64,000 nucleotides of DNA, taken from positions 79,972 to 143,971 of the forward strand of contig CAWGOM010000009.1 of NCBI GenBank assembly GCA_963824165.1, in the 5' to 3' direction. The notes beneath the pieces were generated by a model. It was not told the origin of the DNA, did no database searches, and was given only the letters and a program-made list of their open reading frames with translations. This stretch comes from an uncultured Acidobacteriota bacterium (GTDB lineage: Bacteria; Acidobacteriota; Thermoanaerobaculia; UBA5066; Gp7-AA6). Within the stretch, counting starts at the first letter, position 1. Every line of letters begins with the position of its first letter. Made by a program: the position numbers and the translations under genes. This document shows positions 1 through 64,000 of this stretch, in pieces.

Positions 1-546
1 GCCCCGGCCGGACCAGCCGCTCTGGGAGTGCGTGGAGCGGAAGTTCGCCCACTCCGACAGGTTCGTCTTGCCGAGAATCACGGCGCCCGCGTCGCGCAGC
101 CGCTTGACGACGTGGGCGTCCTTTTCCGGGACCGCGCCGACGAGCGCGAGCGAGCCCGCGGTCGTCTGCATCCGGTCGGCCGTCCCGATGTTGTCCTTGA
201 TCAGGACCGGGATCCCGTGGAGGGGCCCGCGCACCCGGCCGGCCTTGCGTTCGGCGTCGAGGCCGTCGGCGATCGAAAGCGCGTCCGGGTTGAGCTCGAT
301 GACCGCGCGCAGCGCCGGCCCCTGCCGGTCGACGGCCTCGATCCGGGCGAGGTACTTCCCGGCGAGCGTGCGCGCCGAGTCGGCGCCCGAGGCGAGGCGC
401 TTCTGGAGGTCGGCGACCGTCGCCTCGTCGAGCTCGAAGGCCGGCGGCGCGGCGGACGGCGGCACCGCCGCCGGGGCGTTACGGGCGACCGCCGCGGCCG
501 CGCCTCCCAGGACTCCGCTCTTGAGCAACGACCGGCGATCGATCAT
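1..546 (-). CDS. amidase-family hydrolase with Tat-type signal peptide (N-terminal 182 codons; rest lies left of the window)
   Basis: Not in the ORF track because it runs off the edge. My reverse translation from ATG 546-544 gives MIDRRSLLKSGVLGGAAAAVA (RR signal), then GRVRGPLHGIPVLIKDNIGTADRMQTTAGS and GKTNLSEWANFRS. These are typical of the amidase-signature family N-terminal half. Confidence 0.7.
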   Translation of the reverse strand, partial: MIDRRSLLKSGVLGGAAAAVARNAPAAVPPSAAPPAFELDEATVADLQKRLASGADSARTLAGKYLARIEAVDRQGPALRAVIELNPDALSIADGLDAERKAGRVRGPLHGIPVLIKDNIGTADRMQTTAGSLALVGAVPEKDAHVVKRLRDAGAVILGKTNLSEWANFRSTHSQSGWSGRG

Positions 547-618
547 TCCGCCCTCCCGCTTTGCGCGGCAGAGAGATATCACGGCGGGTCGCGGGCGCGG
601 CGATAGGATCACCGGCGC

Positions 619-2889
619 GTGACCGACCGACGCGTGCTTCTGCTTCTCGCGGCGCTCGCGATTCTCACGGCGTTCTATCCCGCCTTCTTCGGCGAGCTGC
701 CGGTCCCGGCCGCCGGCGCGCGCCTGATCCTGCCGGACGGCAGCCCGCCCCGCGACCGCAACGACGAGCTCGGCGACGTCCCGACGCAGTTTCTCCCGTG
801 GACGACGGCCGTCGCCGACGCCTACCGCGCCGGACGGCTCCCGCTGCGCTTTGCCGCCAACGGCTGCGGCACGCCGCTCTGGGCCAATCCCCAGGCCCAG
901 GCCGTGACGCCGACGACGCTCTTTTCGGTCCTGTTCGGCGCCGCCTGGGGATTCGGCGCGGCCGCGGCCCTCAAGCTGTGGCTCGCCGGGACCGGCGCGT
1001 ACCTCTTCGCCCGCCGGCGCGGTTTCTCGCGCGCCGCCGGGGCCTGGGCGGCGCTCGCCTTCGGTTTCGCGCTCCAGATGACGGCCTGGATGCATTTTCC
1101 ACACACCTGGCCGCTCGCGCTGCTGCCGTTCGCCCTCCTGGCCCTGGAGAAGATCGCGCGCGGTGAGCGAGGCGGGTTCGCCGCGACGACGGCCGTCGTC
1201 GGCCTGCTTCTCTTCGGCGGCTATCCCGAGGGCGAGTTCTTCGTGGCCCTCTGCGGCGCTTCGTTCTTCCTCGCGGTCCTCGCGGCGGGGGGCGTCCCGG
1301 CGCGCGAGAAGCTTCGGCGGTTCGGCCTCGCGGCAGCGGCGTCGATGCTCGGGCTCGGCCTGACCGCGGTGTACACGCTGCCCGCGACGATCGCTCTCGC
1401 CCGCGGCGAGCGGTCGGTGCAGGTCGCGCGCGGAACGCAAGGGCTCCAGCCGACGCTCGCGGCGCGCGACTTCCTCCGGCCTCCCGTGTACTGGGACGTC
1501 TCCCGATACTGGGTCGTGCCGGAGGCCCGGGGCAACCCGCGCGACGAGGACAAGTTCGGGCCGTACTCGTTCGCCGGGCGCGCCAGCGGCTACGCCGGCG
1601 TCCTCGTCCTCGCCTTCGCGCTGGCGGCGTTCTTCCGGCGGAGCGCCCCGCGGGCCGTGCGCCTGGCGCGGTGGGGGGCCGTCGTCACGGCGCTGTACCT
1701 GCTCTGGTATCCGCCGCTCGTATACGTTCTGCACGCGACGCCCGGCCTCTTGGAGCTTGCGACGCGGCTGACCTCCAACCGCGCCAATGCCATCCTCGTG
1801 CTCCTGCTCGCGCTGCTCGCCGCCTTCGAGCTCGAGCGCATCCGCGCCGGCGGCCGGACGGCGACGACGCGGGCGGCCGTCGCGATCCTGCTCGGCGCGA
1901 CGGCGCTCGTCTTCCGGGAGTACGCGCGCGCGCCGGACCGGCTGCCGATGACGACCTGGCGCGCGGTGAGCTTCGCGCTGCCGGCGCTGCTGCTTGCGGC
2001 GTGTTTCGTGCTTCTCACGGGGCGCCTCACCGCGCGCCGCCTTCGCGTCCTCGCCGTGTTTCTCTTCGCCGGCACGGCCGTCGACCTGCTCCGGATCGGG
2101 GCCCGCTTCAATCCCGGCACGCCGCGCGGGGAGTACTTCCCGGTGACGCCGAAGGTGCGCGAGCTCCAGGAGGCCGCCCGCGGCGGGCGCTTCGCCGACT
2201 CGACGTCGTACCTGACCGGGATGGCCTCGATGTACGGCCTCGAGGACGTTCGCGTCCACGACCCGGCGGCGCCGGCGGACTATCAGGACGTTCTCGCCGT
2301 CGCGGCGGGCTACACCGGCCCGGCCGAGTACAGCGCGCGCGTGACGCGGCTCGACGCCCCGATCCTGGACTTTCTGAACACGCGGGCGCGCGTGGGGCCG
2401 GGATCGCAGATCGCCGCGCGGCCGGCGCCCGAAGCCGTCTTCCCGGAGAGCCTCGTGGGCGCCGCCGACCCGGGCGAGTTGCTGCGCGGCCTCGCCGCCG
2501 AGACCGATTTTCTCCGCCGCGCCCACGTCGTCGGGCGGGACGAGTCCTTCACCGGATCGGCGCGCCTCGTCGCGTATGCGAGGCCGCGGCCCGAGGAGCT
2601 CAGGATCCGCGTATCGACGGAGTCGCCTCGCGTCCTCGCCGTTCCCGAAACCACCGACGGCGGCTGGACGGCGCGGGCCGGCGGCGCGACGCTTCCCACC
2701 CTGACCGCCAACGGCGCCTTCCTCGCCGTGCGCGTCCCCGCCGGCGAAACCGAGGTCGTCTGCCGTTACACGCCGCCGGGGTTTCGCATGGGCCTCGGCA
2801 TCTCCGCCGTCTCGCTCCTCCTACTGGGGGGTCAGGCCTTGATTCTGTATCGCCGCAAATTGTCACGAGAGTACAGATTCAAGGCCTGA
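619..2889 (+). CDS. large polytopic membrane protein, YfhO-like (putative glycosyl/lipid carrier-dependent transferase)
   Basis: 756-aa ORF with many hydrophobic spans. The N-terminal FLPWTT..GRLPLRFAANGCGTPLWANPQAQ resembles YfhO-family proteins. The last ~20 codons read into palindromic repeat 2827-2893. Confidence 0.55.
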   Translation: MTDRRVLLLLAALAILTAFYPAFFGELPVPAAGARLILPDGSPPRDRNDELGDVPTQFLPWTTAVADAYRAGRLPLRFAANGCGTPLWANPQAQAVTPTTLFSVLFGAAWGFGAAAALKLWLAGTGAYLFARRRGFSRAAGAWAALAFGFALQMTAWMHFPHTWPLALLPFALLALEKIARGERGGFAATTAVVGLLLFGGYPEGEFFVALCGASFFLAVLAAGGVPAREKLRRFGLAAAASMLGLGLTAVYTLPATIALARGERSVQVARGTQGLQPTLAARDFLRPPVYWDVSRYWVVPEARGNPRDEDKFGPYSFAGRASGYAGVLVLAFALAAFFRRSAPRAVRLARWGAVVTALYLLWYPPLVYVLHATPGLLELATRLTSNRANAILVLLLALLAAFELERIRAGGRTATTRAAVAILLGATALVFREYARAPDRLPMTTWRAVSFALPALLLAACFVLLTGRLTARRLRVLAVFLFAGTAVDLLRIGARFNPGTPRGEYFPVTPKVRELQEAARGGRFADSTSYLTGMASMYGLEDVRVHDPAAPADYQDVLAVAAGYTGPAEYSARVTRLDAPILDFLNTRARVGPGSQIAARPAPEAVFPESLVGAADPGELLRGLAAETDFLRRAHVVGRDESFTGSARLVAYARPRPEELRIRVSTESPRVLAVPETTDGGWTARAGGATLPTLTANGAFLAVRVPAGETEVVCRYTPPGFRMGLGISAVSLLLLGGQALILYRRKLSREYRFKA

Positions 2890-2893
2890 CCCC
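2827..2893. repeat. palindromic element family A (GGGGTCAGGCCTTGAWTCTGTA ... TACAGAWTCAAGGCCTGACCCC), copy 1
   Basis: 22-nt arms with 1 mismatch and a ~23-nt loop, between convergent genes. Both converging ORFs end inside it, giving mirror-image C-termini (GQALILYRRK.. / GQALNLYSRD..). Related copies at 41922-42008 and 49661-49724. Confidence 0.75.
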
Positions 2894-4313
2894 GTCTCAA
2901 GCGTCTCAGAAAAGATGGGCGATCGAGCTCGCGTAGTAGCTCGAGCAGCGGAATCTCCTCCCGGCGCGCGCGAAAGAGCCCGTCGGCCGTGTCGACCAGG
3001 CGGCGCAGCGTCAGCATGCGCAGGCCGACCGTGATCGCGTAGTCCTGATCGCCGCGCGGCACGTACACGTGGGCGCCGCGGCCCTCGAGCTCCTTCATCA
3101 GGCGCACGACCTCGCCCTTGAGCTCGAGCTCGCTCCAGAGCCGTTCGGGCGCGCGGACGAAGACGGTCGCGACGAGCGAAACCGGTACGACCGGGATGAC
3201 GCGGGCGATCTCGGACATGAGCTCGCGCGCCAGGTCCGCGAGCCGGCCCGAGCGCTCCTCGCCAGCAAGCGTGCGGAAATCCAGGCCATGGCGCTGGAGG
3301 TACCTCCGCAGCGAGACCGGCGAGCCGAAGTTCACGCAGGCGTAGCCGAAGCGGTGCCAGCGGCTTCGCGCCATCAGCCACACGTTGCGGCCGACGAACT
3401 GCGCCGTCGTTCCGGCCGCCGCGGAAGCGCTCGCGCGGCCCGCCTGCGGGTCGAGCTCGCGCAGGAAGCTGCGGTCCTCGAAGGTCCGGTCGTAGTTGAT
3501 CCCGACCGGCACGAAGACGATGTCGCGCTCGCCCGCCGGGTCGAACGAACGGACCATGTAGTCGAGAATGCCGAGCTTCGGCGGCCGCAGCTTCCCGTCC
3601 CGCGAGAGGCCGCCCTCCGGAAAGACCGCCTGGGTGACGCCCGCCGACGTCGCCATCCCGACGTAGCGCTCGAGGACCTTGCGGTAGAGCGGGTCCTTCG
3701 AGTTGCGCCGCACGAAGTAGGCGCCCATCGAGCGGATGAGCGTCTGGAGCGGCCAGATGCGCGCCCACTCGCCGACGGCGTAGGAGAGCGCGGCCTTCTC
3801 CGCGGCGAGATAGGACACCAGGACGTAGTCCATGTTGCTGCGGTGGTTGATGAGGAAGACGACCGTCGACTTCGGCGGGATCGCCGCCAGGCCCTCCTCG
3901 TCCTCGTACCCGAGCCGCACGCGGTAGAGCGAGCGCGCGACGTTGCGGGCGATCCAGTAGCCGACGCGGAAGTAAACGTATGCGTTGAAGGCCGGCACGA
4001 TCTCGCGCGCGTAGCGGCCGATCCGCTCCATGACGACCTCGCGCGGCACCGCCTTCTCGCGCGCATCCGCCTCGGCGGCCTGCTGGACCTGCGGGTCGTA
4101 GAGGAGGCGGTCGATGAGGACTTCGCGCTTGGTCAGCTCGAAGTGCGCGATGCGGATCTTCAGCCGGGTGTTGATCTCCTCGAGCACGCGATTGACCCGG
4201 CGACGCAGGAACCACCGGACGCTCGGGATCAGGAGCCGGTCGAGCGCGGCCCACGCGGCGAGGACCGCCAGCACGATGGCGAGCCAGACGGGAAGCTCGA
4301 CGCTCCCGCGCAT
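2832..4313 (-). CDS. PlsB-like glycerol-3-phosphate/lysophospholipid acyltransferase
   Basis: 493-aa ORF with an N-terminal TM helix, the acyltransferase HX4D motif (FLINHRSNMDYV) and a downstream FPEGGLSRDG block. Confidence 0.75.
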   Translation of the reverse strand: MRGSVELPVWLAIVLAVLAAWAALDRLLIPSVRWFLRRRVNRVLEEINTRLKIRIAHFELTKREVLIDRLLYDPQVQQAAEADAREKAVPREVVMERIGRYAREIVPAFNAYVYFRVGYWIARNVARSLYRVRLGYEDEEGLAAIPPKSTVVFLINHRSNMDYVLVSYLAAEKAALSYAVGEWARIWPLQTLIRSMGAYFVRRNSKDPLYRKVLERYVGMATSAGVTQAVFPEGGLSRDGKLRPPKLGILDYMVRSFDPAGERDIVFVPVGINYDRTFEDRSFLRELDPQAGRASASAAAGTTAQFVGRNVWLMARSRWHRFGYACVNFGSPVSLRRYLQRHGLDFRTLAGEERSGRLADLARELMSEIARVIPVVPVSLVATVFVRAPERLWSELELKGEVVRLMKELEGRGAHVYVPRGDQDYAITVGLRMLTLRRLVDTADGLFRARREEIPLLELLRELDRPSFLRRLRRGQALNLYSRDNLRRYRIKA

Positions 4314-4345
4314 CTTGCCGGCGGTCCCCTGGCCTCAGCCCCGGC

Positions 4346-4900
4346 CTAGCGGGGCCAGAGCCAGCCGAAGACGCCCGCGGTCAGCAGCCCGTAGACGATG
4401 CCGTCGATCATTTCCTTCAGCGTCGACGACCACGACTTCCCCCACCAGATCGCGGTCGGCACGATCGCGGCGGCGTAGGCGAGGATCGCGGCTCCGCCGG
4501 CGGTGTGGAAGACCGTGCGGTAAGAGGTGCCTGCCGGCAGGACACGGCCGGCGATGCAGGCCACGGCCGTCGAAACGAGAAGCAGGTAGACGAACCAGGT
4601 GCCGAGCTGCTTGCCCATGCTCATCGGCCCGGGCGGCCAGATGATCATCGTCCCCATCGGCCCCTCTTCCATCTTCTTCTTCGTCTCGGGGCTCTTGTCG
4701 CGCGGATCGCAGAACGGGAACCGGTACTGCCCGCGGCCGACCCCGGCACGGCGCATCGCCTCGAGCAGGCCGGCCTCGCCGGGAAGCTGCGCCCAGTCCT
4801 TCTTGTGGTGCGGCAGGAACATCCAGACGATGGAGCTCGCGATGTAGACCAGGACCGCGGAGACCAGAATGGGAAGCCAGAGAGATCCGAGCGGAACCAT
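4346..4900 (-). CDS. hypothetical integral membrane protein (about 184 aa)
   Basis: C-terminal part of track ORF 4346-5938. ATG at 4900-4898 is preceded by GAGGAGG. The product MVPLGSLWLPILVSAVLVYIASS... has about 4 hydrophobic helices. The upstream part of the long ORF is antisense to the GNAT gene. Confidence 0.6.
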   Translation of the reverse strand: MVPLGSLWLPILVSAVLVYIASSIVWMFLPHHKKDWAQLPGEAGLLEAMRRAGVGRGQYRFPFCDPRDKSPETKKKMEEGPMGTMIIWPPGPMSMGKQLGTWFVYLLLVSTAVACIAGRVLPAGTSYRTVFHTAGGAAILAYAAAIVPTAIWWGKSWSSTLKEMIDGIVYGLLTAGVFGWLWPR

Positions 4901-4975
4901 ACCCACCTCCTCGTTCGCTTGCGGGACGGACAGTGGCGGGATTATCCCCCGACGGGCGCGGCGTAGGATGCGCCC

Positions 4976-5422
4976 ATGGAATGGGCCCGCGGCGCCTTCG
5001 CGATCTCGACGGACCCCGGCCGGCTCGATCGGGGCCTCATCCAGGCCTTCCTCGCGGGGTCCTACTGGGCGAAGGGGATCCCGCGCGAGGTCGTGGACCG
5101 GTCGATCGACGGGGCCCTCTGCTTCGGGCTCTACGATGGCGAGGCCCAGGTGGGGTTCGCTCGGGTGATCACCGACCGGGCGACCTTCGCGTATCTGGCC
5201 GACGTCTTCGTGCTCGAGTCCCACCGCGGGCGAGGGCTCGCCGCCTGGCTCATGGAGGTCATCCAGGCGCACCCGGACCTGCAGGACCTGCGCCGCTGGA
5301 TCCTCATGACCCGCGACGCCCACGGTCTCTACCGGAAGTTCGGGTTCCGCGAGATCGCCGACGCCGCCCGCTGCATGGAGATCGTCGACCGCGAGGTGTA
5401 CACGCGCCTCCGGCGGGGCTAA
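4976..5422 (+). CDS. GNAT family N-acetyltransferase
   Basis: 148 aa with an acetyl-CoA binding-type block VLESHRGRGLAAWLM and a C-terminal LYRKFGF motif. Confidence 0.8.
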   Translation: MEWARGAFAISTDPGRLDRGLIQAFLAGSYWAKGIPREVVDRSIDGALCFGLYDGEAQVGFARVITDRATFAYLADVFVLESHRGRGLAAWLMEVIQAHPDLQDLRRWILMTRDAHGLYRKFGFREIADAARCMEIVDREVYTRLRRG

Positions 5423-5546
5423 GATCGCCTCGCTGCCTATGATCGCCTCTCGGTAAGAAACGCGGTTCGGACGGCCCGGCCGTCCCCAACGAAACGCAAC
5501 CGAAGCGCGGCGCCCGAAATCGGGCTCGCCGCCGAGAGGAGCCCCC

Positions 5547-6323
5547 TTGAACGCACCCACGGACTGGTGGAAGGATTTTTTCAGCGGTCTCGCCGTCGAC
5601 TTCTGGCGGGCCGCCGTGCCCGCGGAAGCGACGCAGGCCGATGTCGATTTTCTCTGGAAGCACCTCGATCTCGCCCCGGGCGCCCGCGTGCTGGACGTCC
5701 CCTGCGGGGCCGGGCGGCTCACGCTGCCGCTGGCCGAACGGGGCTGCGCGATGACCGGCATCGACATCTCGCAGGAATTCCTGGACGCGGCGGCCGCGGC
5801 GGCGACCGAGCGCGGCCTGCCGGTCGAGCTTCGGCGCGCCGACATGCGGGAGCTGCCGGCCGGCGCGAAATTCGACGCGGCCTTCTGCTTTGGCAACAGC
5901 TTCGGGTATCTCGACGACGCCGGCAACGAGGCGTTCATCGCGGCGGTCGCGGCGGCGCTCTCGCCCGCCGCGCGTTTCTCGATCGACTTCGGCCAGACGG
6001 CCGAGGGCGTCTTCCCCAGGCTCGAGCCGCGGCTCGAGGGAGAGCTGCACGGCTACCGGTTCGCCGAAACGACGCGTTTCGATCCGCTCTCCTCGCGCAT
6101 CGAGAACGAGTTCGAGTTTTCGAAGGACGGCCGCTCGGAGCGAAAGCTCGCGTCGCAGCGCGTCTATCTCGCCGGGGACCTCGCCCGGATCCTCGACCGG
6201 GCCGGCTTCGGCGTTCTCGGCCTCTACGGCTCCCCGGCCGAGGAGCCGTTCGCGCTCAGCTCGCAGCGCCTCCTGATCGTGGCGGAGAAGCGGCGCGCTT
6301 CTTCAGGAGCGAAACGAGGCTGA
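5547..6323 (+). CDS. class I SAM-dependent methyltransferase
   Basis: 258 aa with motif I VLDVPCGAGRLTLPLAERG and the post-I acidic GIDIS. Confidence 0.8.
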   Translation: MNAPTDWWKDFFSGLAVDFWRAAVPAEATQADVDFLWKHLDLAPGARVLDVPCGAGRLTLPLAERGCAMTGIDISQEFLDAAAAAATERGLPVELRRADMRELPAGAKFDAAFCFGNSFGYLDDAGNEAFIAAVAAALSPAARFSIDFGQTAEGVFPRLEPRLEGELHGYRFAETTRFDPLSSRIENEFEFSKDGRSERKLASQRVYLAGDLARILDRAGFGVLGLYGSPAEEPFALSSQRLLIVAEKRRASSGAKRG

Positions 6324-6519
6324 TCACGGACCACGAGCCTTCGAGGACGATCAGGCCCGCGTTCTTCGCCTCGACCGCGAACCAGGTGAGGATCACGGCC
6401 CCGACGAAGTTGAGCGCGAGGTAGGCGCGGTCCTCGCCGCCGAGCTTCCCGGCCTGCTGGGCGGCGAAGGCGGCGAGGATCATCGCCGCGCCGAGGAGCG
6501 AGACGACCTGCGCGATCAT
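6256..6519 (-). CDS. small membrane protein (CBU_0592-like, about 87 aa)
   Basis: ATG at 6519-6517 overlaps the stop of the upstream SRPBCC gene (ATGA). The product MIAQVVSLLGAAMILAAFAAQQ...YLALNFVGAVILTWFAVE has 2-3 TM helices. Its 3' end overlaps the convergent methyltransferase. Confidence 0.5.
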   Translation of the reverse strand: MIAQVVSLLGAAMILAAFAAQQAGKLGGEDRAYLALNFVGAVILTWFAVEAKNAGLIVLEGSWSVISLVSLLKKRAASPPRSGGAAS

Positions 6520-7337
6520 CGCGGGGCCCCGGGACCGTTGCCGAGCGCGGCCGAGAGGCGCTGGAGGGCCGCCTGCAGGGACTCCTCCCACTCCGGCGAG
6601 AGCGGGGCGCCCCACGAGAGCAGGCGCGCGGCGACGACCCTTCCGGGGCCCGCGCGAAAGCCCTTGAGCTCCAGCACACCGTCGACTTCCTCGCAGGAAA
6701 GGGCGACCTCCCAGCCGGTCTTCGAGATGACCCGGCCGGTGAGGCTGCGCCCGCCGGGCAGCCGCAGCGCGCACGACTCGCCGACCCCGCCGATCGAAGC
6801 GGAGGTCGTGAGCCACCGGTCGAGACCCTCCTCCGTCGCATAGAAGGGCAGGAGCCGTGCGTACTCGTAGGCGGCCGGCTCCATGACGAGAAGCGCCTGC
6901 TTCGGGCGGCCCGCGTAGTTCTCCAGGTAGTGCTTGAGAATCGCGAGGGCTTGCGTCCAGCCCGAAACGATCCCCTGGTACTCCTCGTCCCACTGCGACC
7001 CGTCGAGGAACCCCGAGTTGACGAGCGTGACGACCGTTTCGCCGCCCTCCCGCGCGATCGTGACCTCGAGCAGAAAGGGTCCGCTCTTGGGCGCCTCGCC
7101 CCCGAGGGCAAAGCGCCTGCCGGGCTCGGCGACGACGACCTCGTAGGGGATCTCGTAGCCGAATTTCTCGAAGATCCAGGTGAAGGTCGTCCCGACCTCG
7201 GGCTTGCCGCGCGCGCGGTCGACGAACCAGTGGGCGATCTTCTCCGGGTCGGTCCAGGCGTCCCACACCTGCTCGGGGGTCGCCCGGGTGCGCATTCGGA
7301 CCTCGAGGCGGCGTCCGCGGTGAGTTCTCTCGTCCAT
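6516..7337 (-). CDS. SRPBCC / AHSA1 (Aha1-like) domain protein
   Basis: 273 aa. The N-terminal ATPEQVWDAWTDPEKIAHWF is characteristic of AHSA1/SRPBCC ligand-binding folds. It lies directly downstream of an ArsR-type regulator, a common pairing. Confidence 0.8.
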   Translation of the reverse strand: MDERTHRGRRLEVRMRTRATPEQVWDAWTDPEKIAHWFVDRARGKPEVGTTFTWIFEKFGYEIPYEVVVAEPGRRFALGGEAPKSGPFLLEVTIAREGGETVVTLVNSGFLDGSQWDEEYQGIVSGWTQALAILKHYLENYAGRPKQALLVMEPAAYEYARLLPFYATEEGLDRWLTTSASIGGVGESCALRLPGGRSLTGRVISKTGWEVALSCEEVDGVLELKGFRAGPGRVVAARLLSWGAPLSPEWEESLQAALQRLSAALGNGPGAPR

Positions 7338-7339
7338 GG

Positions 7340-7993
7340 TCAGGACTCCTCCTTCGGGCCCGGCTCCTCGGCCGGTACCGGGTAACAGGCGAGAACCAGC
7401 CGATAGGGGCGGCCGCGCCCGGGCCGGCCGTTCTCGCGGAGATTCGGCGTCGAATGGCGGGCGATGACCTCGACGATCGCGGCCCGGATGGCCTCGGCGA
7501 ACCGCGTCCGCTGCTCCGGCGTCTCGAACCGGAACTGCGACTTCACCGAGAGCGTCGCCAGCCGCTTGCCCTGCGCGGTGGCTTCCTGGGCCGCGCGACC
7601 GACGTCCGAACGGACCTGTTCGGCCAGGGCCAGCATGTAGTCGGCCGAGGCCGTGTCGCCGATCTGCCTCCAGTCGGGCGCGAGCGGCCCGAGCAGGTCA
7701 GGCGAGAGTGTGTAAGAGCGGGCGGTGGCCACGTAGCGCTGCTCGATCAGGTTCCGGCGCCGGCGCCGCCCGGCCGCGCGCAGCAGGCCGGCCTTCTCGA
7801 GCTCCCGGACGTGGTAGTTGACGCGCTGCCGGGGAAGGCCCAGCCGCCGCGCCATCTCGGTCGACGAGGCCGGCTCTCGCGCCAGCGCCAGGAGGCGCGA
7901 GCGCAGGGGGTGCAGGAGCGCGCTCGCCCGGCGCGAGGTCTCCACGGCCTCGAGCCCGACCGCGCCGACACCCGCCTCGGCTTCCACAGACAA
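7340..7993 (-). CDS. ArsR-family winged-helix transcriptional regulator
   Basis: 217 aa containing LLHPLRSRLLALAREPASSTEMARRLGLPRQRVNYHVRELEKAGLL, a typical ArsR/SmtB HTH. Confidence 0.8.
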   Translation of the reverse strand: MSVEAEAGVGAVGLEAVETSRRASALLHPLRSRLLALAREPASSTEMARRLGLPRQRVNYHVRELEKAGLLRAAGRRRRRNLIEQRYVATARSYTLSPDLLGPLAPDWRQIGDTASADYMLALAEQVRSDVGRAAQEATAQGKRLATLSVKSQFRFETPEQRTRFAEAIRAAIVEVIARHSTPNLRENGRPGRGRPYRLVLACYPVPAEEPGPKEES

Positions 7994-8045
7994 CTATTGT
8001 TGTATGGACAAATTAACTTGTCAATATGGAAAGTGGCTCCCTTTC
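7994..8045. promoter_or_regulatory. AT-rich divergent promoter/operator region (arsR-like operon / ABC exporter)
   Basis: CAACTATTGTTGTATGGACAAATTAACTTGTCAATATGGAAAG is a sharp AT-rich island in GC-rich DNA. It contains TTGACA on the minus strand (8024-8019) and TTGT..ACAA repeats. Exact -10 boxes are ambiguous. Confidence 0.35.
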
Positions 8046-8166
8046 CGCGTGGCCCGCGTACTTCCAGAGGTGAACCCCTCTTCCGCCCGGGCGACATCCC
8101 GTCGATACAATCGCCCGATGGTCCTTCTCGGGTCCGCCGTGCTCGCATCCGGGGCCGCCTGAGCGA

Positions 8167-10134
8167 ATGCCGAAACTGGGGCTGACCGGCGGAGGCTTCT
8201 CCTCCCGCTCGATGCGCGCCGAGCGCCGGGGCCGCCCCGGCGCGGCGAGGCCCGAGGAGGAAGGCAAAAAGAAAAAGAAGCTCCCGCTCAAGGTGATCCT
8301 CCGGGACGCCGCGGAGCTGATCTCGGCGCGCAGGGGCCGGCTCGCCCTGGGATTCGGCCTCCTTCTCGTCAGCCGCCTCTGCGGCCTGGTGCTTCCGGGC
8401 ACGACGAAGGTCCTCCTCGACGACGTCATCGGCAAGGGTCGCCGGGACCTCCTCCTGACGATCGTCCTGATCACGGGCGCCGCAACCCTCGTCCAGGCGA
8501 TCACCGGTTTCGCCCTCTCCCAGGTCCTCGGCAAGGCCGCCCAGCGGTCGATCACGGACATGCGCCGCGCCGTCCAGCGGCACGTTGGCCGCCTGCGGGT
8601 GGCCTTCTTCGACCAGACGAAGACCGGCGTGCTGCTCTCGCGGGTCATGACCGACGCCGAAGGCGTGCGCAACCTCGTGGGGACGGGGCTCGTGGAGCTC
8701 GCGGGCGGGGCCGTCACGGCGGTCTTCGCCCTCGGGATCCTCTTCTACTTCAGCGCCAAGCTGACGCTCATCGCCCTGGCGGTCCTGTCGCTCTTCGGCC
8801 TCGTCCTGCTCTTCGCCTTCAAGACCCTTCGGCCCCTCTTTCGCGAGCGCTCGAAGATCAACGCCGAGGTCTCGGGGCGCCTGACCGAGTCCTTCTCGGG
8901 GATCCGCGTGGTCAAGGCCTACCGGGCCGAGCGGCGGGAGGCGCTGGTGTTCACCAAGGGTGTCCACCGCCTCTTCGCCAACGTGGCGAAGACGATGACG
9001 GGCTTCTCGTTCGTGGCGGCCTTCTCGACGCTGCTTCTGGGGGTCGTCGGCGTGTCCATCATGTGGGTCGGGGCTCACGAGATCGAGTCCGGCCGCATGA
9101 CGGTCGGCTCCTTCGTCTCCTTCACCCTGTATCTCGGCCTGCTCGTCGGGCCCGTGATCCAGATCGTCTCGATCGGGAGCCAGATCACCGAGGCCTTCGC
9201 CGGCCTCGAGCGAATCCGCGAGCTGCGCGACGAGCTCGCCGAGGACGCCGGCGACCGCGAGCGCGAGCCGCTCCCGCCCCTCGAGGGCAGGGTCGAATTC
9301 CGGGACGTCTCGTTCTCGTACGAGGAGAACGTCCCGGTCCTGAACGACGTGTCCTTCGTGGCTTCGCCGGGCACCGTGACCGCCCTGGTCGGCCCGTCGG
9401 GGTCCGGCAAGAGCACGATCATCGGCCTCGTCGCGGCGTTTCATCGGCCCACCTCGGGCGCGATCCTCGTCGACGGGAAGGACCTCTCGAGGGTCCGCCT
9501 CTCCGACTACCGCGGCCAGATCGGCGTGGTCTTCCAGGACAACTTCCTCTTCGACGGAACGGTCTACGACAACATCGCCTACTCGCGCCCTGAAGCCTCC
9601 CGCGAGGACGTCCTGCGGGCCGCCGAGATCGCGCGCTGCGACGAGTTCGTCGTCAAGCTGCCCAAGGGCTACGAGACCATCGTGGGCGAGCGGGGCGTCA
9701 AGCTCTCCGGCGGCCAGCGCCAGCGGGTCGCGATCGCGCGGGCGATCCTCGCCGATCCCCGCGTCCTCATCCTCGACGAGGCGACCTCCTCGCTCGACAG
9801 CGAAAGCGAGGCGCTCATCCAGGAGGGCCTGGCCGAGCTGATGAAGGGGCGGACGACCTTCGTCATCGCCCACCGCCTGTCGACGATCCGGCGCGCCGAC
9901 CTCATTCTCGTCGTCGAGGCCGGCCGCATCGCCGAGCGGGGACGGCACGAAGACCTTCTCGCTCGCGGCGGCCGTTACGCCGACCTCTACACGCGCCAGT
10001 ACGGCCTGGAGTCGAACCTGTTCCTGAACCCGGGCGAGGCCATGCGGGTCGAGGACGACGGCCGCACGCCCGTCGCCGCCGCGGATTCGTCGATCGGGAA
10101 CCTGCCGCTCGTCGGCAGCGGCGCGCCGGAGTAG
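8167..10134 (+). CDS. ABC transporter, fused permease/ATPase (MsbA/ABCB-type exporter)
   Basis: 655 aa with a six-helix TMD, Walker A GPSGSGKST, signature LSGGQRQR and Walker B LILDEATS. The N-terminal about 45 aa (including KKKKK) may be an extension. Alternative start at 8212. Confidence 0.9.
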   Translation: MPKLGLTGGGFSSRSMRAERRGRPGAARPEEEGKKKKKLPLKVILRDAAELISARRGRLALGFGLLLVSRLCGLVLPGTTKVLLDDVIGKGRRDLLLTIVLITGAATLVQAITGFALSQVLGKAAQRSITDMRRAVQRHVGRLRVAFFDQTKTGVLLSRVMTDAEGVRNLVGTGLVELAGGAVTAVFALGILFYFSAKLTLIALAVLSLFGLVLLFAFKTLRPLFRERSKINAEVSGRLTESFSGIRVVKAYRAERREALVFTKGVHRLFANVAKTMTGFSFVAAFSTLLLGVVGVSIMWVGAHEIESGRMTVGSFVSFTLYLGLLVGPVIQIVSIGSQITEAFAGLERIRELRDELAEDAGDREREPLPPLEGRVEFRDVSFSYEENVPVLNDVSFVASPGTVTALVGPSGSGKSTIIGLVAAFHRPTSGAILVDGKDLSRVRLSDYRGQIGVVFQDNFLFDGTVYDNIAYSRPEASREDVLRAAEIARCDEFVVKLPKGYETIVGERGVKLSGGQRQRVAIARAILADPRVLILDEATSSLDSESEALIQEGLAELMKGRTTFVIAHRLSTIRRADLILVVEAGRIAERGRHEDLLARGGRYADLYTRQYGLESNLFLNPGEAMRVEDDGRTPVAAADSSIGNLPLVGSGAPE

Positions 10135-10156
10135 GGGCGGGGCTTGTCCCCGCCCT
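10131..10156. repeat. GC hairpin family B (TAGGGGCGGGGCTTGNCCCCGCCC), copy 1; probable bidirectional terminator
   Basis: The stem GGGGCGGGG/CCCCGCCC starts at the ABC transporter stop codon, between convergent genes. Related copies at 35238-35289 and 42805-42853, and the 5' end of 11902-11996. Confidence 0.6.
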
Positions 10157-10161
10157 CGTTC

Positions 10162-10878
10162 TCAGTCTCTCCGCCCGCCCAGGAACCGCAGCATGAACAG
10201 GAACAGGTTGATGAAGTCGAGGTACAGCGAGAGCGCCCCGACGACGGCATAGGAGCCGACCTGCCCCTCGGGCACCGCCACGGCCATCGCCTTCAGCTTC
10301 TGCGCGTCCCAGGCCGTCAGGCCGGTGAAAACGATGACGCCGACGATCGAGATCACGAACTGGAGCCCGTCGGACTTGACGAACATGCCGACGACCGATG
10401 CGAGGATCACGCCGATCAGGCCCATGAACATGAACTGCCCGACCCCGGCGAGGCTGCGCTTGGTCGTCGTGCCGTAGAGCGCGAGAGCGCCGAACATGCC
10501 CGCCGTCACCGCGAAGGTCGTCGCGATCGAGGTCCCGGTGTAGGCCAGGAAGATCATCGCCAGCGTCGCCCCGTTCAGCGCGGAGTAGAGCAGAAAGAGT
10601 CCGGAGGCCGTGGCCGGGGCCAGCTTCTGGACGCGCGCCGACAGGTAGAAGACCAGGCCGAGCTCGGCGATCATCAGGCCGAAGAAGAGAAACTTGTTGC
10701 CGAAGATCGCCTGCGTGAGCGTCGGCGAGCCGGCCACCCCGAGGGCGACCGCCGCCGTGACGCCGAGGCCGACGAACATCCAGCCGTAGACCTTGCGCAG
10801 GAACGCCGTCACCCGCTCCGCCGTGGCGGCGGCCGTGGGCGAGAAGGCGGCCTGCGGGGTGATTTCGAATTCGTTCAA
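10162..10878 (-). CDS. Bax inhibitor-1/YccA family membrane protein
   Basis: C-terminal 238 codons of track ORF 10162-11484. TTG start at 10878-10876 follows GGAGGA. Seven hydrophobic helices; FLRKVYGWMFVGL...GVIVFTGLTAWDAQKLK is typical of the BI-1 family. Confidence 0.85.
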   Translation of the reverse strand: MNEFEITPQAAFSPTAAATAERVTAFLRKVYGWMFVGLGVTAAVALGVAGSPTLTQAIFGNKFLFFGLMIAELGLVFYLSARVQKLAPATASGLFLLYSALNGATLAMIFLAYTGTSIATTFAVTAGMFGALALYGTTTKRSLAGVGQFMFMGLIGVILASVVGMFVKSDGLQFVISIVGVIVFTGLTAWDAQKLKAMAVAVPEGQVGSYAVVGALSLYLDFINLFLFMLRFLGGRRD

Positions 10879-10958
10879 TGTGTCCTCCGAAGACGGGGAT
10901 TCTATCCCCCGCGCTGTTAACCGTGCGGGGGCCGCCGGGGATTCCCGGACGACCCGGC

Positions 10959-11438
10959 TCAGTTGACCCGGAAGCGCAGCTCGGCGAGGAATCGCAGGGC
11001 CATGGGGTCGCCCGGGCTCTCCGCCAGGGCGCCCTCGAACTCCCGGAGAGCCTCGGCGACGTCGCCCCGCCCGGCGTAGAGCCGCCCCAGGTTCAGGTAC
11101 GGGAAGTGGCGCGGCTCGTATCGCGGCGCCGTCTTCGCCTTCTCGAACCAGGCGACTGCCCCCTCCGAGTCGCCCTGCTCGACGAGGTAGCAGCCGATGT
11201 CGTTGTACGGGTTCCCGAAATCCGGGTCGGTGGCGATCGCCTTCCGGCATTCCTCGATGGCTTCGGGCAGCCGGCCGGCGAACGAGTAGGCCCAGCCGCG
11301 GAACGTGTACGCCTCGGCGGTCGGCTCGGTCTCGAGCGAGCGCGTGAAGAGGGCGATGGCGTCCTCGAGGTCGCCCGCCAGGAGCCGGTCCGCGCCCTCG
11401 CGCCAGAGCTCGAGCGCCCGCTCCGATCGCTCGCTCAC
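10959..11438 (-). CDS. tetratricopeptide repeat protein
   Basis: 159 aa with several 34-residue TPR-like units (AEAYTFRGWAYSFAGRLPEAIEECRKAIATDP ...). Confidence 0.8.
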   Translation of the reverse strand: MSERSERALELWREGADRLLAGDLEDAIALFTRSLETEPTAEAYTFRGWAYSFAGRLPEAIEECRKAIATDPDFGNPYNDIGCYLVEQGDSEGAVAWFEKAKTAPRYEPRHFPYLNLGRLYAGRGDVAEALREFEGALAESPGDPMALRFLAELRFRVN

Positions 11439-11467
11439 GAAACGGATTATAGAATCGAGAAGTTCCC

Positions 11468-11905
11468 GTGAGCGACGACCGCAAGTACCGCCACCGCGGC
11501 TACCAGGAGTCCGACCGCGACTCCTCGCCCCGGCGCCCCTCCGGCCCCCGGCCGGATCGGGACGACGGCGCTCCGCGCGGCCGCGGCATCGACCAGGCCA
11601 AGGCCGTCGTCTTTCGCTGCAAGCACTGCGGGGAGAAAGTCCTCGATCTCGACTCGATCGGTCTCTCCGCGACCTGCCGCAAGTGCGACGCGGCCCTCCA
11701 CGCCTGCAGCCAGTGCACCTACTTCGACTCCTCCGCTCGCCTGGAATGCACGCAGCCGATCAAGGCCCGGATCGTCTCGAAGAAGGCCGCCAACGACTGC
11801 ACCTTCTTCGCGCCCGCGAAGACCTTCGACCTGACCGGCAGCCGCGGCGAGGCCACGCCGGACGACGCCCGCTCCGCCTTCGACGCCCTCTTTAAAAAGC
11901 CGTAG
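11468..11905 (+). CDS. hypothetical zinc-ribbon protein with Arg/Asp-rich disordered N-terminus
   Basis: 145 aa, GTG start. Three CxxC pairs (CKHCGEK, CRKCDA, CSQCTY) plus extra Cys. Confidence 0.5.
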   Translation: MSDDRKYRHRGYQESDRDSSPRRPSGPRPDRDDGAPRGRGIDQAKAVVFRCKHCGEKVLDLDSIGLSATCRKCDAALHACSQCTYFDSSARLECTQPIKARIVSKKAANDCTFFAPAKTFDLTGSRGEATPDDARSAFDALFKKP

Positions 11906-11996
11906 GGGCGGGGCTGAGTTGCCGCCAGCCTGCGGCCGGCGTCCCCTACTGCCGAGGGTCGTCCTTTGGTGGACGGACCGTCCCCGCCCGCCTGGC
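11902..11996. repeat. about 80-nt intergenic repeat family C, copy 1
   Basis: TGAGTTGCCGCCAGCCTGCGGCCGGCGTCCCCTACTGCCGAGGGTCGTCCTTTGGTGGACGG... aligns at roughly 80% identity (hand alignment) with 52872-52950. It begins with a family-B-like GTAGGGGCGGGG. Confidence 0.65.
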
Positions 11997-12030
11997 CGGA
12001 GCGCCCGGGGACGGAGCCACGGGACCGCCG

Positions 12031-12717
12031 CTACTCCGGGCCCGCCAACCTCGCCGCCTGTCGCAGCACCTTCCGCAGCATCGCCTGCGTCAGCTTCCCC
12101 GTGAACGTGTTCTGCTGGCTCGGGTGATACGTGGCGAGGAGACGGTCCTCGCCGATCCGGCAGCTCGCGCCGTGCTCGAACCGCGGCTTCGGCTTCGGCA
12201 GCACCGCGCCTTCGGCCGCGAGCGCCTCGAGGCAGACGGTGAAGGCGAGCGCCCCGAGGGCCACGAGCACTCGCGGCCGGGCGAGCGTCGCGAGCTCGCG
12301 CGCGAGGTACTCGCGACAGTTCGAGAGCTCTGCCGGCAGGGGCCGGTTGTCCGGCGGCGCGCAGCGGCAGGCCGCGGTGACGAGCGCCCCCGAAAGCTCG
12401 AGCCCGTCGCCGCGCGCGACCGATTCCGGCCGGTTCGCAAGGCCCGCCGCATGAAGCGCCGCGAAGAGAAACCTCCCCGACTCGTCGCCTGTGAACATGC
12501 GCCCTGTGCGGTTGGCGCCGTTGGCCGCGGGGGCGAGACCGACGAGCAGGATCCGGGCCCGGGGGTCGCCGAACGCCGGGACGGGCCTGGCCCAGTACGC
12601 CTGCCCGGCAAACCGCCGCGGCGGATGCCGCGCCGCCTCTTCGCGCCAGGCCACCAGGCGCGGGCAGCGCCGGCACGCGACCACCTCGCGCTCGATCGAG
12701 ACGAGCGGGCCCTTCAA
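12031..12717 (-). CDS. uracil-DNA glycosylase superfamily protein (family 4/5-like, Fe-S type)
   Basis: TTG start at 12717-12715. Contains CRRCPRL, GLAPAANGANRTGRMFTGD and HPSQQN motifs typical of the UdgA/UdgB families. Confidence 0.8.
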   Translation of the reverse strand: MKGPLVSIEREVVACRRCPRLVAWREEAARHPPRRFAGQAYWARPVPAFGDPRARILLVGLAPAANGANRTGRMFTGDESGRFLFAALHAAGLANRPESVARGDGLELSGALVTAACRCAPPDNRPLPAELSNCREYLARELATLARPRVLVALGALAFTVCLEALAAEGAVLPKPKPRFEHGASCRIGEDRLLATYHPSQQNTFTGKLTQAMLRKVLRQAARLAGPE

Positions 12718-13175
12718 TCGCGGCGGTACGTTCCGGTCAGGCGGACCTCGGCGAGCACGCGGCCCTTCATTGCCGCTTCGAGCTCGACCTTCGTCGCTCC
12801 CGGAGCGAGACCGAGCACGGCGTCGAGGGCGTAGAGCCGGAACTCGTAGTGATGCACGCCGTGGCCGCGCGGAGGAGCGGGCCCGCCCCAGCCGAGCTCG
12901 CCGTAATCGCTCTTGCCGTGGGTGCCGCCGGCGGGGTGGCGGGCCGACTTGGCGACCGCCGCGGGAAGCGCCTCGAGCGATGCCGGCAAGTCGTAGAGCA
13001 CCCAGTGGACCCAGGTGCCGCGGGGCGCGTCGGGGTCGTCGCAGACCAGCGCGAGACTCTTCGCCTCCTTCGGGACCCCGGACCACGACAGGGCCGGGTG
13101 AGAGTCGGCGCCGTCGCGGGAATGCACCTGCGGGATCGGGTCGCCGTCGCCAAACGCCGCGCTCTCGAGCCGCAT
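12714..13175 (-). CDS. YbhB/YbcL family Raf-kinase-inhibitor-like (PEBP) protein
   Basis: ATG at 13175-13173. The 153-aa product has DPDAP..WVHW and GPAPPRGHGVHHYEFRLYALD, the PEBP signature. It overlaps the UDG start by 4 nt. Confidence 0.85.
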   Translation of the reverse strand: MRLESAAFGDGDPIPQVHSRDGADSHPALSWSGVPKEAKSLALVCDDPDAPRGTWVHWVLYDLPASLEALPAAVAKSARHPAGGTHGKSDYGELGWGGPAPPRGHGVHHYEFRLYALDAVLGLAPGATKVELEAAMKGRVLAEVRLTGTYRRD

Positions 13176-13177
13176 GG

Positions 13178-13345
13178 CTACTTCTTCGCCGGCAGCCCTT
13201 TCGGCACGCCCATCGAGCGCCAGTGCTTTTTCTTCTCCTCCCAGTCCCGTTCCGCGCGCTTGCGGTTGGCGGCCGCGGCGGCCGCGCGCGCGTCGTCGGG
13301 ATTCTCGGGCCGGGCTTCCTTGTCCGACTCCCTGGCTTGCGTCAC
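13178..13345 (-). CDS. possible small basic protein (55 aa)
   Basis: My translation from GTG 13345-13343 gives VTQARESDKEARPENPDDARAAAAAANRKRAERDWEEKKKHWRSMGVPKGLPAKK. Its stop lies 2 nt before the PEBP ATG. No recognisable family. Confidence 0.25.
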   Translation of the reverse strand: MTQARESDKEARPENPDDARAAAAAANRKRAERDWEEKKKHWRSMGVPKGLPAKK

Positions 13346-13422
13346 GCGGCCATTCTAGCGCCCTGGAACGGAAGTCTTTTCGACGGTTCGGGACAACATC
13401 CTGCCCGCGGCCTCTCTCGACG

Positions 13423-13446
13423 AAAAAAGCCGCCCTTTCGGGCGGC
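13423..13446 (-). terminator. rho-independent terminator of the cupredoxin gene
   Basis: The minus strand reads GCCGCCC-GAAA-GGGCGGC followed by TTTTTT, 35 nt downstream of the stop at 13481. Confidence 0.65.
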
Positions 13447-13480
13447 CAGGAGGAACGGAAAGCCGGGAATCGGCCGGGGA

Positions 13481-14647
13481 TCAGGGGTTGACGTTGACGG
13501 TGCCGGTCATGTCCGACTGGTGCGGTATGCAGAAGTAAGGGAACGAGCCCGTTTGGGTGAACGTCCGGGAGAAGGTCCCGCTCGTCTTGATGCCCGAGTT
13601 CCACAGGCCGTCGCCGTTGCACGGCGGGCACGGCCCGGAGGTCGAGGAGTGCTCCATGCCGCCGGCCCATTCCCACCGGATCGTGTCGCCGACCCGGATC
13701 GTCGACGTGCTGTTCCCGCTCGCCTCGTCGCGGAAGGACGTGATGCCGCCCGCGCCGACGCTGACGACCCGCGTGATGTTCCCCGACGGCTGCGTCGGAG
13801 TCCGCGTGGGAGTGCGCGTCGGGGTCGGCGTCGGAGTCGATGCCGACTGGGTGGGCGTCAGGGTGACGCCCGGCGTGATCGGCTGCGGGGGAAGGTCCTC
13901 GGCTCCCAGGACGAAGATCGGGTCGGTCGTGTTGTTGTCGATGACGGCGGCGTAGGAGAAGACCTCGTTCGACGCCGCGACGACGACGACCGCGTTCGCC
14001 GTGACGTGTCCTGCCTGGCCCGCCGCGGCGAAGATGCCGGAGACCTGTGCGCCCGAGTGCGCGGCGATCGACCGCGTGACGGGGTTTCCGACCTGGGCGC
14101 CGCCGTCGAAGATCGTGAACGTCACGTTGACGGCCGAATCCTCCCGGTTGAAGACGCCGACGTTGGTGCGAAACCCGAAAATGGGGGGGCCGTTGCGGAT
14201 CGAAGTCAGCACGGTCGTCGCGTGCGCCTCGGAGTTCTTCAGCCCCGGGATGAACATCCCGACCGTCGGCTCGGGCTCGGTCGAGTAGAGCCGGCTCGTC
14301 ACGACGAGCTGATCGCTGTCGCCCGAGAACTCGAACTCGATGCCGCCGGCCGTGTTGGGCGCGTTGAACTGGGACACCACGATGTCGTTGAACGCCCGCG
14401 ACTCCCGCGGCGTCAGCGTGAACGTCACCGACTGCGTCGTGGGGTTGCAGGGGCTCGGGATGAAGCAGCGGTACCGCGCCTCGACGGTCAGGTCCTCCGT
14501 GTACGACGTGTTGAACGCGCGCACGTCCGAGAAGAACGGCGCACCCCCCTGGATCGACGCCGCCGCCGGAAGCGTCAGGCTCTCGGCCAGGAGCGATCCA
14601 CCCGCCAGAGCCGCCGATAGAAACACCAGGAACTTCCGCATGGTCAC
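13481..14647 (-). CDS. secreted two-domain protein: beta-rich N-domain, Pro/Thr linker, C-terminal cupredoxin (blue-copper) domain
   Basis: 388 aa with signal peptide MTMRKFLVFLSAALAGGSLLA and linker TPTPTPTRTPTRTPT. The C-terminus has GMEHSS ... YFCIPHQSDMTG, a type-1 copper His...Cys-x2-His-x3-Met ligand pattern. Confidence 0.7.
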   Translation of the reverse strand: MTMRKFLVFLSAALAGGSLLAESLTLPAAASIQGGAPFFSDVRAFNTSYTEDLTVEARYRCFIPSPCNPTTQSVTFTLTPRESRAFNDIVVSQFNAPNTAGGIEFEFSGDSDQLVVTSRLYSTEPEPTVGMFIPGLKNSEAHATTVLTSIRNGPPIFGFRTNVGVFNREDSAVNVTFTIFDGGAQVGNPVTRSIAAHSGAQVSGIFAAAGQAGHVTANAVVVVAASNEVFSYAAVIDNNTTDPIFVLGAEDLPPQPITPGVTLTPTQSASTPTPTPTRTPTRTPTQPSGNITRVVSVGAGGITSFRDEASGNSTSTIRVGDTIRWEWAGGMEHSSTSGPCPPCNGDGLWNSGIKTSGTFSRTFTQTGSFPYFCIPHQSDMTGTVNVNP

Positions 14648-14702
14648 CTCGCTCCCTTCAGACTTCGGAGGCTATGCGGCGCGGGCCGCCCGCAAGCCCC
14701 GA

Positions 14703-14746
14703 TTTAAGAATCCTTGAGGTTGCCGCACGTATAATCCTCAGCCGTC
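14703..14746 (+). promoter_or_regulatory. candidate tyrS promoter with perfect TATAAT, near-leaderless
   Basis: TATAAT at 14730-14735 lies 11 nt before the GTG start at 14747. No good -35 at 17-nt spacing and no SD sequence. No T-box-like leader is possible in this short spacer. Confidence 0.3.
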
Positions 14747-15958
14747 GTGACTTCCCCTTCGTCCGCCCTCGAGTTTCTGCGCCGCGGCTGCGTCGACCTG
14801 ATCGACGAGGCGGACCTGGCGAGGAAGATCGCCCGCGGGCCGGTGACGGTCAAAGTCGGCTTCGACCCCTCGGCGCCCGACATCCACCTGGGGCATACCG
14901 TGGTCCTGCGCAAGATGCGCCACTTCCAGGACGCGGGACACCGGGTCGTCTTCGTCATCGGCGACTTCACCGGGGCGATCGGTGACCCGTCGGGGAAGAA
15001 GACGACGCGCCCCCAGCTCTCCCGGGAGGAGATCGAGGGAAACGCCCGCACGTACACGAAGCAGGCCTTCAAAATCCTCGATCCGGAAAAGACCGTCATC
15101 GAGTTCAACTCGAAGTGGCTGAACGCCCTCGGCGCGGCCGGCATCGTGCGGCTGGCGGCCCGGGTGACGGTCGCGCGGATCCTCGAGCGCGACGACTTCC
15201 AGAAGCGCTGGAAGGCCAACCAGCCGATCGCCCTTCACGAGCTCCTCTATCCGCTCGCCCAGGGCTACGACTCGGTGGCGCTGAAGGCCGACGTCGAGCT
15301 CGGCGGAACGGACCAGCTCTTCAATCTCCTCGTCGGCCGCGACCTGATGCGCGCCGAGGGCCTCGAGCCCCAGGTCGTGATGACGCTGCCGCTGCTCGTC
15401 GGGATCGACGGCGTCGAGAAGATGTCGAAGTCCCTCGGCAACGCGATCGGGGTCCTCGATCCTCCCGGCGACATGTACGGCCGGGTCATGTCGATTCCGG
15501 ACGCGCTCCTCTGGAGCTGGTACGAGCTGCTGACCGACGCGCCGGCGATGGAGATTGCCGGGCGCCGCCGCCGCGTCGAAGGCGGGCAGGAGAACCCGCG
15601 GGACGCCAAGGCCGAGCTCGCCCGCCGCATCGCGACGGACTTCCACGGCGCCGACGCCGCCGCGCGCGCCGCCGAGGACTTCCGGCGGGCGTTCTCGCGC
15701 GGCGAGGCGCCGGAGGACGTCGAGACGCGGGAGCTTCCGGCCGAGGGCGGCGGGCCCGCCGCGAAGACGCTCGTGGCTCTCGGGCTCTGCCCCTCGATGC
15801 GCGAGGCGCGGCGTAAGCTCGAGGAGGGCGCCCTGAAGGTCTACGCCGGCGGCGCGTCCGAGCCGCGCGAGGTCCGGGATCCCGAGGAGAAGCTCGCCGG
15901 CTCCGGGGCCTCCGTGCTGCGCCTGGGGCGCCGCTTCATCCGCGTGGTCTGGAAGTAA
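14747..15958 (+). CDS. tyrS: tyrosine--tRNA ligase
   Basis: 403 aa with the HIGH motif as HLGH, KMSKS present (EKMSKSLGN), GDFTGAIGDPSGK and a C-terminal S4-like domain. Confidence 0.95.
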   Translation: MTSPSSALEFLRRGCVDLIDEADLARKIARGPVTVKVGFDPSAPDIHLGHTVVLRKMRHFQDAGHRVVFVIGDFTGAIGDPSGKKTTRPQLSREEIEGNARTYTKQAFKILDPEKTVIEFNSKWLNALGAAGIVRLAARVTVARILERDDFQKRWKANQPIALHELLYPLAQGYDSVALKADVELGGTDQLFNLLVGRDLMRAEGLEPQVVMTLPLLVGIDGVEKMSKSLGNAIGVLDPPGDMYGRVMSIPDALLWSWYELLTDAPAMEIAGRRRRVEGGQENPRDAKAELARRIATDFHGADAAARAAEDFRRAFSRGEAPEDVETRELPAEGGGPAAKTLVALGLCPSMREARRKLEEGALKVYAGGASEPREVRDPEEKLAGSGASVLRLGRRFIRVVWK

Positions 15959-16445
15959 ACGGAACGAGGCCGGCCCCGGTTCCCTCCTCGTCCCCGCCCT
16001 CCGACGACTTGCGGCGCGGGCGGCACGACCGGCAGATGCCCCGCATCTGGTGCGTGTGGGAGAGCAGCACGAACCCGTGGCGCTCGGCGACTTCGTCCTG
16101 GAGCTGCTCGATGCGCTCCTCGAAGAACTCGATCACGCGGCCGCAGTGGTCGCAGATCAGGTGGTCGTGGTGGTCGCCCGCCCGCAGCCGCTCGTACCGG
16201 TACCCGGCCTCGCCGATGCGCAGGCGCCCGACGATGCCGGCATCGACCATCAGCTCGAGCGTGCGGTAGATCGTCGCGCGGGAGATCTTCTTGTGCTTGG
16301 AGCGCAGGCGCACGAGGAGCTCATCCGCCTCGACGTGCTCATGCCGGCTGAACAGCTCGTCGAAGAGCGCCTGGCGCTCGTGCGTGAGCTTGAGCCCCCG
16401 CCGTTCGAGGTACTTACGAAAAATCTGGAGCTCACGCTTTTCCAT
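15936..16445 (-). CDS. fur: Fur family transcriptional regulator (Fur/Zur/PerR not distinguishable)
   Basis: ATG at 16445-16443. MEKRELQIFRKYLERRGLKLTHERQALF..ISRATIYRTLELM..HHDHLICDHCGRVIEF..C..C is the classical Fur fold with a CxxC zinc site. Confidence 0.85.
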   Translation of the reverse strand: MEKRELQIFRKYLERRGLKLTHERQALFDELFSRHEHVEADELLVRLRSKHKKISRATIYRTLELMVDAGIVGRLRIGEAGYRYERLRAGDHHDHLICDHCGRVIEFFEERIEQLQDEVAERHGFVLLSHTHQMRGICRSCRPRRKSSEGGDEEGTGAGLVPFTSRPRG

Positions 16446-16448
16446 GGG

Positions 16449-16478
16449 ATTGCGACTCTGTCTCAATTGCGATAGTCT
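16449..16478. promoter_or_regulatory. putative Fur-type operator overlapping the FTR1 promoter
   Basis: 19-bp 7-5-7 palindrome ATTGCGACTCTGTCTCAAT (16449-16467). It overlaps TTGCGA (16450-55), a 17-nt spacer and TAGTCT (16473-78). 15/19 positions match the palindrome at 18201-18219. Confidence 0.5.
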
Positions 16479-16524
16479 CCCCTTTCCGCGCCGCAAGTCA
16501 AGCCGCGGAAGGGAGAGACGGGCC

Positions 16525-17316
16525 ATGTGGCAGGGATTCACGATCGCGCTCCGGGAAGGCATCGAGGCCTTCCTCATCATCGCCCTGACGCTCTCCTACC
16601 TCGCCCGCACCGGGCGCCGGGCCCTCTCGCGGGCCGTCTACGCGGCGCTCGCGGCCTCCGTCGTCAGCTGCACGCTCGCCGGGTGGTTCTTCTCCAAGGC
16701 CGTCAACCAGCCGCTCTGGGAGGGGATCCTGGCGCTCGCCGCCGCCGCCCTCGTCGGGAGCCTGCTCGTCTACATGAAGCGGGTCGCCTCGCGCCTGAAG
16801 TCGGACATCGAGGGCCGGATCGAAGCGAGCGCGAGCGCCGCCGACCCGGCGCGGGCGTTCTGGGGCGTCTTCGCCTTCACGCTGCTGATGATCACGCGCG
16901 AGGGAATGGAGACGGCGCTCCTGATCTCCACGGCCCTCTTCCAGATGAAATCCTCGTCGGTCTTCCTCGGGCTCGCGCTGGGGCTTCTCGCGGCTGCCGC
17001 GATCGGGTTTCTCTGGACGCGCCTCGGCCGGGGCGTGGACCTGAAGGCGCTCCTGAACGTGTCGGCCGTGTTCCTCGCGATCTTCCTTGTGCAGCTCGTG
17101 CTCTACGGCGTCCACGAGCTCTCCGAGGCGCGGCTCTTCCCCGCCTCGCAGGCCGTGCACGATGCCACCGAGATCCTCGGACCGGACGGGAAGATCGGCC
17201 AGCTTCTCGCCTACGCGCTCGCCGTCATTCCCACGGTCTGGCTCGGCGGCCTGGCGTGGAAGCGGTGGCGCGCGCGGGAATCGGCGCCGGCGACCGCGCG
17301 CACCCACGCCGCCTGA
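16525..17316 (+). CDS. FTR1-family high-affinity iron permease
   Basis: ATG at 16525 follows GGAAGGGAGAG. 263 aa, about 7 TM, with two REXXE iron-binding motifs (REGIEA and REGMET). Confidence 0.85.
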   Translation: MWQGFTIALREGIEAFLIIALTLSYLARTGRRALSRAVYAALAASVVSCTLAGWFFSKAVNQPLWEGILALAAAALVGSLLVYMKRVASRLKSDIEGRIEASASAADPARAFWGVFAFTLLMITREGMETALLISTALFQMKSSSVFLGLALGLLAAAAIGFLWTRLGRGVDLKALLNVSAVFLAIFLVQLVLYGVHELSEARLFPASQAVHDATEILGPDGKIGQLLAYALAVIPTVWLGGLAWKRWRARESAPATARTHAA

Positions 17317-17320
17317 CCCT

Positions 17321-18088
17321 TCAGGGCGGGGGTGGGGCGGCCGTCGGGCGGGGCGTTACGGCGGCGCGGCCCGACTGCAGCATCGCCTCGATCACCCGCG
17401 AAGAGATTCCGGCCGCGCGCAGCTGCTGAATGTCGCCGGTCGAAAGCGCGTAGTTCGTCTTCCCGGACCGGATCGCCTCCAGCAACTCTTCGTCGGAGGC
17501 GCCGGCCTGTTTCATCTTCAGGACCGCCGCGTAGGTCTTTGCTCCGGCCGACGGCGTGCCGACGTACGGCTGATCGGGCACGATGCCGGCGGGCCGCGGG
17601 GGCGTGACCGCGGGCGTCGGCGTCACGGGAACGACCGGGCGCAGGTAGCCGCCCGGTCCTTTCCCCGCGCCGCAGCCGGCTTTCGCGTCGGCGGCGTGCG
17701 TGAAGCGGATGAAGTCCGTGCCCCCCGGGACATCCACGTACTCGCCCTGCATCTCAACGCGGTCGCCGGGAGCGAGCGCGAGATCGCCCCCGCACGCGAG
17801 GTCGTGCACGATCCTGACCCTCCCCTGCATGTCGACGGGGACCTTGAGGTCGGCGCCGGCCGGCTGTTCGGCCGCCAGGGTGTAGGCGTCGAGCGTGACC
17901 TCGAACTCGAGCAAGCGGCGGCCGTTCTTGTCCGCCGTCCGCCGGGGCGGGGTGACGACCTCGGCCCTCGCGACGATCTCGACGTGCGGGCTCGCGGCCG
18001 GGCGGGCCTTCTCGGCGGCGAACGCCCCCGACGCCGCCAGGATGGCGCCGAGCGCGAATAAGACCGGCCGCGCGCCTCTCCCGAGCAC
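17321..18088 (-). CDS. secreted hypothetical protein (DUF3465-like OB-type N-domain, Pro-rich linker, helical C-domain)
   Basis: 255 aa with a signal peptide ending AFAAE. RVRIVHDL...PGDRVEMQGEYV...IRFTH resembles DUF3465 from memory. The C-terminal GASDEELLEAI..LRAAGISSRVIEAML is repeat-like. Confidence 0.45.
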   Translation of the reverse strand: MLGRGARPVLFALGAILAASGAFAAEKARPAASPHVEIVARAEVVTPPRRTADKNGRRLLEFEVTLDAYTLAAEQPAGADLKVPVDMQGRVRIVHDLACGGDLALAPGDRVEMQGEYVDVPGGTDFIRFTHAADAKAGCGAGKGPGGYLRPVVPVTPTPAVTPPRPAGIVPDQPYVGTPSAGAKTYAAVLKMKQAGASDEELLEAIRSGKTNYALSTGDIQQLRAAGISSRVIEAMLQSGRAAVTPRPTAAPPPP

Positions 18089-18166
18089 GCGCGCATTATG
18101 AGGTCAGCCTCGACTCGAAGACCCGGTCGGCCAAAAATACGGCCGCGAAGACGCGCCTCCCCCGGC

Positions 18167-18219
18167 TTGACAGGCGGCGAGGCCCGGGCTTAGTCTTGCG
18201 ATTGAGACTGAATCTCAAT
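18167..18219 (+). promoter_or_regulatory. candidate promoter plus Fur-type palindrome upstream of the apbE operon
   Basis: TTGACA (18167-72), an 18-nt spacer and TAGTCT (18191-96), followed by the perfect 7-5-7 palindrome ATTGAGACTGAATCTCAAT (18201-18219). Confidence 0.45.
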
Positions 18220-19272
18220 CCAAATGAGAAACGCGTAGTGCTCGCCGTCTTCGCCCTCGCCGGCGCCGTGGCGACGACGGCCGCCCCGGTCCTCGCAGAG
18301 CGGTCCGTTTCCGCCATGGGCACGCGGCTCGAGCTCTCGGTCGTGGCCGCGAGCCGCGAGCGGGCGCTCGCCGCCTCGGAGACCGCGGTCGTGGAGGTCG
18401 CGCGCGTGGAAGATCTCCTGACGAGCTGGCGCGACAGCCCGCTCTCGCGGTTGAACGAGGCCGAGGTCGGCCGGGACGTCGCGCTCGGCGCCGAGCTCTT
18501 CGGCCTGCTCGAGGGCGTCCTGGCCTGGTCGAAGCGCACCGGCGGAGCTTTCGATCCGACGGTCCTTCCCCTCGTCCGCGCCTGGGACCTGCGGGGGGCC
18601 GGACGCATTCCGTCCCCGGAGAACCTGGCCCGGGCGCTCGCCGCGACGGGCGTCGAGCGCTTTCGCCTGGACCCGGTCCACCGCACGGCCATCAGGCTCG
18701 ACGCCCTGTCCGGGATCGAGGAAGGCGCCTGGGGCAAGGGCTATGCGCTCGATCGCGCCGCGGGGAAGCTCGCCGCCGCGGGCCGCGGGGCGCTGCTCGA
18801 CTTCGGAGGGCACGTCATCGCATTCGGCCGGGACGCCGAGGGGCGTGACTGGACCGTCTCGGTCGCCGATCCCCGGCGCCGCGACCGGGCCGTCGCCACT
18901 CTCCGCCTCGCGAACGCCTCCGCGTCCACGTCGGGCAACTCCGAGCGGGCCCGCGTCGTCTCCGGCCGGCGCATCGGGCATCTTCTCGATCCGCGCACGG
19001 GCGAGCCCGCCGCGGACTTCGGATCCGTGACGGTCGTCGCGCCCACCGGACTCGACGCCGACATCCTCTCCACCGCCCTTTTCGTCCTCGGCCCCCAGGC
19101 GGGTCTCGCCCTCTCCGAGCGCCTCCGCGCCGGCGGCGTCGCCCACGAAGCGCTCTTCCTCGTGGAGCGGGACGACCGCCTCGAAGCCCGATTCACCCCG
19201 GGCATCCCCCGCCTCGTCGTTTCGGCCGACGCCACCGTCGTGGACGGCCTTCCGATCCGCACCCAACCGTAA
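18196..19272 (+). CDS. apbE: FAD:protein FMN transferase (ApbE family)
   Basis: 358-aa ORF with signal-like VVLAVFALAGAVATTAAPVLA, MGT..L and the ApbE-typical GGAFDPTV block. The true start is uncertain (TTG 18196/18202 or GTG 18238) because the predicted promoter/operator overlaps the 5' end. Confidence 0.8.
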   Translation: MRLRLNLNPNEKRVVLAVFALAGAVATTAAPVLAERSVSAMGTRLELSVVAASRERALAASETAVVEVARVEDLLTSWRDSPLSRLNEAEVGRDVALGAELFGLLEGVLAWSKRTGGAFDPTVLPLVRAWDLRGAGRIPSPENLARALAATGVERFRLDPVHRTAIRLDALSGIEEGAWGKGYALDRAAGKLAAAGRGALLDFGGHVIAFGRDAEGRDWTVSVADPRRRDRAVATLRLANASASTSGNSERARVVSGRRIGHLLDPRTGEPAADFGSVTVVAPTGLDADILSTALFVLGPQAGLALSERLRAGGVAHEALFLVERDDRLEARFTPGIPRLVVSADATVVDGLPIRTQP

Positions 19273-19286
19273 GGAGGAATCGCGCC

Positions 19287-20750
19287 ATGCATCGAGTCTC
19301 GAGGTTCGTCGCCGCCTGTGCCTTCGTCGTCGCGGGAACTCTGGCCGCCGCGGCGCAGGTCCCGTCGCCGACACCGATCCCGGCGGCTCCCGCGCCGTCC
19401 GAAGACCGTATCCAACGTCTCGAGAGGCTTCTCGCCGAGACGCGCTCGGAGCTCGAGGCCATGAAGGCCGCGTCGACGGCGCCCGCGACCGACGCCCGGC
19501 TCGCCGAGATCGAGCGCAAGGTCGACATCCTCGCGCAGGAGATCGAGTCGATGAAGCTCGGCGAAGCGGCGGGGGGAGCGCCCCAGGTCGCCGCCGCTCC
19601 CGCGCCCGCGGGACCGTCCACGCAGGAAGGTGCCGCCGAACGGTACGGGCTCGGCCTCGCCGCCTCGAAGGTCTACGGGATCCGCCGGGGCGTCTCGATC
19701 GGCGGCTACGGCGAGGCGCTCTACGAGAACTTCGCCGACGCCCGGCAGGACGGAGCGCCCTCCAACCGGAACGACCGGATCGACTTCCTCCGCGCGGTCG
19801 CGTACCTCGGCTACAAGTTCAACGACAAGTGGCTCCTGAACACCGAGATCGAGTACGAGCACGCCCTGACCGGCGAAGACGCGGGCGGAGAGGTCGCGGT
19901 CGAGTTCGCCTACGTCGACTACATGCACTCGCGCGAGCTCAACGCCCGCACGGGCCTCGTCCTCGTGCCGATGGGTCTCGTCAACGAGCTGCACGAGCCG
20001 ACGGCCTTCCTCGGCGCTCGGCGCCCGGACGTCGAGCGGTTCATCCTGCCCACGACCTGGCGCGAGATCGGCGCCGGCATGTACGGCGAGGCGGGTCCCT
20101 TCGCCTACCGCGGCTACGTCACGAGCAGCCTCGACTCCGCGGGCTTCACCGCGGCCAACGGGATCCGCGGAGGCCGGCAGCAGGGCTCCGAGGCGCTCGG
20201 GCGCGACTGGGCGCTGTCGGGGAGGCTCGACTTCGTCGGTCTCGACGGGCTTCTCGTCGGCGGCTCGGTCTTCTCCGGCGAGACCGGCCAGGGGCAGACC
20301 GTCGACGGCAGCGAGCTCTCCGCGAGAACGACGGTCTACGACTTCCACGCCGACTGGAAGTGGCGGGGCCTGTGGCTGCGAGCGCTCTACGCGGGCTCCT
20401 CCATCGGACAGGCCGCCGAGATCAACGAAGCCAACGGCTTCACGGGAGCCCAGTCCGTGGGCAGCCGGCAGGAGGGCTGGTACGTGCAGGGGGCCTTCGA
20501 CCTCTTCTCGCTCTTCGCCGGGTCCAGGGTTTCGCTCTCGCCCTACGTGCGCTACGAGCAGTACGACACGCAGGCCGAGGTGCCGAGCGGCTTCGCGCGC
20601 AATCCCGCCAACGACAACACCGAGCTGACCCTGGGCCTGGGCTTCCAGCCGATCGATCAGCTGATCTTCAAGGCGGACTGGCAGCAGCGCCACAACGCGG
20701 CGGAAACGGGCGTCAACCAGTGGAACGTGTCGCTGGGATACATTTTCTAG
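19287..20750 (+). CDS. outer-membrane porin with N-terminal coiled coil (OprO/P-like beta-barrel)
   Basis: 487 aa with a signal peptide, a heptad-like segment (RIQRLERLLAETRSELEAMK ... EIERKVDILAQEIESMK), alternating beta-strand pattern and a terminal ...VSLGYIF (aromatic OMP C-terminus). Confidence 0.65.
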   Translation: MHRVSRFVAACAFVVAGTLAAAAQVPSPTPIPAAPAPSEDRIQRLERLLAETRSELEAMKAASTAPATDARLAEIERKVDILAQEIESMKLGEAAGGAPQVAAAPAPAGPSTQEGAAERYGLGLAASKVYGIRRGVSIGGYGEALYENFADARQDGAPSNRNDRIDFLRAVAYLGYKFNDKWLLNTEIEYEHALTGEDAGGEVAVEFAYVDYMHSRELNARTGLVLVPMGLVNELHEPTAFLGARRPDVERFILPTTWREIGAGMYGEAGPFAYRGYVTSSLDSAGFTAANGIRGGRQQGSEALGRDWALSGRLDFVGLDGLLVGGSVFSGETGQGQTVDGSELSARTTVYDFHADWKWRGLWLRALYAGSSIGQAAEINEANGFTGAQSVGSRQEGWYVQGAFDLFSLFAGSRVSLSPYVRYEQYDTQAEVPSGFARNPANDNTELTLGLGFQPIDQLIFKADWQQRHNAAETGVNQWNVSLGYIF

Positions 20751-20768
20751 CCAAACCTTGAGAGTCGA

Positions 20769-21320
20769 ATGCTGAGAACCCGGGTGATCGCCGTCGTCGG
20801 CGCCGCTCTTGCGGTCGTGGCCGACGCGAAGGTCTTCCTCACGAAGGAGGAAGCGCTGAAGCTCGCCTTCCCGGGAGCCTCGGTCGAGCGCCGGGCGGCG
20901 TTCCTGACGGAGGAACAGCGCCGCGAGGCGCAGAAGCGCTCCGGCGAGGCGGCGCTGCCCGCCGCGCTCGCGACCTTCTACGAGGCCACTCGGGACGGCA
21001 AGCCGATCGGCTTCGCGTATTTCGATGCGCACCTGGTCCGGACGGCGCCCGAAACGATCATGGTCGTCGTCGATCTCTCGGGTGGCCTCCGGCGCATCGA
21101 GGTCCTCTCCTTCGACGAGCCCGAGGAGTACCTGCCCCGGCCGGGCTGGTATGCGCAGTTCTCCGACAAGCCCCTGGACGACGAGCTCTCGTTGAAGCGC
21201 GGAATCCGGCCCATCACGGGAGCGACCCTCACGGCGCGAGCGACGACCGAGGCCGCGCGACGCTGCCTGGCGCTCCACCGCGTTCTCCATCCGCCGACGG
21301 CGCCCGAGTCCGCCCGATGA
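20769..21320 (+). CDS. periplasmic FMN-binding domain protein (predicted ApbE flavinylation substrate)
   Basis: 183 aa with an N-terminal signal/anchor. The C-terminal RPITGATLTARA matches the [S/T]GAT flavinylation motif of NqrC/RnfG-type FMN_bind domains. Confidence 0.75.
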   Translation: MLRTRVIAVVGAALAVVADAKVFLTKEEALKLAFPGASVERRAAFLTEEQRREAQKRSGEAALPAALATFYEATRDGKPIGFAYFDAHLVRTAPETIMVVVDLSGGLRRIEVLSFDEPEEYLPRPGWYAQFSDKPLDDELSLKRGIRPITGATLTARATTEAARRCLALHRVLHPPTAPESAR

Positions 21321-21754
21321 AACGCTGGGAAGCCTGGTGGAATCACGCGGCGCTGGCCGCCGTCTCGCTGACGGGGCTCGCGTACGGCGTCGCGCGATAC
21401 TTCCTCCACAACCCCGACCCCGATTCGCGCCTGGGACACCCCTGGCAGCCGGGCCTCGCCAAGGCGCACATTCTCGTCGCGCCGCTGGCGATCTTCGGAA
21501 TCGGGCTGCTGCTTCGCCGTCACGCCCTGGCCCGGATCCGGAACGGCGAATCCAACGGCCGCCGGACCGGCGTCTCGATGCTCTGGCTCGTTCTGCCGCT
21601 CGTCTTCTCCGGCTACCTCGTGCAGGTCCTCGTCGGCTGGGGCGCGGTCCGCTGGACCGGCTGGTCGCATGCGGCGCTGGGGGTGGTCTTTCTCCTCGCC
21701 TACGCGTTCCACCCCAAGCGCCGCGCCGCGACCGACACGGGCACGGACGAATAG
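21317..21754 (+). CDS. His-rich four-helix membrane protein (possible b-type haem / DUF4405-like)
   Basis: 145 aa. ATG overlaps the FMN_bind stop (ATGA). Four hydrophobic helices carry His near the helix ends (WWNHAAL, AKAHILV, WSHAAL, YAFHP). Confidence 0.55.
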   Translation: MKRWEAWWNHAALAAVSLTGLAYGVARYFLHNPDPDSRLGHPWQPGLAKAHILVAPLAIFGIGLLLRRHALARIRNGESNGRRTGVSMLWLVLPLVFSGYLVQVLVGWGAVRWTGWSHAALGVVFLLAYAFHPKRRAATDTGTDE

Positions 21755-21755
21755 A

Positions 21756-22715
21756 TCAGAAGACGTACGTCAGGCCGGCGGTGTATGCCGGCTTGATGTC
21801 CTGGATGCCGTTCAGGTTCTCCCACACGGGAAACTGGGCGGCGGCCCGGGCGACGAGGCCCTTGAAGACGTTCACGCCCACGCGCGGCGTGACGTAGAGG
21901 CTCTGGCCTCCCGTGTCCGGGTCGGGCACGCCGAGCTCGTCGACCTGGTCGTGCTCCGCGTCGAGGAAGTTCAACTCCACGAGGCCGTCGAGCCAGTCGG
22001 TCAGCTTGCGGTCGTACACGAGATTGACCTGGACGTTGTCGCCGTACTTGTAGCCGAAGTCGTTGCGCCCGGTGCCGGTGTAGGCCGCGGAAAGGTAGAG
22101 CGACGACTTCTCGTCGATGAGATAGAGGCTCGCCAGGCCGCCGGAGAGATTGGTCGCTCCGGTCCCCGGTTGCACGTGCTCGTCCAGCCGTTCGCCGTCC
22201 TCCGAGACGTCGTTCTCTCCCCAGGGCGTCTTGACCGAGAAGACGGCCGAGATCCAGGCGCGCCGGCCGAGCGGCGACTGGAAGGGCGAGGACCAGAGAC
22301 GGAAGTACGCGAAGAAGGCCGGATCGGCGAGGCCCTCGGCCGTCTCGACCTCGTGGCCCTCGGTCAGCTCGTTCCAGGTGTACGGGACCTGGGCCACGAT
22401 CGTGAAGCGCTCGCGAAAGCCGTAGGACAGCGTCGCGATCATCGTGTTGCGGACCTGCTCCTCGAACCCCTCGCCGTGTTTCATGCGATGTTCTTCGGCC
22501 TCGTGCTCCTCCCCCTGGGTCTGGTCGAGCCGGTTCCAGTCGAGCGCGACCTGGAAGCCGCCGTAACTGTAGAGCCCTTCGCCGAGGGCGCTGAAGACCG
22601 GATCGCTGCAGCGGCACATCGAGCAGGCGCGCGCGGGAGCGGAGGCGAGCCCCAGGCCGAGAAACGTCAAACTCAGCACCGCCGCGAGGCGGCGCGCGGG
22701 ATTCCCGCGATTCAT
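21756..22715 (-). CDS. outer-membrane beta-barrel protein (MetA-pathway/transporter-type OMP)
   Basis: 319 aa with a signal peptide ending APARA followed by CSMCRCSD. It has a His/Glu-rich loop (EEHEAEEHRMKHGEG), alternating strands and a terminal GLTYVF. Confidence 0.6.
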   Translation of the reverse strand: MNRGNPARRLAAVLSLTFLGLGLASAPARACSMCRCSDPVFSALGEGLYSYGGFQVALDWNRLDQTQGEEHEAEEHRMKHGEGFEEQVRNTMIATLSYGFRERFTIVAQVPYTWNELTEGHEVETAEGLADPAFFAYFRLWSSPFQSPLGRRAWISAVFSVKTPWGENDVSEDGERLDEHVQPGTGATNLSGGLASLYLIDEKSSLYLSAAYTGTGRNDFGYKYGDNVQVNLVYDRKLTDWLDGLVELNFLDAEHDQVDELGVPDPDTGGQSLYVTPRVGVNVFKGLVARAAAQFPVWENLNGIQDIKPAYTAGLTYVF

Positions 22716-22769
22716 GGATGACTCCTTTCCTCTCCCCGGCCAAATGCCGGAGAGGCCGACCGAGCGGGA

Positions 22770-23126
22770 TCAGGAAAGGAGTTTCGGGACCGGGTCCGGG
22801 CGCTCCGGGAGGACGCGAAGGACGAGGCCGGCGGTCAAGAGCGCGAGGAATCCCGCCAGCGGCGGCGCTGCGGGACCGTCCGGCAGCGCCGGCATGACGA
22901 CCCGCATCACCGGTGACTGAAGAAACCAGTCGGCCGGCGTCGGGCAGCGGCGCAGCGAGGTCCCGGCGGTGCCCGACTCGCAGCAGCAGGCCATTCCGGT
23001 GCCGTGATCGCAGGCCATCGCGCAGGCCTCTCCGCCCGCCATCCGCGTCGACGGCAGCGCCAGGCTCGCCGGAATCGCGAGGAGCGCGAGAAGCAGCATG
23101 CCGGCGGCGCGACGCATGGCGGGCAT
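22770..23126 (-). CDS. small secreted/anchored Cys-rich protein
   Basis: 118 aa with a signal peptide, the cluster GEACAMACDHGTGMACCCESG and a C-terminal hydrophobic helix. The ATG is 1 nt after the adenosyltransferase stop (alternative ATG 23117). Confidence 0.45.
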   Translation of the reverse strand: MPAMRRAAGMLLLALLAIPASLALPSTRMAGGEACAMACDHGTGMACCCESGTAGTSLRRCPTPADWFLQSPVMRVVMPALPDGPAAPPLAGFLALLTAGLVLRVLPERPDPVPKLLS

Positions 23127-23127
23127 T

Positions 23128-23691
23128 CTACGCCCGGCTATCCCAGAGCACGTCCGGGACGCCGCGCCGGCGGTTCTCGTGGCGCGCCATGACGAAGAGA
23201 GCGTCGGAGAGGCGATTCAGGTACTTCACGGTGAAGACGCCGACCGCTTCCCGGCGCGCGAGCGCGATCACGAGGCGCTCGGCGCGGCGGCAGACGGTCC
23301 GCGCGACGTGAAGCTCGGCCGCCGCGGGGCAGCCGCCCGGGAGCACGAAGTTCTCGAGCGGCGAAAGCTCCTCCGAGAGGCTGTCCATCAGAGCCTCGAG
23401 GGCGAGGACGTGGCGCTCCTCGATCTTCGGCGCCGGCCGTTTCGCCTTGTCCGCTTCGAGGATGCAGAGGTCCGAGCCCAGGTGAAAGAGCTCGTTCTGG
23501 ATCGCCGCGAGCGCGGGCCCGAGCATCTCGTTGACCCCCGCCGCGACCACGACGCCCAGATGGCTGTTGAGCTCGTCGACCGTGCCGTAGGCCGCGATCC
23601 GGATCGAGTCCTTCGGCACGCGCTGCCCGCCGCCCAGGGCCGTCGTCCCGTCGTCGCCGGTGCGCGTGTAGACCCGTGTGATGCGTGGCAT
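23128..23691 (-). CDS. pduO: ATP:cob(I)alamin adenosyltransferase, PduO/MMAB type
   Basis: 187 aa. [33 protein letters not shown] and LNRLSD are hallmark PduO-type motifs. Confidence 0.9.
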
Positions 23692-23695
23692 GGAT

Positions 23696-25543
23696 CTAGA
23701 ACTTTACGTCCAATCCGCCGGCGACGAGCCTTCCCGCCGCCGGATAGCCCGCCGCCTCCTCGTACGCGTGGTTGGTCAGGTTGATCATGCGCAGGTACGG
23801 CGCGAGGTACGCAGTCGCCTGCCAGCGGGCGACGAGGTCGACCCGGAGGTAAGACGGGTCCTCGACCGGGTCGCCGGTGAGCGGATTCGAGTCCGCCCGC
23901 GGGCCGACGTAGAGCAGGCGCGGCGAGAGATTCAGCGTCGGGATCGGCATCCAGGAGACGCCGAGCGACGCGCCGTTCTCGGGACGGCGCAGGAGCGGGT
24001 CGCCCGTCGCGAGGTCCTCGGTCTTCAGGTACATGTACGTCACGTTGACCGCGAGCTCGGGAAGGACGGTCTGCTGCCAGCCGAGCTCGACGCCGTAGGT
24101 GCGGGCGTTTCCGATGTTGTAGTTCTTGAAGGTCGCGAAGTCGTAGACGATCAGGTCGTCGAGGTCGTTCCAGAAGACCGAGACCTCCGCGCGGCCGCCG
24201 TCGAAGTAGCGCTCGGCCCCGACCTCCGCGGACACGGACCGCTCGGGCTTCAGGTCCGGGTTCCCGCTGAACGGGTAGTAGAGCTCGCCGACCGACGGGG
24301 CGCGGAACCCGGTGCCTCCCGAGGCGCGAACCTTCCAGAGCCGGTCGGCCGAGAGCCACGAGATCGTTCCGCGCGGGCTCCACGCGTCGCCGTAGGTCGA
24401 GTAGCGGTCGTAGCGCAGGCCGGCCGTGATCGTGACGGCGCCGAAGGTGGCCGAGTCCTGGGCGCCGAGGCCCCAGAGCGTCGTGCGCGCGTCGTCGAGG
24501 TTCACGCCGAAGTTGCTCTCGTCGCTGACCTGCCAGCGCTGCCACGAGGCGAAGGCCGTCAGCGTGTGCGCGCCGAGCTTCGCCGTGTCCGAGACGCTCG
24601 CCTGGAGCGTCTGCGCGTCGGTCTGCGATGCGTAGCCGCCGGCGGTGTCGGTGTAGGTGGGCTGCGACTTCACGCCGGCGAGCAGCACGTCGAGCTGGTT
24701 CGAGTCGGACAGCGCGAAGGTGCCCGGCATCGACAGGCGCGCCTCGTGCGTGGTCCCCCGCGCCGTCGAGGGTAGACCGACCGGGCCGGGGTTGCCGACC
24801 TCGCCATCGAGCAACCCCCACTCGAAGCCGATCCGGCTCTTCTCGGACAGGCGCGCCTGCAGGCTCGCCGAGCCGTTGCGCTGCCGCCAGTCGCCGTTGG
24901 GGCGTTCGCCGTCGAAGGCGACGTAGCGATAGCTCGCCGTAGCCGAGATCGGCCCCTCGCCCGCCGAGACGAAGGCCGAGCCCTGCCCCTGGCCCTCGTT
25001 GCCGGCCTCCCCCGTCGCCCGGCCCGACACGCCCTCGGCCCCCGGCCGCGTGAAGATCTGCACGACGCCGCCGATCGCGTCCGAGCCGTAGAGCGCGGAA
25101 AAGGGCCCGCGCGCGATCTCGATGCGGTCGATGTTCTCGGTCGTCAGCCCCGACCAGTCGTAGCCGGAGAAGTAGGGCGAGTTCATGCGCACGCCGTCGA
25201 TCAGGACGAGCGTCTGGGTCGAGTTCGTGCCGCGGGTGAAGAGCGACGTCAGCGAGCCCGGCGTCCCGTACTGGACGACGTCGAGGCCGGGAATCGAGCG
25301 CAGGACGTCGGAGACGACTGCGGACTCGTGCCGCTCGAGCTCCTCGCGGGTCACAACGGTGATCGCCGAACCGACGTCCTTCTCGTCCTCCGGCACCGAC
25401 GTGGCGGTGACGACGATGTTCTCGGTGGCCGGAGGCACCTGCTGGGCGCGCGCGACGCCCGGCGCGGCGAGGAAGACGAGCGCCAGGAGGACCGGAGGGG
25501 AAAGAAGCCGATGTGAGGAAACCCGCGGGACCGCGGTCGCCAT
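23696..25543 (-). CDS. btuB: TonB-dependent receptor, BtuB-like corrinoid transporter
   Basis: ATG at 25543-25541 follows GGGAGG. Signal peptide, TonB-box-like ENIVVTAT, plug motifs ([26 protein letters not shown]) and a terminal ...GGLDVKF. A cobalamin riboswitch lies directly upstream. Confidence 0.9.
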
Positions 25544-25647
25544 TCGAACCTCCCGTTCGACAGGACGGATTTCTCGAACGGTCGAGAAGCGTCCCGCGCC
25601 CCGGGGATTCGAAGGCGCGTCTCTCGTGTGGCCCCGTGCGAGAAGCG

Positions 25648-25822
25648 TGTCGTCCGGCAGGTCTCCTGGCTTCCGGATCTTCCGCCTTCGGGCTCCTTCC
25701 CGGACGCGCAACCGGCTCGTGCCGATCCATCGCATCCAGTGGTTTGCCGCCCGAGGCGTCCCCGGTGACAGTGGCGGGGGCCGCGTGGGAATCACACCCA
25801 CTTCCCTTGGCCGAACGATTCA
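25648..25822 (-). promoter_or_regulatory. cobalamin (AdoCbl) riboswitch
   Basis: The minus strand reads ...GGCCAAGGGAAGTGGGTGTGATTCCCACGCGGCCCCCGCCACTGTCACCGGGG ... GGAAGCCAGGAGACCTGCCGGACG. Conserved GGGAAG, GGTG..ATTCC and CCCGCCACTGT elements and the B12 box AGCCAGGAGACCTGCC are all present, in the btuB 5' leader. Confidence 0.85.
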
Positions 25823-25893
25823 AAGAGCGCGAAGGGGACGAACCATAACGCTTCGGCCCCGACGGCGCAACCTCCGCATAGAATGCCCGCAGA

Positions 25894-26673
25894 ATGCGCG
25901 GCCAGGACTACACGCTCGATCTCGACCGGCTCCGGCGCGTCGGCTTTCCCGAGGTCGTCCTCGCCCAGGGCAAGACCGCGGAGCAGATCGCCGAGATCTG
26001 CCGCCAGCTCTCCCGCGCGCACGACGTCCTCGTCACCCGCCTCTCGCCCGACCAGTGGGCCGAGGTCGCGGTCACGCCGCTGCCCGGGCGCGCCGACTAC
26101 GACCCGCGCTCGGAGACGCTGCATCTCTCCGTCGGCAAGCCCATGCCCCGCGTCGAGGGCACGGTCGCGATCGTCACCGCCGGCACCTCGGACATGCCCG
26201 TCGCCGCGGAGGCCGGCCGCGCGCTCGAGTACCTCGGGGTCGCCTCGACGATCGTCCCGGACGTCGGGGTCGCCGGCGTCCTGCGCCTCCTGTCGCGGCT
26301 GGAGGAGATCGAGCGCGCGAGCGTCATCCTCGCCGTCGCCGGCATGGAGGCCTCGCTCTTCTCGGTGATCGCCGGCCTCGTCGGCAAGCCGATCATCGCC
26401 GTGCCGACCTCGCGCGGCTACGGCGCCGCGTTCGGCGGCCTCGCCTCGCTCCTGTCCGCCGTCAACTCCTGCGCCAACGGGGTCACGGCGGTCAACATCG
26501 ACTCCGGCTACGCCGCCGCCATGGCGGCCTACCGAATACTCTCGGGAGGGCCTCGCCGATGGGATCGAAAGGAAAACGAGCCGACAGCGCCAAAGAGTAC
26601 GTCCACGCCGCGGGCGTCGGCGTCGACCGCCGGCGGAAAAAAGCGCTCCTCGGCCGGCCGACGACGCCGGTAA
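25894..26673 (+). CDS. larB: LarB-like NCAIR-mutase (PurE)-related protein
   Basis: 259 aa with an AIR-carboxylase-like core (VAIVTAGTSDMPVAAEA ... AVAGMEASL ... PIIAVPTSRGYG). The last about 38 codons overlap the next gene and may not be genuine. Confidence 0.7.
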   Translation: MRGQDYTLDLDRLRRVGFPEVVLAQGKTAEQIAEICRQLSRAHDVLVTRLSPDQWAEVAVTPLPGRADYDPRSETLHLSVGKPMPRVEGTVAIVTAGTSDMPVAAEAGRALEYLGVASTIVPDVGVAGVLRLLSRLEEIERASVILAVAGMEASLFSVIAGLVGKPIIAVPTSRGYGAAFGGLASLLSAVNSCANGVTAVNIDSGYAAAMAAYRILSGGPRRWDRKENEPTAPKSTSTPRASASTAGGKKRSSAGRRRR

Positions 26674-27686
26674 AGATCCGCAAGTCGACCACCGTCTCGC
26701 AGCTACTCGATTCCTACCGCGAGGCCTCGTTCCAGGCCCGGGCGCTCGGCAAGGCCGCGGCGGTCTTCGAGGCCATGCTCCGCGACCGGCAGCGGCCGAC
26801 GATCATGCTCGGGCTCGCCGGCTCGCTCATCGCCGCCGGCATGCGCCAGGTCATCGTCGACCTGATCGAGGAGAACATGGTCGACGTCGTCGTCTCGACC
26901 GGCGCGATCATCTCGCAGGACTACTACCAGGTCCTCGGCGGCCGCCACTACCACGGCCACGCCGACGCCGACGACAAGGAGCTGCGCGACCTCTACATCG
27001 ACCGGCTCTACGACACCTTCATCGACGAGGAGAAGTACTGGGCGACCGACCTGGCGGTCTCGCGCTTCGCCGACTCGCTCTCCGGCCAGTCCATGTCCTC
27101 GCGCCAGTTCCTGGCGCTGCTGGCCCAGAAGGCGAAGAAGGACCGGGGGTCGATCCTCGGCGCCTGCGCGCGCCGCGGCGTGCCTCTCTTCGTGCCGGCC
27201 CTGAACGACTCGTCGATCGGCATCGGCCTCACCGAGCACTACCACCGGGCGCGGAAGGCCGGACGGACGCCGTTTCGCATCAGCTCGATCGCCGACAACT
27301 ACGAGCTCACGCAGATCGTCGTGAAGAGCCCGGCGACGGCGGCCGTCTATGTCTCCGGCGGCGTCCCGAAGAACTACATCAACGACTCGATCGTGATGTC
27401 CTACATCTTCGGCCTCGACACCGGCGGCCACAAGTACGCGCTGCAGATCACGACCGACGCGCCGCACTGGGGCGGCCTCGGCGGCTCGACCCTGTCGGAG
27501 GCGACCTCGTGGGGCAAGGTCTCGAAGAAGGCCACCCACGAGATGGCGTTCATCGAGACCTCGGTCGCGCTGCCGCTCCTGTACGGCTATGCATTCCAGA
27601 AGAACGCGGCGCGCGGACGAAAGCGCCTCTCCTACGCGTGGAACGGCGACATCTTGAAGTCGCTCAAGCGGGTCCGAGCCCTATAA
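26559..27686 (+). CDS. deoxyhypusine synthase family protein (bacterial DHS/homospermidine-synthase-like)
   Basis: ATG at 26559 follows GGGAGGG. 375 aa with GLAGSLIAAGMR, VDVVVSTGA and GGGVPKNY-like (SGGVPKNY) blocks typical of DHS. Confidence 0.8.
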   Translation: MGSKGKRADSAKEYVHAAGVGVDRRRKKALLGRPTTPVKIRKSTTVSQLLDSYREASFQARALGKAAAVFEAMLRDRQRPTIMLGLAGSLIAAGMRQVIVDLIEENMVDVVVSTGAIISQDYYQVLGGRHYHGHADADDKELRDLYIDRLYDTFIDEEKYWATDLAVSRFADSLSGQSMSSRQFLALLAQKAKKDRGSILGACARRGVPLFVPALNDSSIGIGLTEHYHRARKAGRTPFRISSIADNYELTQIVVKSPATAAVYVSGGVPKNYINDSIVMSYIFGLDTGGHKYALQITTDAPHWGGLGGSTLSEATSWGKVSKKATHEMAFIETSVALPLLYGYAFQKNAARGRKRLSYAWNGDILKSLKRVRAL

Positions 27687-27708
27687 TTGAGTCGACAGCG
27701 GAGGACCG

Positions 27709-27939
27709 GTGGAAGCCTTGGATCGCATCACGACGAGCCCGGAGGTCATGGGCGGCAAGCCCTGCATCCGCGGAATGCGAGTGACCGTGGGGATGGTCGT
27801 CGGCCTCGTGGCGGCGGGGAAAACGGCGGCTGACATTCGAGCGCTGTACCCCTACCTTGAAGACGACGACATCCGTCAGGCCCTGACATATGCGGCTTGG
27901 CGCGCCGAAGAGATCGAGCTTCCGCTGACGAGCGGGTGA
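27709..27939 (+). CDS. DUF433 domain protein (antitoxin-like HTH)
   Basis: 76 aa. ITTSPEVMGGKPCIRGMRVTV is the DUF433 signature. Confidence 0.8.
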   Translation: MEALDRITTSPEVMGGKPCIRGMRVTVGMVVGLVAAGKTAADIRALYPYLEDDDIRQALTYAAWRAEEIELPLTSG

Positions 27940-28307
27940 AGGTCCTCCTCGACATGAACCTGTCGCCCGCCTGGGTCGACACCCTCCGGCAAGCGGGCTT
28001 CGAGGCCCTCCACTGGTCTTCGGTAGGCGATCCCCGAGCGACGGATCGAGAGATCCTGGACTGGGCCGCCGGCCACGGGTCGATTCTCATCACCCATGAC
28101 CTCGACTTCGGGGCCATTCTCGCCGCCCGGGGTTCGACTCGGCCAAGCGTGCTTCAACTGCGCGCGCGGGACGTGACTCCGACGCGCCTGGGCGCCGTCG
28201 TTTCTCGAGCCCTGGAGGATTATCGAATCCATCTCGAACGAGGAGCCCTGATCTCTGTCGACGAGACGACCCTGCGGGCGAGAATCCTCCCTCTGGGAGC
28301 AAGATGA
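27936..28307 (+). CDS. DUF5615 family PIN-like protein (toxin-like)
   Basis: GTG at 27936 overlaps the DUF433 stop (GTGA). VKVLLDMNLSP..., DREILDWAA..G.ILITHDLDFG is typical of Mut7-C/DUF5615 PIN-like partners of DUF433. Confidence 0.7.
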   Translation: MKVLLDMNLSPAWVDTLRQAGFEALHWSSVGDPRATDREILDWAAGHGSILITHDLDFGAILAARGSTRPSVLQLRARDVTPTRLGAVVSRALEDYRIHLERGALISVDETTLRARILPLGAR

Positions 28308-28885
28308 TCTCCCTCGGCCGCGTCGTCCGCCTGCAGGTCCAGACCGGGAGCCTGAAGCTCGGCGAGCGGCCGAACCGCGTCTACGATCCCGGCCCCCTCC
28401 TGCCCGTGACGGAGCTCCTGCTCACGCCCCGGGGCGCCGCGGGCGCGACGGCGCACGGCGAGGTCGTCTTCGACGTCCACCACGCGGACCATCCCGCCTC
28501 GAAGGCCGAGCCCGGCCGCGAGGTGTCCTTCGGCTTCACCAGCCACTACGGGAAGATGCGGGAGCGCTTCGGGGAGCGCGTCGCGCCCGGTTGCGCGGGC
28601 GAGAACATCCTGATCGAGGCCGAGCGCGTGCACCGGCTCGAAGATTTCGCCCGCGGGCTCGCCTTCCGGAGCGCCTCGACCGGCGCGCTCGTCAGGCTCG
28701 CGGTGGTCTCGGTCGCCGACCCCTGCGTCGAGTTCTCGCGCTTCACCCTCGCTGAGCCGCAGGCCTCGCCGCAGGACCTGAAGCCCGTTCTGCAGTTCCT
28801 GGGCGACGGGATGCGTGGCTACTGCTTCACGCCCTCCGGCGACTTCACGCTGCGGCCGGGTGACGAGCTCGTGGCGGCCAGATAG
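28304..28885 (+). CDS. MOSC-like domain protein
   Basis: 193 aa. PGCAGENILIE ... VADPCVEF resembles the MOSC beta-barrel GEN..PC pattern. The start overlaps the previous stop. Confidence 0.5.
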   Translation: MISLGRVVRLQVQTGSLKLGERPNRVYDPGPLLPVTELLLTPRGAAGATAHGEVVFDVHHADHPASKAEPGREVSFGFTSHYGKMRERFGERVAPGCAGENILIEAERVHRLEDFARGLAFRSASTGALVRLAVVSVADPCVEFSRFTLAEPQASPQDLKPVLQFLGDGMRGYCFTPSGDFTLRPGDELVAAR

Positions 28886-28890
28886 CCGCC

Positions 28891-29505
28891 GTGCGAGTCA
28901 TCACGCGGATCGTCCCCTGGGCCCTGGCCCTCTTTTTCGCCGCCGCGAGCGCAGCGTTGATCGTGCGCCTCGCGACGACCGTCCGCGAATCCCGGCGCGT
29001 GGACGCGGCCCCGGTCGTCGACGCGATGCGAAAGATCGCGCAGCTGGCGACCGTCGAGGCCCAGATCACCGACGTTCTGCGCTTCGAGGAAGTAAAGACG
29101 TTTCTCATCTTCGACTTCCCCAAGACGGCGACCATCCGGATGCGCGGCAAGGCCATCGCAGGCTTCGACCTCACGTCGCCGGATTTTCACGTGCGGCCCG
29201 ACGCGGAGAAGCGGCTGCTGAAGGTGGACCTGCCGCCGCCCCGCATCCTCGCCATCGACCCGCGCCTCGAGTGGTTCGACGAGGACGGCGGCCTCTTCAA
29301 CCCGATCACGCCGCAGGACCGCACGCGCTGGATGCTGTGGGCCCGCGGCCAGCTCGCCCGCGCCGCGAAGGACTCGGGCATCGAGGCCCGGGCCGTCGAG
29401 CACGCGCGGGAGCTGCTCACGACCGCCGGCGCCGCGCTGGGATGGTCCGTCGAAGTGACGGCAGGGAAGATCGGGGCGAGCGCGACGCCGGTGCCGACGC
29501 CGTAG
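28891..29505 (+). CDS. DUF4230 domain membrane-anchored protein
   Basis: 204 aa with an N-terminal TM. IAQLATVEAQITDV..F......TATIRMRGKAIAGFDL is DUF4230-like. Confidence 0.65.
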   Translation: MRVITRIVPWALALFFAAASAALIVRLATTVRESRRVDAAPVVDAMRKIAQLATVEAQITDVLRFEEVKTFLIFDFPKTATIRMRGKAIAGFDLTSPDFHVRPDAEKRLLKVDLPPPRILAIDPRLEWFDEDGGLFNPITPQDRTRWMLWARGQLARAAKDSGIEARAVEHARELLTTAGAALGWSVEVTAGKIGASATPVPTP

Positions 29506-29517
29506 CTTCGCCTCCCG

Positions 29518-29550
29518 CAAAAACGAAAACGCCCCGGTTGCCCGGGGCGT
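29518..29550 (-). terminator. intrinsic terminator (bidirectional hairpin) between convergent genes
   Basis: Stem ACGCCCCGG/CCGGGGCGT. On the minus strand it is followed by TTTTCGTTTTTG. Confidence 0.6.
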
Positions 29551-29573
29551 TGGAGAATCGGGTCGAACGGGAA

Positions 29574-30622
29574 CTAGAGCGCTTCGCCCTTCAGCGGGAT
29601 TTCGATGACGCCTTTGTCCTTGTCGGTCGTGTGGAGCGTGACCTTGCCGTCGACCGCCCCCTTCTTGACCTTGTCGGAGGCCTTGACGACGACCGTGTAG
29701 GAGACGCCCTCCTGGGTCGGAACCACGTCGGTGACGAAGCCCGGCACGCTGACCTCGGCCTTGGTGACCTTGACCGGCGTTCCCGGCTTGTTGTTGGTCA
29801 CGACGATGTTGCGCGTGATCGGGTCCTTGCCCGCGGTGAAGTTGCCGAAGTTGACGGTGATCGGCGACACCGAGACGCGCGGCCGGACGATGCCCGAGAC
29901 CGGGATCTCGAGGGTCGGCTGCTGCTGGACGCCGGTCGTGATGCGCACCGGGGCGTTCAGGAGCCCCTCGGGCGCGTCCGCCAGGACGGAGACGTTCAAC
30001 TTGTACTGCTCGCCCGGGCGCCCGGCGATCTTGTCCTTGTCGCCGGCCGGCGAAACCTCGGCCTTGACGTAGGCCTGCGCCGTCTCGGCGACGGTCGGCT
30101 TGAAGCCCTTCTCCTCGGAGATGAGGATCACGTCCTGCGAGGCCGCGTCGCCCTTGACGACCGAGAAGCGCACGTACTGCTGCGGCGCCACGTCGACGAA
30201 CGGCTTGACGAGCGCCTTGACGAAGAGGTTCATCTGCGGGCGGTCGGGGTCGTTGGAGACGACGAGCACGGACTTGGAGATCGGTCCGGCGAAGCTCTTG
30301 GTGTCGACACTGGTGTGGACCTTGCCCTCGGCGCCGGGCTTGATCACCTTGTCGAAGGAGGAGACGGTGCAGCCGCAGGACGGGCGGGCGTCCGAGATGA
30401 TCAGGTCCGAGCCGCCGGTGTTCTTGATCACGAAGTCGGCCTCGATGACCTGGCCCTTGGGGACCGTCCCCATGTCCTTGGTCTCCTGGACGATGTCGAT
30501 CTTGGGGGCGGCGACGGCCTTGGCGGCCGCCTGGGCGCGGCGGGCTCGGCGGGCTTCTGGGCCAGGGCGATCCCGGCCGTCAGGAGCGCGGCAACGGAGA
30601 GCCGGCCGATTTTCAGAGACAT
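29574..30622 (-). CDS. secreted multi-domain DUF1573 protein, frame disrupted near 30536-30541
   Basis: The body (track ORF 29574-30629) has the DUF1573 signature NTGGSDLIISDARPSCGCT. A textbook signal peptide MSLKIGRLSVAALLTAGIALAQ starts at 30622 but is in another frame (track ORF 30428-30622). Confidence 0.65.
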
Positions 30623-30732
30623 GACGCATCTTCAGTTTCCTCCTGTATTTCGGGATGCCGAAGCGCTGAAACCCGCGGGATTTCGGGGTTATTTCCGAAA
30701 ACCCTTCAATTAGACCAGACTCCCCGGGTCAG

Positions 30733-32134
30733 ATGTCGGAAAACCGCCGCTTTCACTTCGTGCCCATCGGGGGCACGGCCATGGTCCCCCTGGCGGCCCT
30801 CCTGCTCGAGGAGGGCCATCGGGTCACCGGCAGCGACCGGGCCCTCTACCCGCCCATGTCCACGACGCTCGAGCGGCTGGGGATCCCGGTTTCCGAGGGG
30901 TTCGCTCCCGAGCATCTCCCGGCCGACACGGACGTCGTCGTCGTCGGCAACGCTGCCCTGCGCGACAACGTCGAGGCCGCCGAAGCGGCTCGCCGGGGCC
31001 TGCCTGTCCTCTCCCTGCCACAGGCGGTCCGCCAGTACCTCCTGCCGGGAAAGACGTCCGTCGTCGTCACCGGGAACGCACGGCAAGACGACGACCTCGG
31101 CCCTGACGGCCTGGCTTCTGCTCGACTCCGGGCGCGATCCGGGCTTCATCGTCGGCGGCCAGATGCAGAACCTCGGCCGCGGGTACCGGCGGGGCCGGGG
31201 GCCGCACTTCGTCCTCGAGGGCGACGAGTACAACGCGGCCTTCTTCGACCGCGGACCGAAGTTTCTCCACTACGAGCCGAAGCACCTCTTCGTCGGCAAC
31301 ATCGAGTTCGACCACGCGGACCTCTACCCGGACCTGCCTGCGGTGATCGAGGCGTTCCGAAAGGTCGTCGGCCTCGTCCCCGAGGACGGTGCCGTCGTCG
31401 TCAACGCCGACGATCCGCGCGTCGTCGACGTGGCGGCGAGCTCGCGAGCGCCGGTCGTTCGCGTTTCGCTCGAGGACCCCGGCGCCGACTTCTCCGCCCG
31501 CGACATCGTCTTCGGGCCGGAGGGGACCGCGTTCACGCTCCTCGAGGCGGGCCTTCCCACGACCCGGCTCTCCTCGCCGTTGAACGGCCTTCACAACGTC
31601 CGCAACGCCCTCGGGGCGATCGCCCTCGTGCGCGGGCTCGGCCTCTCCGACACCGAGATCGCCCGGGCCCTGCCGCGCTTCGGAGGCGTCAAGCGCCGCC
31701 TCGAGGTCAAGGGCGAGAAGAACGGCATCCTCGTCGTCGACGACTTCGCCCATCACCCCACCGCCGTGGCGGGCACGCTCCAGGCCGCGCGCGCCCGGTT
31801 TCCCGGCCGCCGGATCTGGGCCCTCTTCGAGCCGCGCTCGAACACGGCGGGCCGCAAGATGTTCGAAGAGGAGTACGCCGGGGCCTTCGCCGCCGCCGAC
31901 GCCCTCGTCGTCGGCCCCGTGTTCCACGCGCAGCGCCTCGGCCCGGACAACCAGATCGACCGCGCGGCGCTCGTGCGCCGGTTCGCCGCCGGCGGACGGC
32001 CCGCCTTCGCGCCCGACGCGAACGACGAGATCCCCGGGATCCTCCGCCGCGAGGCGCGCCCGGGGGACGTCCTGCTTCTGATGTCCTCGGGCGCCTTCGG
32101 AGGACTGCCCGAGACGCTGCTCGATCGGCTGTGA
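30733..32134 (+). CDS. mpl: UDP-N-acetylmuramate:L-Ala-gamma-D-Glu-meso-DAP ligase (Mpl), frame disrupted near 31072-31076
   Basis: The N-terminus FHFVPIGGTAMVPLAALL..G..V.GSD reads up to VVVTG. The P-loop THGKTTTSALTAWLL continues in the +1 frame into track ORF 31163-32134 (EGDEYN..., NV.NAL.A, DDFAHHP). Confidence 0.85.
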
Positions 32135-33717
32135 GCCGCCGCGGGATCTTCGCCGCTTTCCTGGGAGCGGCGGGACTCGCCCTCTACCTGTGGCCCGCGC
32201 TCTACGCGCCGGTCGTGCTCTGGTCCGACAGCGAGATCGACCTCGGCTGGGCGAGGGCGGGCGCGGGAATTCTCGCTGCCGCCGGAACGCACGACCACCC
32301 GGCCAAGCCGGGGTACCTGCTCTTCCTGCGCGCGGCCCTCGCCCTGGGAGGCGGATCGCCGCGGGGCGTCGTCGTCGTGCAGTCCCTTCTGCTCGTCGCG
32401 GTGATCGGCGCCGCCTCGCTGGTCGTTGGTCGCCGATTCGGGTTTCCCTGCGGCGCCGCCGTCTTCCTGGTCGAGACGTTCTTTCTGCGCACGCGCGACG
32501 CGGCGAGCTCGGTCATGAGCGAGCCCCTCGCCGCCGCGCTCTTTCTTCTCGTGGTCGCGGTCCTCCTCGAGCCCCCGCGCCGCACCGCGGCCCTCGCCGC
32601 CTGCGGCCTCGCGTTGGGCTTTCTTTTTCTCGTGCGCCCCAACGTCGGCGTGATCGCCGCGGCACTCGCCGCCGCGCGGATGACGCTCGACCGCCGGTGG
32701 CGCGGGCTCTTCGCGCTCGGCTTCCCGGCCGCGGCACTCGTTCTGCCCGTGTGGCTCGCCACCTCCCCCGGCCCGGGCGGAACGCCTCGCGATCTCGCGT
32801 ACACGCTGCGCGAAGCCCGCGCGGACGATCTCTGGATCCCCGCGCCCGGCGCTGCGATCCCGACGTCGGTCATCTCGGGTGGCGGCTCCGACGCAACGCG
32901 GCAGGTGGTCTGGCGGCTGACCCACGGCCTTCTCGGCACCGAGTACTACGACGCGAGGTGGTCCGAGCCCTATCGAGCGGCGACCACGTTCTCGCGGCTC
33001 GCGACGCCATTCCTGATCCTCGGCGCGATCGCCCTTCTTCTCGTCGCGCCGGCGCGCAGCCGGCCCGTCCGGGCGATGGGGTTGATTCTGGTCGCACTCA
33101 TCGTCGCTCAAAGCCTCGTCCTCGGCTCGCTGCCTCGCTACGGCCTGCCGCTGCTACCGGGACTCCTCGCGCTCGGAACCTGCGCCGCGTTCGGCCTGCG
33201 GGGGTCGGGGCGCTGGCGGCCGGCGGCCGCGATCGTCCTCGTCGGCGCGGCGATCCTGCTGCTGCGACGCCAACCCTCCGGCCTCGCATGGGAGTGGGGG
33301 CGGATCGAAGCCGCCGGCGTCTCGATAACGCAGCCGCTGCCGCGAGGGTCGCTTCCGGCGAATCCGCCGGCGACCCTGCACGTTCGGATCGCGCCGCCGC
33401 TCGTCCCGACGGGCGCGGGGCTCGAGGTCCGGTCCGCCGACGGCGCGATCCTCTACGCCTCGCCCGGGGACGGCGGGAGAGACCGCCCGGAGATCGCGGT
33501 GCCGCTGCCCCAGACGCTGCTCGACGCCAACCGGCGCGGCACGGTCGCGATCACGCTCGTCTCGACGGGCGCCTACGGCGCGACCGATCATCTGCTGTTT
33601 CCCGTCGTGCCGTTCCCGTGGCGAGCGCCGGCCACGCGAGAGCCGGGCGGGGACCTCTCGCCCTCGACCGGAATCGCCTCCGGCGGTCTCGACTGGTGGG
33701 CGCGCGCCGGGCGCTAG
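32131..33717 (+). CDS. polytopic membrane protein (GT39/ArnT-like glycosyltransferase candidate)
   Basis: GTG at 32131 overlaps the mpl stop (GTGA). 528 aa with at least 9 hydrophobic helices and a soluble C-terminal domain. No firm motif. Confidence 0.5.
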   Translation: MSRRGIFAAFLGAAGLALYLWPALYAPVVLWSDSEIDLGWARAGAGILAAAGTHDHPAKPGYLLFLRAALALGGGSPRGVVVVQSLLLVAVIGAASLVVGRRFGFPCGAAVFLVETFFLRTRDAASSVMSEPLAAALFLLVVAVLLEPPRRTAALAACGLALGFLFLVRPNVGVIAAALAAARMTLDRRWRGLFALGFPAAALVLPVWLATSPGPGGTPRDLAYTLREARADDLWIPAPGAAIPTSVISGGGSDATRQVVWRLTHGLLGTEYYDARWSEPYRAATTFSRLATPFLILGAIALLLVAPARSRPVRAMGLILVALIVAQSLVLGSLPRYGLPLLPGLLALGTCAAFGLRGSGRWRPAAAIVLVGAAILLLRRQPSGLAWEWGRIEAAGVSITQPLPRGSLPANPPATLHVRIAPPLVPTGAGLEVRSADGAILYASPGDGGRDRPEIAVPLPQTLLDANRRGTVAITLVSTGAYGATDHLLFPVVPFPWRAPATREPGGDLSPSTGIASGGLDWWARAGR

Positions 33718-34364
33718 GGCGCCGCGACGCGGTTGCGCAGGACGCCGACCCGCTCGATCTCGACCTCGACGACGTCGCCCGGCGACAGCGGCCCGACGCC
33801 GGCGGGAGTTCCGGTCAGGATGAGGTCGCCCGGCATCAGGGTCATCATCCGAGAGACGTAGGCGACGAGGAAGGCGGGCGAGAAGACCATCGCCGAAGTG
33901 CGAGAGGACTGCTTCACGACACCGTTGTGGCGGGTCTCGATCGCGAGATCCGACGGGTCGACGCCCGGCACGATCGCCGGACCGACGGGGCAGAACGTGT
34001 CGAAGGACTTCGAGCGCGCGAACTGCTTGTCCTTCTTCTGGAGGTCGCGGGCGGTGACGTCGTTGGCGCAGCAGACGCCCGCGAGCGCCTCGAGCCAGCG
34101 CTCCTGCGGCCAGGACTTGATGCGGCGGCCGATGACGAGCGCGAGCTCGCCCTCGTAGTCCACGCGCTCCGACTCGGGCGGCAGCACGATGTCGCCGCCG
34201 TCGAAGACGAGCGCCGAAGGCGCCTTCAGGAAGAGGAGCGGCTCGTCCTCGGGCGCGGCGCCGCCGAATTCCGCCGCGTGCTCGCGGTAGTTCTTGCCGA
34301 CGGCGACGATCTTGGACGGGAAGGGCGGAGCGCCGGGAGAGCCGAAGGCGACGGTCGCGCTCAC
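33714..34364 (-). CDS. fumarylacetoacetate hydrolase (FAH) family protein
   Basis: GTG at 34364 overlaps the dapF stop. KIVAVGKNYREHA, DYEGELALVIG and PGDLILTGTPAGVG are hallmark FAH motifs. Confidence 0.85.
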   Translation of the reverse strand: MSATVAFGSPGAPPFPSKIVAVGKNYREHAAEFGGAAPEDEPLLFLKAPSALVFDGGDIVLPPESERVDYEGELALVIGRRIKSWPQERWLEALAGVCCANDVTARDLQKKDKQFARSKSFDTFCPVGPAIVPGVDPSDLAIETRHNGVVKQSSRTSAMVFSPAFLVAYVSRMMTLMPGDLILTGTPAGVGPLSPGDVVEVEIERVGVLRNRVAAP

Positions 34365-35191
34365 GCCTGCCACGCCTCCTCGAGGAGCTCGCCGGCGTAG
34401 ACCTCGCGAGCGTCGCCCGTCAGGCGCACGCTCGTGAAATTGTCCTTCTCGTCGGAGAACTCGACCGTCAGGTCGACGCCGCTCTTCGTCTCGCAGACGA
34501 CGGGCGAGACGGCGAGGCCCTGGCGGCCGGCCACGATCGCCGCGGCGACGACACCCGAGCCGCACGAGAGCGTCTCGCCTTCGACGCCCCGCTCCCAGGT
34601 CCGCACCTGGATGCGGTTGTCCTTGCCCCCGCGCACGAAGTTGGCGTTGGCGCCCTCGGGCATCGCGGGATGGTGCCGCACGAGCGGCCCCAGCCGCTCG
34701 ATGTCCATCTTCGAGAGATCCCCGCGCATGAAGACGACGAGGTGAGGAACGCCGATCTTCATCGGAATCGCGGTGGGAGGAAGGCCCTTCCCCGAGATCG
34801 GGACCGGATCGGAGGGCGCCGGGACGGTCGGAAGCGCGAGCGTGACGCTCTCGCCGTCGACGCGGGCCGCGATCGGGCCCCAGCCCGTCTCGAGGACGAG
34901 GCTCGGCCCCGAGGCCAGGCCGTGGCGAACCGCGTAGCGCGCGGCACAGCGCGTGCCGTTGGCGCAGAAGGTGGCGGGCCCGCCGTCGGAATTCAGGTAG
35001 TCGACGCGAACGCGGCCGGGCCCGTCGGGCGTCAGGAAGAGCGCGCCATCGGCCCCGACCGAGAGCCCGCGGCGGCAGACGAGCGCGAGGCGCCGCCGAT
35101 CCTCGTCGGCGAGCGAGCGGCCGTCGGCCTGGAAGACCAGGAAGTCGTTCCCGCCGCCGGCCATCTTGACGAACTTCGAGGGTAGGGACAT
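34361..35191 (-). CDS. dapF: diaminopimelate epimerase
   Basis: 276 aa. KMAGGGNDFLVF, FCANGTRCAA and SCGSGVVAAA supply the two catalytic Cys motifs. Confidence 0.9.
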   Translation of the reverse strand: MSLPSKFVKMAGGGNDFLVFQADGRSLADEDRRRLALVCRRGLSVGADGALFLTPDGPGRVRVDYLNSDGGPATFCANGTRCAARYAVRHGLASGPSLVLETGWGPIAARVDGESVTLALPTVPAPSDPVPISGKGLPPTAIPMKIGVPHLVVFMRGDLSKMDIERLGPLVRHHPAMPEGANANFVRGGKDNRIQVRTWERGVEGETLSCGSGVVAAAIVAGRQGLAVSPVVCETKSGVDLTVEFSDEKDNFTSVRLTGDAREVYAGELLEEAWQA

Positions 35192-35237
35192 GGGAGCGGG
35201 AGTGTAAACGATGACTGAAGCGTCCGAGCCCCGGTTC

Positions 35238-35289
35238 GTAGGGGCGGGGCTTGCCCCCGCCCGAGGGCGGCCACAAGGGCCGCCCCTAC
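35238..35289. repeat. GC hairpin family B, copy 2
   Basis: GTAGGGGCGGGGCTTGCCCCCGCCCGAGGGCGGCCACAAGGGCCGCCCCTAC has nested inverted repeats, in the intergenic gap between the lipoprotein gene and dapF. Confidence 0.65.
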
Positions 35290-35324
35290 GACCGGAGCCG
35301 GCCCGGATGCCGGAGGCCGATCTC

Positions 35325-36492
35325 TCAAAACGGCTCGGCCAGGACCTCCGGGGAGAGGGCGCTTCGATTGCCTGCGCGGTCGACGGCCAGGACCGTGTAC
35401 CGGTATCTCCGTCCGACCCGGGCGGTGGGGTCGTTGAAGAACGGGTCGAGGATCGGGTCCTTGGTCAACTGCACCGGGGCGCCGCCCGCCTCGGAGCGGA
35501 AGACCAGATAGCCCGCCAGGTCGGGCGTGTCCACGGGGTCCCAGAGCAGCCGGACGAGATTGCCCTCGGAGAGGGCGTCGACGCGCGTGGGGGCCTTCGG
35601 CGGATAGACGTCGCGCGGCACGGCGACGACCTCCTCGGCCGGGAGGCCTTCGATCTTCGGGTTCTTCGCGAGCACCGCCCGAACCGTGTAGGCGAGCTCG
35701 ACGCCGTAGGGAGCCGTCATGTCGACGAAGGACGTGCCCGGCACGGCGGTCGCCGTCAGCGGCGCCTCGTACTCCTCCTGCGTGAGCGGGCGCCGGTAGA
35801 CGCGGTAACCGCCGATCTCGACCGGCTGCTGGAGGACGTTTTCGGGTCGGGGCGGTCCACTCGAGGCAGACGCGGCCTTCCTCAAGAAGCGGCGGCAGGA
35901 GCTCGGGCGCCTGGGGGGCGATGTCGGGCGTGAGCGTGACGATGTTCGACAGCGGGCTTCGCTCGCCGTTCCTCCGCACGGACACGACGGCATAGGCGAG
36001 TGGCTCAGGCCCCTTCTCCTGCGTGAACAGTGTCAGGAGCGAGTCGCGGTAGACGACCGAGGCGCCCTGTGTCGCCTCGTTGATCGCGAGGAGCGAGAGC
36101 CCGGCGGCCAGTTGCGCGTTCTGGTAGAAGGCCTCCTCCGCCAGGCGTACGTTCGTCGCGGTGCGGCGCGCGGTCGTGCCCAGGCCCCGCAGCTCGCCCG
36201 AGGAGCCCGAGGACGGCGCCGCACCGGATGCCCCCGTCGGACGCGGTGTCGTCAGCGCGGGCGGCGGGTCGACGACGCGGTAGACCTCGATCGCCTCGAG
36301 GTCCGTCAGCGGCGCGCCCGTCTGCAGCCGGTCCGGGAACGAGAACGTCAGGACGGCGTCGTCGCCCTCCTGCTCGACCGCGAGGTCCTTGACGGCGTTG
36401 GGACCGCGCGGCAGCGGCGGCTGCGGATCGCCCTTCTTGCCGCAGGCCAGCGCCAGAAGGCAGATCGCGAGGCCGGCAGGAACGCGTTTCAT
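35325..36492 (-). CDS. LptM(YifL)-like lipoprotein extended by FN3-like domains, frame disrupted near 35847
   Basis: N-terminus MKRVPAGLAICLLALACGKKGDPQPP (lipobox plus a CGxKGP-like motif). The C-terminal part continues in track ORF 35325-35993 (GGYRVYRR..., YRYTVLAVDRAGNRS). Confidence 0.6.
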
Positions 36493-36565
36493 GCGAGGTG
36501 GAACTTCCTCGGGAGAGGATACCGGAGCGACTTCCCCTCCCTCGTCCGTCGGCGCGCGCGCGCCG

Positions 36566-37924
<1,359 letters not shown>

Positions 37925-37925
37925 C

Positions 37926-38462
37926 TCAGAGCTCTTCCAGCGTGATGTGGTCGTTGGTGTAGATGTCGATCTGCGAAGCCACCAGGAGCGCCTCGCGGGC
38001 GACTTCCGTCGCCGACATGTCCGACCGGTGCTTCAGGAGCGCGCGCGCGGCGGCCAGGGCGTAGGCCCCGCCGGAGCCGATGGCGAGCACGCCCTCCTCC
38101 GGCGAAATGAGGTCGCCGGTCCCCGAGATCAGGAGCGAGCTCTGACGGTCGGCGACGATCAGGAGCGCCTCGAGCTGCCGGAGCATCTTGTCCGTGCGCC
38201 AGTCCTTGGCGAGCTCGATCGCGGAGCGCTCGAGGTTGCCCCGGTGCTCGTCGAGCTTGCCCTCGAAGCGGGAAAAGAGCGCGAAGGCGTCCGCGGAGGA
38301 GCCCGCGAAGCCGGCGATGACGGAGCCGCCCGCGAGCCGGCGGATTTTGGCCGCGGTCTGCTTCATCACCGTGGTGCCGAGGGTGACCTGGCCGTCCGAG
38401 GCCATCGCCACCTTGCCGCCGTGGCGCACGCAGAGGACCGTGGTGGAGTGCCACTTCTGCAT
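37926..38462 (-). CDS. hslV: ATP-dependent protease subunit HslV
   Basis: 178 aa. [21 protein letters not shown] and [13 protein letters not shown]. Confidence 0.95.
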
Positions 38463-38476
38463 CGGGGGAGGATACC

Positions 38477-39694
38477 TCAGGGTCCTGCCAGCGCCTTGAT
38501 CGCCGCCTCGATGACCGCGTCCTGCTCGCCTTCAGCGACCCCCACGCGGTCCGCCACCGGAACGTCCGGCTCGACGCCCCGCCCCTCGTAGAACTTCCCG
38601 TCCAGGCTCTCGATCGCGCGCTCGGTGAACCAGAGCATCGAGCCGTCGGAGAGCCGGACGGCCGCGGCGCCGCCGCTGGCCATGCCGGCCGTCGTCTCGC
38701 CGACGATCGGGCCGATCGAATGCGCGCGGAACTTCAGCGCCAGCGCCTCGGCGTTCGAGGCGGTCCCCGAGTTCGTCAGCAGGACGACCGGAAGTGGCTT
38801 GTAGATGGGCGGCACGAGGCGCTTCGCGTCGCGGTCGACGATGTAGTAGTCCGCCGTGTTCCAGTGGCCGCGCAGGAACGTCGGCAGGATGTTGGGGTCG
38901 TAGCCGCCGCTGTTGCCCCGCACGTCGAGGAGGAATCCCTCGATCGCGGGCCATTCCGAAAGCCCGGCGCGGCCCTGCGCCGCGAGCGTGCGGTCCGAGA
39001 GCATGTCGACGACGACGAGCGCGGTCTCGGCGCTCATGCCCCAGAGCCGGGCGTAGCCGTAGGCCCTGCCGTCCTTGCGGATGACCCGCGCGCTCTTCCA
39101 GACGAGCGCGTCGCCCGGCTCCTCCGGCGTGCGGACCAGACGGTCGGTTCTCGGCGCGCCGCCCGGGCGTTGCCACGTGACGCTGACGGCCGTGCCGGGG
39201 GCTCCCTCGAACACGAAGAAGAGATCGCGGAAGTCGACGCGTGCGGAGCCGTACTTCCGGCCGTCCACGGCGAGAATCCGGTCGCCCGTGCGCAGGCCCG
39301 CCCGATCGGCGGAGCTGCCGGGGACCACGCCCTTGACGGCATAGCCGTCGCCGTCCTGCCCGATGCGCAGCCCCGCCGTCGCCCAGCCGTGGTCGGGCAG
39401 GCGGCCGGCCGGCACGCGGAACGTGTGCGAGTCGGAGAGGTTCGCGAGAAGACGGTCGTAGATCGCGTTCTGCGCGGCCGGCGCCGGCGAAGCCGAAAGC
39501 TCCGCGGCGGACCTCGCCACCGCGGCCGTCCAGTCGACCCCCTTCAACTTCGGATCCCAGAACCGCTCGCGGATCGTCCGGTCGATCTCCGCGAGAACGG
39601 GCGGGGGCGCGGGTGCGGTCTGCGCCGAGACGCACGCCGCGACGAGGGCGAGAGTCAGGAGCTCCGCGGCCCGACTACGCCTTGGGATGCGCAT
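38477..39694 (-). CDS. S41 family C-terminal processing peptidase with PDZ domain
   Basis: ATG at 39694. Signal [27 protein letters not shown]-like [33 protein letters not shown] and [12 protein letters not shown]. Confidence 0.8.
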
Positions 39695-40598
39695 TCCGAT
39701 AGACCTCGGCCAGCCGGGCGGCGTCCAGGTGCGTGTACTTCTGGGTGGTCGAGAGCGAGGCGTGGCCCAGGAGCTCCTGGATCGCGCGCAGGTCCGCGCC
39801 CGCCTGCAGCAGGTGCGTGGCGAAGGTGTGGCGCAGCGCGTGCGGCGAGATCTCCTCGGGCAGTCCCGCCGCGCGCAGCCGTCGCTTGAGGAGCCGCGCC
39901 ATCGAGCGCGGGGTGAGGCGCCCGCCCCGGGCGTTGACGAAGAGGGGCTCGGCTCGCGACTCCCCACCCGCGCGGTGGCGCAGCGCGTCGCGCGACGGCA
40001 GGTACTCGCGCAGGGCCTCGCCCGCCGCGTCGCCGAAGGGAACGATGCGCTCCCGGCTTCCCTTCCCGGTGACGCGCACGAGGCGCGCCGGGAAGTCGAC
40101 GTCTCCGAGGTCGAGGCCCGCGGCCTCCGACACCCGCAGGCCCGTGGCGTAGAGGAGCTCGAAGAGGGCGCGCTCGCGCTCGGGCACGAACGACTCGTCT
40201 TCCTCGGCCGCGAGCAGCTTTTCCGTGTCCGGCAGCGTCAGCGCGCGCGGCAGCGCCTTCGGCACCCGCGGCGAGGGCAGGCCGCGCGCCGGGTTCTTCT
40301 CGAGATGGCCCTCGCGGCAGGCCCAGCGGAAGAACGAGCGCAGCGTCGAGAGGTGCCTCGCGAGCGAGCGGCTGGCGAGGCCGTCCCGGTGAAGGTGGGC
40401 CAGGTAGGACCGCACGGCGAGCGTGTCGACCTTCGCCAGCGGCGTCCGGCCGGCCGGCTCGTTCGCGAACTGCCTCTCCCAGAAGTCCGTGAATCGCCGC
40501 AGATCCTTGCCGTAGGCCTCGACGGTCCTCGGCGAAAAGCGACGCTCGTCGGCCACGTAGCTCGCAAATCCGTCGATCGCCCGCGAAAGCGAGATCAC
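39675..40598 (-). CDS. xerC: tyrosine recombinase XerC/XerD
   Basis: 307 aa with the R..H-R-H..Y pattern (HALRHTFATHLL, LLGHASLSTTQKYTHL). It lies upstream of hslVU as in many bacteria. Confidence 0.9.
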   Translation of the reverse strand: MISLSRAIDGFASYVADERRFSPRTVEAYGKDLRRFTDFWERQFANEPAGRTPLAKVDTLAVRSYLAHLHRDGLASRSLARHLSTLRSFFRWACREGHLEKNPARGLPSPRVPKALPRALTLPDTEKLLAAEEDESFVPERERALFELLYATGLRVSEAAGLDLGDVDFPARLVRVTGKGSRERIVPFGDAAGEALREYLPSRDALRHRAGGESRAEPLFVNARGGRLTPRSMARLLKRRLRAAGLPEEISPHALRHTFATHLLQAGADLRAIQELLGHASLSTTQKYTHLDAARLAEVYRNAHPKA

Positions 40599-40646
40599 GC
40601 CCGTTCAGTGTAGCGCGGCCCAAAGGCGGCCTTAGAATCCACCGCC

Positions 40647-41918
40647 ATGGAATTGCGACCGTTTCGTTCGATTCGCTTCTCGCCGCGGGTCATCCGCGAG
40701 CGCGGGCTCTCCGCCGTTTTCGCGCCGCCGTACGACCAGATCTCCGCGGAGCTCCAGGAGCGCCTCTACGCGCAGGCCCCGGAGAACATCGTCCGGATCA
40801 CGCACCCGAAAAAGGACGGCGCGGACCCGTACGCCGAGGCCGCGAAGACCCAGGCCGACTGGCTCGCCGCCGGAATCCTCGAGAAGGAGCGCCGCCCCGC
40901 GCTCTGGAACTACCGCCAGACCTTCGTCGAGGCCGGAAAGACGGAGGTCCGGGAGGCCCTCGTGGGTCTCGTCCGGCTCGAGGAGTACGAGACGGGAACG
41001 ATCCGGCCCCACGAGCGGACCCTCGCCAGGCCCAAGGCGGATCGCCTCGCGCTGCTCGCGGCGACGAAGGCGGACCTGGAGCTCATCTTTCTCCTGACGC
41101 GCGCTCCCCTCTCGGCGGCGCTCTCGACGCGGCGCACGCCGCACCTGACCGCCGAGAGCCCCGACGGCGTGCGGCACGACGCCTTTCGGATCTCGGACTA
41201 CGCCGCCCACGTCGAGCTCCAGGGCCTCGTCAAGAACGCCGGGGCCATCATCGCGGACGGCCACCACCGCTACGAGACGGCCCTGGCGTTCTCGAAAGAC
41301 CCGGCGGCCGAGAAGCTTCCGGGCGCCCGGTACAAGATCTGCGCGATCGTCGACATGAGCTCGCCCGGCGTGATCGTGCGGCCGATCCACCGGCTTCTCT
41401 TCGACATGCCCGACTGGCGGCCGGTCCGCACGCTCCACGCCGCGCGCGACTATTTCGAGCTCAAGGAGTTCGACTCGCCGAAGGAGGCCCACGCCGCGCT
41501 CGAGGCGCATGCCCGGCGCTTCCCCGCCTTCGTCCTCCACGCCCCGCCCTCGAAGCCCGTGTTGATGACGCTCAAGGAGAAGCCGGAGGCCCTGCCCTGG
41601 CCCGAGGGGCGCTCGGAGGAGTGGAAGGCCCTCGACGTCGCGGCGCTCGAGGTCGCGTTCTTCGACAAGCTCCTCGGCGTCCGGACCGACGCCATCGCGA
41701 AGGGCGAACGGATCGCATTCACCTCCGACGCGGACGGCGCGATCGCCGCGGTCGCCGGGGGCAAGGCCCAGGCCGCGATCCTCATGCGCGCGACGACGGT
41801 CTCGGACGTCGAAGCCGTCGTCGGCTCGGGCGACCGCCTGCCGCAGAAATCCACGCACTTCTTCCCGAAAATGTACTCCGGCCTCTTCGGCGTATCCCTC
41901 GAAGACACCGTGTATTAG
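40647..41918 (+). CDS. DUF1015 domain protein
   Basis: 423 aa. FRSIRFSP......VFAPPYDQIS and ADGHHRYETA are typical of DUF1015. Confidence 0.8.
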   Translation: MELRPFRSIRFSPRVIRERGLSAVFAPPYDQISAELQERLYAQAPENIVRITHPKKDGADPYAEAAKTQADWLAAGILEKERRPALWNYRQTFVEAGKTEVREALVGLVRLEEYETGTIRPHERTLARPKADRLALLAATKADLELIFLLTRAPLSAALSTRRTPHLTAESPDGVRHDAFRISDYAAHVELQGLVKNAGAIIADGHHRYETALAFSKDPAAEKLPGARYKICAIVDMSSPGVIVRPIHRLLFDMPDWRPVRTLHAARDYFELKEFDSPKEAHAALEAHARRFPAFVLHAPPSKPVLMTLKEKPEALPWPEGRSEEWKALDVAALEVAFFDKLLGVRTDAIAKGERIAFTSDADGAIAAVAGGKAQAAILMRATTVSDVEAVVGSGDRLPQKSTHFFPKMYSGLFGVSLEDTVY

Positions 41919-41921
41919 ATG

Positions 41922-42008
41922 GGGGTCAGGTCTGGATTTTTCGGTTTCGACGAGGCGCGGGCCGATGGCCGATGAGATCCGGGATCCGAAAAAACGAGAC
42001 CTGACCCC
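41922..42008. repeat. palindromic element family A, copy 2 (diverged)
   Basis: Arms GGGGTCAGGTCTGGATTTTTCGG and CCGAAAAAACGAGACCTGACCCC with a 41-nt loop. The loop contains the ATG (41965) of the next gene. Confidence 0.65.
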
Positions 42009-42807
42009 GCTCGTTTTTCGGGCGGAGGAGCTGCTGGCGGCGGGGCGCGCCGCGGAAGCGATCGCGGCATGCGAGGAGGCGTTGGTGCTGTCGCCCGACT
42101 GCCTCCCCGCCCACGTCTGCCTGGCGCGGGCGAAGCTGCCGGGCGAGGACTACCTCGGGCACCTCGCCCGCTTCCACGAGGCCCTTCGCCCTCGGGTCTA
42201 CCTCGAGATCGGCGTGGACGCCGGCCGGACGCTGTCGCTCGCGCGGCCGCCGACGGTCGCGCTCGGGGTCGACCCGGCCGCGAAAGAGGGCGGCGCCTTC
42301 TCCGCCGAGACGCTTCTCTTCCCCGTCGAGAGCGACGTGTTCTTCGCCTCCGGGCAGGCCGGGCGGGCGCTCGCGGGCCGGCCGGTCGATCTCGCGTTCG
42401 TCGACGGGCTGCACCTCTTCGAGCAGGCCCTGCGCGACTTCATCCACGTGGAGCGGTGCGCGGCGCCGGATTCGGTCGTCCTCTTCCACGACTGCCTCCC
42501 GCTGACGCCGGCGACGGCCGCCCGCACGCGGACCACCGGTTTCTGGTCGGGCGACGCGTGGAAGATCGTGCCGATCCTCCAGCGGATGCGGCCGGACCTG
42601 ACGGCCTTCCTGATCCCGGCCTATCCGACGGGACTCCTCGCCGTGACCGGGCTCGATCCCGCGTCGCGGACGCTCGAGGAGGGCTTCGATGCCGCCGTCG
42701 GGGAATGGCGCGAAAAAGAATGGAGCGGCGGTCCCAACGACCCGCCGCTCCCGATCGTCCCCAACACCTGGACCGAAGTGCGCGCGCGCATCCGGCCGCG
42801 CGGATAG
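41965..42807 (+). CDS. class I SAM-dependent methyltransferase (Methyltransf_24/CmcI-like)
   Basis: 280 aa. YLEIGVDAGRTL, DLAFVDGLHLFEQALRDF and VVLFHDC. Confidence 0.7.
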   Translation: MADEIRDPKKRDLTPLVFRAEELLAAGRAAEAIAACEEALVLSPDCLPAHVCLARAKLPGEDYLGHLARFHEALRPRVYLEIGVDAGRTLSLARPPTVALGVDPAAKEGGAFSAETLLFPVESDVFFASGQAGRALAGRPVDLAFVDGLHLFEQALRDFIHVERCAAPDSVVLFHDCLPLTPATAARTRTTGFWSGDAWKIVPILQRMRPDLTAFLIPAYPTGLLAVTGLDPASRTLEEGFDAAVGEWREKEWSGGPNDPPLPIVPNTWTEVRARIRPRG

Positions 42808-42853
42808 GGCGGGGGCAAGCCCCGCCCCTGCGACCCCTGCTGAGGCGCCCCTA
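42805..42853. repeat. GC hairpin family B, copy 3
   Basis: ATAGGGCGGGGGCAAGCCCCGCCCCTGCGACCCCTGCTGAGGCGCCCCTAC lies between convergent genes and starts at the methyltransferase stop. Confidence 0.6.
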
Positions 42854-43192
42854 CTCCTTCTTCGGCGCGAATCCCCGGACGTCGTTCTTGACCAGGCTCT
42901 CGATCTGCTCCTTCGTCAGCTTCTTGCCGAACGGGGGCATGTCGTCCTTGCCTTCGGTGACCGACTGGATGAGCTCCTCGTCGGTCTCGCCCGCCTGCCA
43001 CTCGGCGTCCGTGAAGTTGCGCGCCTTGACCATCTTTCCCTTCATCGTCTTGGCCTTGCCGTCGTCGCCGTGGCACTTGGCGCAGTACTTGTCAAATGTC
43101 TCCGAGGGCCTGGTCTCCGCCGCGAAGGCTGCGACCGCCAGGCCCGCGATCGAGCCGAACACGAGACTTCCGAGAAGCCGGGTCTGCCTCAT
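42851..43192 (-). CDS. mono-haem c-type cytochrome
   Basis: ATG at 43192 overlaps the SCO stop (ATGA). 113 aa with a signal peptide, CAKCH haem motif and a distal MPPF Met ligand. Confidence 0.8.
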   Translation of the reverse strand: MRQTRLLGSLVFGSIAGLAVAAFAAETRPSETFDKYCAKCHGDDGKAKTMKGKMVKARNFTDAEWQAGETDEELIQSVTEGKDDMPPFGKKLTKEQIESLVKNDVRGFAPKKE

Positions 43193-44112
43193 CCTTTCCT
43201 CGCTTTCTGAAGGTCCTGGAGCACCGTTTCGGGCTCCCACTGTTCGCCGTAATGGATCGTCGCGAGCTTCCCGTCCGGATCGACGATCGCGACCACCTGC
43301 GAGTGCACGATCTGTCCCTTGTCCGGGTAGTAGAGGACGCCGAAGGTCTCGGCCACGCGCGCGACGGCCTTCGGGTCGCCCGTCAGGAACTTCCAGCGCG
43401 CCGGGTCCGCGCCGACCGACGTGGCGTAGGCCTTCAATGCCGCCGGCGTGTCGTTCTCCGGGTCGACCGTGACGGTCAGGAGCGCGCCGAACTTCTCCTT
43501 CGCGAGGCCGGCCTGGATCTTCGAAAAGCGCGCCACCGTCAGCGGGCACGCGGTCGCCACCGGGCAGCGCGAGTAGACGAACGTCACCGCCACCGGCTGC
43601 CCCCGGAACTGCGAGAGCCGCACCGGCGCCCCGGTCTGGTCCGTCAGCGTGAAGTCGGGCACGGTGTCGCCGACGGCGATGCCCTTGTTCGGCTCGGGCC
43701 GCACGCCCGCGCCTCCGAACGGGGTCGGCGTGGGCACGAAGCCCTTCGTGAGGACCTGCTCGAGGAAATACGTGCTGTTGTCGTCGACGACGAGAACGGC
43801 CTCGATCCGGTCGCCGGGGCGCAGGAACGCGATGACCTTGGGATCGTCGCGGACCGGAAAAGCCATCGTCATGGCCGACATGAATCCCGGGATCTCCTCG
43901 TGGTCGACCGTGATCCGGGCGCGGGCGGGATCGATCTTCGTGATCACGCCCCGCAGGGCGTACCGCTTCGCGTCGGCGCCTACCGGGGCCGGGGTCTCGG
44001 CCGCGATCGCCGGCCGGGAAACGGCGCCTTCCGGGACCTCCGCCTTCTTCCGGCAGGCCACGGCCCCGAAGGCGGCGACCACGAGCGCGGCGGCGGCGAC
44101 ACCTCTCCTCAC
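43189..44112 (-). CDS. SCO/SenC family copper chaperone fused to a CusF-like Cu(I)-binding N-domain
   Basis: 307 aa with lipoprotein-like AFGAVAC. HEEIPGFMSAMTMAF is the CusF/CusB-type Met motif. The thioredoxin-like part has FVYSRCPVATACP and a conserved His (IVHS). Confidence 0.75.
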   Translation of the reverse strand: MRRGVAAAALVVAAFGAVACRKKAEVPEGAVSRPAIAAETPAPVGADAKRYALRGVITKIDPARARITVDHEEIPGFMSAMTMAFPVRDDPKVIAFLRPGDRIEAVLVVDDNSTYFLEQVLTKGFVPTPTPFGGAGVRPEPNKGIAVGDTVPDFTLTDQTGAPVRLSQFRGQPVAVTFVYSRCPVATACPLTVARFSKIQAGLAKEKFGALLTVTVDPENDTPAALKAYATSVGADPARWKFLTGDPKAVARVAETFGVLYYPDKGQIVHSQVVAIVDPDGKLATIHYGEQWEPETVLQDLQKARKG

Positions 44113-44197
44113 GACGTCCTTCCTACAGGATCTGCGCCCGTCATTTCAAAGGTTAAGGAAGCCCGAAGGCTCCGCCGCCGGGATCCCGGGGGACGCC

Positions 44198-45172
44198 TCA
44201 TACGGCGGCCGCGGCCCGGCGGGAGGCGATGTACTCGGTGAGCTTCGCCAGATCGACGTTCCCGCCCGAGAGAACCACGCCGACCTTCTGGCCGCGGAAG
44301 TCCGCCTTCCGGTGGCGCACGGCGGCCGCGGCGGCCGCGCCGGAAGGCTCGACCAGGACCTTCATGCGCTCGAGCATGAAGGTCAGCGTCTCGACCATCT
44401 CGTCGTCGGAAACGAGCAGGACGTCCTCGACGTTCTTCTGGACGATCGGGAAGGTCAGCCGGCCGGGCGTCGTGACGCGCAGGCCGTCGGCGATCGTCGG
44501 GTTCTCGCGGACCTCCACGCGATGCCCCGCCGCGAGCGAGCGTTTGGTGTCGTCGGCCGTCGCGGGCTCCGCGCCGTAGACCCGGATCCCCGGGCGCATG
44601 TGGCGCGCGGCCGTCGCCCAGCCGCCGATCAGGCCTCCGCCCGAAACGCAGACGACGAGGGCGTCGAGGCCCGGGACTTCCTCGAGAAGCTCGACGGCGC
44701 CCGTCGCCGCGCCCGCCATGATCAGCTCGTCGTCGAAGGGCGGGACGAGCAGCGCGTTCTTCTCGCGCGCGATCTGGGCCGCGAGGTCGTCGCGGCTCTG
44801 CATCTGCCGGTCGTAGAGCACGACCTCGGCGCCGTAGCCGCGCGTCGCGTCGATCTTCGCCTGGGGCGCGTCGGCCGGCATGACGATCGTGGCGCGCATC
44901 CCGAGGAGCTTCGCCACGAGCGCGACGGCCTGGGCGTGGTTTCCCGACGAGAACGCGACGACCGCGTCGACCTTGCCGCGCTCGCTCTCGGCCTTCATCT
45001 TGTTGTAGGCGCCGCGGAACTTGAACGCGCCGCCCCGCTGGAGGTTCTCGGCCTTGAAGTAGACCTCGGCCCCGCACTCCTCGTCGAACTGGCGCGAGTG
45101 CAGAACGGGCGTGCGGTGCGCCACGCCCTCGAGGCGCTTGCGCGCCGCTTGGATGTCGTCCCAGGTGGGCAT
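44198..45172 (-). CDS. PLP-dependent threonine/serine dehydratase (catabolic type, no ACT domain)
   Basis: ATG at 45172 follows GGAGGA. Lys motif LQRGGAFKFRGA, SSGNHAQAVA and GGGLIGG. Confidence 0.85.
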   Translation of the reverse strand: MPTWDDIQAARKRLEGVAHRTPVLHSRQFDEECGAEVYFKAENLQRGGAFKFRGAYNKMKAESERGKVDAVVAFSSGNHAQAVALVAKLLGMRATIVMPADAPQAKIDATRGYGAEVVLYDRQMQSRDDLAAQIAREKNALLVPPFDDELIMAGAATGAVELLEEVPGLDALVVCVSGGGLIGGWATAARHMRPGIRVYGAEPATADDTKRSLAAGHRVEVRENPTIADGLRVTTPGRLTFPIVQKNVEDVLLVSDDEMVETLTFMLERMKVLVEPSGAAAAAAVRHRKADFRGQKVGVVLSGGNVDLAKLTEYIASRRAAAAV

Positions 45173-45189
45173 GCGTTCCTCCGGGCTGC

Positions 45190-46530
45190 CTACGATACGA
45201 CGGCGGGGGCCGCGGAGATCTGCCCCTTCCACTCGTCGATCGCGGCGAGGGCCCGGTCGACCATCCGCTGGCGCCGGACCTGCTTGTCGCGAACGGGAGA
45301 GTGGGACGTGTCCTCGATCAGGCCGAAGGTCACGTTCATGGGCTCGAACTTCTCCTCGGGCGGCCGCTCGGAGCAGTGGCGAGCGAGCGATCCGATCGCC
45401 GTCGTGTACGGCACGGGCACGGGCTCGCGGCCTTCGAGGATCTGCGAAAGCGCCAGCCCGACCGCCAGTCCCGTCGCCGCGCTCTCGACGTAGCCTTCGA
45501 CCCCCGTGATCTGGCCGGCGAAGAAGATCCGCGGCTGTCGCCGCATGCGGAAGAACCGGTCGAGGTGCGCCGGCGCGTGGATGTAGGTGTTGCGGTGGAG
45601 CATCCCGTAGCGCGCGAAGACCGCGTTCTCGAGGCCCGGGATCATCCGGAAGACGCGCTGCTGCTCCGGGATCTTCAGCTTCGTCTGGAAGCCGACGATG
45701 TTGTAGTGCTCCTTCGCCAGGTCGTCCTGCCGCAGCTGCACGACCGCCCACGGGAGCCTTCCGGACTTCGGGTCCGGCAGCCCCATCGGCTTCATCGGGC
45801 CGTGACGCAGCGTCTCGCGCCCCCGCTCGGCCATGACCTCGATCGGCAGGCACCCCTCGAAGTAGACGCCCTTCTCGAAGTCTTTGATCGGCACCGTCTC
45901 GCCCGCGATGAGCGCGTCCAGGAACCGCTCGTACTCCTCGCGCGAGAGCGGGCAGTTCCAGTAGTCCTCGCCCCCGCCCTTCCCGTAGCGGGACATCGCG
46001 TACATCTTCGAGAAGTCGAGCGAGGAGGCCTCGACGATCGGCGCCATCGAGTCGTAGAAGTAGAGGTCTTCGGTGCCGAGGAGCTCCCCGATCGCGGAGT
46101 CGAGGGCCGGCGAGGTCAGCGGCCCCGTCGCGATCACGACGAACCCCTCGCGCGGGATCCCGGTGACTTCCTCGCGCACGAGCTCGATCTCCGGCCGCGA
46201 CGCGATCGCGTCGGTCACGAGACCGGCGAAGACGTGCCGGTCCATCGCGAGGGCGTCTCCCGCCGGAACCGCCGCCGCGCGCGCCGAGCGGATCACGAGC
46301 GAGTCGAGCGTCTCCATCTCCCGCTTGATGAGCCCGACGGCGTTCCGCGGGTTGTCCGAGCGGAAGGAGTTCGAGCAGACGAGCTCCGCGCAGCGGTCGG
46401 TTTCGTGCGCCGAGGTCGTCACCTTCGGCCGCATCTCGTAGAGGCGCACGCGGTGGCCCCGCCGGGCGAGCTGCCAGGCGCACTCGGACCCGGCGAGGCC
46501 CGCGCCGACGATCGAGACCGTGTCGCTCAC
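45190..46530 (-). CDS. trmFO: methylenetetrahydrofolate--tRNA-(uracil54-C5)-methyltransferase TrmFO
   Basis: 446 aa. VSIVGAGLAGSECAWQLA, LVCSNSFR and FFAGQITGVEGYVESAA. Confidence 0.95.
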   Translation of the reverse strand: MSDTVSIVGAGLAGSECAWQLARRGHRVRLYEMRPKVTTSAHETDRCAELVCSNSFRSDNPRNAVGLIKREMETLDSLVIRSARAAAVPAGDALAMDRHVFAGLVTDAIASRPEIELVREEVTGIPREGFVVIATGPLTSPALDSAIGELLGTEDLYFYDSMAPIVEASSLDFSKMYAMSRYGKGGGEDYWNCPLSREEYERFLDALIAGETVPIKDFEKGVYFEGCLPIEVMAERGRETLRHGPMKPMGLPDPKSGRLPWAVVQLRQDDLAKEHYNIVGFQTKLKIPEQQRVFRMIPGLENAVFARYGMLHRNTYIHAPAHLDRFFRMRRQPRIFFAGQITGVEGYVESAATGLAVGLALSQILEGREPVPVPYTTAIGSLARHCSERPPEEKFEPMNVTFGLIEDTSHSPVRDKQVRRQRMVDRALAAIDEWKGQISAAPAVVS

Positions 46531-46563
46531 GGCCGCGATTCTATGGGCCGGCGCGCCGAGGCC

Positions 46564-48455
46564 CTACCAGCCGCCGCCGCCACCGCCGCCGGAGCTTCCC
46601 CCGCCGCCTCCCCCGCCGCCGCCGCCGCTCGAGGAGGAGGACGGCGCCGAGACCCCTGCCGCGAGCGCACCCGCGGCGACCGCCCAGGTCCCGGACGCGC
46701 CGGCCCCGCCGAAGGCGCCGCCGCCACCCGTCCAGCCGCCACCCGAGGACGAAGACGAGGAGGACGAGCCGCTCGACGAGCCTCGCCACGTGCTCGTGCC
46801 CGTCGCGGCCGCCGCGGCACCGTGCGCCTTGAACCACTTGTCCGCCTGCGAGGTCAGGCCGAAGGCCACGACGTAGGGGAACCACGAGTCCTCCAGCCGC
46901 GGCGCGGGCCTGGAAAGCTCCGAGGCGAAGTAGCGGCGCGCCGAAGCCAACGACTTGCGCCGGGCGACGCGCTTCGGGCCGCTGCGTGTCTTCGCGATGA
47001 AGAAGAGACCGCTCACGACCGCCAGGCGCAGGAGCATCTGCCCGATGACGACGATCGTCGAAGTGCGCGAACCCTCCCGAACGCCGAGCCACGCGAACCA
47101 GAAGAGCAGCGCCGGCACCCACAGCAGGAGCGGCGACCAGGCGTCGAGCCGGTCGATGCGCTTCTGGAACGCCCACGCGAAGATCGCGCCGATGCCGAAG
47201 AGGACCAGATGGAGGATCGCCGAGCCGATCGCCTCGCCGAGCGGCTCGACATCCGAGACGACCGCGTAGGCGTGGACGGCGAAGCCTCCCAGGAAGAGCA
47301 GCACCGTCAGCCGCCCCCCCGTCACGGGCGATTTGTCCTGGAAGTCCGCATGCGTCTTCAGCTTCGCCTCGAGGCCCGGCTTGATCTTCGAGGACGGGTC
47401 GAAGCCGCTCGCCTTGTAGTGCTTCTTGATCGCGTCGGTGTCGGTCTCCGTGCGCCCGGAGAAGAAGAGCGCCTGGACGAGGTCCCGGTCGTAGCCCTGA
47501 AGTTCCGAGACCGGCACCAGGAGGCGCATCGAGAGCGTCTTGCCGCTGGCTTCGGTCGAGATCTTCCTTTCCGCCGAGAGCCGCGCGAGCACCGCCGCGA
47601 CCTCCGGAGCGCCGATCGACTCGTCCCACAGCGCTCCCGCCTCCTCGGGCGCGAGGTTCAGGAGGTCCTTCTCGAGCCACGCCTGGTCGATCGCCTCGGG
47701 CGGCGTGAGGGGCGCGAAACGTCCGAGCGCGGTTTCGCGGCGGCGCCAGGCGAGGTAGAGGAGGACGATCGCCGCCGCGAATACGCCGAGCAGCCCGCGC
47801 CGGACCGCCGGGGTCATGACCGATGCGGACACGACCGGCGAGCCGCCGCCGGTGTAGGACAGCGGCACCGTGACGGTGAAGTTCGACCGGGGAGAGAGGA
47901 CCCCGCTCTCGTAAACGCCCGGGAACGCGCCCTCCGGCTTCCACACCGGGTCGAGCTCGAGCGAGACGCGAAGCTTGCGGATCGGAAAGTCGGCCGCCGG
48001 CAGCCCGAAGTTGTGGTCGAGAAGGTAAGTGCTCCCCTGCTTCACGAGCACTCCCGAGAGCACGTAGGCAATCTCGTAAACGAGCTCGGTGTTCGCGAAC
48101 TCGGGGTCGGACGGGAGGCGGCTTCGCCAGCGCAGGACGTTCTCGCCGCCCCAGCCCCATTCGTCGACCGCGGAGAGCCCCCCTGGGAGAGCTCGTGCCG
48201 CGTCCCGTCGGGGTCGATGCGGTGGATCGACTCGAGCGCGATCGACTGCCCCGGACGGACGTCGAAGCTCCGCTCCCCTCCGTTCCAGTCCCCCGTGAAC
48301 ACCATCGCCTGCTTCTCGGCGACGTGAAGGGCGCCCTGCGCGTCCAGGCGGGCGCGCACGTCGATCGAGCTCCAGTGGAGCTCGCGGCCGGGCAGAGGCG
48401 CCGACGCGAGTACGGCGATCACGAGAAGACCCGGGAGGCGAAGTCGTCGTCTCAT
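46564..48455 (-). CDS. DUF2207 domain membrane protein with Gly/Ser-rich tail, frame disrupted in a C6 run at 48178-48183
   Basis: Signal plus N-domain in track ORF 48042-48455. After ...HELSQG the sequence continues in the frame of ORF 46564-48063 (LSAVDEWGWGGENVLRW...VLSGVLVKQG by my translation). TM helices and a terminal SSGGGGGGGW tail are typical of DUF2207. Confidence 0.7.
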
Positions 48456-48494
48456 GGCGGAGATTCTACGGCTCGGGCGCGAGCCAGGCGCGTC

Positions 48495-48911
48495 TTACGC
48501 GACGCGCTCCTTTCGGCGCGCCACGGGGATCACGAACCGGATCGAGGTCAGCCGCGGCGAGAAGGCCGCGATCTTGTTGTCGACGAGGCCCGCGGCCAGG
48601 CCCGCCTTCTGGACGTCGATCCACAGGAACGGGAATCCGAGCTCGGCGAGGAAGGGCTTCTTCGGAAAGACGACCCAGAGCGAGCCCGCCGGCTCCAGGC
48701 GCCTCTCGAGGTCCGCGAAGAAGGCGGAGAGCGAGCCCTCGGCGGGCACCTCGGCCATGAGCCAGGCCAGGCGGCCGGGCGGGAACTTCGTCACGCGCTC
48801 GACGAGCGGCCCGAAGATCGCGCGCATGGTCTTCACGAACTCCGGCGAGCGCCCGACCGCGTAGGCCGGCTCCGCCCCCGGCAGGGAGAACTTCTCCCAC
48901 GGGGCCTTCAT
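48495..48911 (-). CDS. DUF3052-like protein
   Basis: 138 aa. SLWVVFPKK......F....DVQKAGLAAGLVDNKIAAFS resembles DUF3052 (from memory). Confidence 0.5.
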   Translation of the reverse strand: MKAPWEKFSLPGAEPAYAVGRSPEFVKTMRAIFGPLVERVTKFPPGRLAWLMAEVPAEGSLSAFFADLERRLEPAGSLWVVFPKKPFLAELGFPFLWIDVQKAGLAAGLVDNKIAAFSPRLTSIRFVIPVARRKERVA

Positions 48912-48946
48912 GCGCCGATTCTACGCGGGAGCCCTAAGATGGAGGC

Positions 48947-49675
48947 GTGACCTTCGAGTCGGACCTCTACCCCGACGAGTACTTCGACGGGCTCCACCGG
49001 GTCACGCCGTTCGCCGCGCCAAAGCGCAAGTGGATGGAGCGCGACCGGGACATCCTGCGGCTGTCCTCCCCTTCGCCCGGGAAGACCGTCCTCGACCTCG
49101 GCTGCGCCCGCGGCGACGTCTGCTTCCTGCTCGCCCCGCGCGTGAAGGAGGCCGTCGGCATCGACGCCTCGGCGCGGGCCCTCGAGATTGCCGAGGCCGA
49201 ACGGGCGCGCCGCGGGCTCGCCAACGTCCGCTTCGTCCGCGGAGACGTCGCGACGCTCGAGCCGATCCCCGACGCCTCGATCGACCTGGCCGGCGCCTTC
49301 GACCTGCTCGAGCACGTCGACGACGAGACGGTCCGTCAGATGCTCCGGGCGCTGACGCGGGTCCTGAAACCCGGCGGCCTCTTCGCGGCCTACACGCCCA
49401 ACCGTGAGCACTACGTCGAGAGGCTCAAGGCGCACGACGTCCTCCTGAAGCAGTTCCCCGAGCACATCGCGGTGCGGCGGCCGCGCGAGGTCCGGCGGCT
49501 CCTCGAGGAGGCGGGCTGGCGGCTTCTCGAAATGACCTACTCGCCCGCGCCCTTTCCCGTGGTCCACGGGATCGAGAAGCTCCTCTGGCGCGTGCCGGGG
49601 ATCGGGCGGCTCTTCCGCTACCGGATCCTGCTGCGGGCTGCGCCGCCGGCGGCGCCAACGGGGGTCAGGCCTTGA
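48947..49675 (+). CDS. class I SAM-dependent methyltransferase
   Basis: 242 aa, GTG start. VLDLGCARGDV, GIDAS and FDLLEHVDDE..RQMLRALTRVLKPGG. The 3' end reads into repeat 49661-49724. Confidence 0.8.
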   Translation: MTFESDLYPDEYFDGLHRVTPFAAPKRKWMERDRDILRLSSPSPGKTVLDLGCARGDVCFLLAPRVKEAVGIDASARALEIAEAERARRGLANVRFVRGDVATLEPIPDASIDLAGAFDLLEHVDDETVRQMLRALTRVLKPGGLFAAYTPNREHYVERLKAHDVLLKQFPEHIAVRRPREVRRLLEEAGWRLLEMTYSPAPFPVVHGIEKLLWRVPGIGRLFRYRILLRAAPPAAPTGVRP

Positions 49676-49724
49676 ATCTGTACCGGTTGAGGACCATTCG
49701 AGTACGGAATCAAGGCCTGACCCC
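49661..49724. repeat. palindromic element family A, copy 3
   Basis: GGGGTCAGGCCTTGAATCTGTAC ... GTACGGAATCAAGGCCTGACCCC, between the methyltransferase and GT2 genes. Confidence 0.75.
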
Positions 49725-49743
49725 AAGATAGACTGGCCGGTTC

Positions 49744-50595
49744 ATGCGCGTCAGCGTCGTCGTCCCCTGCCGCAACGCCGCCCGCACGGTAGGCGACGCC
49801 GTCGCCTCGGCGTTCGCCCAGTCGGAGCCGCCGGCCGAGGTCGTGGTCGTGGACGACGCTTCGACGGACGGCTCGGCCGACGCGGCGCGGCAGGCCGGAG
49901 CGCGGGTGATTCGCAACGCCTCCCGCCGCAACGCCGGCGGGGCCCGCAACGTCGGCATCGAGGCGACCGAGGGCGATCTCGTGGGGTTTCTCGACGCGGA
50001 CGCCGTGGCTCCCCCGGACTGGCTCGCCCGCGCGCGGCGTGCCTTCGCGAGCGACCCGGCGATCGTCGGCGTCGGCGGGCGCATCCTCAACGGACGCCCC
50101 GGCCGCTACGGCGAGCTCGACTACTACCTCAATCACTCCGAGTGGATCGCCGCGGGCGAGCCCGCGGCGAAGGCGAACATCCCCACCATGGCGATCGTCT
50201 ACCGGCGCGACGCCATCGGGCCGGTGCGCTTTCCCGAGTCGAACACCGGCGAGGACACCGTCTTCGCCCTGGCGGTGACGGCCCGGGGCGGACGGCTGTG
50301 GTACGACCCCGCGATCGCGGTGACGCACCGCCACGAGCGGCTCGACTGGAGCGCGTTCTGGGAGAAGCAGGTCGCCTGCGGGCGGACGATCTACGAGACC
50401 CGCCGCGACCACGACCGGCCGGGCAAGTCGCTCGTGCGCTTTCCCGCCCTGCTCTTCCTCTTCCCGCACCTCTGGATCACGGTCGGCCGGATGCTCCGCG
50501 CGGGCCACGGCGCCAGGGCGCTGGCGCTCTTCCCGTGGCTCTTCACCGGCGAGGTCGCCCGAATCAAGGGGTTCTTCGAGGCTCGCGCGGCATGA
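49744..50595 (+). CDS. family 2 glycosyltransferase
   Basis: 283 aa. VSVVVPCRNAA..V..A..S...Q, VVVVDDASTDGS and FLDAD (DXD). Confidence 0.85.
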   Translation: MRVSVVVPCRNAARTVGDAVASAFAQSEPPAEVVVVDDASTDGSADAARQAGARVIRNASRRNAGGARNVGIEATEGDLVGFLDADAVAPPDWLARARRAFASDPAIVGVGGRILNGRPGRYGELDYYLNHSEWIAAGEPAAKANIPTMAIVYRRDAIGPVRFPESNTGEDTVFALAVTARGGRLWYDPAIAVTHRHERLDWSAFWEKQVACGRTIYETRRDHDRPGKSLVRFPALLFLFPHLWITVGRMLRAGHGARALALFPWLFTGEVARIKGFFEARAA

Positions 50596-51698
50596 CCGTC
50601 CGCAAGCTCGCCCAGGGCCTGGCCCTCGCCCGCGACTGGATCGCTCCCACGGACTCGATCGCTCAGTGGACGCACTTCGTGACGTCCGTCTGCAACGCGC
50701 GCTGCGCGCACTGCTTCTATCCGATCAACGCCGGCAAGAACGAGCTGACCCTGGAGGAGATGGACCGCTTCGCGGCGACCCTGCCGCCGATCCGCCTGCT
50801 CCTGATCTCGGGCGGCGAGCCGTTTCTCCGGCGCGACCTGCCGGAGCTCATCCGGGTCTACTTCGAGCGCTGCGCGTTCTTCTCGGCCTCGATCCCGACC
50901 AACGGCTTCTCCCCCGACGAGATCGCGCGGGCGGCCGAGAAGATCTGCTCCTTCTCGCCGGACCTTTCGCTCGGCGTCACCGTCTCGATCGACGGCTTCC
51001 GCGAATTCCACGACCGCGTGCGCGCCGTGCCCGGGCTCTACGACCGCGCGCTCGCGACCCTGGAGGCGCTGATCGATCTCTCCCGGCGCACGCCGAACCT
51101 CACGGCCGGCGTCACGACCGTCTTCATGCGGGACAACCAGAAAGAGATCGAGGCCTTCTGCGAGTTCGTCTACGCGAAGTACCGGCCGAACCATCACTCG
51201 CTCGGCTTCGTCCGCGGCGAGGCGTTCGACCCGTCCGTCAAGGAGAACCTCGACGTCGACCTCTATCTGCGGCTGTCGAAGACGATCGACCTCCGTTATC
51301 CTCCGGACGAGGCCCGCGCCGGCTGGAAGGGCGCGCGGACCCGGGCGCGGCGGGAGATCAACCGCCGCCGCTTCGAGTACATCGGCCGCCAGGCGAAGGG
51401 CGGGGGCTTCGAGGGTTTCTGCCTCGCCGGCGAAAGGGAGTACGTCCTGACGGAAGAAGGCAACGTGCACGGCTGCGAGCTCATCTCGGACGTACTCGGC
51501 AACGTCCGCGCGTCGGGCTACGACTGGGCCAAGATCCGCGAAAGCGAAGCCGCGCGGGAGTTCGTCTCCGCCAAGCACGCGCGCCTCTGCAAGTGCACGC
51601 ACGAGTGCAACGCCCGCACGATGATCCTCTTCGACAAGAAGAACGCCCTGCCGGTCGTCGCGGCGATGGCGGGGCTCGAGGCGAGGCGCACGCCATGA
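50592..51698 (+). CDS. radical SAM protein with SPASM/twitch-like C-terminal Cys cluster
   Basis: ATG overlaps the GT2 stop (ATGA). CNARCAHC (CX3CX2C), ISGGEPF, and a C-terminal C..GE......G.V.GC...LGN...C.C.HEC. Confidence 0.8.
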   Translation: MTVRKLAQGLALARDWIAPTDSIAQWTHFVTSVCNARCAHCFYPINAGKNELTLEEMDRFAATLPPIRLLLISGGEPFLRRDLPELIRVYFERCAFFSASIPTNGFSPDEIARAAEKICSFSPDLSLGVTVSIDGFREFHDRVRAVPGLYDRALATLEALIDLSRRTPNLTAGVTTVFMRDNQKEIEAFCEFVYAKYRPNHHSLGFVRGEAFDPSVKENLDVDLYLRLSKTIDLRYPPDEARAGWKGARTRARREINRRRFEYIGRQAKGGGFEGFCLAGEREYVLTEEGNVHGCELISDVLGNVRASGYDWAKIRESEAAREFVSAKHARLCKCTHECNARTMILFDKKNALPVVAAMAGLEARRTP

Positions 51699-52648
51699 GC
51701 AAGGGCAAGAACGGCCTGCGCCTGAACTCCCTCAAGTACATGCTCGAGCTGACCTCCCGCTGCAACCTGCGGTGCGGGATGTGCCCGATGGACGTCCTGA
51801 CGCGGCCCTTCGAGGACGCCCCCTTCGACATGGTCGAGGACGTCGCCCGTCAGATGCGGGAGCTGAAGCTCCCGATGAAGTACCTCCACGAGATGGGCGA
51901 GCCCTTCCTCTACAAGCGGCTCTGCGAGGCGATCGACCTCTTCCCGGGCGTGTGCGTTTCGACCAACGGGACGCTCCTGTCCGAGCAGTGGGCGAGGGAC
52001 ATCCTGGCTTCGTCGCTCTCGAAGATCCGCATCTGCATCGACACGCTCAAGCCCGAGGTCTACCCCATCGTGAGGAAGGGCGGGAAGTTCGACGTCGTCG
52101 TCGAGAACATCCGGCGTTTCCTCGAGATGTCGAAGGGGAAAAAGATCGTCGTCGAGATCCAGCGCATGATCACGACCCAAACTCACGACGAGAGTGTCAA
52201 GAGCTTCCGCGAGTTCTTCCATCTCGACCGCTACCCCCAGGCGACGATCATCCAGAAGACCTGCGAGGGCCTCGACACCTCCGAGGTCACCGAGCTCCAC
52301 CAGGCCTACTACGGCTGTTTCCAGGGGACGCCGTACCAGTGGTTCGTCATCCTCTGCAACGGCGACGTCACGCACTGCTGCTACGACTACGACGGCACCC
52401 AGAAGCTCGGCAACGTGCGGGAGAAGTCGATCGCCGAGATCGCGGCCTCGCCGTTTCTTGCGACGATCGAAGAGGGATTCCGCGCGGGCGACTTCTCGAA
52501 GCTTCCGCGCTGCGCCGAGTGCTTCAAGAACCCGGCGGCGAAACCGCCGCTGACCGACCGTCTCTGGCGGATCGCCCAGGTCTTCCCCTGGAAGGACCCG
52601 TTCCGGAAGTTCCTGAACATCCCGGGGGTCCCGGGCGGAGAGAACTGA
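51695..52648 (+). CDS. radical SAM/SPASM domain protein
   Basis: ATG overlaps the previous stop (ATGA). LELTSRCNLRCGMCP, HEMGEPF, and C-terminal CNGDVTHCCYDYDG...LGNV...CAEC. Confidence 0.85.
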   Translation: MSKGKNGLRLNSLKYMLELTSRCNLRCGMCPMDVLTRPFEDAPFDMVEDVARQMRELKLPMKYLHEMGEPFLYKRLCEAIDLFPGVCVSTNGTLLSEQWARDILASSLSKIRICIDTLKPEVYPIVRKGGKFDVVVENIRRFLEMSKGKKIVVEIQRMITTQTHDESVKSFREFFHLDRYPQATIIQKTCEGLDTSEVTELHQAYYGCFQGTPYQWFVILCNGDVTHCCYDYDGTQKLGNVREKSIAEIAASPFLATIEEGFRAGDFSKLPRCAECFKNPAAKPPLTDRLWRIAQVFPWKDPFRKFLNIPGVPGGEN

Positions 52649-52672
52649 CCGGCGACGCGCAAGCGGTTGCCG

Positions 52673-52868
52673 GTCATCCCGAGGGCCGCAGGCCCGAGGG
52701 ATCCCGGACTCGATAGCTGACCCTGGCTCAAGAGCACGGGATCCCTCGCTTCGCTCGGGATGACGTTCGATGAGCCTCGGGTTGACAGGCGTTGAGTGCT
52801 CGGGACGACGGTTGATGGGCGCTCGGGTTGACGGGCGACGAGCGCTCGGGATGACAGGTGACGCGAGC
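52673..52868. repeat. repeat cluster family E: GTCATCCCGAG motif, GAGGGATCCC inverted repeat and a 5-unit 22-23-bp tandem array
   Basis: GTCATCCCGAG at 52673-83; CCCGAGGGATCCC (52693-705) and GGGATCCCTCG (52738-48). The unit CTCGGG(A/T/C)(T/C)GAC recurs at 52754, 52776, 52799, 52822 and 52845. Confidence 0.75.
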
Positions 52869-52871
52869 AGT

Positions 52872-52950
52872 TGAGTTACCGTCGGCCTCCGGCCGGCGTT
52901 GCCTACTGCCGGGGGTCTTACGTTGGTGGACGGCTCGCCGCCCGCTTTGC
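52872..52950. repeat. about 80-nt repeat family C, copy 2
   Basis: TGAGTTACCGTCGGCCTCCGGCCGGCGTTGCCTACTGCCGGGGGTCTTACGTTGGTGGACGG... matches 11915-11996. It overlaps the topA stop and the last about 10 codons. Confidence 0.65.
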
Positions 52951-55581
52951 CCGAGGCTTCGCGACTCTCGTTGCGCCGGCCTTCGCGTCGCCGTCGTCCG
53001 CGGCGGCCTTCGCCCGGGGGGACCGCTTCTTCGCCTTCGCCACGACCACCGCGTCCGGCACGTCCGGCGGCGCCTCCGGCGTGAACTCGACGATCGGCGG
53101 AAGCTCCCCCGGCGGCTTCTCGAACCCGCAGCCCGCCTTGTCGCAGGCGAAGACGTTGCCGGACTTGCGCTCGCGGAAGAGCAGGTACGCGTTGCCGCAC
53201 TGCGGGCACTTCTCGGGGATCGGGCGCACCGACAGCGAGAAGTCGCAGTTGGGGTAATTGATGCAGCCGTAGAAGGGGCGGAACCGCCCGCGGCGCTCGG
53301 CGATGATGCCGCCGTCCTTGGGGCACCGGACGCCGGTGTCCTTGACGGGCTTGGGCGGCTTGTACTTGCACGCCGGGTAGTTCGAGCACGACACGTACGC
53401 CCCGAAGCGCCCGTGCCGCCGCACCAGGCCGTTGCCACAGCGCGGGCAGTCGAGGCCGGTCGGCTCGTCGGGCTTGGCCTCGGCCTTGCCGCCGGCGACG
53501 GCGATGTTCACGACGTTCCGGCACTTGGGATACGCCGTGCAGCCGAGGAACGTCGAGCCCGTCCGGCTCTGGCGCACCTTCATCGGCTCGCCGCACTCGT
53601 CGCAGGTCGTCTTCTCGATCTCCGACATGTCGACGGCGTCTTCCTCGGGGTCCGGGATGTCCTGCGTGAAGGTGCACTCGGGGTAGCCGCTGCAGGCGAT
53701 GAAGAGGCCGTTTTTCCCCATGCGGAGCTTCAGCTTCTTGCCGCACTTGGGGCACTTCTCGTCCATCTCCGGGACGGCCGAGAGCTTCAGCTTCTTCGCC
53801 TGGGCGAGCGGGATGCCGGCCTTGCCCGAGACCATCCCTTCGAGCGCCCGGTCGCGGTCGCGCGTGAAGGTCTTGTCGAAATCCGAGAGCGCCTTCGTCC
53901 AGGAGAGCTTGCCCTCCTCGACGTCGTCGAGCGCCTCCTCCATGCGCGCGGTGTAGGCGGTCTCGAAGAAGTCGTCGAAGTACGGGATCAGCAGCTCGAT
54001 GACCGTCCGCCCGAGGGCCGTCGGGATGAAGCGGCGGTCCTTGCGGTGGACGTACCGGCGCTCCTCGATCTTCCGGAGGATCTCGGCATACGTCGAGGGC
54101 CGGCCGATGCCGTTCTCTTCGAGGAACTTCACGAGCGAGGCCTCGTTGAAGCGAGGCGGCGGCTGGGTGGCCTTCTTCTCGGGCACGACCTCGACGAGCT
54201 TCAGGGTCTCGCCCTGGGTCAGCGGCGGCAGCTTCGGCGAGTCCTTGTCGGCGTCGTCGTCCTCTTCGGCGGAGACGCCGTACGCCGCCAGGTACCCCGC
54301 GAACTTCAGAGTCGAGCCGGAGGCCCGGTAGACCGCGCGCCCGGCCGTGATGTCGGCGGAGGTCGTGTCGTAGACGGCGGGCGCCATCTGCGAGGCGACG
54401 AAGCGCTCCCAGATGATCCGGTAGACCTTCGCCTCGTCCCCGGCGACGTACTTCGCGACCTCGTCGGGCGGAAGGTCGAGGTACGTCGGGCGGATGGCCT
54501 CGTGCGCGTCCTGCGTGTCGCGGCGGCTCTTGAAGTAGCGCGGGGACTCGGGCATCGACTCGGGCCCGTACTTTGCGGCGATGTGCTCGCGGACCGCCGT
54601 CAGCGCGTCGGCGGACACGCGCGTCGAGTCCGTGCGCATGTACGTGATCAAGCCGACCGTGCCCCGCCCCGGAATCTCGCGACCCTCGTAGAGGCGCTGG
54701 GCGATCTGCATCGTGCGCCGCACGGCGAAGCCGCGGCGGGCCGCGGCCTGCTGGAGCTGCGAGGTGATGAAGGGCGGCGCCGGGTTCTTCCGGCGCTCGG
54801 AGGTCTCGACCGAGGAGACGGTCCAGGCGGCCTTCGCGACTTCGTCGAGAACCTTCTTCGCCGACGCCTCGTCCGGCAGGCGCGGGTCCGAGCCGTCGAA
54901 CTTGAGCTTCTCGCCGTCGAAGGACGAGAGGCGCGCCGTGAACTCCGGCGGGATCCTCCCCTCGAGCCGCGCGTCGACCACCCAGTACTCGACCGGGACG
55001 AACGCCTCGATCTCGCTCTCGCGCTCGCAGATGATCCGCAGGGCGACCGTCTGCACGCGCCCGGCGGAAAGGCCACGCCAGACCTTCTTCCAGAGCAGGT
55101 CCGAGACCTCGTAGCCGACGAGCCGGTCGATGATCCTGCGCGCCTGCTGCGCGTCGACCCGCCGGCCGTCGATCTCGCCCGCCTGCTCCATGGCCGCGAG
55201 CACGGCCTTCTTCGTGATCTCGTTGAAGCGCACCCGCTGGAACTTCGTCTTGCCGGCGCCCGGTTGCAGGGTCTGCTGGAGGTGCCAGGAGATGGCCTCG
55301 CCCTCGCGGTCCGGGTCGGCGGCGAGATAGACGTTGTCGGCCGCCTTCGCGGCCTTCTTCAGCTCGTTGATCGTCTTCTCTTTGCCGGCGAGGATCTCGT
55401 AGGTGGGCTCATAAGAATGTCCGCGGTCGATGCCGAGGCCCTTGCGCGGCAAATCCCGGACATGGCCGTACGACGCGAGGACCTTGAACCCCTTACCGAG
55501 AAACTTCTCGAGGGTCTTGGCCTTCGCGGGCGACTCGACGATGACGATGGACTTGGCCATATGGGGCGGGGACGGTCTCAC
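52918..55581 (-). CDS. topA: DNA topoisomerase I
   Basis: 887 aa with Toprim IVESPAKAKT, active-site region GLITYMRTDS, several C-terminal CxxC zinc ribbons and a Lys/Ala-rich tail. Confidence 0.95.
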   Translation of the reverse strand: MRPSPPHMAKSIVIVESPAKAKTLEKFLGKGFKVLASYGHVRDLPRKGLGIDRGHSYEPTYEILAGKEKTINELKKAAKAADNVYLAADPDREGEAISWHLQQTLQPGAGKTKFQRVRFNEITKKAVLAAMEQAGEIDGRRVDAQQARRIIDRLVGYEVSDLLWKKVWRGLSAGRVQTVALRIICERESEIEAFVPVEYWVVDARLEGRIPPEFTARLSSFDGEKLKFDGSDPRLPDEASAKKVLDEVAKAAWTVSSVETSERRKNPAPPFITSQLQQAAARRGFAVRRTMQIAQRLYEGREIPGRGTVGLITYMRTDSTRVSADALTAVREHIAAKYGPESMPESPRYFKSRRDTQDAHEAIRPTYLDLPPDEVAKYVAGDEAKVYRIIWERFVASQMAPAVYDTTSADITAGRAVYRASGSTLKFAGYLAAYGVSAEEDDDADKDSPKLPPLTQGETLKLVEVVPEKKATQPPPRFNEASLVKFLEENGIGRPSTYAEILRKIEERRYVHRKDRRFIPTALGRTVIELLIPYFDDFFETAYTARMEEALDDVEEGKLSWTKALSDFDKTFTRDRDRALEGMVSGKAGIPLAQAKKLKLSAVPEMDEKCPKCGKKLKLRMGKNGLFIACSGYPECTFTQDIPDPEEDAVDMSEIEKTTCDECGEPMKVRQSRTGSTFLGCTAYPKCRNVVNIAVAGGKAEAKPDEPTGLDCPRCGNGLVRRHGRFGAYVSCSNYPACKYKPPKPVKDTGVRCPKDGGIIAERRGRFRPFYGCINYPNCDFSLSVRPIPEKCPQCGNAYLLFRERKSGNVFACDKAGCGFEKPPGELPPIVEFTPEAPPDVPDAVVVAKAKKRSPRAKAAADDGDAKAGATRVAKPRAKRAASRPPT

Positions 55582-55645
55582 ATCAAACTGGAAATCGCAA
55601 ACTCGACCGTTCCGCTTGTCTGCAACATCCGGCTATTCCCGGGGA

Positions 55646-55716
55646 GTAAGCCGTAGGCGGTAAGCGGTAAGCAGGAAAGGAGTTTGGCTCACGGCTTACT
55701 GCTTACTGCTGACTGC
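55646..55716. repeat. hairpin repeat family D (GGTAAGCGGTAAGCAG ... CTGCTTACTGCTGAC), copy 1
   Basis: Imperfect long hairpin in the dprA-topA intergenic spacer. Shares CGGTAAGCGGTAAGCAG and GGCTCAC..TGCT.ACTGCT.ACTG with 60962-61028. Confidence 0.65.
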
Positions 55717-55730
55717 CCACCGACTCTCCC

Positions 55731-56840
55731 TCACCGCCGCTCCACTCCATACCTTCCGCCCTCGACCGCCAGCGCCAGGCCCGCCGCCTCGAGCTCGAAG
55801 AGGCCGGCGAGAACCGTCGCCGCCGGCAGGTCGAGCGCGTGCGCGAGCTCCTCGGCCGAGAGATCTTCGCGCGCGAGCAGTTCGAGCATACGCCGCGCCT
55901 CGGCCGAAATCTCGACCGCGACGGAAGGCGCCGCCGCGGCCGCGCGCGGCCGCCCCACCGAAGGGAAGAGCTCCGCGAGAACGTCCTCGGCGCCCCGGCA
56001 CAGGATCGCGCCGTCCTTGAGCAGCGCGTGCGTGCCTTCCGACGTGGGCGAGAAGACCGAGCCCGGCACGGCGAACACGTCGCGTCCGAAGTCGGCGGCG
56101 AGCCTGGCCGTGATGAGCGAGCCCGACCGGCGCGAGGCCTCGACGACGACGATCCCGGCCGAGAGCCCGGCGATGACGCGATTGCGGATCGGGAAGTTCT
56201 GCGGGCGCGGCTCGGTCCCCGGGGGGTACTCGGACAGCAGGAGGTGGTCGGCGGCGAGACGCTCCTTCAGGCGCCGGTGCTCGCGCGGATAGTCGACGTC
56301 GACCCCGCAGCCGAGGACGGCGATCGTGCCGCCCGGGCCCTCGAGGGCCGCTTCGTGGGCCGCCGCGTCGACGCCGCGGGCGAAGCCCGACACGACCGTC
56401 ACGCCCGCGCCCGCGATCTCCCGCGCCAGCCGCGCGGCCACGTCCCGGCCGTAGCGCGATGCGTCGCGGGAGCCCACGATCGCGATCGCGGGCAGCCGGA
56501 GCCGCTCGAGGCGGCCGAGCGCGAAGAGGAGGAAGGGCGGGTCGGCGATCTCGACGAGGGCGGCCGGGTACTCGGGATCGAAAGCCGTCACCAGCCGCAC
56601 GCCCGCCGCCTCGACGCGGGCGGCCCAGCGGTCCGCCTCCGCGTCGTCTCCCGCGCGCAGCACCGCCCGCGCGCGCTCCCGGGAGCCCAAAAAAGCGGAC
56701 AAGTCCTCCTCTTCGGAGGACAAGACTCCTTCGACGCCTCCGCGCGCGCGCAGGACCGGCCACAGCCGCTGCGGGGTCACGCTGCCCCGGGCCCACGAGA
56801 GCGCGGCCCGGCGGGCCAGGGAGGAGGGCGGAGGGCTCAC
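55731..56840 (-). CDS. dprA: DNA-processing protein DprA (Smf)
   Basis: 369 aa. IAIVGSRDAS.YG, SGFARGVDAAAH, and GS.IT...A.. plus a C-terminal winged-helix-like domain. Confidence 0.9.
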   Translation of the reverse strand: MSPPPSSLARRAALSWARGSVTPQRLWPVLRARGGVEGVLSSEEEDLSAFLGSRERARAVLRAGDDAEADRWAARVEAAGVRLVTAFDPEYPAALVEIADPPFLLFALGRLERLRLPAIAIVGSRDASRYGRDVAARLAREIAGAGVTVVSGFARGVDAAAHEAALEGPGGTIAVLGCGVDVDYPREHRRLKERLAADHLLLSEYPPGTEPRPQNFPIRNRVIAGLSAGIVVVEASRRSGSLITARLAADFGRDVFAVPGSVFSPTSEGTHALLKDGAILCRGAEDVLAELFPSVGRPRAAAAAPSVAVEISAEARRMLELLAREDLSAEELAHALDLPAATVLAGLFELEAAGLALAVEGGRYGVERR

Positions 56841-56942
56841 GTTCTTAAGCCATCTTTCATGGACGCCGCGTCGACAATTCTCCGATTCCCCGTCGACGGG
56901 AAACCTATAATAGCCACCCCGACACGGGAGGCGGGCGAGCGC

Positions 56943-57311
56943 TTGAGACGAAACCGCACGTTGGTCCTCACCTTACTTCTTGTCGCGAGCGCGTGCACGT
57001 CGTACTCCAATACCGAGCGCGCCGAAACGCAGATCGCCTTCGGGACCGACGTCGCCAAGCAGGGCCACTGGCGGGAAGCCGCCTTCCGCTACGAGCAGGC
57101 GATCGCGAAACAGCCGGGCAACGCGCGCGCGCACAACAACCTCGCGGTCGCGATGGAGGCCAACGGCGATTTCGCCCGCGCGCTCACCGAGTACAAGAAG
57201 GCGCTCGAGCTCGACCCGAACAACAACTACATCCGCCGCAACTACGCCCGTTTCGCCGAGTTCTACACCTCGTACACGAAGACGACCGGAAAGGCCGCGA
57301 GTGCGCCGTAG
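56943..57311 (+). CDS. TPR lipoprotein
   Basis: TTG at 56943 gives MRRNRTLVLTLLLVASAC (lipobox-like) followed by TPR units (AHNNLAVAMEANGDFARALTEYKKALELDPNN). An upstream ATG at 56860 in the same frame is an alternative start. Confidence 0.6.
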   Translation: MRRNRTLVLTLLLVASACTSYSNTERAETQIAFGTDVAKQGHWREAAFRYEQAIAKQPGNARAHNNLAVAMEANGDFARALTEYKKALELDPNNNYIRRNYARFAEFYTSYTKTTGKAASAP

Positions 57312-57999
57312 GCTCGTCGCCGTTTCGATCGCGCTGCTTCTGGCCGCCTTTCCGGCGCTCGCCGGCGTCGATCAGGTGCGCCTGCGCCTTCCGCTCAAGC
57401 CCAAGCTGCCCCTGCGCGGCAACGAGCGGATCGCGCTCGCGCCCTTCATCCTCGTCACCGACGCGGAGAAGGCGCGCGACAAGCGCCTCGCGACCGTCGA
57501 CCTCCAGGGCGAATACCACCGTTTCATGAAGAAGCAGCTCGAGAAGAAGACCCAGTTCGAGATCATCCTGACGCCCCCGGACCTGAAGCTCCCGACCCAG
57601 AGCCTGACCGAGCTCGCCAAGGCCCAGGAGTTCTGGGCGTCGGTCGGGTTGCAGACGGGAGCCGAGATCATCGTCTCGGGAAGCCTCGAGTTCAAGATCG
57701 AGGACCGCTCCGGCTACAAGACCGAGGAGTACACCTCGCCGATCGACGGGCGCACGTACTACCGCCAGGTGTACGTCGAGCAGACCGGCTTCATGTTCGA
57801 CATCGTGATTCTCGTCTTCGACGGGCAGACGGGCGAAAAGCTCCTCCAGGACCAGTTCAAGGACTTCCGCCAGACGAGCAGCCGCCGCGCCGACGAGCTG
57901 CAGGGCCTCTTCGAAAACCTGTTCTCGCTCGAGAGCCAGATCCTGAACACGTTCGTCGCGCGCGACCGCGAAGCCGAGCGCTACATCTTCACCAACTGA
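57301..57999 (+). CDS. secreted hypothetical protein (TolB_N/LpoB-like alpha/beta domain?)
   Basis: GTG at 57301 gives VRRRLVAVSIALLLAAFPALAG as a signal peptide. 232 aa; family not recognised with confidence. Confidence 0.5.
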   Translation: MRRRLVAVSIALLLAAFPALAGVDQVRLRLPLKPKLPLRGNERIALAPFILVTDAEKARDKRLATVDLQGEYHRFMKKQLEKKTQFEIILTPPDLKLPTQSLTELAKAQEFWASVGLQTGAEIIVSGSLEFKIEDRSGYKTEEYTSPIDGRTYYRQVYVEQTGFMFDIVILVFDGQTGEKLLQDQFKDFRQTSSRRADELQGLFENLFSLESQILNTFVARDREAERYIFTN

Positions 58000-58015
58000 G
58001 CCGCCCGAGGCCCGC

Positions 58016-60958
58016 ATGAAGAACCTTCTCGCCGCCGCCGTCTTCGTTGTCGCGTTCGCCGGGTCGCATGCCGCCCAGGCCCAGGTCCTCGATCCGTACT
58101 ACGGGTACTTCGGCCAGAACAAGATCGCCTACGACACGTTCAAGTGGAAGAACTACCGGTCGACGCACTTCCTGATCTTCTACCACGACCGCGAGGAGGT
58201 CTCGCTCCAGAAGGTCGCCTCCTACGCCGAGAGCGCGTACGACGATCTCTCCCGCCAGCTCAACTTCCAGATCCCCAAGCCGATCAACCTCATCTATTAC
58301 GCGACCCACTCCGAGTTCGAGCAGACCAACACGCTCTCGGGCTTCATCCCCGAGGGCCTCGGCGCATTCGCGCTGCCGACACGCAACCGCATGGTCCTGC
58401 CGATCGACATGCCGGACGAGGAGCTGCAGAAGCTCGTCGCGCACGAGCTGACGCACGTCTTCCAGTTCGAGATCTTCTTCGGCGGCAGCTTCATCCGCGC
58501 CTACACCTCGGGCGCGCCGCAGTGGCTGACGGAGGGCATGGCCTCGTACTTCGCCTCCGACGAGGACGCCCGGGACAAGATGGTGCTGCGCGACGCGGTC
58601 CTCTCCGACCAGGTGCCCGAGATCGCGGAGCGCGGCATCACCGGGTTCTTCGCGTACCGGTTCGGCCACGCCGTCTTCGACTACATCGAGTCGGAGTGGG
58701 GCAAGGACGGCGTGCGCGACTTCGTCTTCGAGTACCGCGGCCAGCTCGGGCCCAACATCGACCGCGTCCTGAGGCGCACCTTCGGCCTCTCGGGGGAAGA
58801 GTTCGACATCCGGTTCCGGCGGTACCTGCGCCAGCGCTACATCCGGATGCTGACCGAGCGCGGCGAGCCGATCGATTTCGGCGACAGCGTCCGCCTGGCC
58901 GACGAGGGCTCGGCCGAAGTCTCCGTGCGGCCGTTCCCGTCGGGCGATTTCGGCGCGGCCATCTCGACGCTCGGCAACGACGCCAACGTCGTCGTGTGGT
59001 CGCCCCGGGACCGCAAGCTCTTCCGGAACCTCACCAAGGGCTTCAAGACCGAGTACGAGTACATCGTCGCCCAGTGGCTGACGACCGGACCGGTCGGAGG
59101 CGTCGACCTGGCGGTCGCCCCCGACGGGAACACGATCGCCTTCTTCGTGCGCAAGGAGCGGGGCCGCGAGCTCCTGCTCCTGAACGCCCTCGACGGCAGG
59201 ATCGAGCAGATGATCCCGATGCCGGGCCTCGATCAGCAGCTGAACCCGGCCTTCTCCCCCGACGGCCGGACGGTGGCGTTCATGGCGTTCAAGGGCGGGG
59301 ACGCCGACATCTACTCGTACAACCTCGACACGAAGGCGATCACGAACCTGACGCAGGATCGCTCCTTCGACTTCGCCCCGACCTTCTCGCCGGACGGCCA
59401 GTGGATCTACTACTCCGGCGTCCAGGGCACGACGGCGAAGATCTTCCGGTTCAAGCTGGGCGTGGCCGGCTCGCGCGAGCAGATCACCTACGGCGACTCC
59501 AACGACGAGGACGCCTCGCTCTCGCCCGACGGCAAGCGCCTCTTCTTCGCCTCGGACCGCGACGGCGGCGTCTACAACATCTACTCGGTCAGCCTCGAAA
59601 CCGGCGAGACGAACATGTTCACCAACGTCGTCGGCGGCTGCTTCTCGCCGGCCGTCATCCAGGGCCGCGACGGGACCGAGCGGCTCATCTTCTCGGCGTA
59701 CTTCAAGCGCCGCTTCATGCTCTACGTCACCGACGTCAAGAAGCCGTACCGCAAGCTCGCCGAGCTGAACCCCGCGCCCTCGCCCGCCGGCCCGGCGACG
59801 ATCGCTCCCTTCCAGCCGTCGATCGAGGTGTCCATCGACCCGGAGAAGATGACCCGGCCGAGCCACAAGCTCTTCCTCGAGGACGCCCAGATCCTGGCGG
59901 GCCTGGCGAGCGACGGGCAGTTCCTGTCGAACACGATCCTGACCTTCGGCGACGACCTGGGCGACCGCAGGCTCACGGGCATCCTGCAGACGATCTCGGG
60001 CTACACCAACGCCACCGTGCAGTACGCCGACCTCTCGAAGCGGCTGCAGAAAGGCATCGAGGCGTTCTACTACCGCCAGTACTACTACATCCTCCGGGCC
60101 GACGGCGAAGTCGACACCCGGAGCAACTACAACTACATCGGCGGCAACATCTTCGGCTCCTACCCGTTGAACCGCTTCTACCGGGTCGAGGGCACGCTCG
60201 GGTACCTCTCGCGCGAGTACAACGGGTACCCGATCTGGGACCAGGCGGAAGACCGCCGGAGAATCATCCCGACCCAGAACGACTTTCCCTCGATCGGCGC
60301 GCGGCTGGTCGGCGACACGACGCAGTACGAGTCCTTCGGACCGATCTCCGGGCGCAAGGTCGCCCTCGGCGTCACCTGGGCCCCGTGCCTCAGCGGCACG
60401 GCGTGCAATGTCCCCTCGGAGCTGTTTCCCGATCTCGACCAGACGACGCTGACCTTCGACACGACGCTCGACCTGCGCCACTACTTCAAGGTCACGCGCC
60501 GCTCGCTCTTCGCCGTCCGCCTCTACGGCTTCCGGGCCGCGGGCGCCCTGCCGGACGTGCTCGCGTTCGGCGGCATCGACACGCTGCGCACCTTCCCGGT
60601 CTACAGCCTCTACGGCAACACCGCCGGGTTCCTGAACGTCGAGTTCCGGTTCCCGCTGATCGATTTCATCGCCACCCCGATCCTCGGCTTCCGGGAGATC
60701 CGCGGCAAGGTGTTCATCGACGTCGGCGGCGCCGCGCTGAAGGGGCAGCCGTGGCAGTTCTGGAGCGACTACACCCTCTGCGGCAACGGGCTGCCGGAAG
60801 GATGCAACGGCTCGGAGGGCGGATTCTCGGACTGGGGCTTCGGCATCCAGACGACCTTCCTCGGCCTGCCGCTGCACTTCGACTTCGCCAAGCAGTGGAA
60901 CTTCAATCAGTCGCTCTCGGACTTCAAGCTCTTCTTCTACCTGGGGCAGGACTTCTAG
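58016..60958 (+). CDS. 980-aa outer-membrane protein: HEXXH (peptidase MA-like) domain + PD40/TolB-like beta-propeller repeats + Omp85/BamA-like C-terminal barrel
   Basis: Signal peptide ...SHAAQAQ, then VAHELTHVFQFE. Repeated P.fSPDG..iaF/iyy units (AFSPDGRTVAFMA, TFSPDGQWIYYSG, SLSPDGKRLFFAS). The C-terminal barrel ends in FKLFFYLGQDF. Confidence 0.7.
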   Translation: MKNLLAAAVFVVAFAGSHAAQAQVLDPYYGYFGQNKIAYDTFKWKNYRSTHFLIFYHDREEVSLQKVASYAESAYDDLSRQLNFQIPKPINLIYYATHSEFEQTNTLSGFIPEGLGAFALPTRNRMVLPIDMPDEELQKLVAHELTHVFQFEIFFGGSFIRAYTSGAPQWLTEGMASYFASDEDARDKMVLRDAVLSDQVPEIAERGITGFFAYRFGHAVFDYIESEWGKDGVRDFVFEYRGQLGPNIDRVLRRTFGLSGEEFDIRFRRYLRQRYIRMLTERGEPIDFGDSVRLADEGSAEVSVRPFPSGDFGAAISTLGNDANVVVWSPRDRKLFRNLTKGFKTEYEYIVAQWLTTGPVGGVDLAVAPDGNTIAFFVRKERGRELLLLNALDGRIEQMIPMPGLDQQLNPAFSPDGRTVAFMAFKGGDADIYSYNLDTKAITNLTQDRSFDFAPTFSPDGQWIYYSGVQGTTAKIFRFKLGVAGSREQITYGDSNDEDASLSPDGKRLFFASDRDGGVYNIYSVSLETGETNMFTNVVGGCFSPAVIQGRDGTERLIFSAYFKRRFMLYVTDVKKPYRKLAELNPAPSPAGPATIAPFQPSIEVSIDPEKMTRPSHKLFLEDAQILAGLASDGQFLSNTILTFGDDLGDRRLTGILQTISGYTNATVQYADLSKRLQKGIEAFYYRQYYYILRADGEVDTRSNYNYIGGNIFGSYPLNRFYRVEGTLGYLSREYNGYPIWDQAEDRRRIIPTQNDFPSIGARLVGDTTQYESFGPISGRKVALGVTWAPCLSGTACNVPSELFPDLDQTTLTFDTTLDLRHYFKVTRRSLFAVRLYGFRAAGALPDVLAFGGIDTLRTFPVYSLYGNTAGFLNVEFRFPLIDFIATPILGFREIRGKVFIDVGGAALKGQPWQFWSDYTLCGNGLPEGCNGSEGGFSDWGFGIQTTFLGLPLHFDFAKQWNFNQSLSDFKLFFYLGQDF

Positions 60959-60961
60959 GAT

Positions 60962-61028
60962 CGGTAAGCGGTAAGCAGTAAGCGAGGCCATCCGGCGCAG
61001 CCCGGCTCACTGCTGACTGCTTACTGAC
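60962..61028. repeat. hairpin repeat family D, copy 2
   Basis: GGTAAGCGGTAAGCAGTAAGCG...GGCTCACTGCTGACTGCTTACTGACC, immediately after the OMP stop. Confidence 0.65.
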
Positions 61029-61057
61029 CCTGATCTCTGCCTTACAATCGCGCCAAC

Positions 61058-61834
61058 GTGATTCCCCGGAAAGCCCTCGCGATCAGGGCCCTCGGCCCGT
61101 ACGGCGGCTCCGCACCCGGCTGCCGGATGACGACGTTTCTCATCGATGGTGAGACGGCCCTCGACGCCGGCAGCCTGACCGACACCCTGCCGCTCGCGGC
61201 CCAGCGGCGCATCCGGCGCGTCGTCCTGACGCACGCGCACTTCGACCACATCGCCTCGCTGCCCTTCCTGATCGAGAACATCTACGGCCGCGAGCGGCCG
61301 CTCGAGCTCGTCGCGCCGCCTCCCGTGCTTTCGACGCTCGCGCGCCACGTCTTCAACGACGCGACCTGGCCGGACTTCTCGCGGCTGCCTTCGCGCGCGA
61401 AGCCCACGATCGTCTACCGGCCCGTGCCGGCCGGGCGCACGCTCCGGGCGGGCGGGCTGAGCTTCACTCCCGTCCCCGTCGACCACGTGGTTCCGGCCTA
61501 CGGCTACCTCGTTTCGAAGCCCGGGCGCTCGGTCCTCTTCTCGGGCGACACCATGCCGACGCGCCGGCTCTGGGTGCGCGCCAGGCGCGCGCGGGACCTG
61601 AAGGCGATTTTTCTCGAGGTCTCGTTTTCCAACGCGCAGGCGGCCGTGGCCGAGGCCTCCTGCCACCTGACCCCGCAGCTGCTGCCGGGCGAGCTCGCCA
61701 AGGCGCCGCCACGCGTGCCGGTTTTCCTGTACCACGTGAAACCGCCCTCGCTCTCGAGGATCCGGCGGGAAGTCGCCGCCCTCGACGAACCGCGGCTGCG
61801 CCTGCTCGAGTCGGAGCGGTCCTTCCGGTTCTGA
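61058..61834 (+). CDS. MBL-fold metallo-hydrolase (class II cyclic-nucleotide phosphodiesterase-like)
   Basis: 258 aa, GTG start. TTFLIDG..ALDAGS and VVLTHAHFDHIASLPFL (HxHxDH). Confidence 0.7.
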   Translation: MIPRKALAIRALGPYGGSAPGCRMTTFLIDGETALDAGSLTDTLPLAAQRRIRRVVLTHAHFDHIASLPFLIENIYGRERPLELVAPPPVLSTLARHVFNDATWPDFSRLPSRAKPTIVYRPVPAGRTLRAGGLSFTPVPVDHVVPAYGYLVSKPGRSVLFSGDTMPTRRLWVRARRARDLKAIFLEVSFSNAQAAVAEASCHLTPQLLPGELAKAPPRVPVFLYHVKPPSLSRIRREVAALDEPRLRLLESERSFRF

Positions 61835-61850
61835 GGCTTCCTCCGCGGGC

Positions 61851-63320
61851 TCAGCGCGCCTCGGGCGGCCTGTCCCGGAGCATGACGGCCGAGAGCACGG
61901 CGAGGCCCGCCGAGACGAAGGCGGAGACGAGCGCCGCCCGCTGGAACCCGCGCGTGAAGGCGTCGCGGGCCGCCGAGAGCAGCTCGACCCGGAGCGGGTC
62001 GGCCAGCTCCGCCGCCGCGATCACCGCCCCGCCGAGCGTGCTGCGGGCCGCCTCGGCCGCGCCCGGCGGCACGGCCGCCGGCACGGCACCGGCCATCGCC
62101 CCGCGGTAGACGGCGGTCCCGACGCTGCCGAGGACGGCGATCCCGAGCGCCCCGCCGAGCTCCGCGCTCGTCTCCGAGAGCGCCGAGGCCGTTCCGGCCC
62201 GCTCGGGCGGGGCCGAGCTCAGGACCCGGTCCGTGACGAGCGTGATCGCCGGGGACAGGCCGATCGAGAAGAGGATCGACGCCGCCACGATCACGGCGAT
62301 CCCCGAGGTCGCGCCGACCTGCGTCAGGACCCCGAAGCCGATCGACGCCAGGACGAGGCCGGCGGCGATGACTGCCGAGGGTCGAAACCTCCGCGCGAGC
62401 GCCGGCGTGGCGAGCGACCCCAGGATGAAGCCGAGCGACCAGGGAACCGTCCAGAGACCCGACTCGAGCGGCGCGAGCCCGAGGACGAGCTGGAGGTACT
62501 GCGCGATGAAGATGAAGGCCCCGAACGCGACGAAGAGCGCGAGCGTGTAGGTCACGAGGGCCGCGCTGAAGGCCGGCGAGCGGAACAGGGCGAGATCGAT
62601 CAGCGGATCCGCGAGCATGCGCTGCCGCCGCAGGAAGACGGTGCCGAGCGCCACACCCGCCGCGACCGTCAGCGCGGGCACCCATCCCGGTCCGTGCTCG
62701 GCGGCGCGCTTGACGCCGTAGATCACCGACAGCACGCTCGCCAGCGACAGGGCCGCGCTCGCCAGATCCAGGCGGCCCGCGCCGGGGTCGCGGAACTCGG
62801 GCAGCAGCCTCGGCCCCGCCACGAGCAGCACCGCCATCACCGGCACGGCGAGCAGGAACACGGAGCCCCACGGGAAGTGCTGCAGCATCACGCCGCCCAC
62901 GAGCGGCCCGATCGCGCCGCCGACCGAGTAGCTCGTCATCCACACCGAGATCGCGACCGTGCGCTGCCCCGGGTCGTGGAACATGTTCCGGATCAGCGAC
63001 AGCGTCGAGGGGGCCAGCGTCGCCCCCGCGATCCCGAGCAGGGCGCGCGCCGCGATCAGCATCCCCGTGGACGTCGAGAAGGCGGCCACGACCGAGGCGA
63101 CGCCGAAGGCGACCGCGCCGATCATGAGCAGTCGCCGCCGGCCGATCCGGTCGCCGAGGGTGCCCATCGTGATGAGCGACCCGGCGACGAGGAACCCGTA
63201 GATGTCGACGATCCACAGCAGCTCCGAGGCGCTCGGCTTCAGCTCCGCCGACAGCGCCGGCACCGCGAGGTTCAGCACCGAGAGGTCCATCGAATAGAGG
63301 ACGCACGGCAGGGCGATCAC
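61851..63320 (-). CDS. MFS transporter, DHA2 (EmrB/QacA, 14-TM) type
   Basis: 489 aa. MDLSVLNLAVPALS, LGDRIGRRRLL and many TM helices. The N-terminus looks clipped: the conserved RREWIGLAV lies upstream of the only start codon (see findings). Confidence 0.8.
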   Translation of the reverse strand: MIALPCVLYSMDLSVLNLAVPALSAELKPSASELLWIVDIYGFLVAGSLITMGTLGDRIGRRRLLMIGAVAFGVASVVAAFSTSTGMLIAARALLGIAGATLAPSTLSLIRNMFHDPGQRTVAISVWMTSYSVGGAIGPLVGGVMLQHFPWGSVFLLAVPVMAVLLVAGPRLLPEFRDPGAGRLDLASAALSLASVLSVIYGVKRAAEHGPGWVPALTVAAGVALGTVFLRRQRMLADPLIDLALFRSPAFSAALVTYTLALFVAFGAFIFIAQYLQLVLGLAPLESGLWTVPWSLGFILGSLATPALARRFRPSAVIAAGLVLASIGFGVLTQVGATSGIAVIVAASILFSIGLSPAITLVTDRVLSSAPPERAGTASALSETSAELGGALGIAVLGSVGTAVYRGAMAGAVPAAVPPGAAEAARSTLGGAVIAAAELADPLRVELLSAARDAFTRGFQRAALVSAFVSAGLAVLSAVMLRDRPPEAR

Positions 63321-63377
63321 CGCGAGCCCGATCCACTCGCGGCGCGTCGCCCGGGGCTCCGCGGTGCTGGCGATCGG

Positions 63378-63737
63378 CTAGGCCTCGACGAAGACCCGGA
63401 AGCCGCCGTAGCCCATGCGTCTCACGTCGAAGGGCATTTCTTCTCCGACCATCATGCCCGCGATGCGCGGGTCCTTCATCACCTTCGCGTTGACGCGATC
63501 GCGGTGCGCGCGCGACTTGTAGAGGATCCAGGAGAAGACCACCGCCTCCCCCGCCTTCAGCTTCACGCCGCGCTTGAACGGGGCCGCGGCCTTCTTCAGG
63601 TCGTCGCCGACGCACTCGCGGTATTCGAGCGCGCCGTGCTCGCGCCAGATCTTCCCGGCCTTCGCGGACATGCGCCGGTACGCCTCGATCTTCTTTTTCG
63701 GCACCGCCAGCAGAAACCCGTCGACGTAGACCGCCAT
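63378..63737 (-). CDS. DUF1428 family protein
   Basis: 119 aa. MAVYVDGFLLAVPKKKIEAYRRMSAKAGKIWREHGALEY is characteristic of DUF1428. Confidence 0.8.
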   Translation of the reverse strand: MAVYVDGFLLAVPKKKIEAYRRMSAKAGKIWREHGALEYRECVGDDLKKAAAPFKRGVKLKAGEAVVFSWILYKSRAHRDRVNAKVMKDPRIAGMMVGEEMPFDVRRMGYGGFRVFVEA

Positions 63738-63811
63738 CGTTCACCTCCTCGGTTTCGAGTTGCGATTCAAACGATCGAGAGCCATCTTCCTCCGATACAG
63801 TCCCGGGGCGC

Positions 63812-64000
63812 ATGATCGTCCATCTGCTCGACGGCACCTACGAGCTCTTCCGCCACTTCTACGGGATCCGGCGCGGAAGGGGCGAGGATCCTCCTCTCGG
63901 GGCGGTGGCGGGCGTCCTCCACACCGTCGCGCAGATGCTGGAAGGCGGGGCGACGCGCCTCGGGGTCGCGACCGATCACGTCATCGAGTCGTTCCGCAAC
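63812..64000 (+). CDS. 5'-3' exonuclease / flap endonuclease family protein (N-terminal 63 codons, continues right of the window)
   Basis: ATG at 63812. MIVHLLDGTYELFRHFYG.......LGAVAGVL......L...ATRLGVATDHVIESFRN resembles the PIN-like N-domain of Pol I-type 5' nucleases. Confidence 0.65.
   Translation, partial: MIVHLLDGTYELFRHFYGIRRGRGEDPPLGAVAGVLHTVAQMLEGGATRLGVATDHVIESFRN

Follow-up and report, generated by a model that had tools for sequence, protein, structure and literature searches.

A conserved four-gene module of ApbE, a putative outer-membrane channel, an FMN_bind protein and a putative cytochrome b, with predicted Fur control

Gene layout and operator pair

Within the window (the whole stretch of DNA analysed here, 64 kb) is a quartet of genes encoding, in order, an ApbE flavin transferase, an outer-membrane protein (OMP), an FMN_bind protein and a four-helix membrane protein (4TM) (Table 1). 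The earlier note had described the four as tightly packed and co-oriented, which agrees with the list of open reading frames: the intergenic gaps are 14 and 18 nt, followed by a 4-nt ATGA overlap through which translation of 4TM would be coupled to that of the FMN_bind gene. The FTR1 permease gene forms a separate transcription unit 0.9 kb upstream of the module, with only the operator in common.

Table 1 Features of the module and its surroundings in the window
Feature	Position	Strand	Remark
Cupredoxin-domain gene	13481–14647		1.9 kb from FTR1
fur, Fur-family regulator, 169 aa	15936–16445	−	Pfam FUR 112 bits
19-bp Fur-box-like palindrome, divergent fur/FTR1 promoters	16449–16467	.	Sequence scan
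FTR1/EfeU-family iron permease	16525–17316	+	Pfam FTR1 98.9 bits; two REXXE
255-aa secreted protein	17321–18088	−	Divergent from apbE promoter region
apbE operon promoter (read by eye from the sequence)	18167–18196	+	TTGACA 18167–18172, 18 nt, TAGTCT 18191–18196
apbE, FAD:protein FMN transferase	18196–19272	+	Drawn from TTG 18196; Pfam ApbE 212 bits
Fur-box-like 9-1-9 palindrome ATTGAGACTGAATCTCAAT	18201–18219	.	Directly 3′ of the −10 hexamer
OMP, 487 aa	19287–20750	+	β-barrel-type, N-terminal periplasmic coiled coil, without Pfam family
FMN_bind (RnfG-like) protein, secreted or anchored	20769–21320	+	Pfam 21.3 bits, cut-off 22
4TM, 145 aa, putative dihaem cytochrome b, inner membrane	21317–21754	+	No Pfam model

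The palindrome at the apbE promoter, ATTGAGACTGAATCTCAAT, is self-complementary at 16 of its 19 positions, and its 15-nt core is the window's best match to the 7-1-7 Fur consensus (10/14). Its counterpart between fur and FTR1, which reads ATTGAGACAGAGTCGCAAT on the minus strand, is identical to it at 16 of 19 positions and matches TGATAATnATTATCA at 8 of 14; this copy is 4 nt away from the start codon of fur (ATG) and overlies an FTR1 promoter reading TTGCGA (−35-like), 17 nt and TAGTCT. The two promoters carry the same palindrome, as had been claimed, and a third copy is absent from the 64 kb, for which shuffling gives an expectation of 0 to 0.15 matches. A consensus promoter scanner made no call at the apbE promoter; CTTGAC-N17-TATCGT occupies the same position in related loci. 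As the TTG at 18196 belongs to the −10 hexamer and precedes the operator, the true start of apbE is probably GTG 18238.

Across species the apbE-side palindrome is nearly invariant, and nearly all related loci keep the fur-side one at a distance of 13 nt from the start of fur. The operator is present at both fur and apbE in dozens of species (nearly all related loci), and the pair is retained even where the fur–FTR1 pair is inverted. Near-canonical Fur boxes also stand 5′ of apbE in distant loci lacking a fur neighbour (TGAGAATGATTCTCA, 12/14, and TGAGAATGGTTCTCA, 11/14, against the Fur consensus), and a different palindrome is common to the fur and OMP promoters in L103, L109 and L111. This comparison supports the Fur control proposed in the earlier note, which we regard as a well-supported prediction; the best NCBIfam matches of the window's regulator are Fur, every one below cut-off. 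The 255-aa secreted protein, for which family searches returned no match, is confined to the window's lineage and may have the operator in common with apbE; its membership of the system is uncertain.

The flavoprotein, the putative cytochrome and the outer-membrane protein

The proposed family assignments hold in Pfam for ApbE and FTR1, and that of the FMN_bind protein falls marginally below the cut-off, with an orthologue (L039) above it at 24 bits; close homologues carry PF04205 and RnfG names. Present in this protein is the motif RPITGATLT, in which the Thr of TGAT (in PITGATLT) is the predicted ApbE substrate residue. The site, [TSA]GA[TS]L[TS], is kept in 14 of 14 orthologues, and the ApbE substrate motif given by Meheust et al. 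(PMC8238504) matches the conserved [ST]GA[ST].

The model of 4TM is a bundle of four helices (AF2 pLDDT 93). A four-helix protein with histidines had been proposed, and a lack of conserved histidines among homologues named as evidence against it; H51, H69, H118 and H132, which sit on helices 2 and 4, show no variation among 70 diverse representatives (27–55% identity). The family comprises 593 clusters and has no Pfam model. For the window protein, sequence searches of Pfam and PDB gave nothing significant (0 Pfam hits), and DUF4405, which the earlier note had named for a search, is not matched; among the 70 relatives, 9 match DUF4405 at E 0.011 or worse and 13 match Ni_hydr_CYTB (best E 7.8e-6). 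The closest PDB folds are HyaC cytochrome b (4gd3_A and 6g94_B; TM-score of 0.54–0.58) and then STEAP2, matches that at E of about 0.7 are not statistically significant. As in Ni_hydr_CYTB proteins of the HyaC and FdnI type, the fold is a four-helix bundle, with HyaC as the top structural neighbour, and the helix-4 histidine pair is spaced by 14 residues, as is probably the case in FdnI. Unlike in those proteins, helix 2 gives two histidine ligands, the partner is a flavoprotein and not a hydrogenase or formate dehydrogenase, and the window protein lacks a significant sequence match to the family. We refer to 4TM as a putative dihaem b-type cytochrome, in which H51/H118 would hold one haem near the periplasm and H69/H132 a second near the cytoplasm.

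Consistent with the coiled-coil porin named in the earlier note, OMP has a signal peptide, heptad-rich residues 39–104 (whose only Pfam hits are to coiled coils), a C terminus ending in GYIF and a weak match to BBP2 porins, and one homologue is named ‘porin’ by NCBI; the expected Porin_O_P match was not obtained in the Pfam search. We consider it a putative outer-membrane barrel or channel. OMP orthologues are 46–50% identical across phyla, compared with 31–38% for 4TM, which suggests that OMP has a protein partner; 92 positions, including E187/E189/E191 and the terminal F, are at least 93% conserved among 118 homologues. Such conservation is unexpected in a non-TonB channel and counts against the main reading given below.

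Being more conserved than 4TM would be unusual for a diffusion porin, and could instead reflect a trans-outer-membrane electron conduit, in which the FMN_bind protein would dock in or under the barrel via the coiled coil, and extracellular Fe(III) minerals would be dissolved or respired. The conserved N-terminal coiled coil and the position of the FMN_bind gene, always immediately 3′ of OMP, would fit this arrangement. One FMN, however, could not span the outer membrane, the CXXCH motif is absent from all four proteins, OMP has no conserved [ST]GA[ST] (the position of its TGAQ varies among orthologues), and control by a metal regulator suits assimilation better than respiration; we hold a conduit to be decidedly unlikely. 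The porin–cytochrome conduits MtrAB and Cyc2 resemble the module in their iron-redox setting and in having a dedicated outer-membrane barrel encoded beside a redox protein of the periplasm and a quinol-linked cytochrome of the inner membrane, whereas the module here has no c-type haem motifs, a redox protein with a single FMN and no sign of barrel entry.

Recurrence across phyla and metal-related neighbours

Some 120 loci carry the quartet amid unrelated flanking genes; they come from Thermoanaerobaculia, Gemmatimonadota/Longimicrobiales-like contigs and elsewhere. The quartet is thus a conserved module across bacterial phyla and not a product of local synteny. The same gene order is seen in 38 GTDB species; the quartet is also present in most of the 80 metagenome loci retrieved via OMP and in four distant loci with unrelated flanks, where 4TM is 31–38% identical. 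In L124–L127 the order is OMP, FMN_bind and a 4TM::ApbE fusion, and the 4-nt FMN_bind/4TM overlap is retained in L039–L042 and the fusion loci. At one locus (L123) an FMN_bind/4TM::ApbE trio stands with a GMC oxidoreductase and without OMP, suggesting that the trio is a general electron-transfer unit whose direction may vary by context.

Metal regulators and Fe(II) transporters are enriched among the neighbours of the module. Counted over 117 flanking ORFs, the top families were Fe_dep_repr_C (8), FUR (4), Fe_dep_repress (4) and FeoB (3). A Fur- or DtxR-family gene adjoins the module in 15 of the 26 OMP lineages with enough flank; 11 have no adjoining regulator, and most have no adjoining Fe(II) importer. 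In L114 and L116 the module runs in the same direction as feoB, a DtxR gene carrying a FeoA domain and (fur), and in L093 a cytochrome c::FTR1 fusion adjoins it. The quartet is therefore conserved with iron genes elsewhere, as expected, namely with fur, DtxR-type repressors, FTR1 and feoB. FTR1 itself, earlier seen as the partner of the module, is not obligatory: 6 of the 26 lineages have it within 4 kb, others have feoB and many have neither.

The window's FTR1 has the two REXXE motifs attributed to it (REGIE and REGME in the translation) and scores 114 bits against NCBIfam EfeU (cut-off 255). A scan of ten ORFs around the cluster yielded no P19. The description of FTR1 as an orphan may not hold, because the cupredoxin-domain gene nearby is syntenic with it. 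Permeases of this type (Fet3/Ftr1, EfeUOB, FtrABCD) are classically paired with a periplasmic Fe(II) oxidase and not a reductase, and this pairing, together with the cupredoxin gene, counts against an iron-reductase reading.

The regulators do not single out iron: MntR, the regulator of manganese, is the best-scoring model, below cut-off, for several of the DtxR-family neighbours, and PerR models likewise give scores with the Fur-family ones. The same machinery could serve manganese, with an Mn2+-selective porin, reduction of Mn(III/IV) to Mn(II) and MntR- or Mur-type control. The adjoining DtxR-family regulators that score best against MntR models are of 160–176 aa and have no SH3/FeoA domain, the acidic OMP strand E187/E189/E191 would suit cation selection, and the Mur-regulated MnoP of Bradyrhizobium offers a precedent for a metal porin under a Fur-family regulator. 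The linked transporters, however, are ferrous importers (FTR1 in six lineages, FeoB in L114 and L116), and no Nramp or Mn ABC transporter is among the top 25 flank families; the DtxR-type regulators of L114 and L116 have FeoA domains, one scoring best as DtxR, and the window's regulator is best as Fur, with a box resembling the Fur consensus. We judge manganese unlikely, and the starved metal is most likely iron.

The PerR scores would also suit a periplasmic redox-stress system under PerR-like Fur-family control, in which the cytochrome b/FMN unit supplies peroxidases or repair enzymes, and in L002, L024, L031, L033 and L038 the operon opens with a gene for a CCP_MauG-like dihaem peroxidase, behind the same box. 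Such a system has no obvious use for an outer-membrane channel, neither the window nor most loci have the peroxidase gene, and DtxR-type, FeoB and FTR1 neighbours indicate metal supply, making it very unlikely.

A probable route for iron reduction and uptake

The reading we favour, at a probability of roughly 0.55, is an iron-starvation-induced, Fur-repressed module that would deliver quinol electrons to the periplasm for reduction of Fe(III) and import of Fe(II). ApbE would link FMN covalently to the TGAT threonine of the FMN_bind protein, and 4TM would pass electrons across the inner membrane from the quinol pool to this FMN. The reduced flavoprotein would then reduce ferric species, which would either be admitted through the OMP channel or be reduced via free flavin traversing that channel, and the Fe(II) would be taken up by the genome's own ferrous importer, the Fur-co-regulated FTR1 here and FeoB in other lineages. 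Of the iron-regulated trans-envelope route sketched in the earlier note, what stands is conservation with iron genes, Fur boxes and invariant histidines; what does not is the reliance on FTR1, and the metal could be manganese.

Several bacteria are known to secrete flavins under iron limitation, and OMP might be a flavin channel, importing riboflavin, FMN or FAD for flavinylation or passing a reduced free-flavin shuttle so that iron is reduced outside the cell. In other bacteria, genes for flavin transporters do lie together with clusters of apbE and cytochromes (PMC11334425), but OMP has no similarity to known flavin transporters and its sequence is silent on substrate; this is the least probable of the readings weighed here.

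ApbE/flavoprotein/cytochrome clusters have been tied to iron reduction before (PMC8238504, PMC11334425). Huang et al. (2024, mSystems, PMC11334425) describe DUF4405 cytochromes b as six-helix proteins proposed to transfer electrons across the cytoplasmic membrane; those that neighbour apbE are mostly from Proteobacteria and Firmicutes, and Flavodoxin_4 substrates often accompany them. These clusters likewise combine apbE with a small membrane protein, whose most conserved residues are four histidines placed to hold two haems, and with an extracytosolic protein that is flavinylated, whereas 4TM has four helices and no PF14358 match, an RnfG-like FMN_bind protein is its partner, and the unit includes a conserved OMP; the words porin and barrel are absent from that paper. 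Meheust et al. (2021, eLife, PMC8238504) proposed a role in assimilatory ferric reduction for PepSY-like/DUF2271/DUF4198/ApbE and MsrQ-like/FMN_bind clusters, which also pair a flavinylation module with a haem-containing membrane protein and are linked to iron by Fur repression and by ferrous transporters (VIT1) or TonB receptors nearby. Here, in contrast, their membrane families (PF03929/PF16357 and PF01794) are unmatched, a coiled-coil barrel takes the place of the TonB-dependent receptor, and the linked importers are FTR1 and FeoB. P19/FTR1 clusters with an FMN_bind gene, which are mostly Gram-positive and for which a redox function in iron uptake has been proposed (PMC8238504), resemble the locus in placing an FTR1 permease close to an FMN_bind protein, but P19 is missing from the ORFs scanned here and the module usually lacks FTR1.

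The composition, which the earlier note had not recognized as a described system, is still new when set against these two studies, both silent on porins and barrels, and our literature search found no paper describing the OMP partner or the 4TM cytochrome family. The module would add both, an outer-membrane partner and a distinct putative cytochrome family, to the known kind of ApbE/flavoprotein/cytochrome cluster. Given its conservation across phyla, its iron-sensor sites and its adjoining iron importers, it is most likely an undescribed route of iron reduction and uptake.

The four-gene module and its conservation

Four co-oriented genes form the module: apbE, the gene for an outer-membrane protein (OMP) with an N-terminal coiled coil, an FMN_bind gene and the gene for a four-helix membrane protein (4TM). 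Their packing is exactly that described in the earlier note, with the same coordinates: the first three genes are separated by 14 nt and 18 nt, and the last two overlap by 4 nt (ATGA). An apbE start at 18196, as given there, is not borne out; because the TTG at this position falls within a -10 hexamer and precedes the operator, the true start is probably GTG 18238. The window has a G+C content of 70%, and protein matches place it in a Thermoanaerobaculia (Acidobacteriota) genome. In NCBIfam the OMP, FMN_bind and 4TM proteins are all unmatched.

Features of the window and of relative loci (L-numbers), with their coordinates
Feature	Position	Strand	Remarks
Secreted protein, 388 aa	13481-14647	-	C-terminal cupredoxin PF00127, E 3e-5
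fur	15936-16445	-	Upstream of module
Palindrome at fur and FTR1	16449-16467	-	ATTGAGACAGAGTCGCAAT
FTR1	16525-17316	+	PF03239 98.9 bits; REXXE motifs REGIE and REGME
Secreted protein, 255 aa	17321-18088	-	Without family match; divergent from apbE promoter
apbE ORF	18196-19272	+	ApbE PF02424 212 bits (cut-off 25.6), residues 41-310
Palindrome at apbE	18201-18219		ATTGAGACTGAATCTCAAT
OMP gene, 487 aa	19287-20750	+	No significant Pfam match
FMN_bind gene	20769-21320	+	PF04205 21.3 bits (cut-off 22)
4TM gene, 145 aa	21317-21754	+	No significant Pfam match
Riboswitch-led operon	21756-25638	-	TonB-dependent receptor; PduO-type corrinoid adenosyltransferase (23128-23691); 118-aa protein (22770-23126); 319-aa barrel-like protein with CSMCRC motif (21756-22715)
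Cobalamin riboswitch RF00174	25639-25830	-	92.8 bits; leads operon 21756-25638
MKYME-type gene after FMN_bind	L094:9920-10474; L116:9966-10538; L102:6199-6810		Also in 21 further loci
4TM::ApbE fusion locus	L123:3131-8611		35% G+C; NuoA, NuoB, 266-aa protein without known identity, GMC oxidoreductase, FMN_bind, 4TM::ApbE
FMN_bind and 4TM pair	L022:8590-9983		GTDB genome; next to fur/FTR1
Genes following the module	L093:10463-16403		DtxR/MntR-like regulator; 577-aa cytochrome c::FTR1 fusion; two ~600-aa proteins without Pfam match
CCP_MauG-like gene	L002:5245-6903; L024:4797-6947		552-716 aa; also in L031, L033 and L038
AGGACC-N6-GGTCC palindrome	L106:5810-5850; L119:7965-8000		Within CTTGACA promoter

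A scan with 4TM recovered 38 loci from GTDB species genomes, all of them Acidobacteriota and nearly all with the complete quartet. Unrelated genes, TyrRS among them, keep their places there just as well; synteny within Thermoanaerobaculia was therefore set aside as linkage evidence on its own, and the argument is built on distant loci and rearrangements. Distant 4TM homologues share 31–38% identity, some coming from Longimicrobiales or Gemmatimonadota MAGs. All four of their loci that were looked up have the order ApbE, a 420–481-aa protein that is the OMP, an FMN_bind-like protein and 4TM, with the 4-nt overlap kept in each and with completely different flanks. A metagenome scan with the OMP alignment gave 461 confirmed matches, and 80 loci were kept, module genes being located by tblastn and HMM searches; FMN_bind always comes directly after the OMP gene, ApbE is almost always adjacent, and a 4TM-family gene comes next in about half of the loci. 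Present in GTDB, distant and metagenome loci alike, the quartet is a conserved module rather than local synteny.

Occupying the slot after FMN_bind in 24 metagenome loci is an unrelated four-helix protein of ~185 aa, unmatched in Pfam, with the successive motifs MKYMExGG, E.TH.H and LTHL; this MKYME protein seems to stand in for 4TM as the membrane subunit of the module. Further lineages have the 4TM domain joined to the ApbE N-terminus, and four of the five fusion loci examined encode the OMP (43–50% identity), FMN_bind and then 4TM::ApbE. The fifth (L123) has no OMP, which argues that FMN_bind, 4TM and ApbE constitute a general electron-transfer unit, with the OMP as its specific partner in this module, and points to use of the flavin/cytochrome trio by further periplasmic redox enzymes. 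At one locus (L022) apbE and the OMP gene are apparently missing, a state that could reflect deletion or misassembly.

Predicted properties of the encoded proteins

Within the FMN_bind protein of the window is the motif RPITGATLT, and [TSA]GA[TS]L[TS] is shared by each of the 14 orthologues that are correctly framed, which come from different lineages, with YFDxHxVRT and FxEPxxY likewise conserved. For other substrates, experiments have confirmed the [S/T]GA[S/T] motif of ApbE flavinylation (PMC8238504), and the match to it makes the protein a putative ApbE substrate. Many homologues at 65–88% identity carry PF04205 under the source names RnfG or FMN-binding protein, and the orthologue at L039, a distant 4TM locus, scores 24 bits.

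An exhaustive profile search assigns 593 clusters (50% identity) to the 4TM family at E ≤0.001, of which 381 reach E ≤1e-10. Invariant in 70 representatives (27–55% identity) are G20, H51, P56, H69, G85, G99, H118 and H132, and nearly invariant are H41, P42 and P45; the four fully conserved histidines uphold the earlier suggestion of haem-like His positions. An AF2 model built with these diverse representatives (pLDDT 93, pTM 0.84), which replaced a poor one from 17 close homologues (pLDDT 62), has four helices, spanning residues 3–28, 44–75, 82–104 and 108–130. From the positive-inside charge distribution, we infer that H51 and H118 lie on the periplasmic side and H69 and H132 on the cytoplasmic side, as would be expected of a protein with two bis-His haems, whose binding is predicted. 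The highest structural similarity is observed for the cytochrome b subunit of E. coli hydrogenase-1 (TM-score of 0.54–0.58 and probability of 0.87–0.89), followed by STEAP2, in both cases with E-values that are not significant. The window protein matches no Pfam family even at E up to 1, 13 of the 70 relatives weakly match Ni_hydr_CYTB (best E 7.8e-6), and the family profile found nothing meaningful among PDB sequences. We read 4TM as belonging to the dihaem cytochrome b superfamily, remotely and outside its classified families, with putative haem binding.

The OMP has a signal peptide and a C-terminal F, both conserved, and a heptad region predicted to be periplasmic, which is shorter in Gemmatimonadota. 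Across 118 homologues, conservation reaches 93% or more at 92 positions, including an alternating acidic strand (E187/E189/E191), H236/E237, R259/E260 and H354; Gly (29) and Tyr (8) are frequent among them, a composition seen in barrels. Identity across Acidobacteriota/Gemmatimonadota-type phyla is 46–50%. Such unusual conservation suggests that the OMP has a partner protein or binds something specific rather than allowing plain diffusion. A flavin channel is a rival reading of the OMP. The family guess of Porin_O_P (PF07396) does not hold: neither the window OMP nor four distant orthologues match this profile at E up to 1, BBP2 alone appearing, weakly (E 0.023–0.16). One homologue carries the NCBI name 'porin', and the OMP profile found nothing meaningful among PDB sequences. 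A role as flavinylation substrate like DUF3570 was rejected, as a conserved [ST]GA[ST] motif is absent. A true trans-outer-membrane conduit of porin and flavoprotein is a rival that the pairing of OMP and FMN_bind genes brings to mind; CXXCH, looked for as in MtrAB/Cyc2-type systems, is found neither in the OMP nor in the other three products.

A candidate Fur operator and the link to metal supply

Overlapping the promoter of apbE is a Fur-box-like inverted repeat that also occurs at the fur gene and is kept across species. It has a 9-1-9 organization with 16 of 19 positions self-complementary, and starts 4 nt past a promoter reading TTGACA/18 nt/TAGTCT, just after the -10 hexamer. The second palindrome, identical at 16/19 positions, precedes the fur ATG by 4 nt and spans the -35 hexamer and spacer of an FTR1 promoter reading TTGCGA/17 nt/TAGTCT, so that the two promoter regions do share the element, as had been claimed. 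These are the only two occurrences within 64 kb (shuffle expectation 0 to 0.15). The 7-1-7 Fur consensus TGATAATnATTATCA was taken as the appropriate comparison, in place of the 19-bp E. coli register; the 15-nt core of the apbE box agrees with it at 10/14 positions, the top match of the whole window, and the fur box at 8/14, whereas similarity to the 19-bp E. coli consensus in direct register is low (6/19). The palindrome is real and behaves like a Fur operator: it is placed around -10/+1 in two promoters, including that of fur itself, as fits an operator. An RNA element was rejected, Rfam having no matching family there. The gene for the 255-aa secreted protein, found only in Thermoanaerobaculia-type loci and starting ~115 nt from the Fur box, may be co-regulated with the apbE operon.

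In Acidobacteriota the fur–FTR1 pair occurs in two orientations, either fur(-)/FTR1(+) followed at a distance by apbE, as in the window, or FTR1(-)/fur(+) immediately upstream of apbE, and the operator is retained at both fur and apbE in either. Distant loci without a fur neighbour have near-canonical Fur boxes upstream of apbE, TGAGAATGATTCTCA in L042 (12/14) and TGAGAATGGTTCTCA in L040 and L041 (11/14). A different palindrome, TGCGAAC-N-GTTCGCA, precedes fur and the OMP gene in L103, L109 and L111. A third operator-like palindrome, AGGACC-N6-GGTCC, unlike both the TGAGA and the TGCGAAC boxes, is located upstream of the module-heading fur in L106 and of the OMP gene in L119.

Clustering of the OMPs at 70% identity gives 32 lineages, and for 26 of them the upstream flank available is 800 bp or longer. 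Of these 26, 15 have a neighbouring gene of the Fur or DtxR family, and FTR1 lies within 4 kb in 6, a frequency that does not support the specific coupling to FTR1 proposed earlier. Loci with an adjacent DtxR-family gene are L029, L030, L074, L091, L093, L095, L098, L099, L114, L115, L116/L117 and L124. In a census of 117 flanking ORFs from 21 diverse loci, the commonest families are Fe_dep_repr_C (8), FUR (4) and Fe_dep_repress (4), and several have three members each, including the FeoB domains Gate and FeoB_C; in L114 and L116, feoB, a DtxR gene with a FeoA domain, (fur) and the module are all co-oriented. In L093 the module is followed by a DtxR-like gene and then by a cytochrome c::FTR1 fusion.

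The same regulators bear on two rivals to an iron function. Manganese acquisition would suit the short DtxR-type regulators, whose top scores are against MntR models. A peroxide-stress role would suit the Fur-type regulators, which also score against PerR models, and the five loci in which a gene for a CCP_MauG-like dihaem cytochrome c peroxidase heads the operon, with the Fur-box palindrome shifted upstream of it. All these model scores are below curated cut-offs, and the Fur boxes, feoB and FTR1 neighbours point to iron.

The FTR1 of the window scores 114 against the NCBIfam EfeU equivalog, below the cut-off of 255. In many related genomes the cupredoxin-domain gene, sometimes in 2–3 tandem copies, is syntenic with TyrRS, fur and FTR1; the permease may therefore have its own partner and not be an orphan, and the cupredoxin-domain protein could be an FtrB-like oxidase serving it. 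Adjacent to the module, the TonB-dependent receptor was rejected as a part of an iron system, since the cobalamin riboswitch leading its operon assigns it to B12 uptake; the riboswitch also indicates that the receptor ORF, at 701 aa, extends too far in the 5′ direction.

Proposed electron route and relation to known systems

An iron-starvation-induced reductase is the best-supported reading. Quinol would donate electrons to the cytochrome b (4TM), which would pass them to the covalent FMN of the FMN_bind protein; the flavoprotein would then reduce Fe(III), which would either have passed the dedicated OMP or be reached by way of it, and Fe(II) would be taken up by FTR1 in the window and by FeoB elsewhere. 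Reduction of Fe(III) by a low-potential flavin is thermodynamically favoured over the reverse. FTR1-type permeases are classically paired with a periplasmic Fe(II) oxidase, and this partner, the syntenic cupredoxin gene and the unusual OMP conservation do not fit neatly with a reductase. The earlier interpretation is supported in part: its core stands; its FTR1 coupling, its family guesses and its apbE 5′ end do not.

Systems of this general kind, comprising ApbE, a flavinylated extracytosolic protein and a haem-containing membrane protein, are known and often tied to iron reduction (PMC8238504, PMC11334425). They include PepSY-like, MsrQ-like and P19/FTR1-associated classes (PMC8238504) and, as a further class, the DUF4405 cytochromes (PMC11334425). 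Like DUF4405 (PF14358), 4TM has four highly conserved His and co-localizes with apbE, which it adjoins or is fused to. The guess that it belongs to DUF4405 nevertheless fails on profile and on helix count: the window protein does not match the profile even at E up to 1, 9 of 70 relatives match at E 0.011 or worse and one fusion protein at E 0.0073, and DUF4405 has six transmembrane helices where four are predicted in the 4TM model. The module further differs from described flavinylation systems in its conserved non-TonB outer-membrane partner, in a defined candidate Fur operator and in a putative cytochrome that is four-helix and without a Pfam family. Neither PMC8238504 nor PMC11334425 mentions a porin or barrel, and full-text literature searches found no paper describing the module.

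At its broadest, to which we give a probability of roughly one in five, the reading is of a phylum-spanning trans-envelope system not recognized before, in which a trimeric coiled-coil barrel of the outer membrane would physically dock a periplasmic protein with covalent flavin, fed by a new family of four-helix dihaem cytochromes b. It would be a flavin-based counterpart of porin–cytochrome conduits, serving reductive metal acquisition in Acidobacteriota, Gemmatimonadota and relatives, with an interchangeable electron-input subunit (4TM or the unrelated MKYME protein).

Annotation is gained for two large families without a Pfam model, 4TM (593 clusters at 50% identity) and the OMP (461 confirmed matches in one metagenome scan). 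Acidobacteriota and Gemmatimonadota are abundant in soil and hard to culture, and their iron acquisition is poorly understood. If the reading is true, the module would provide a clear Fur operator for these phyla, a fourth membrane-cytochrome class for flavinylation-linked electron transfer, and the first such system with its own conserved non-TonB outer-membrane protein.
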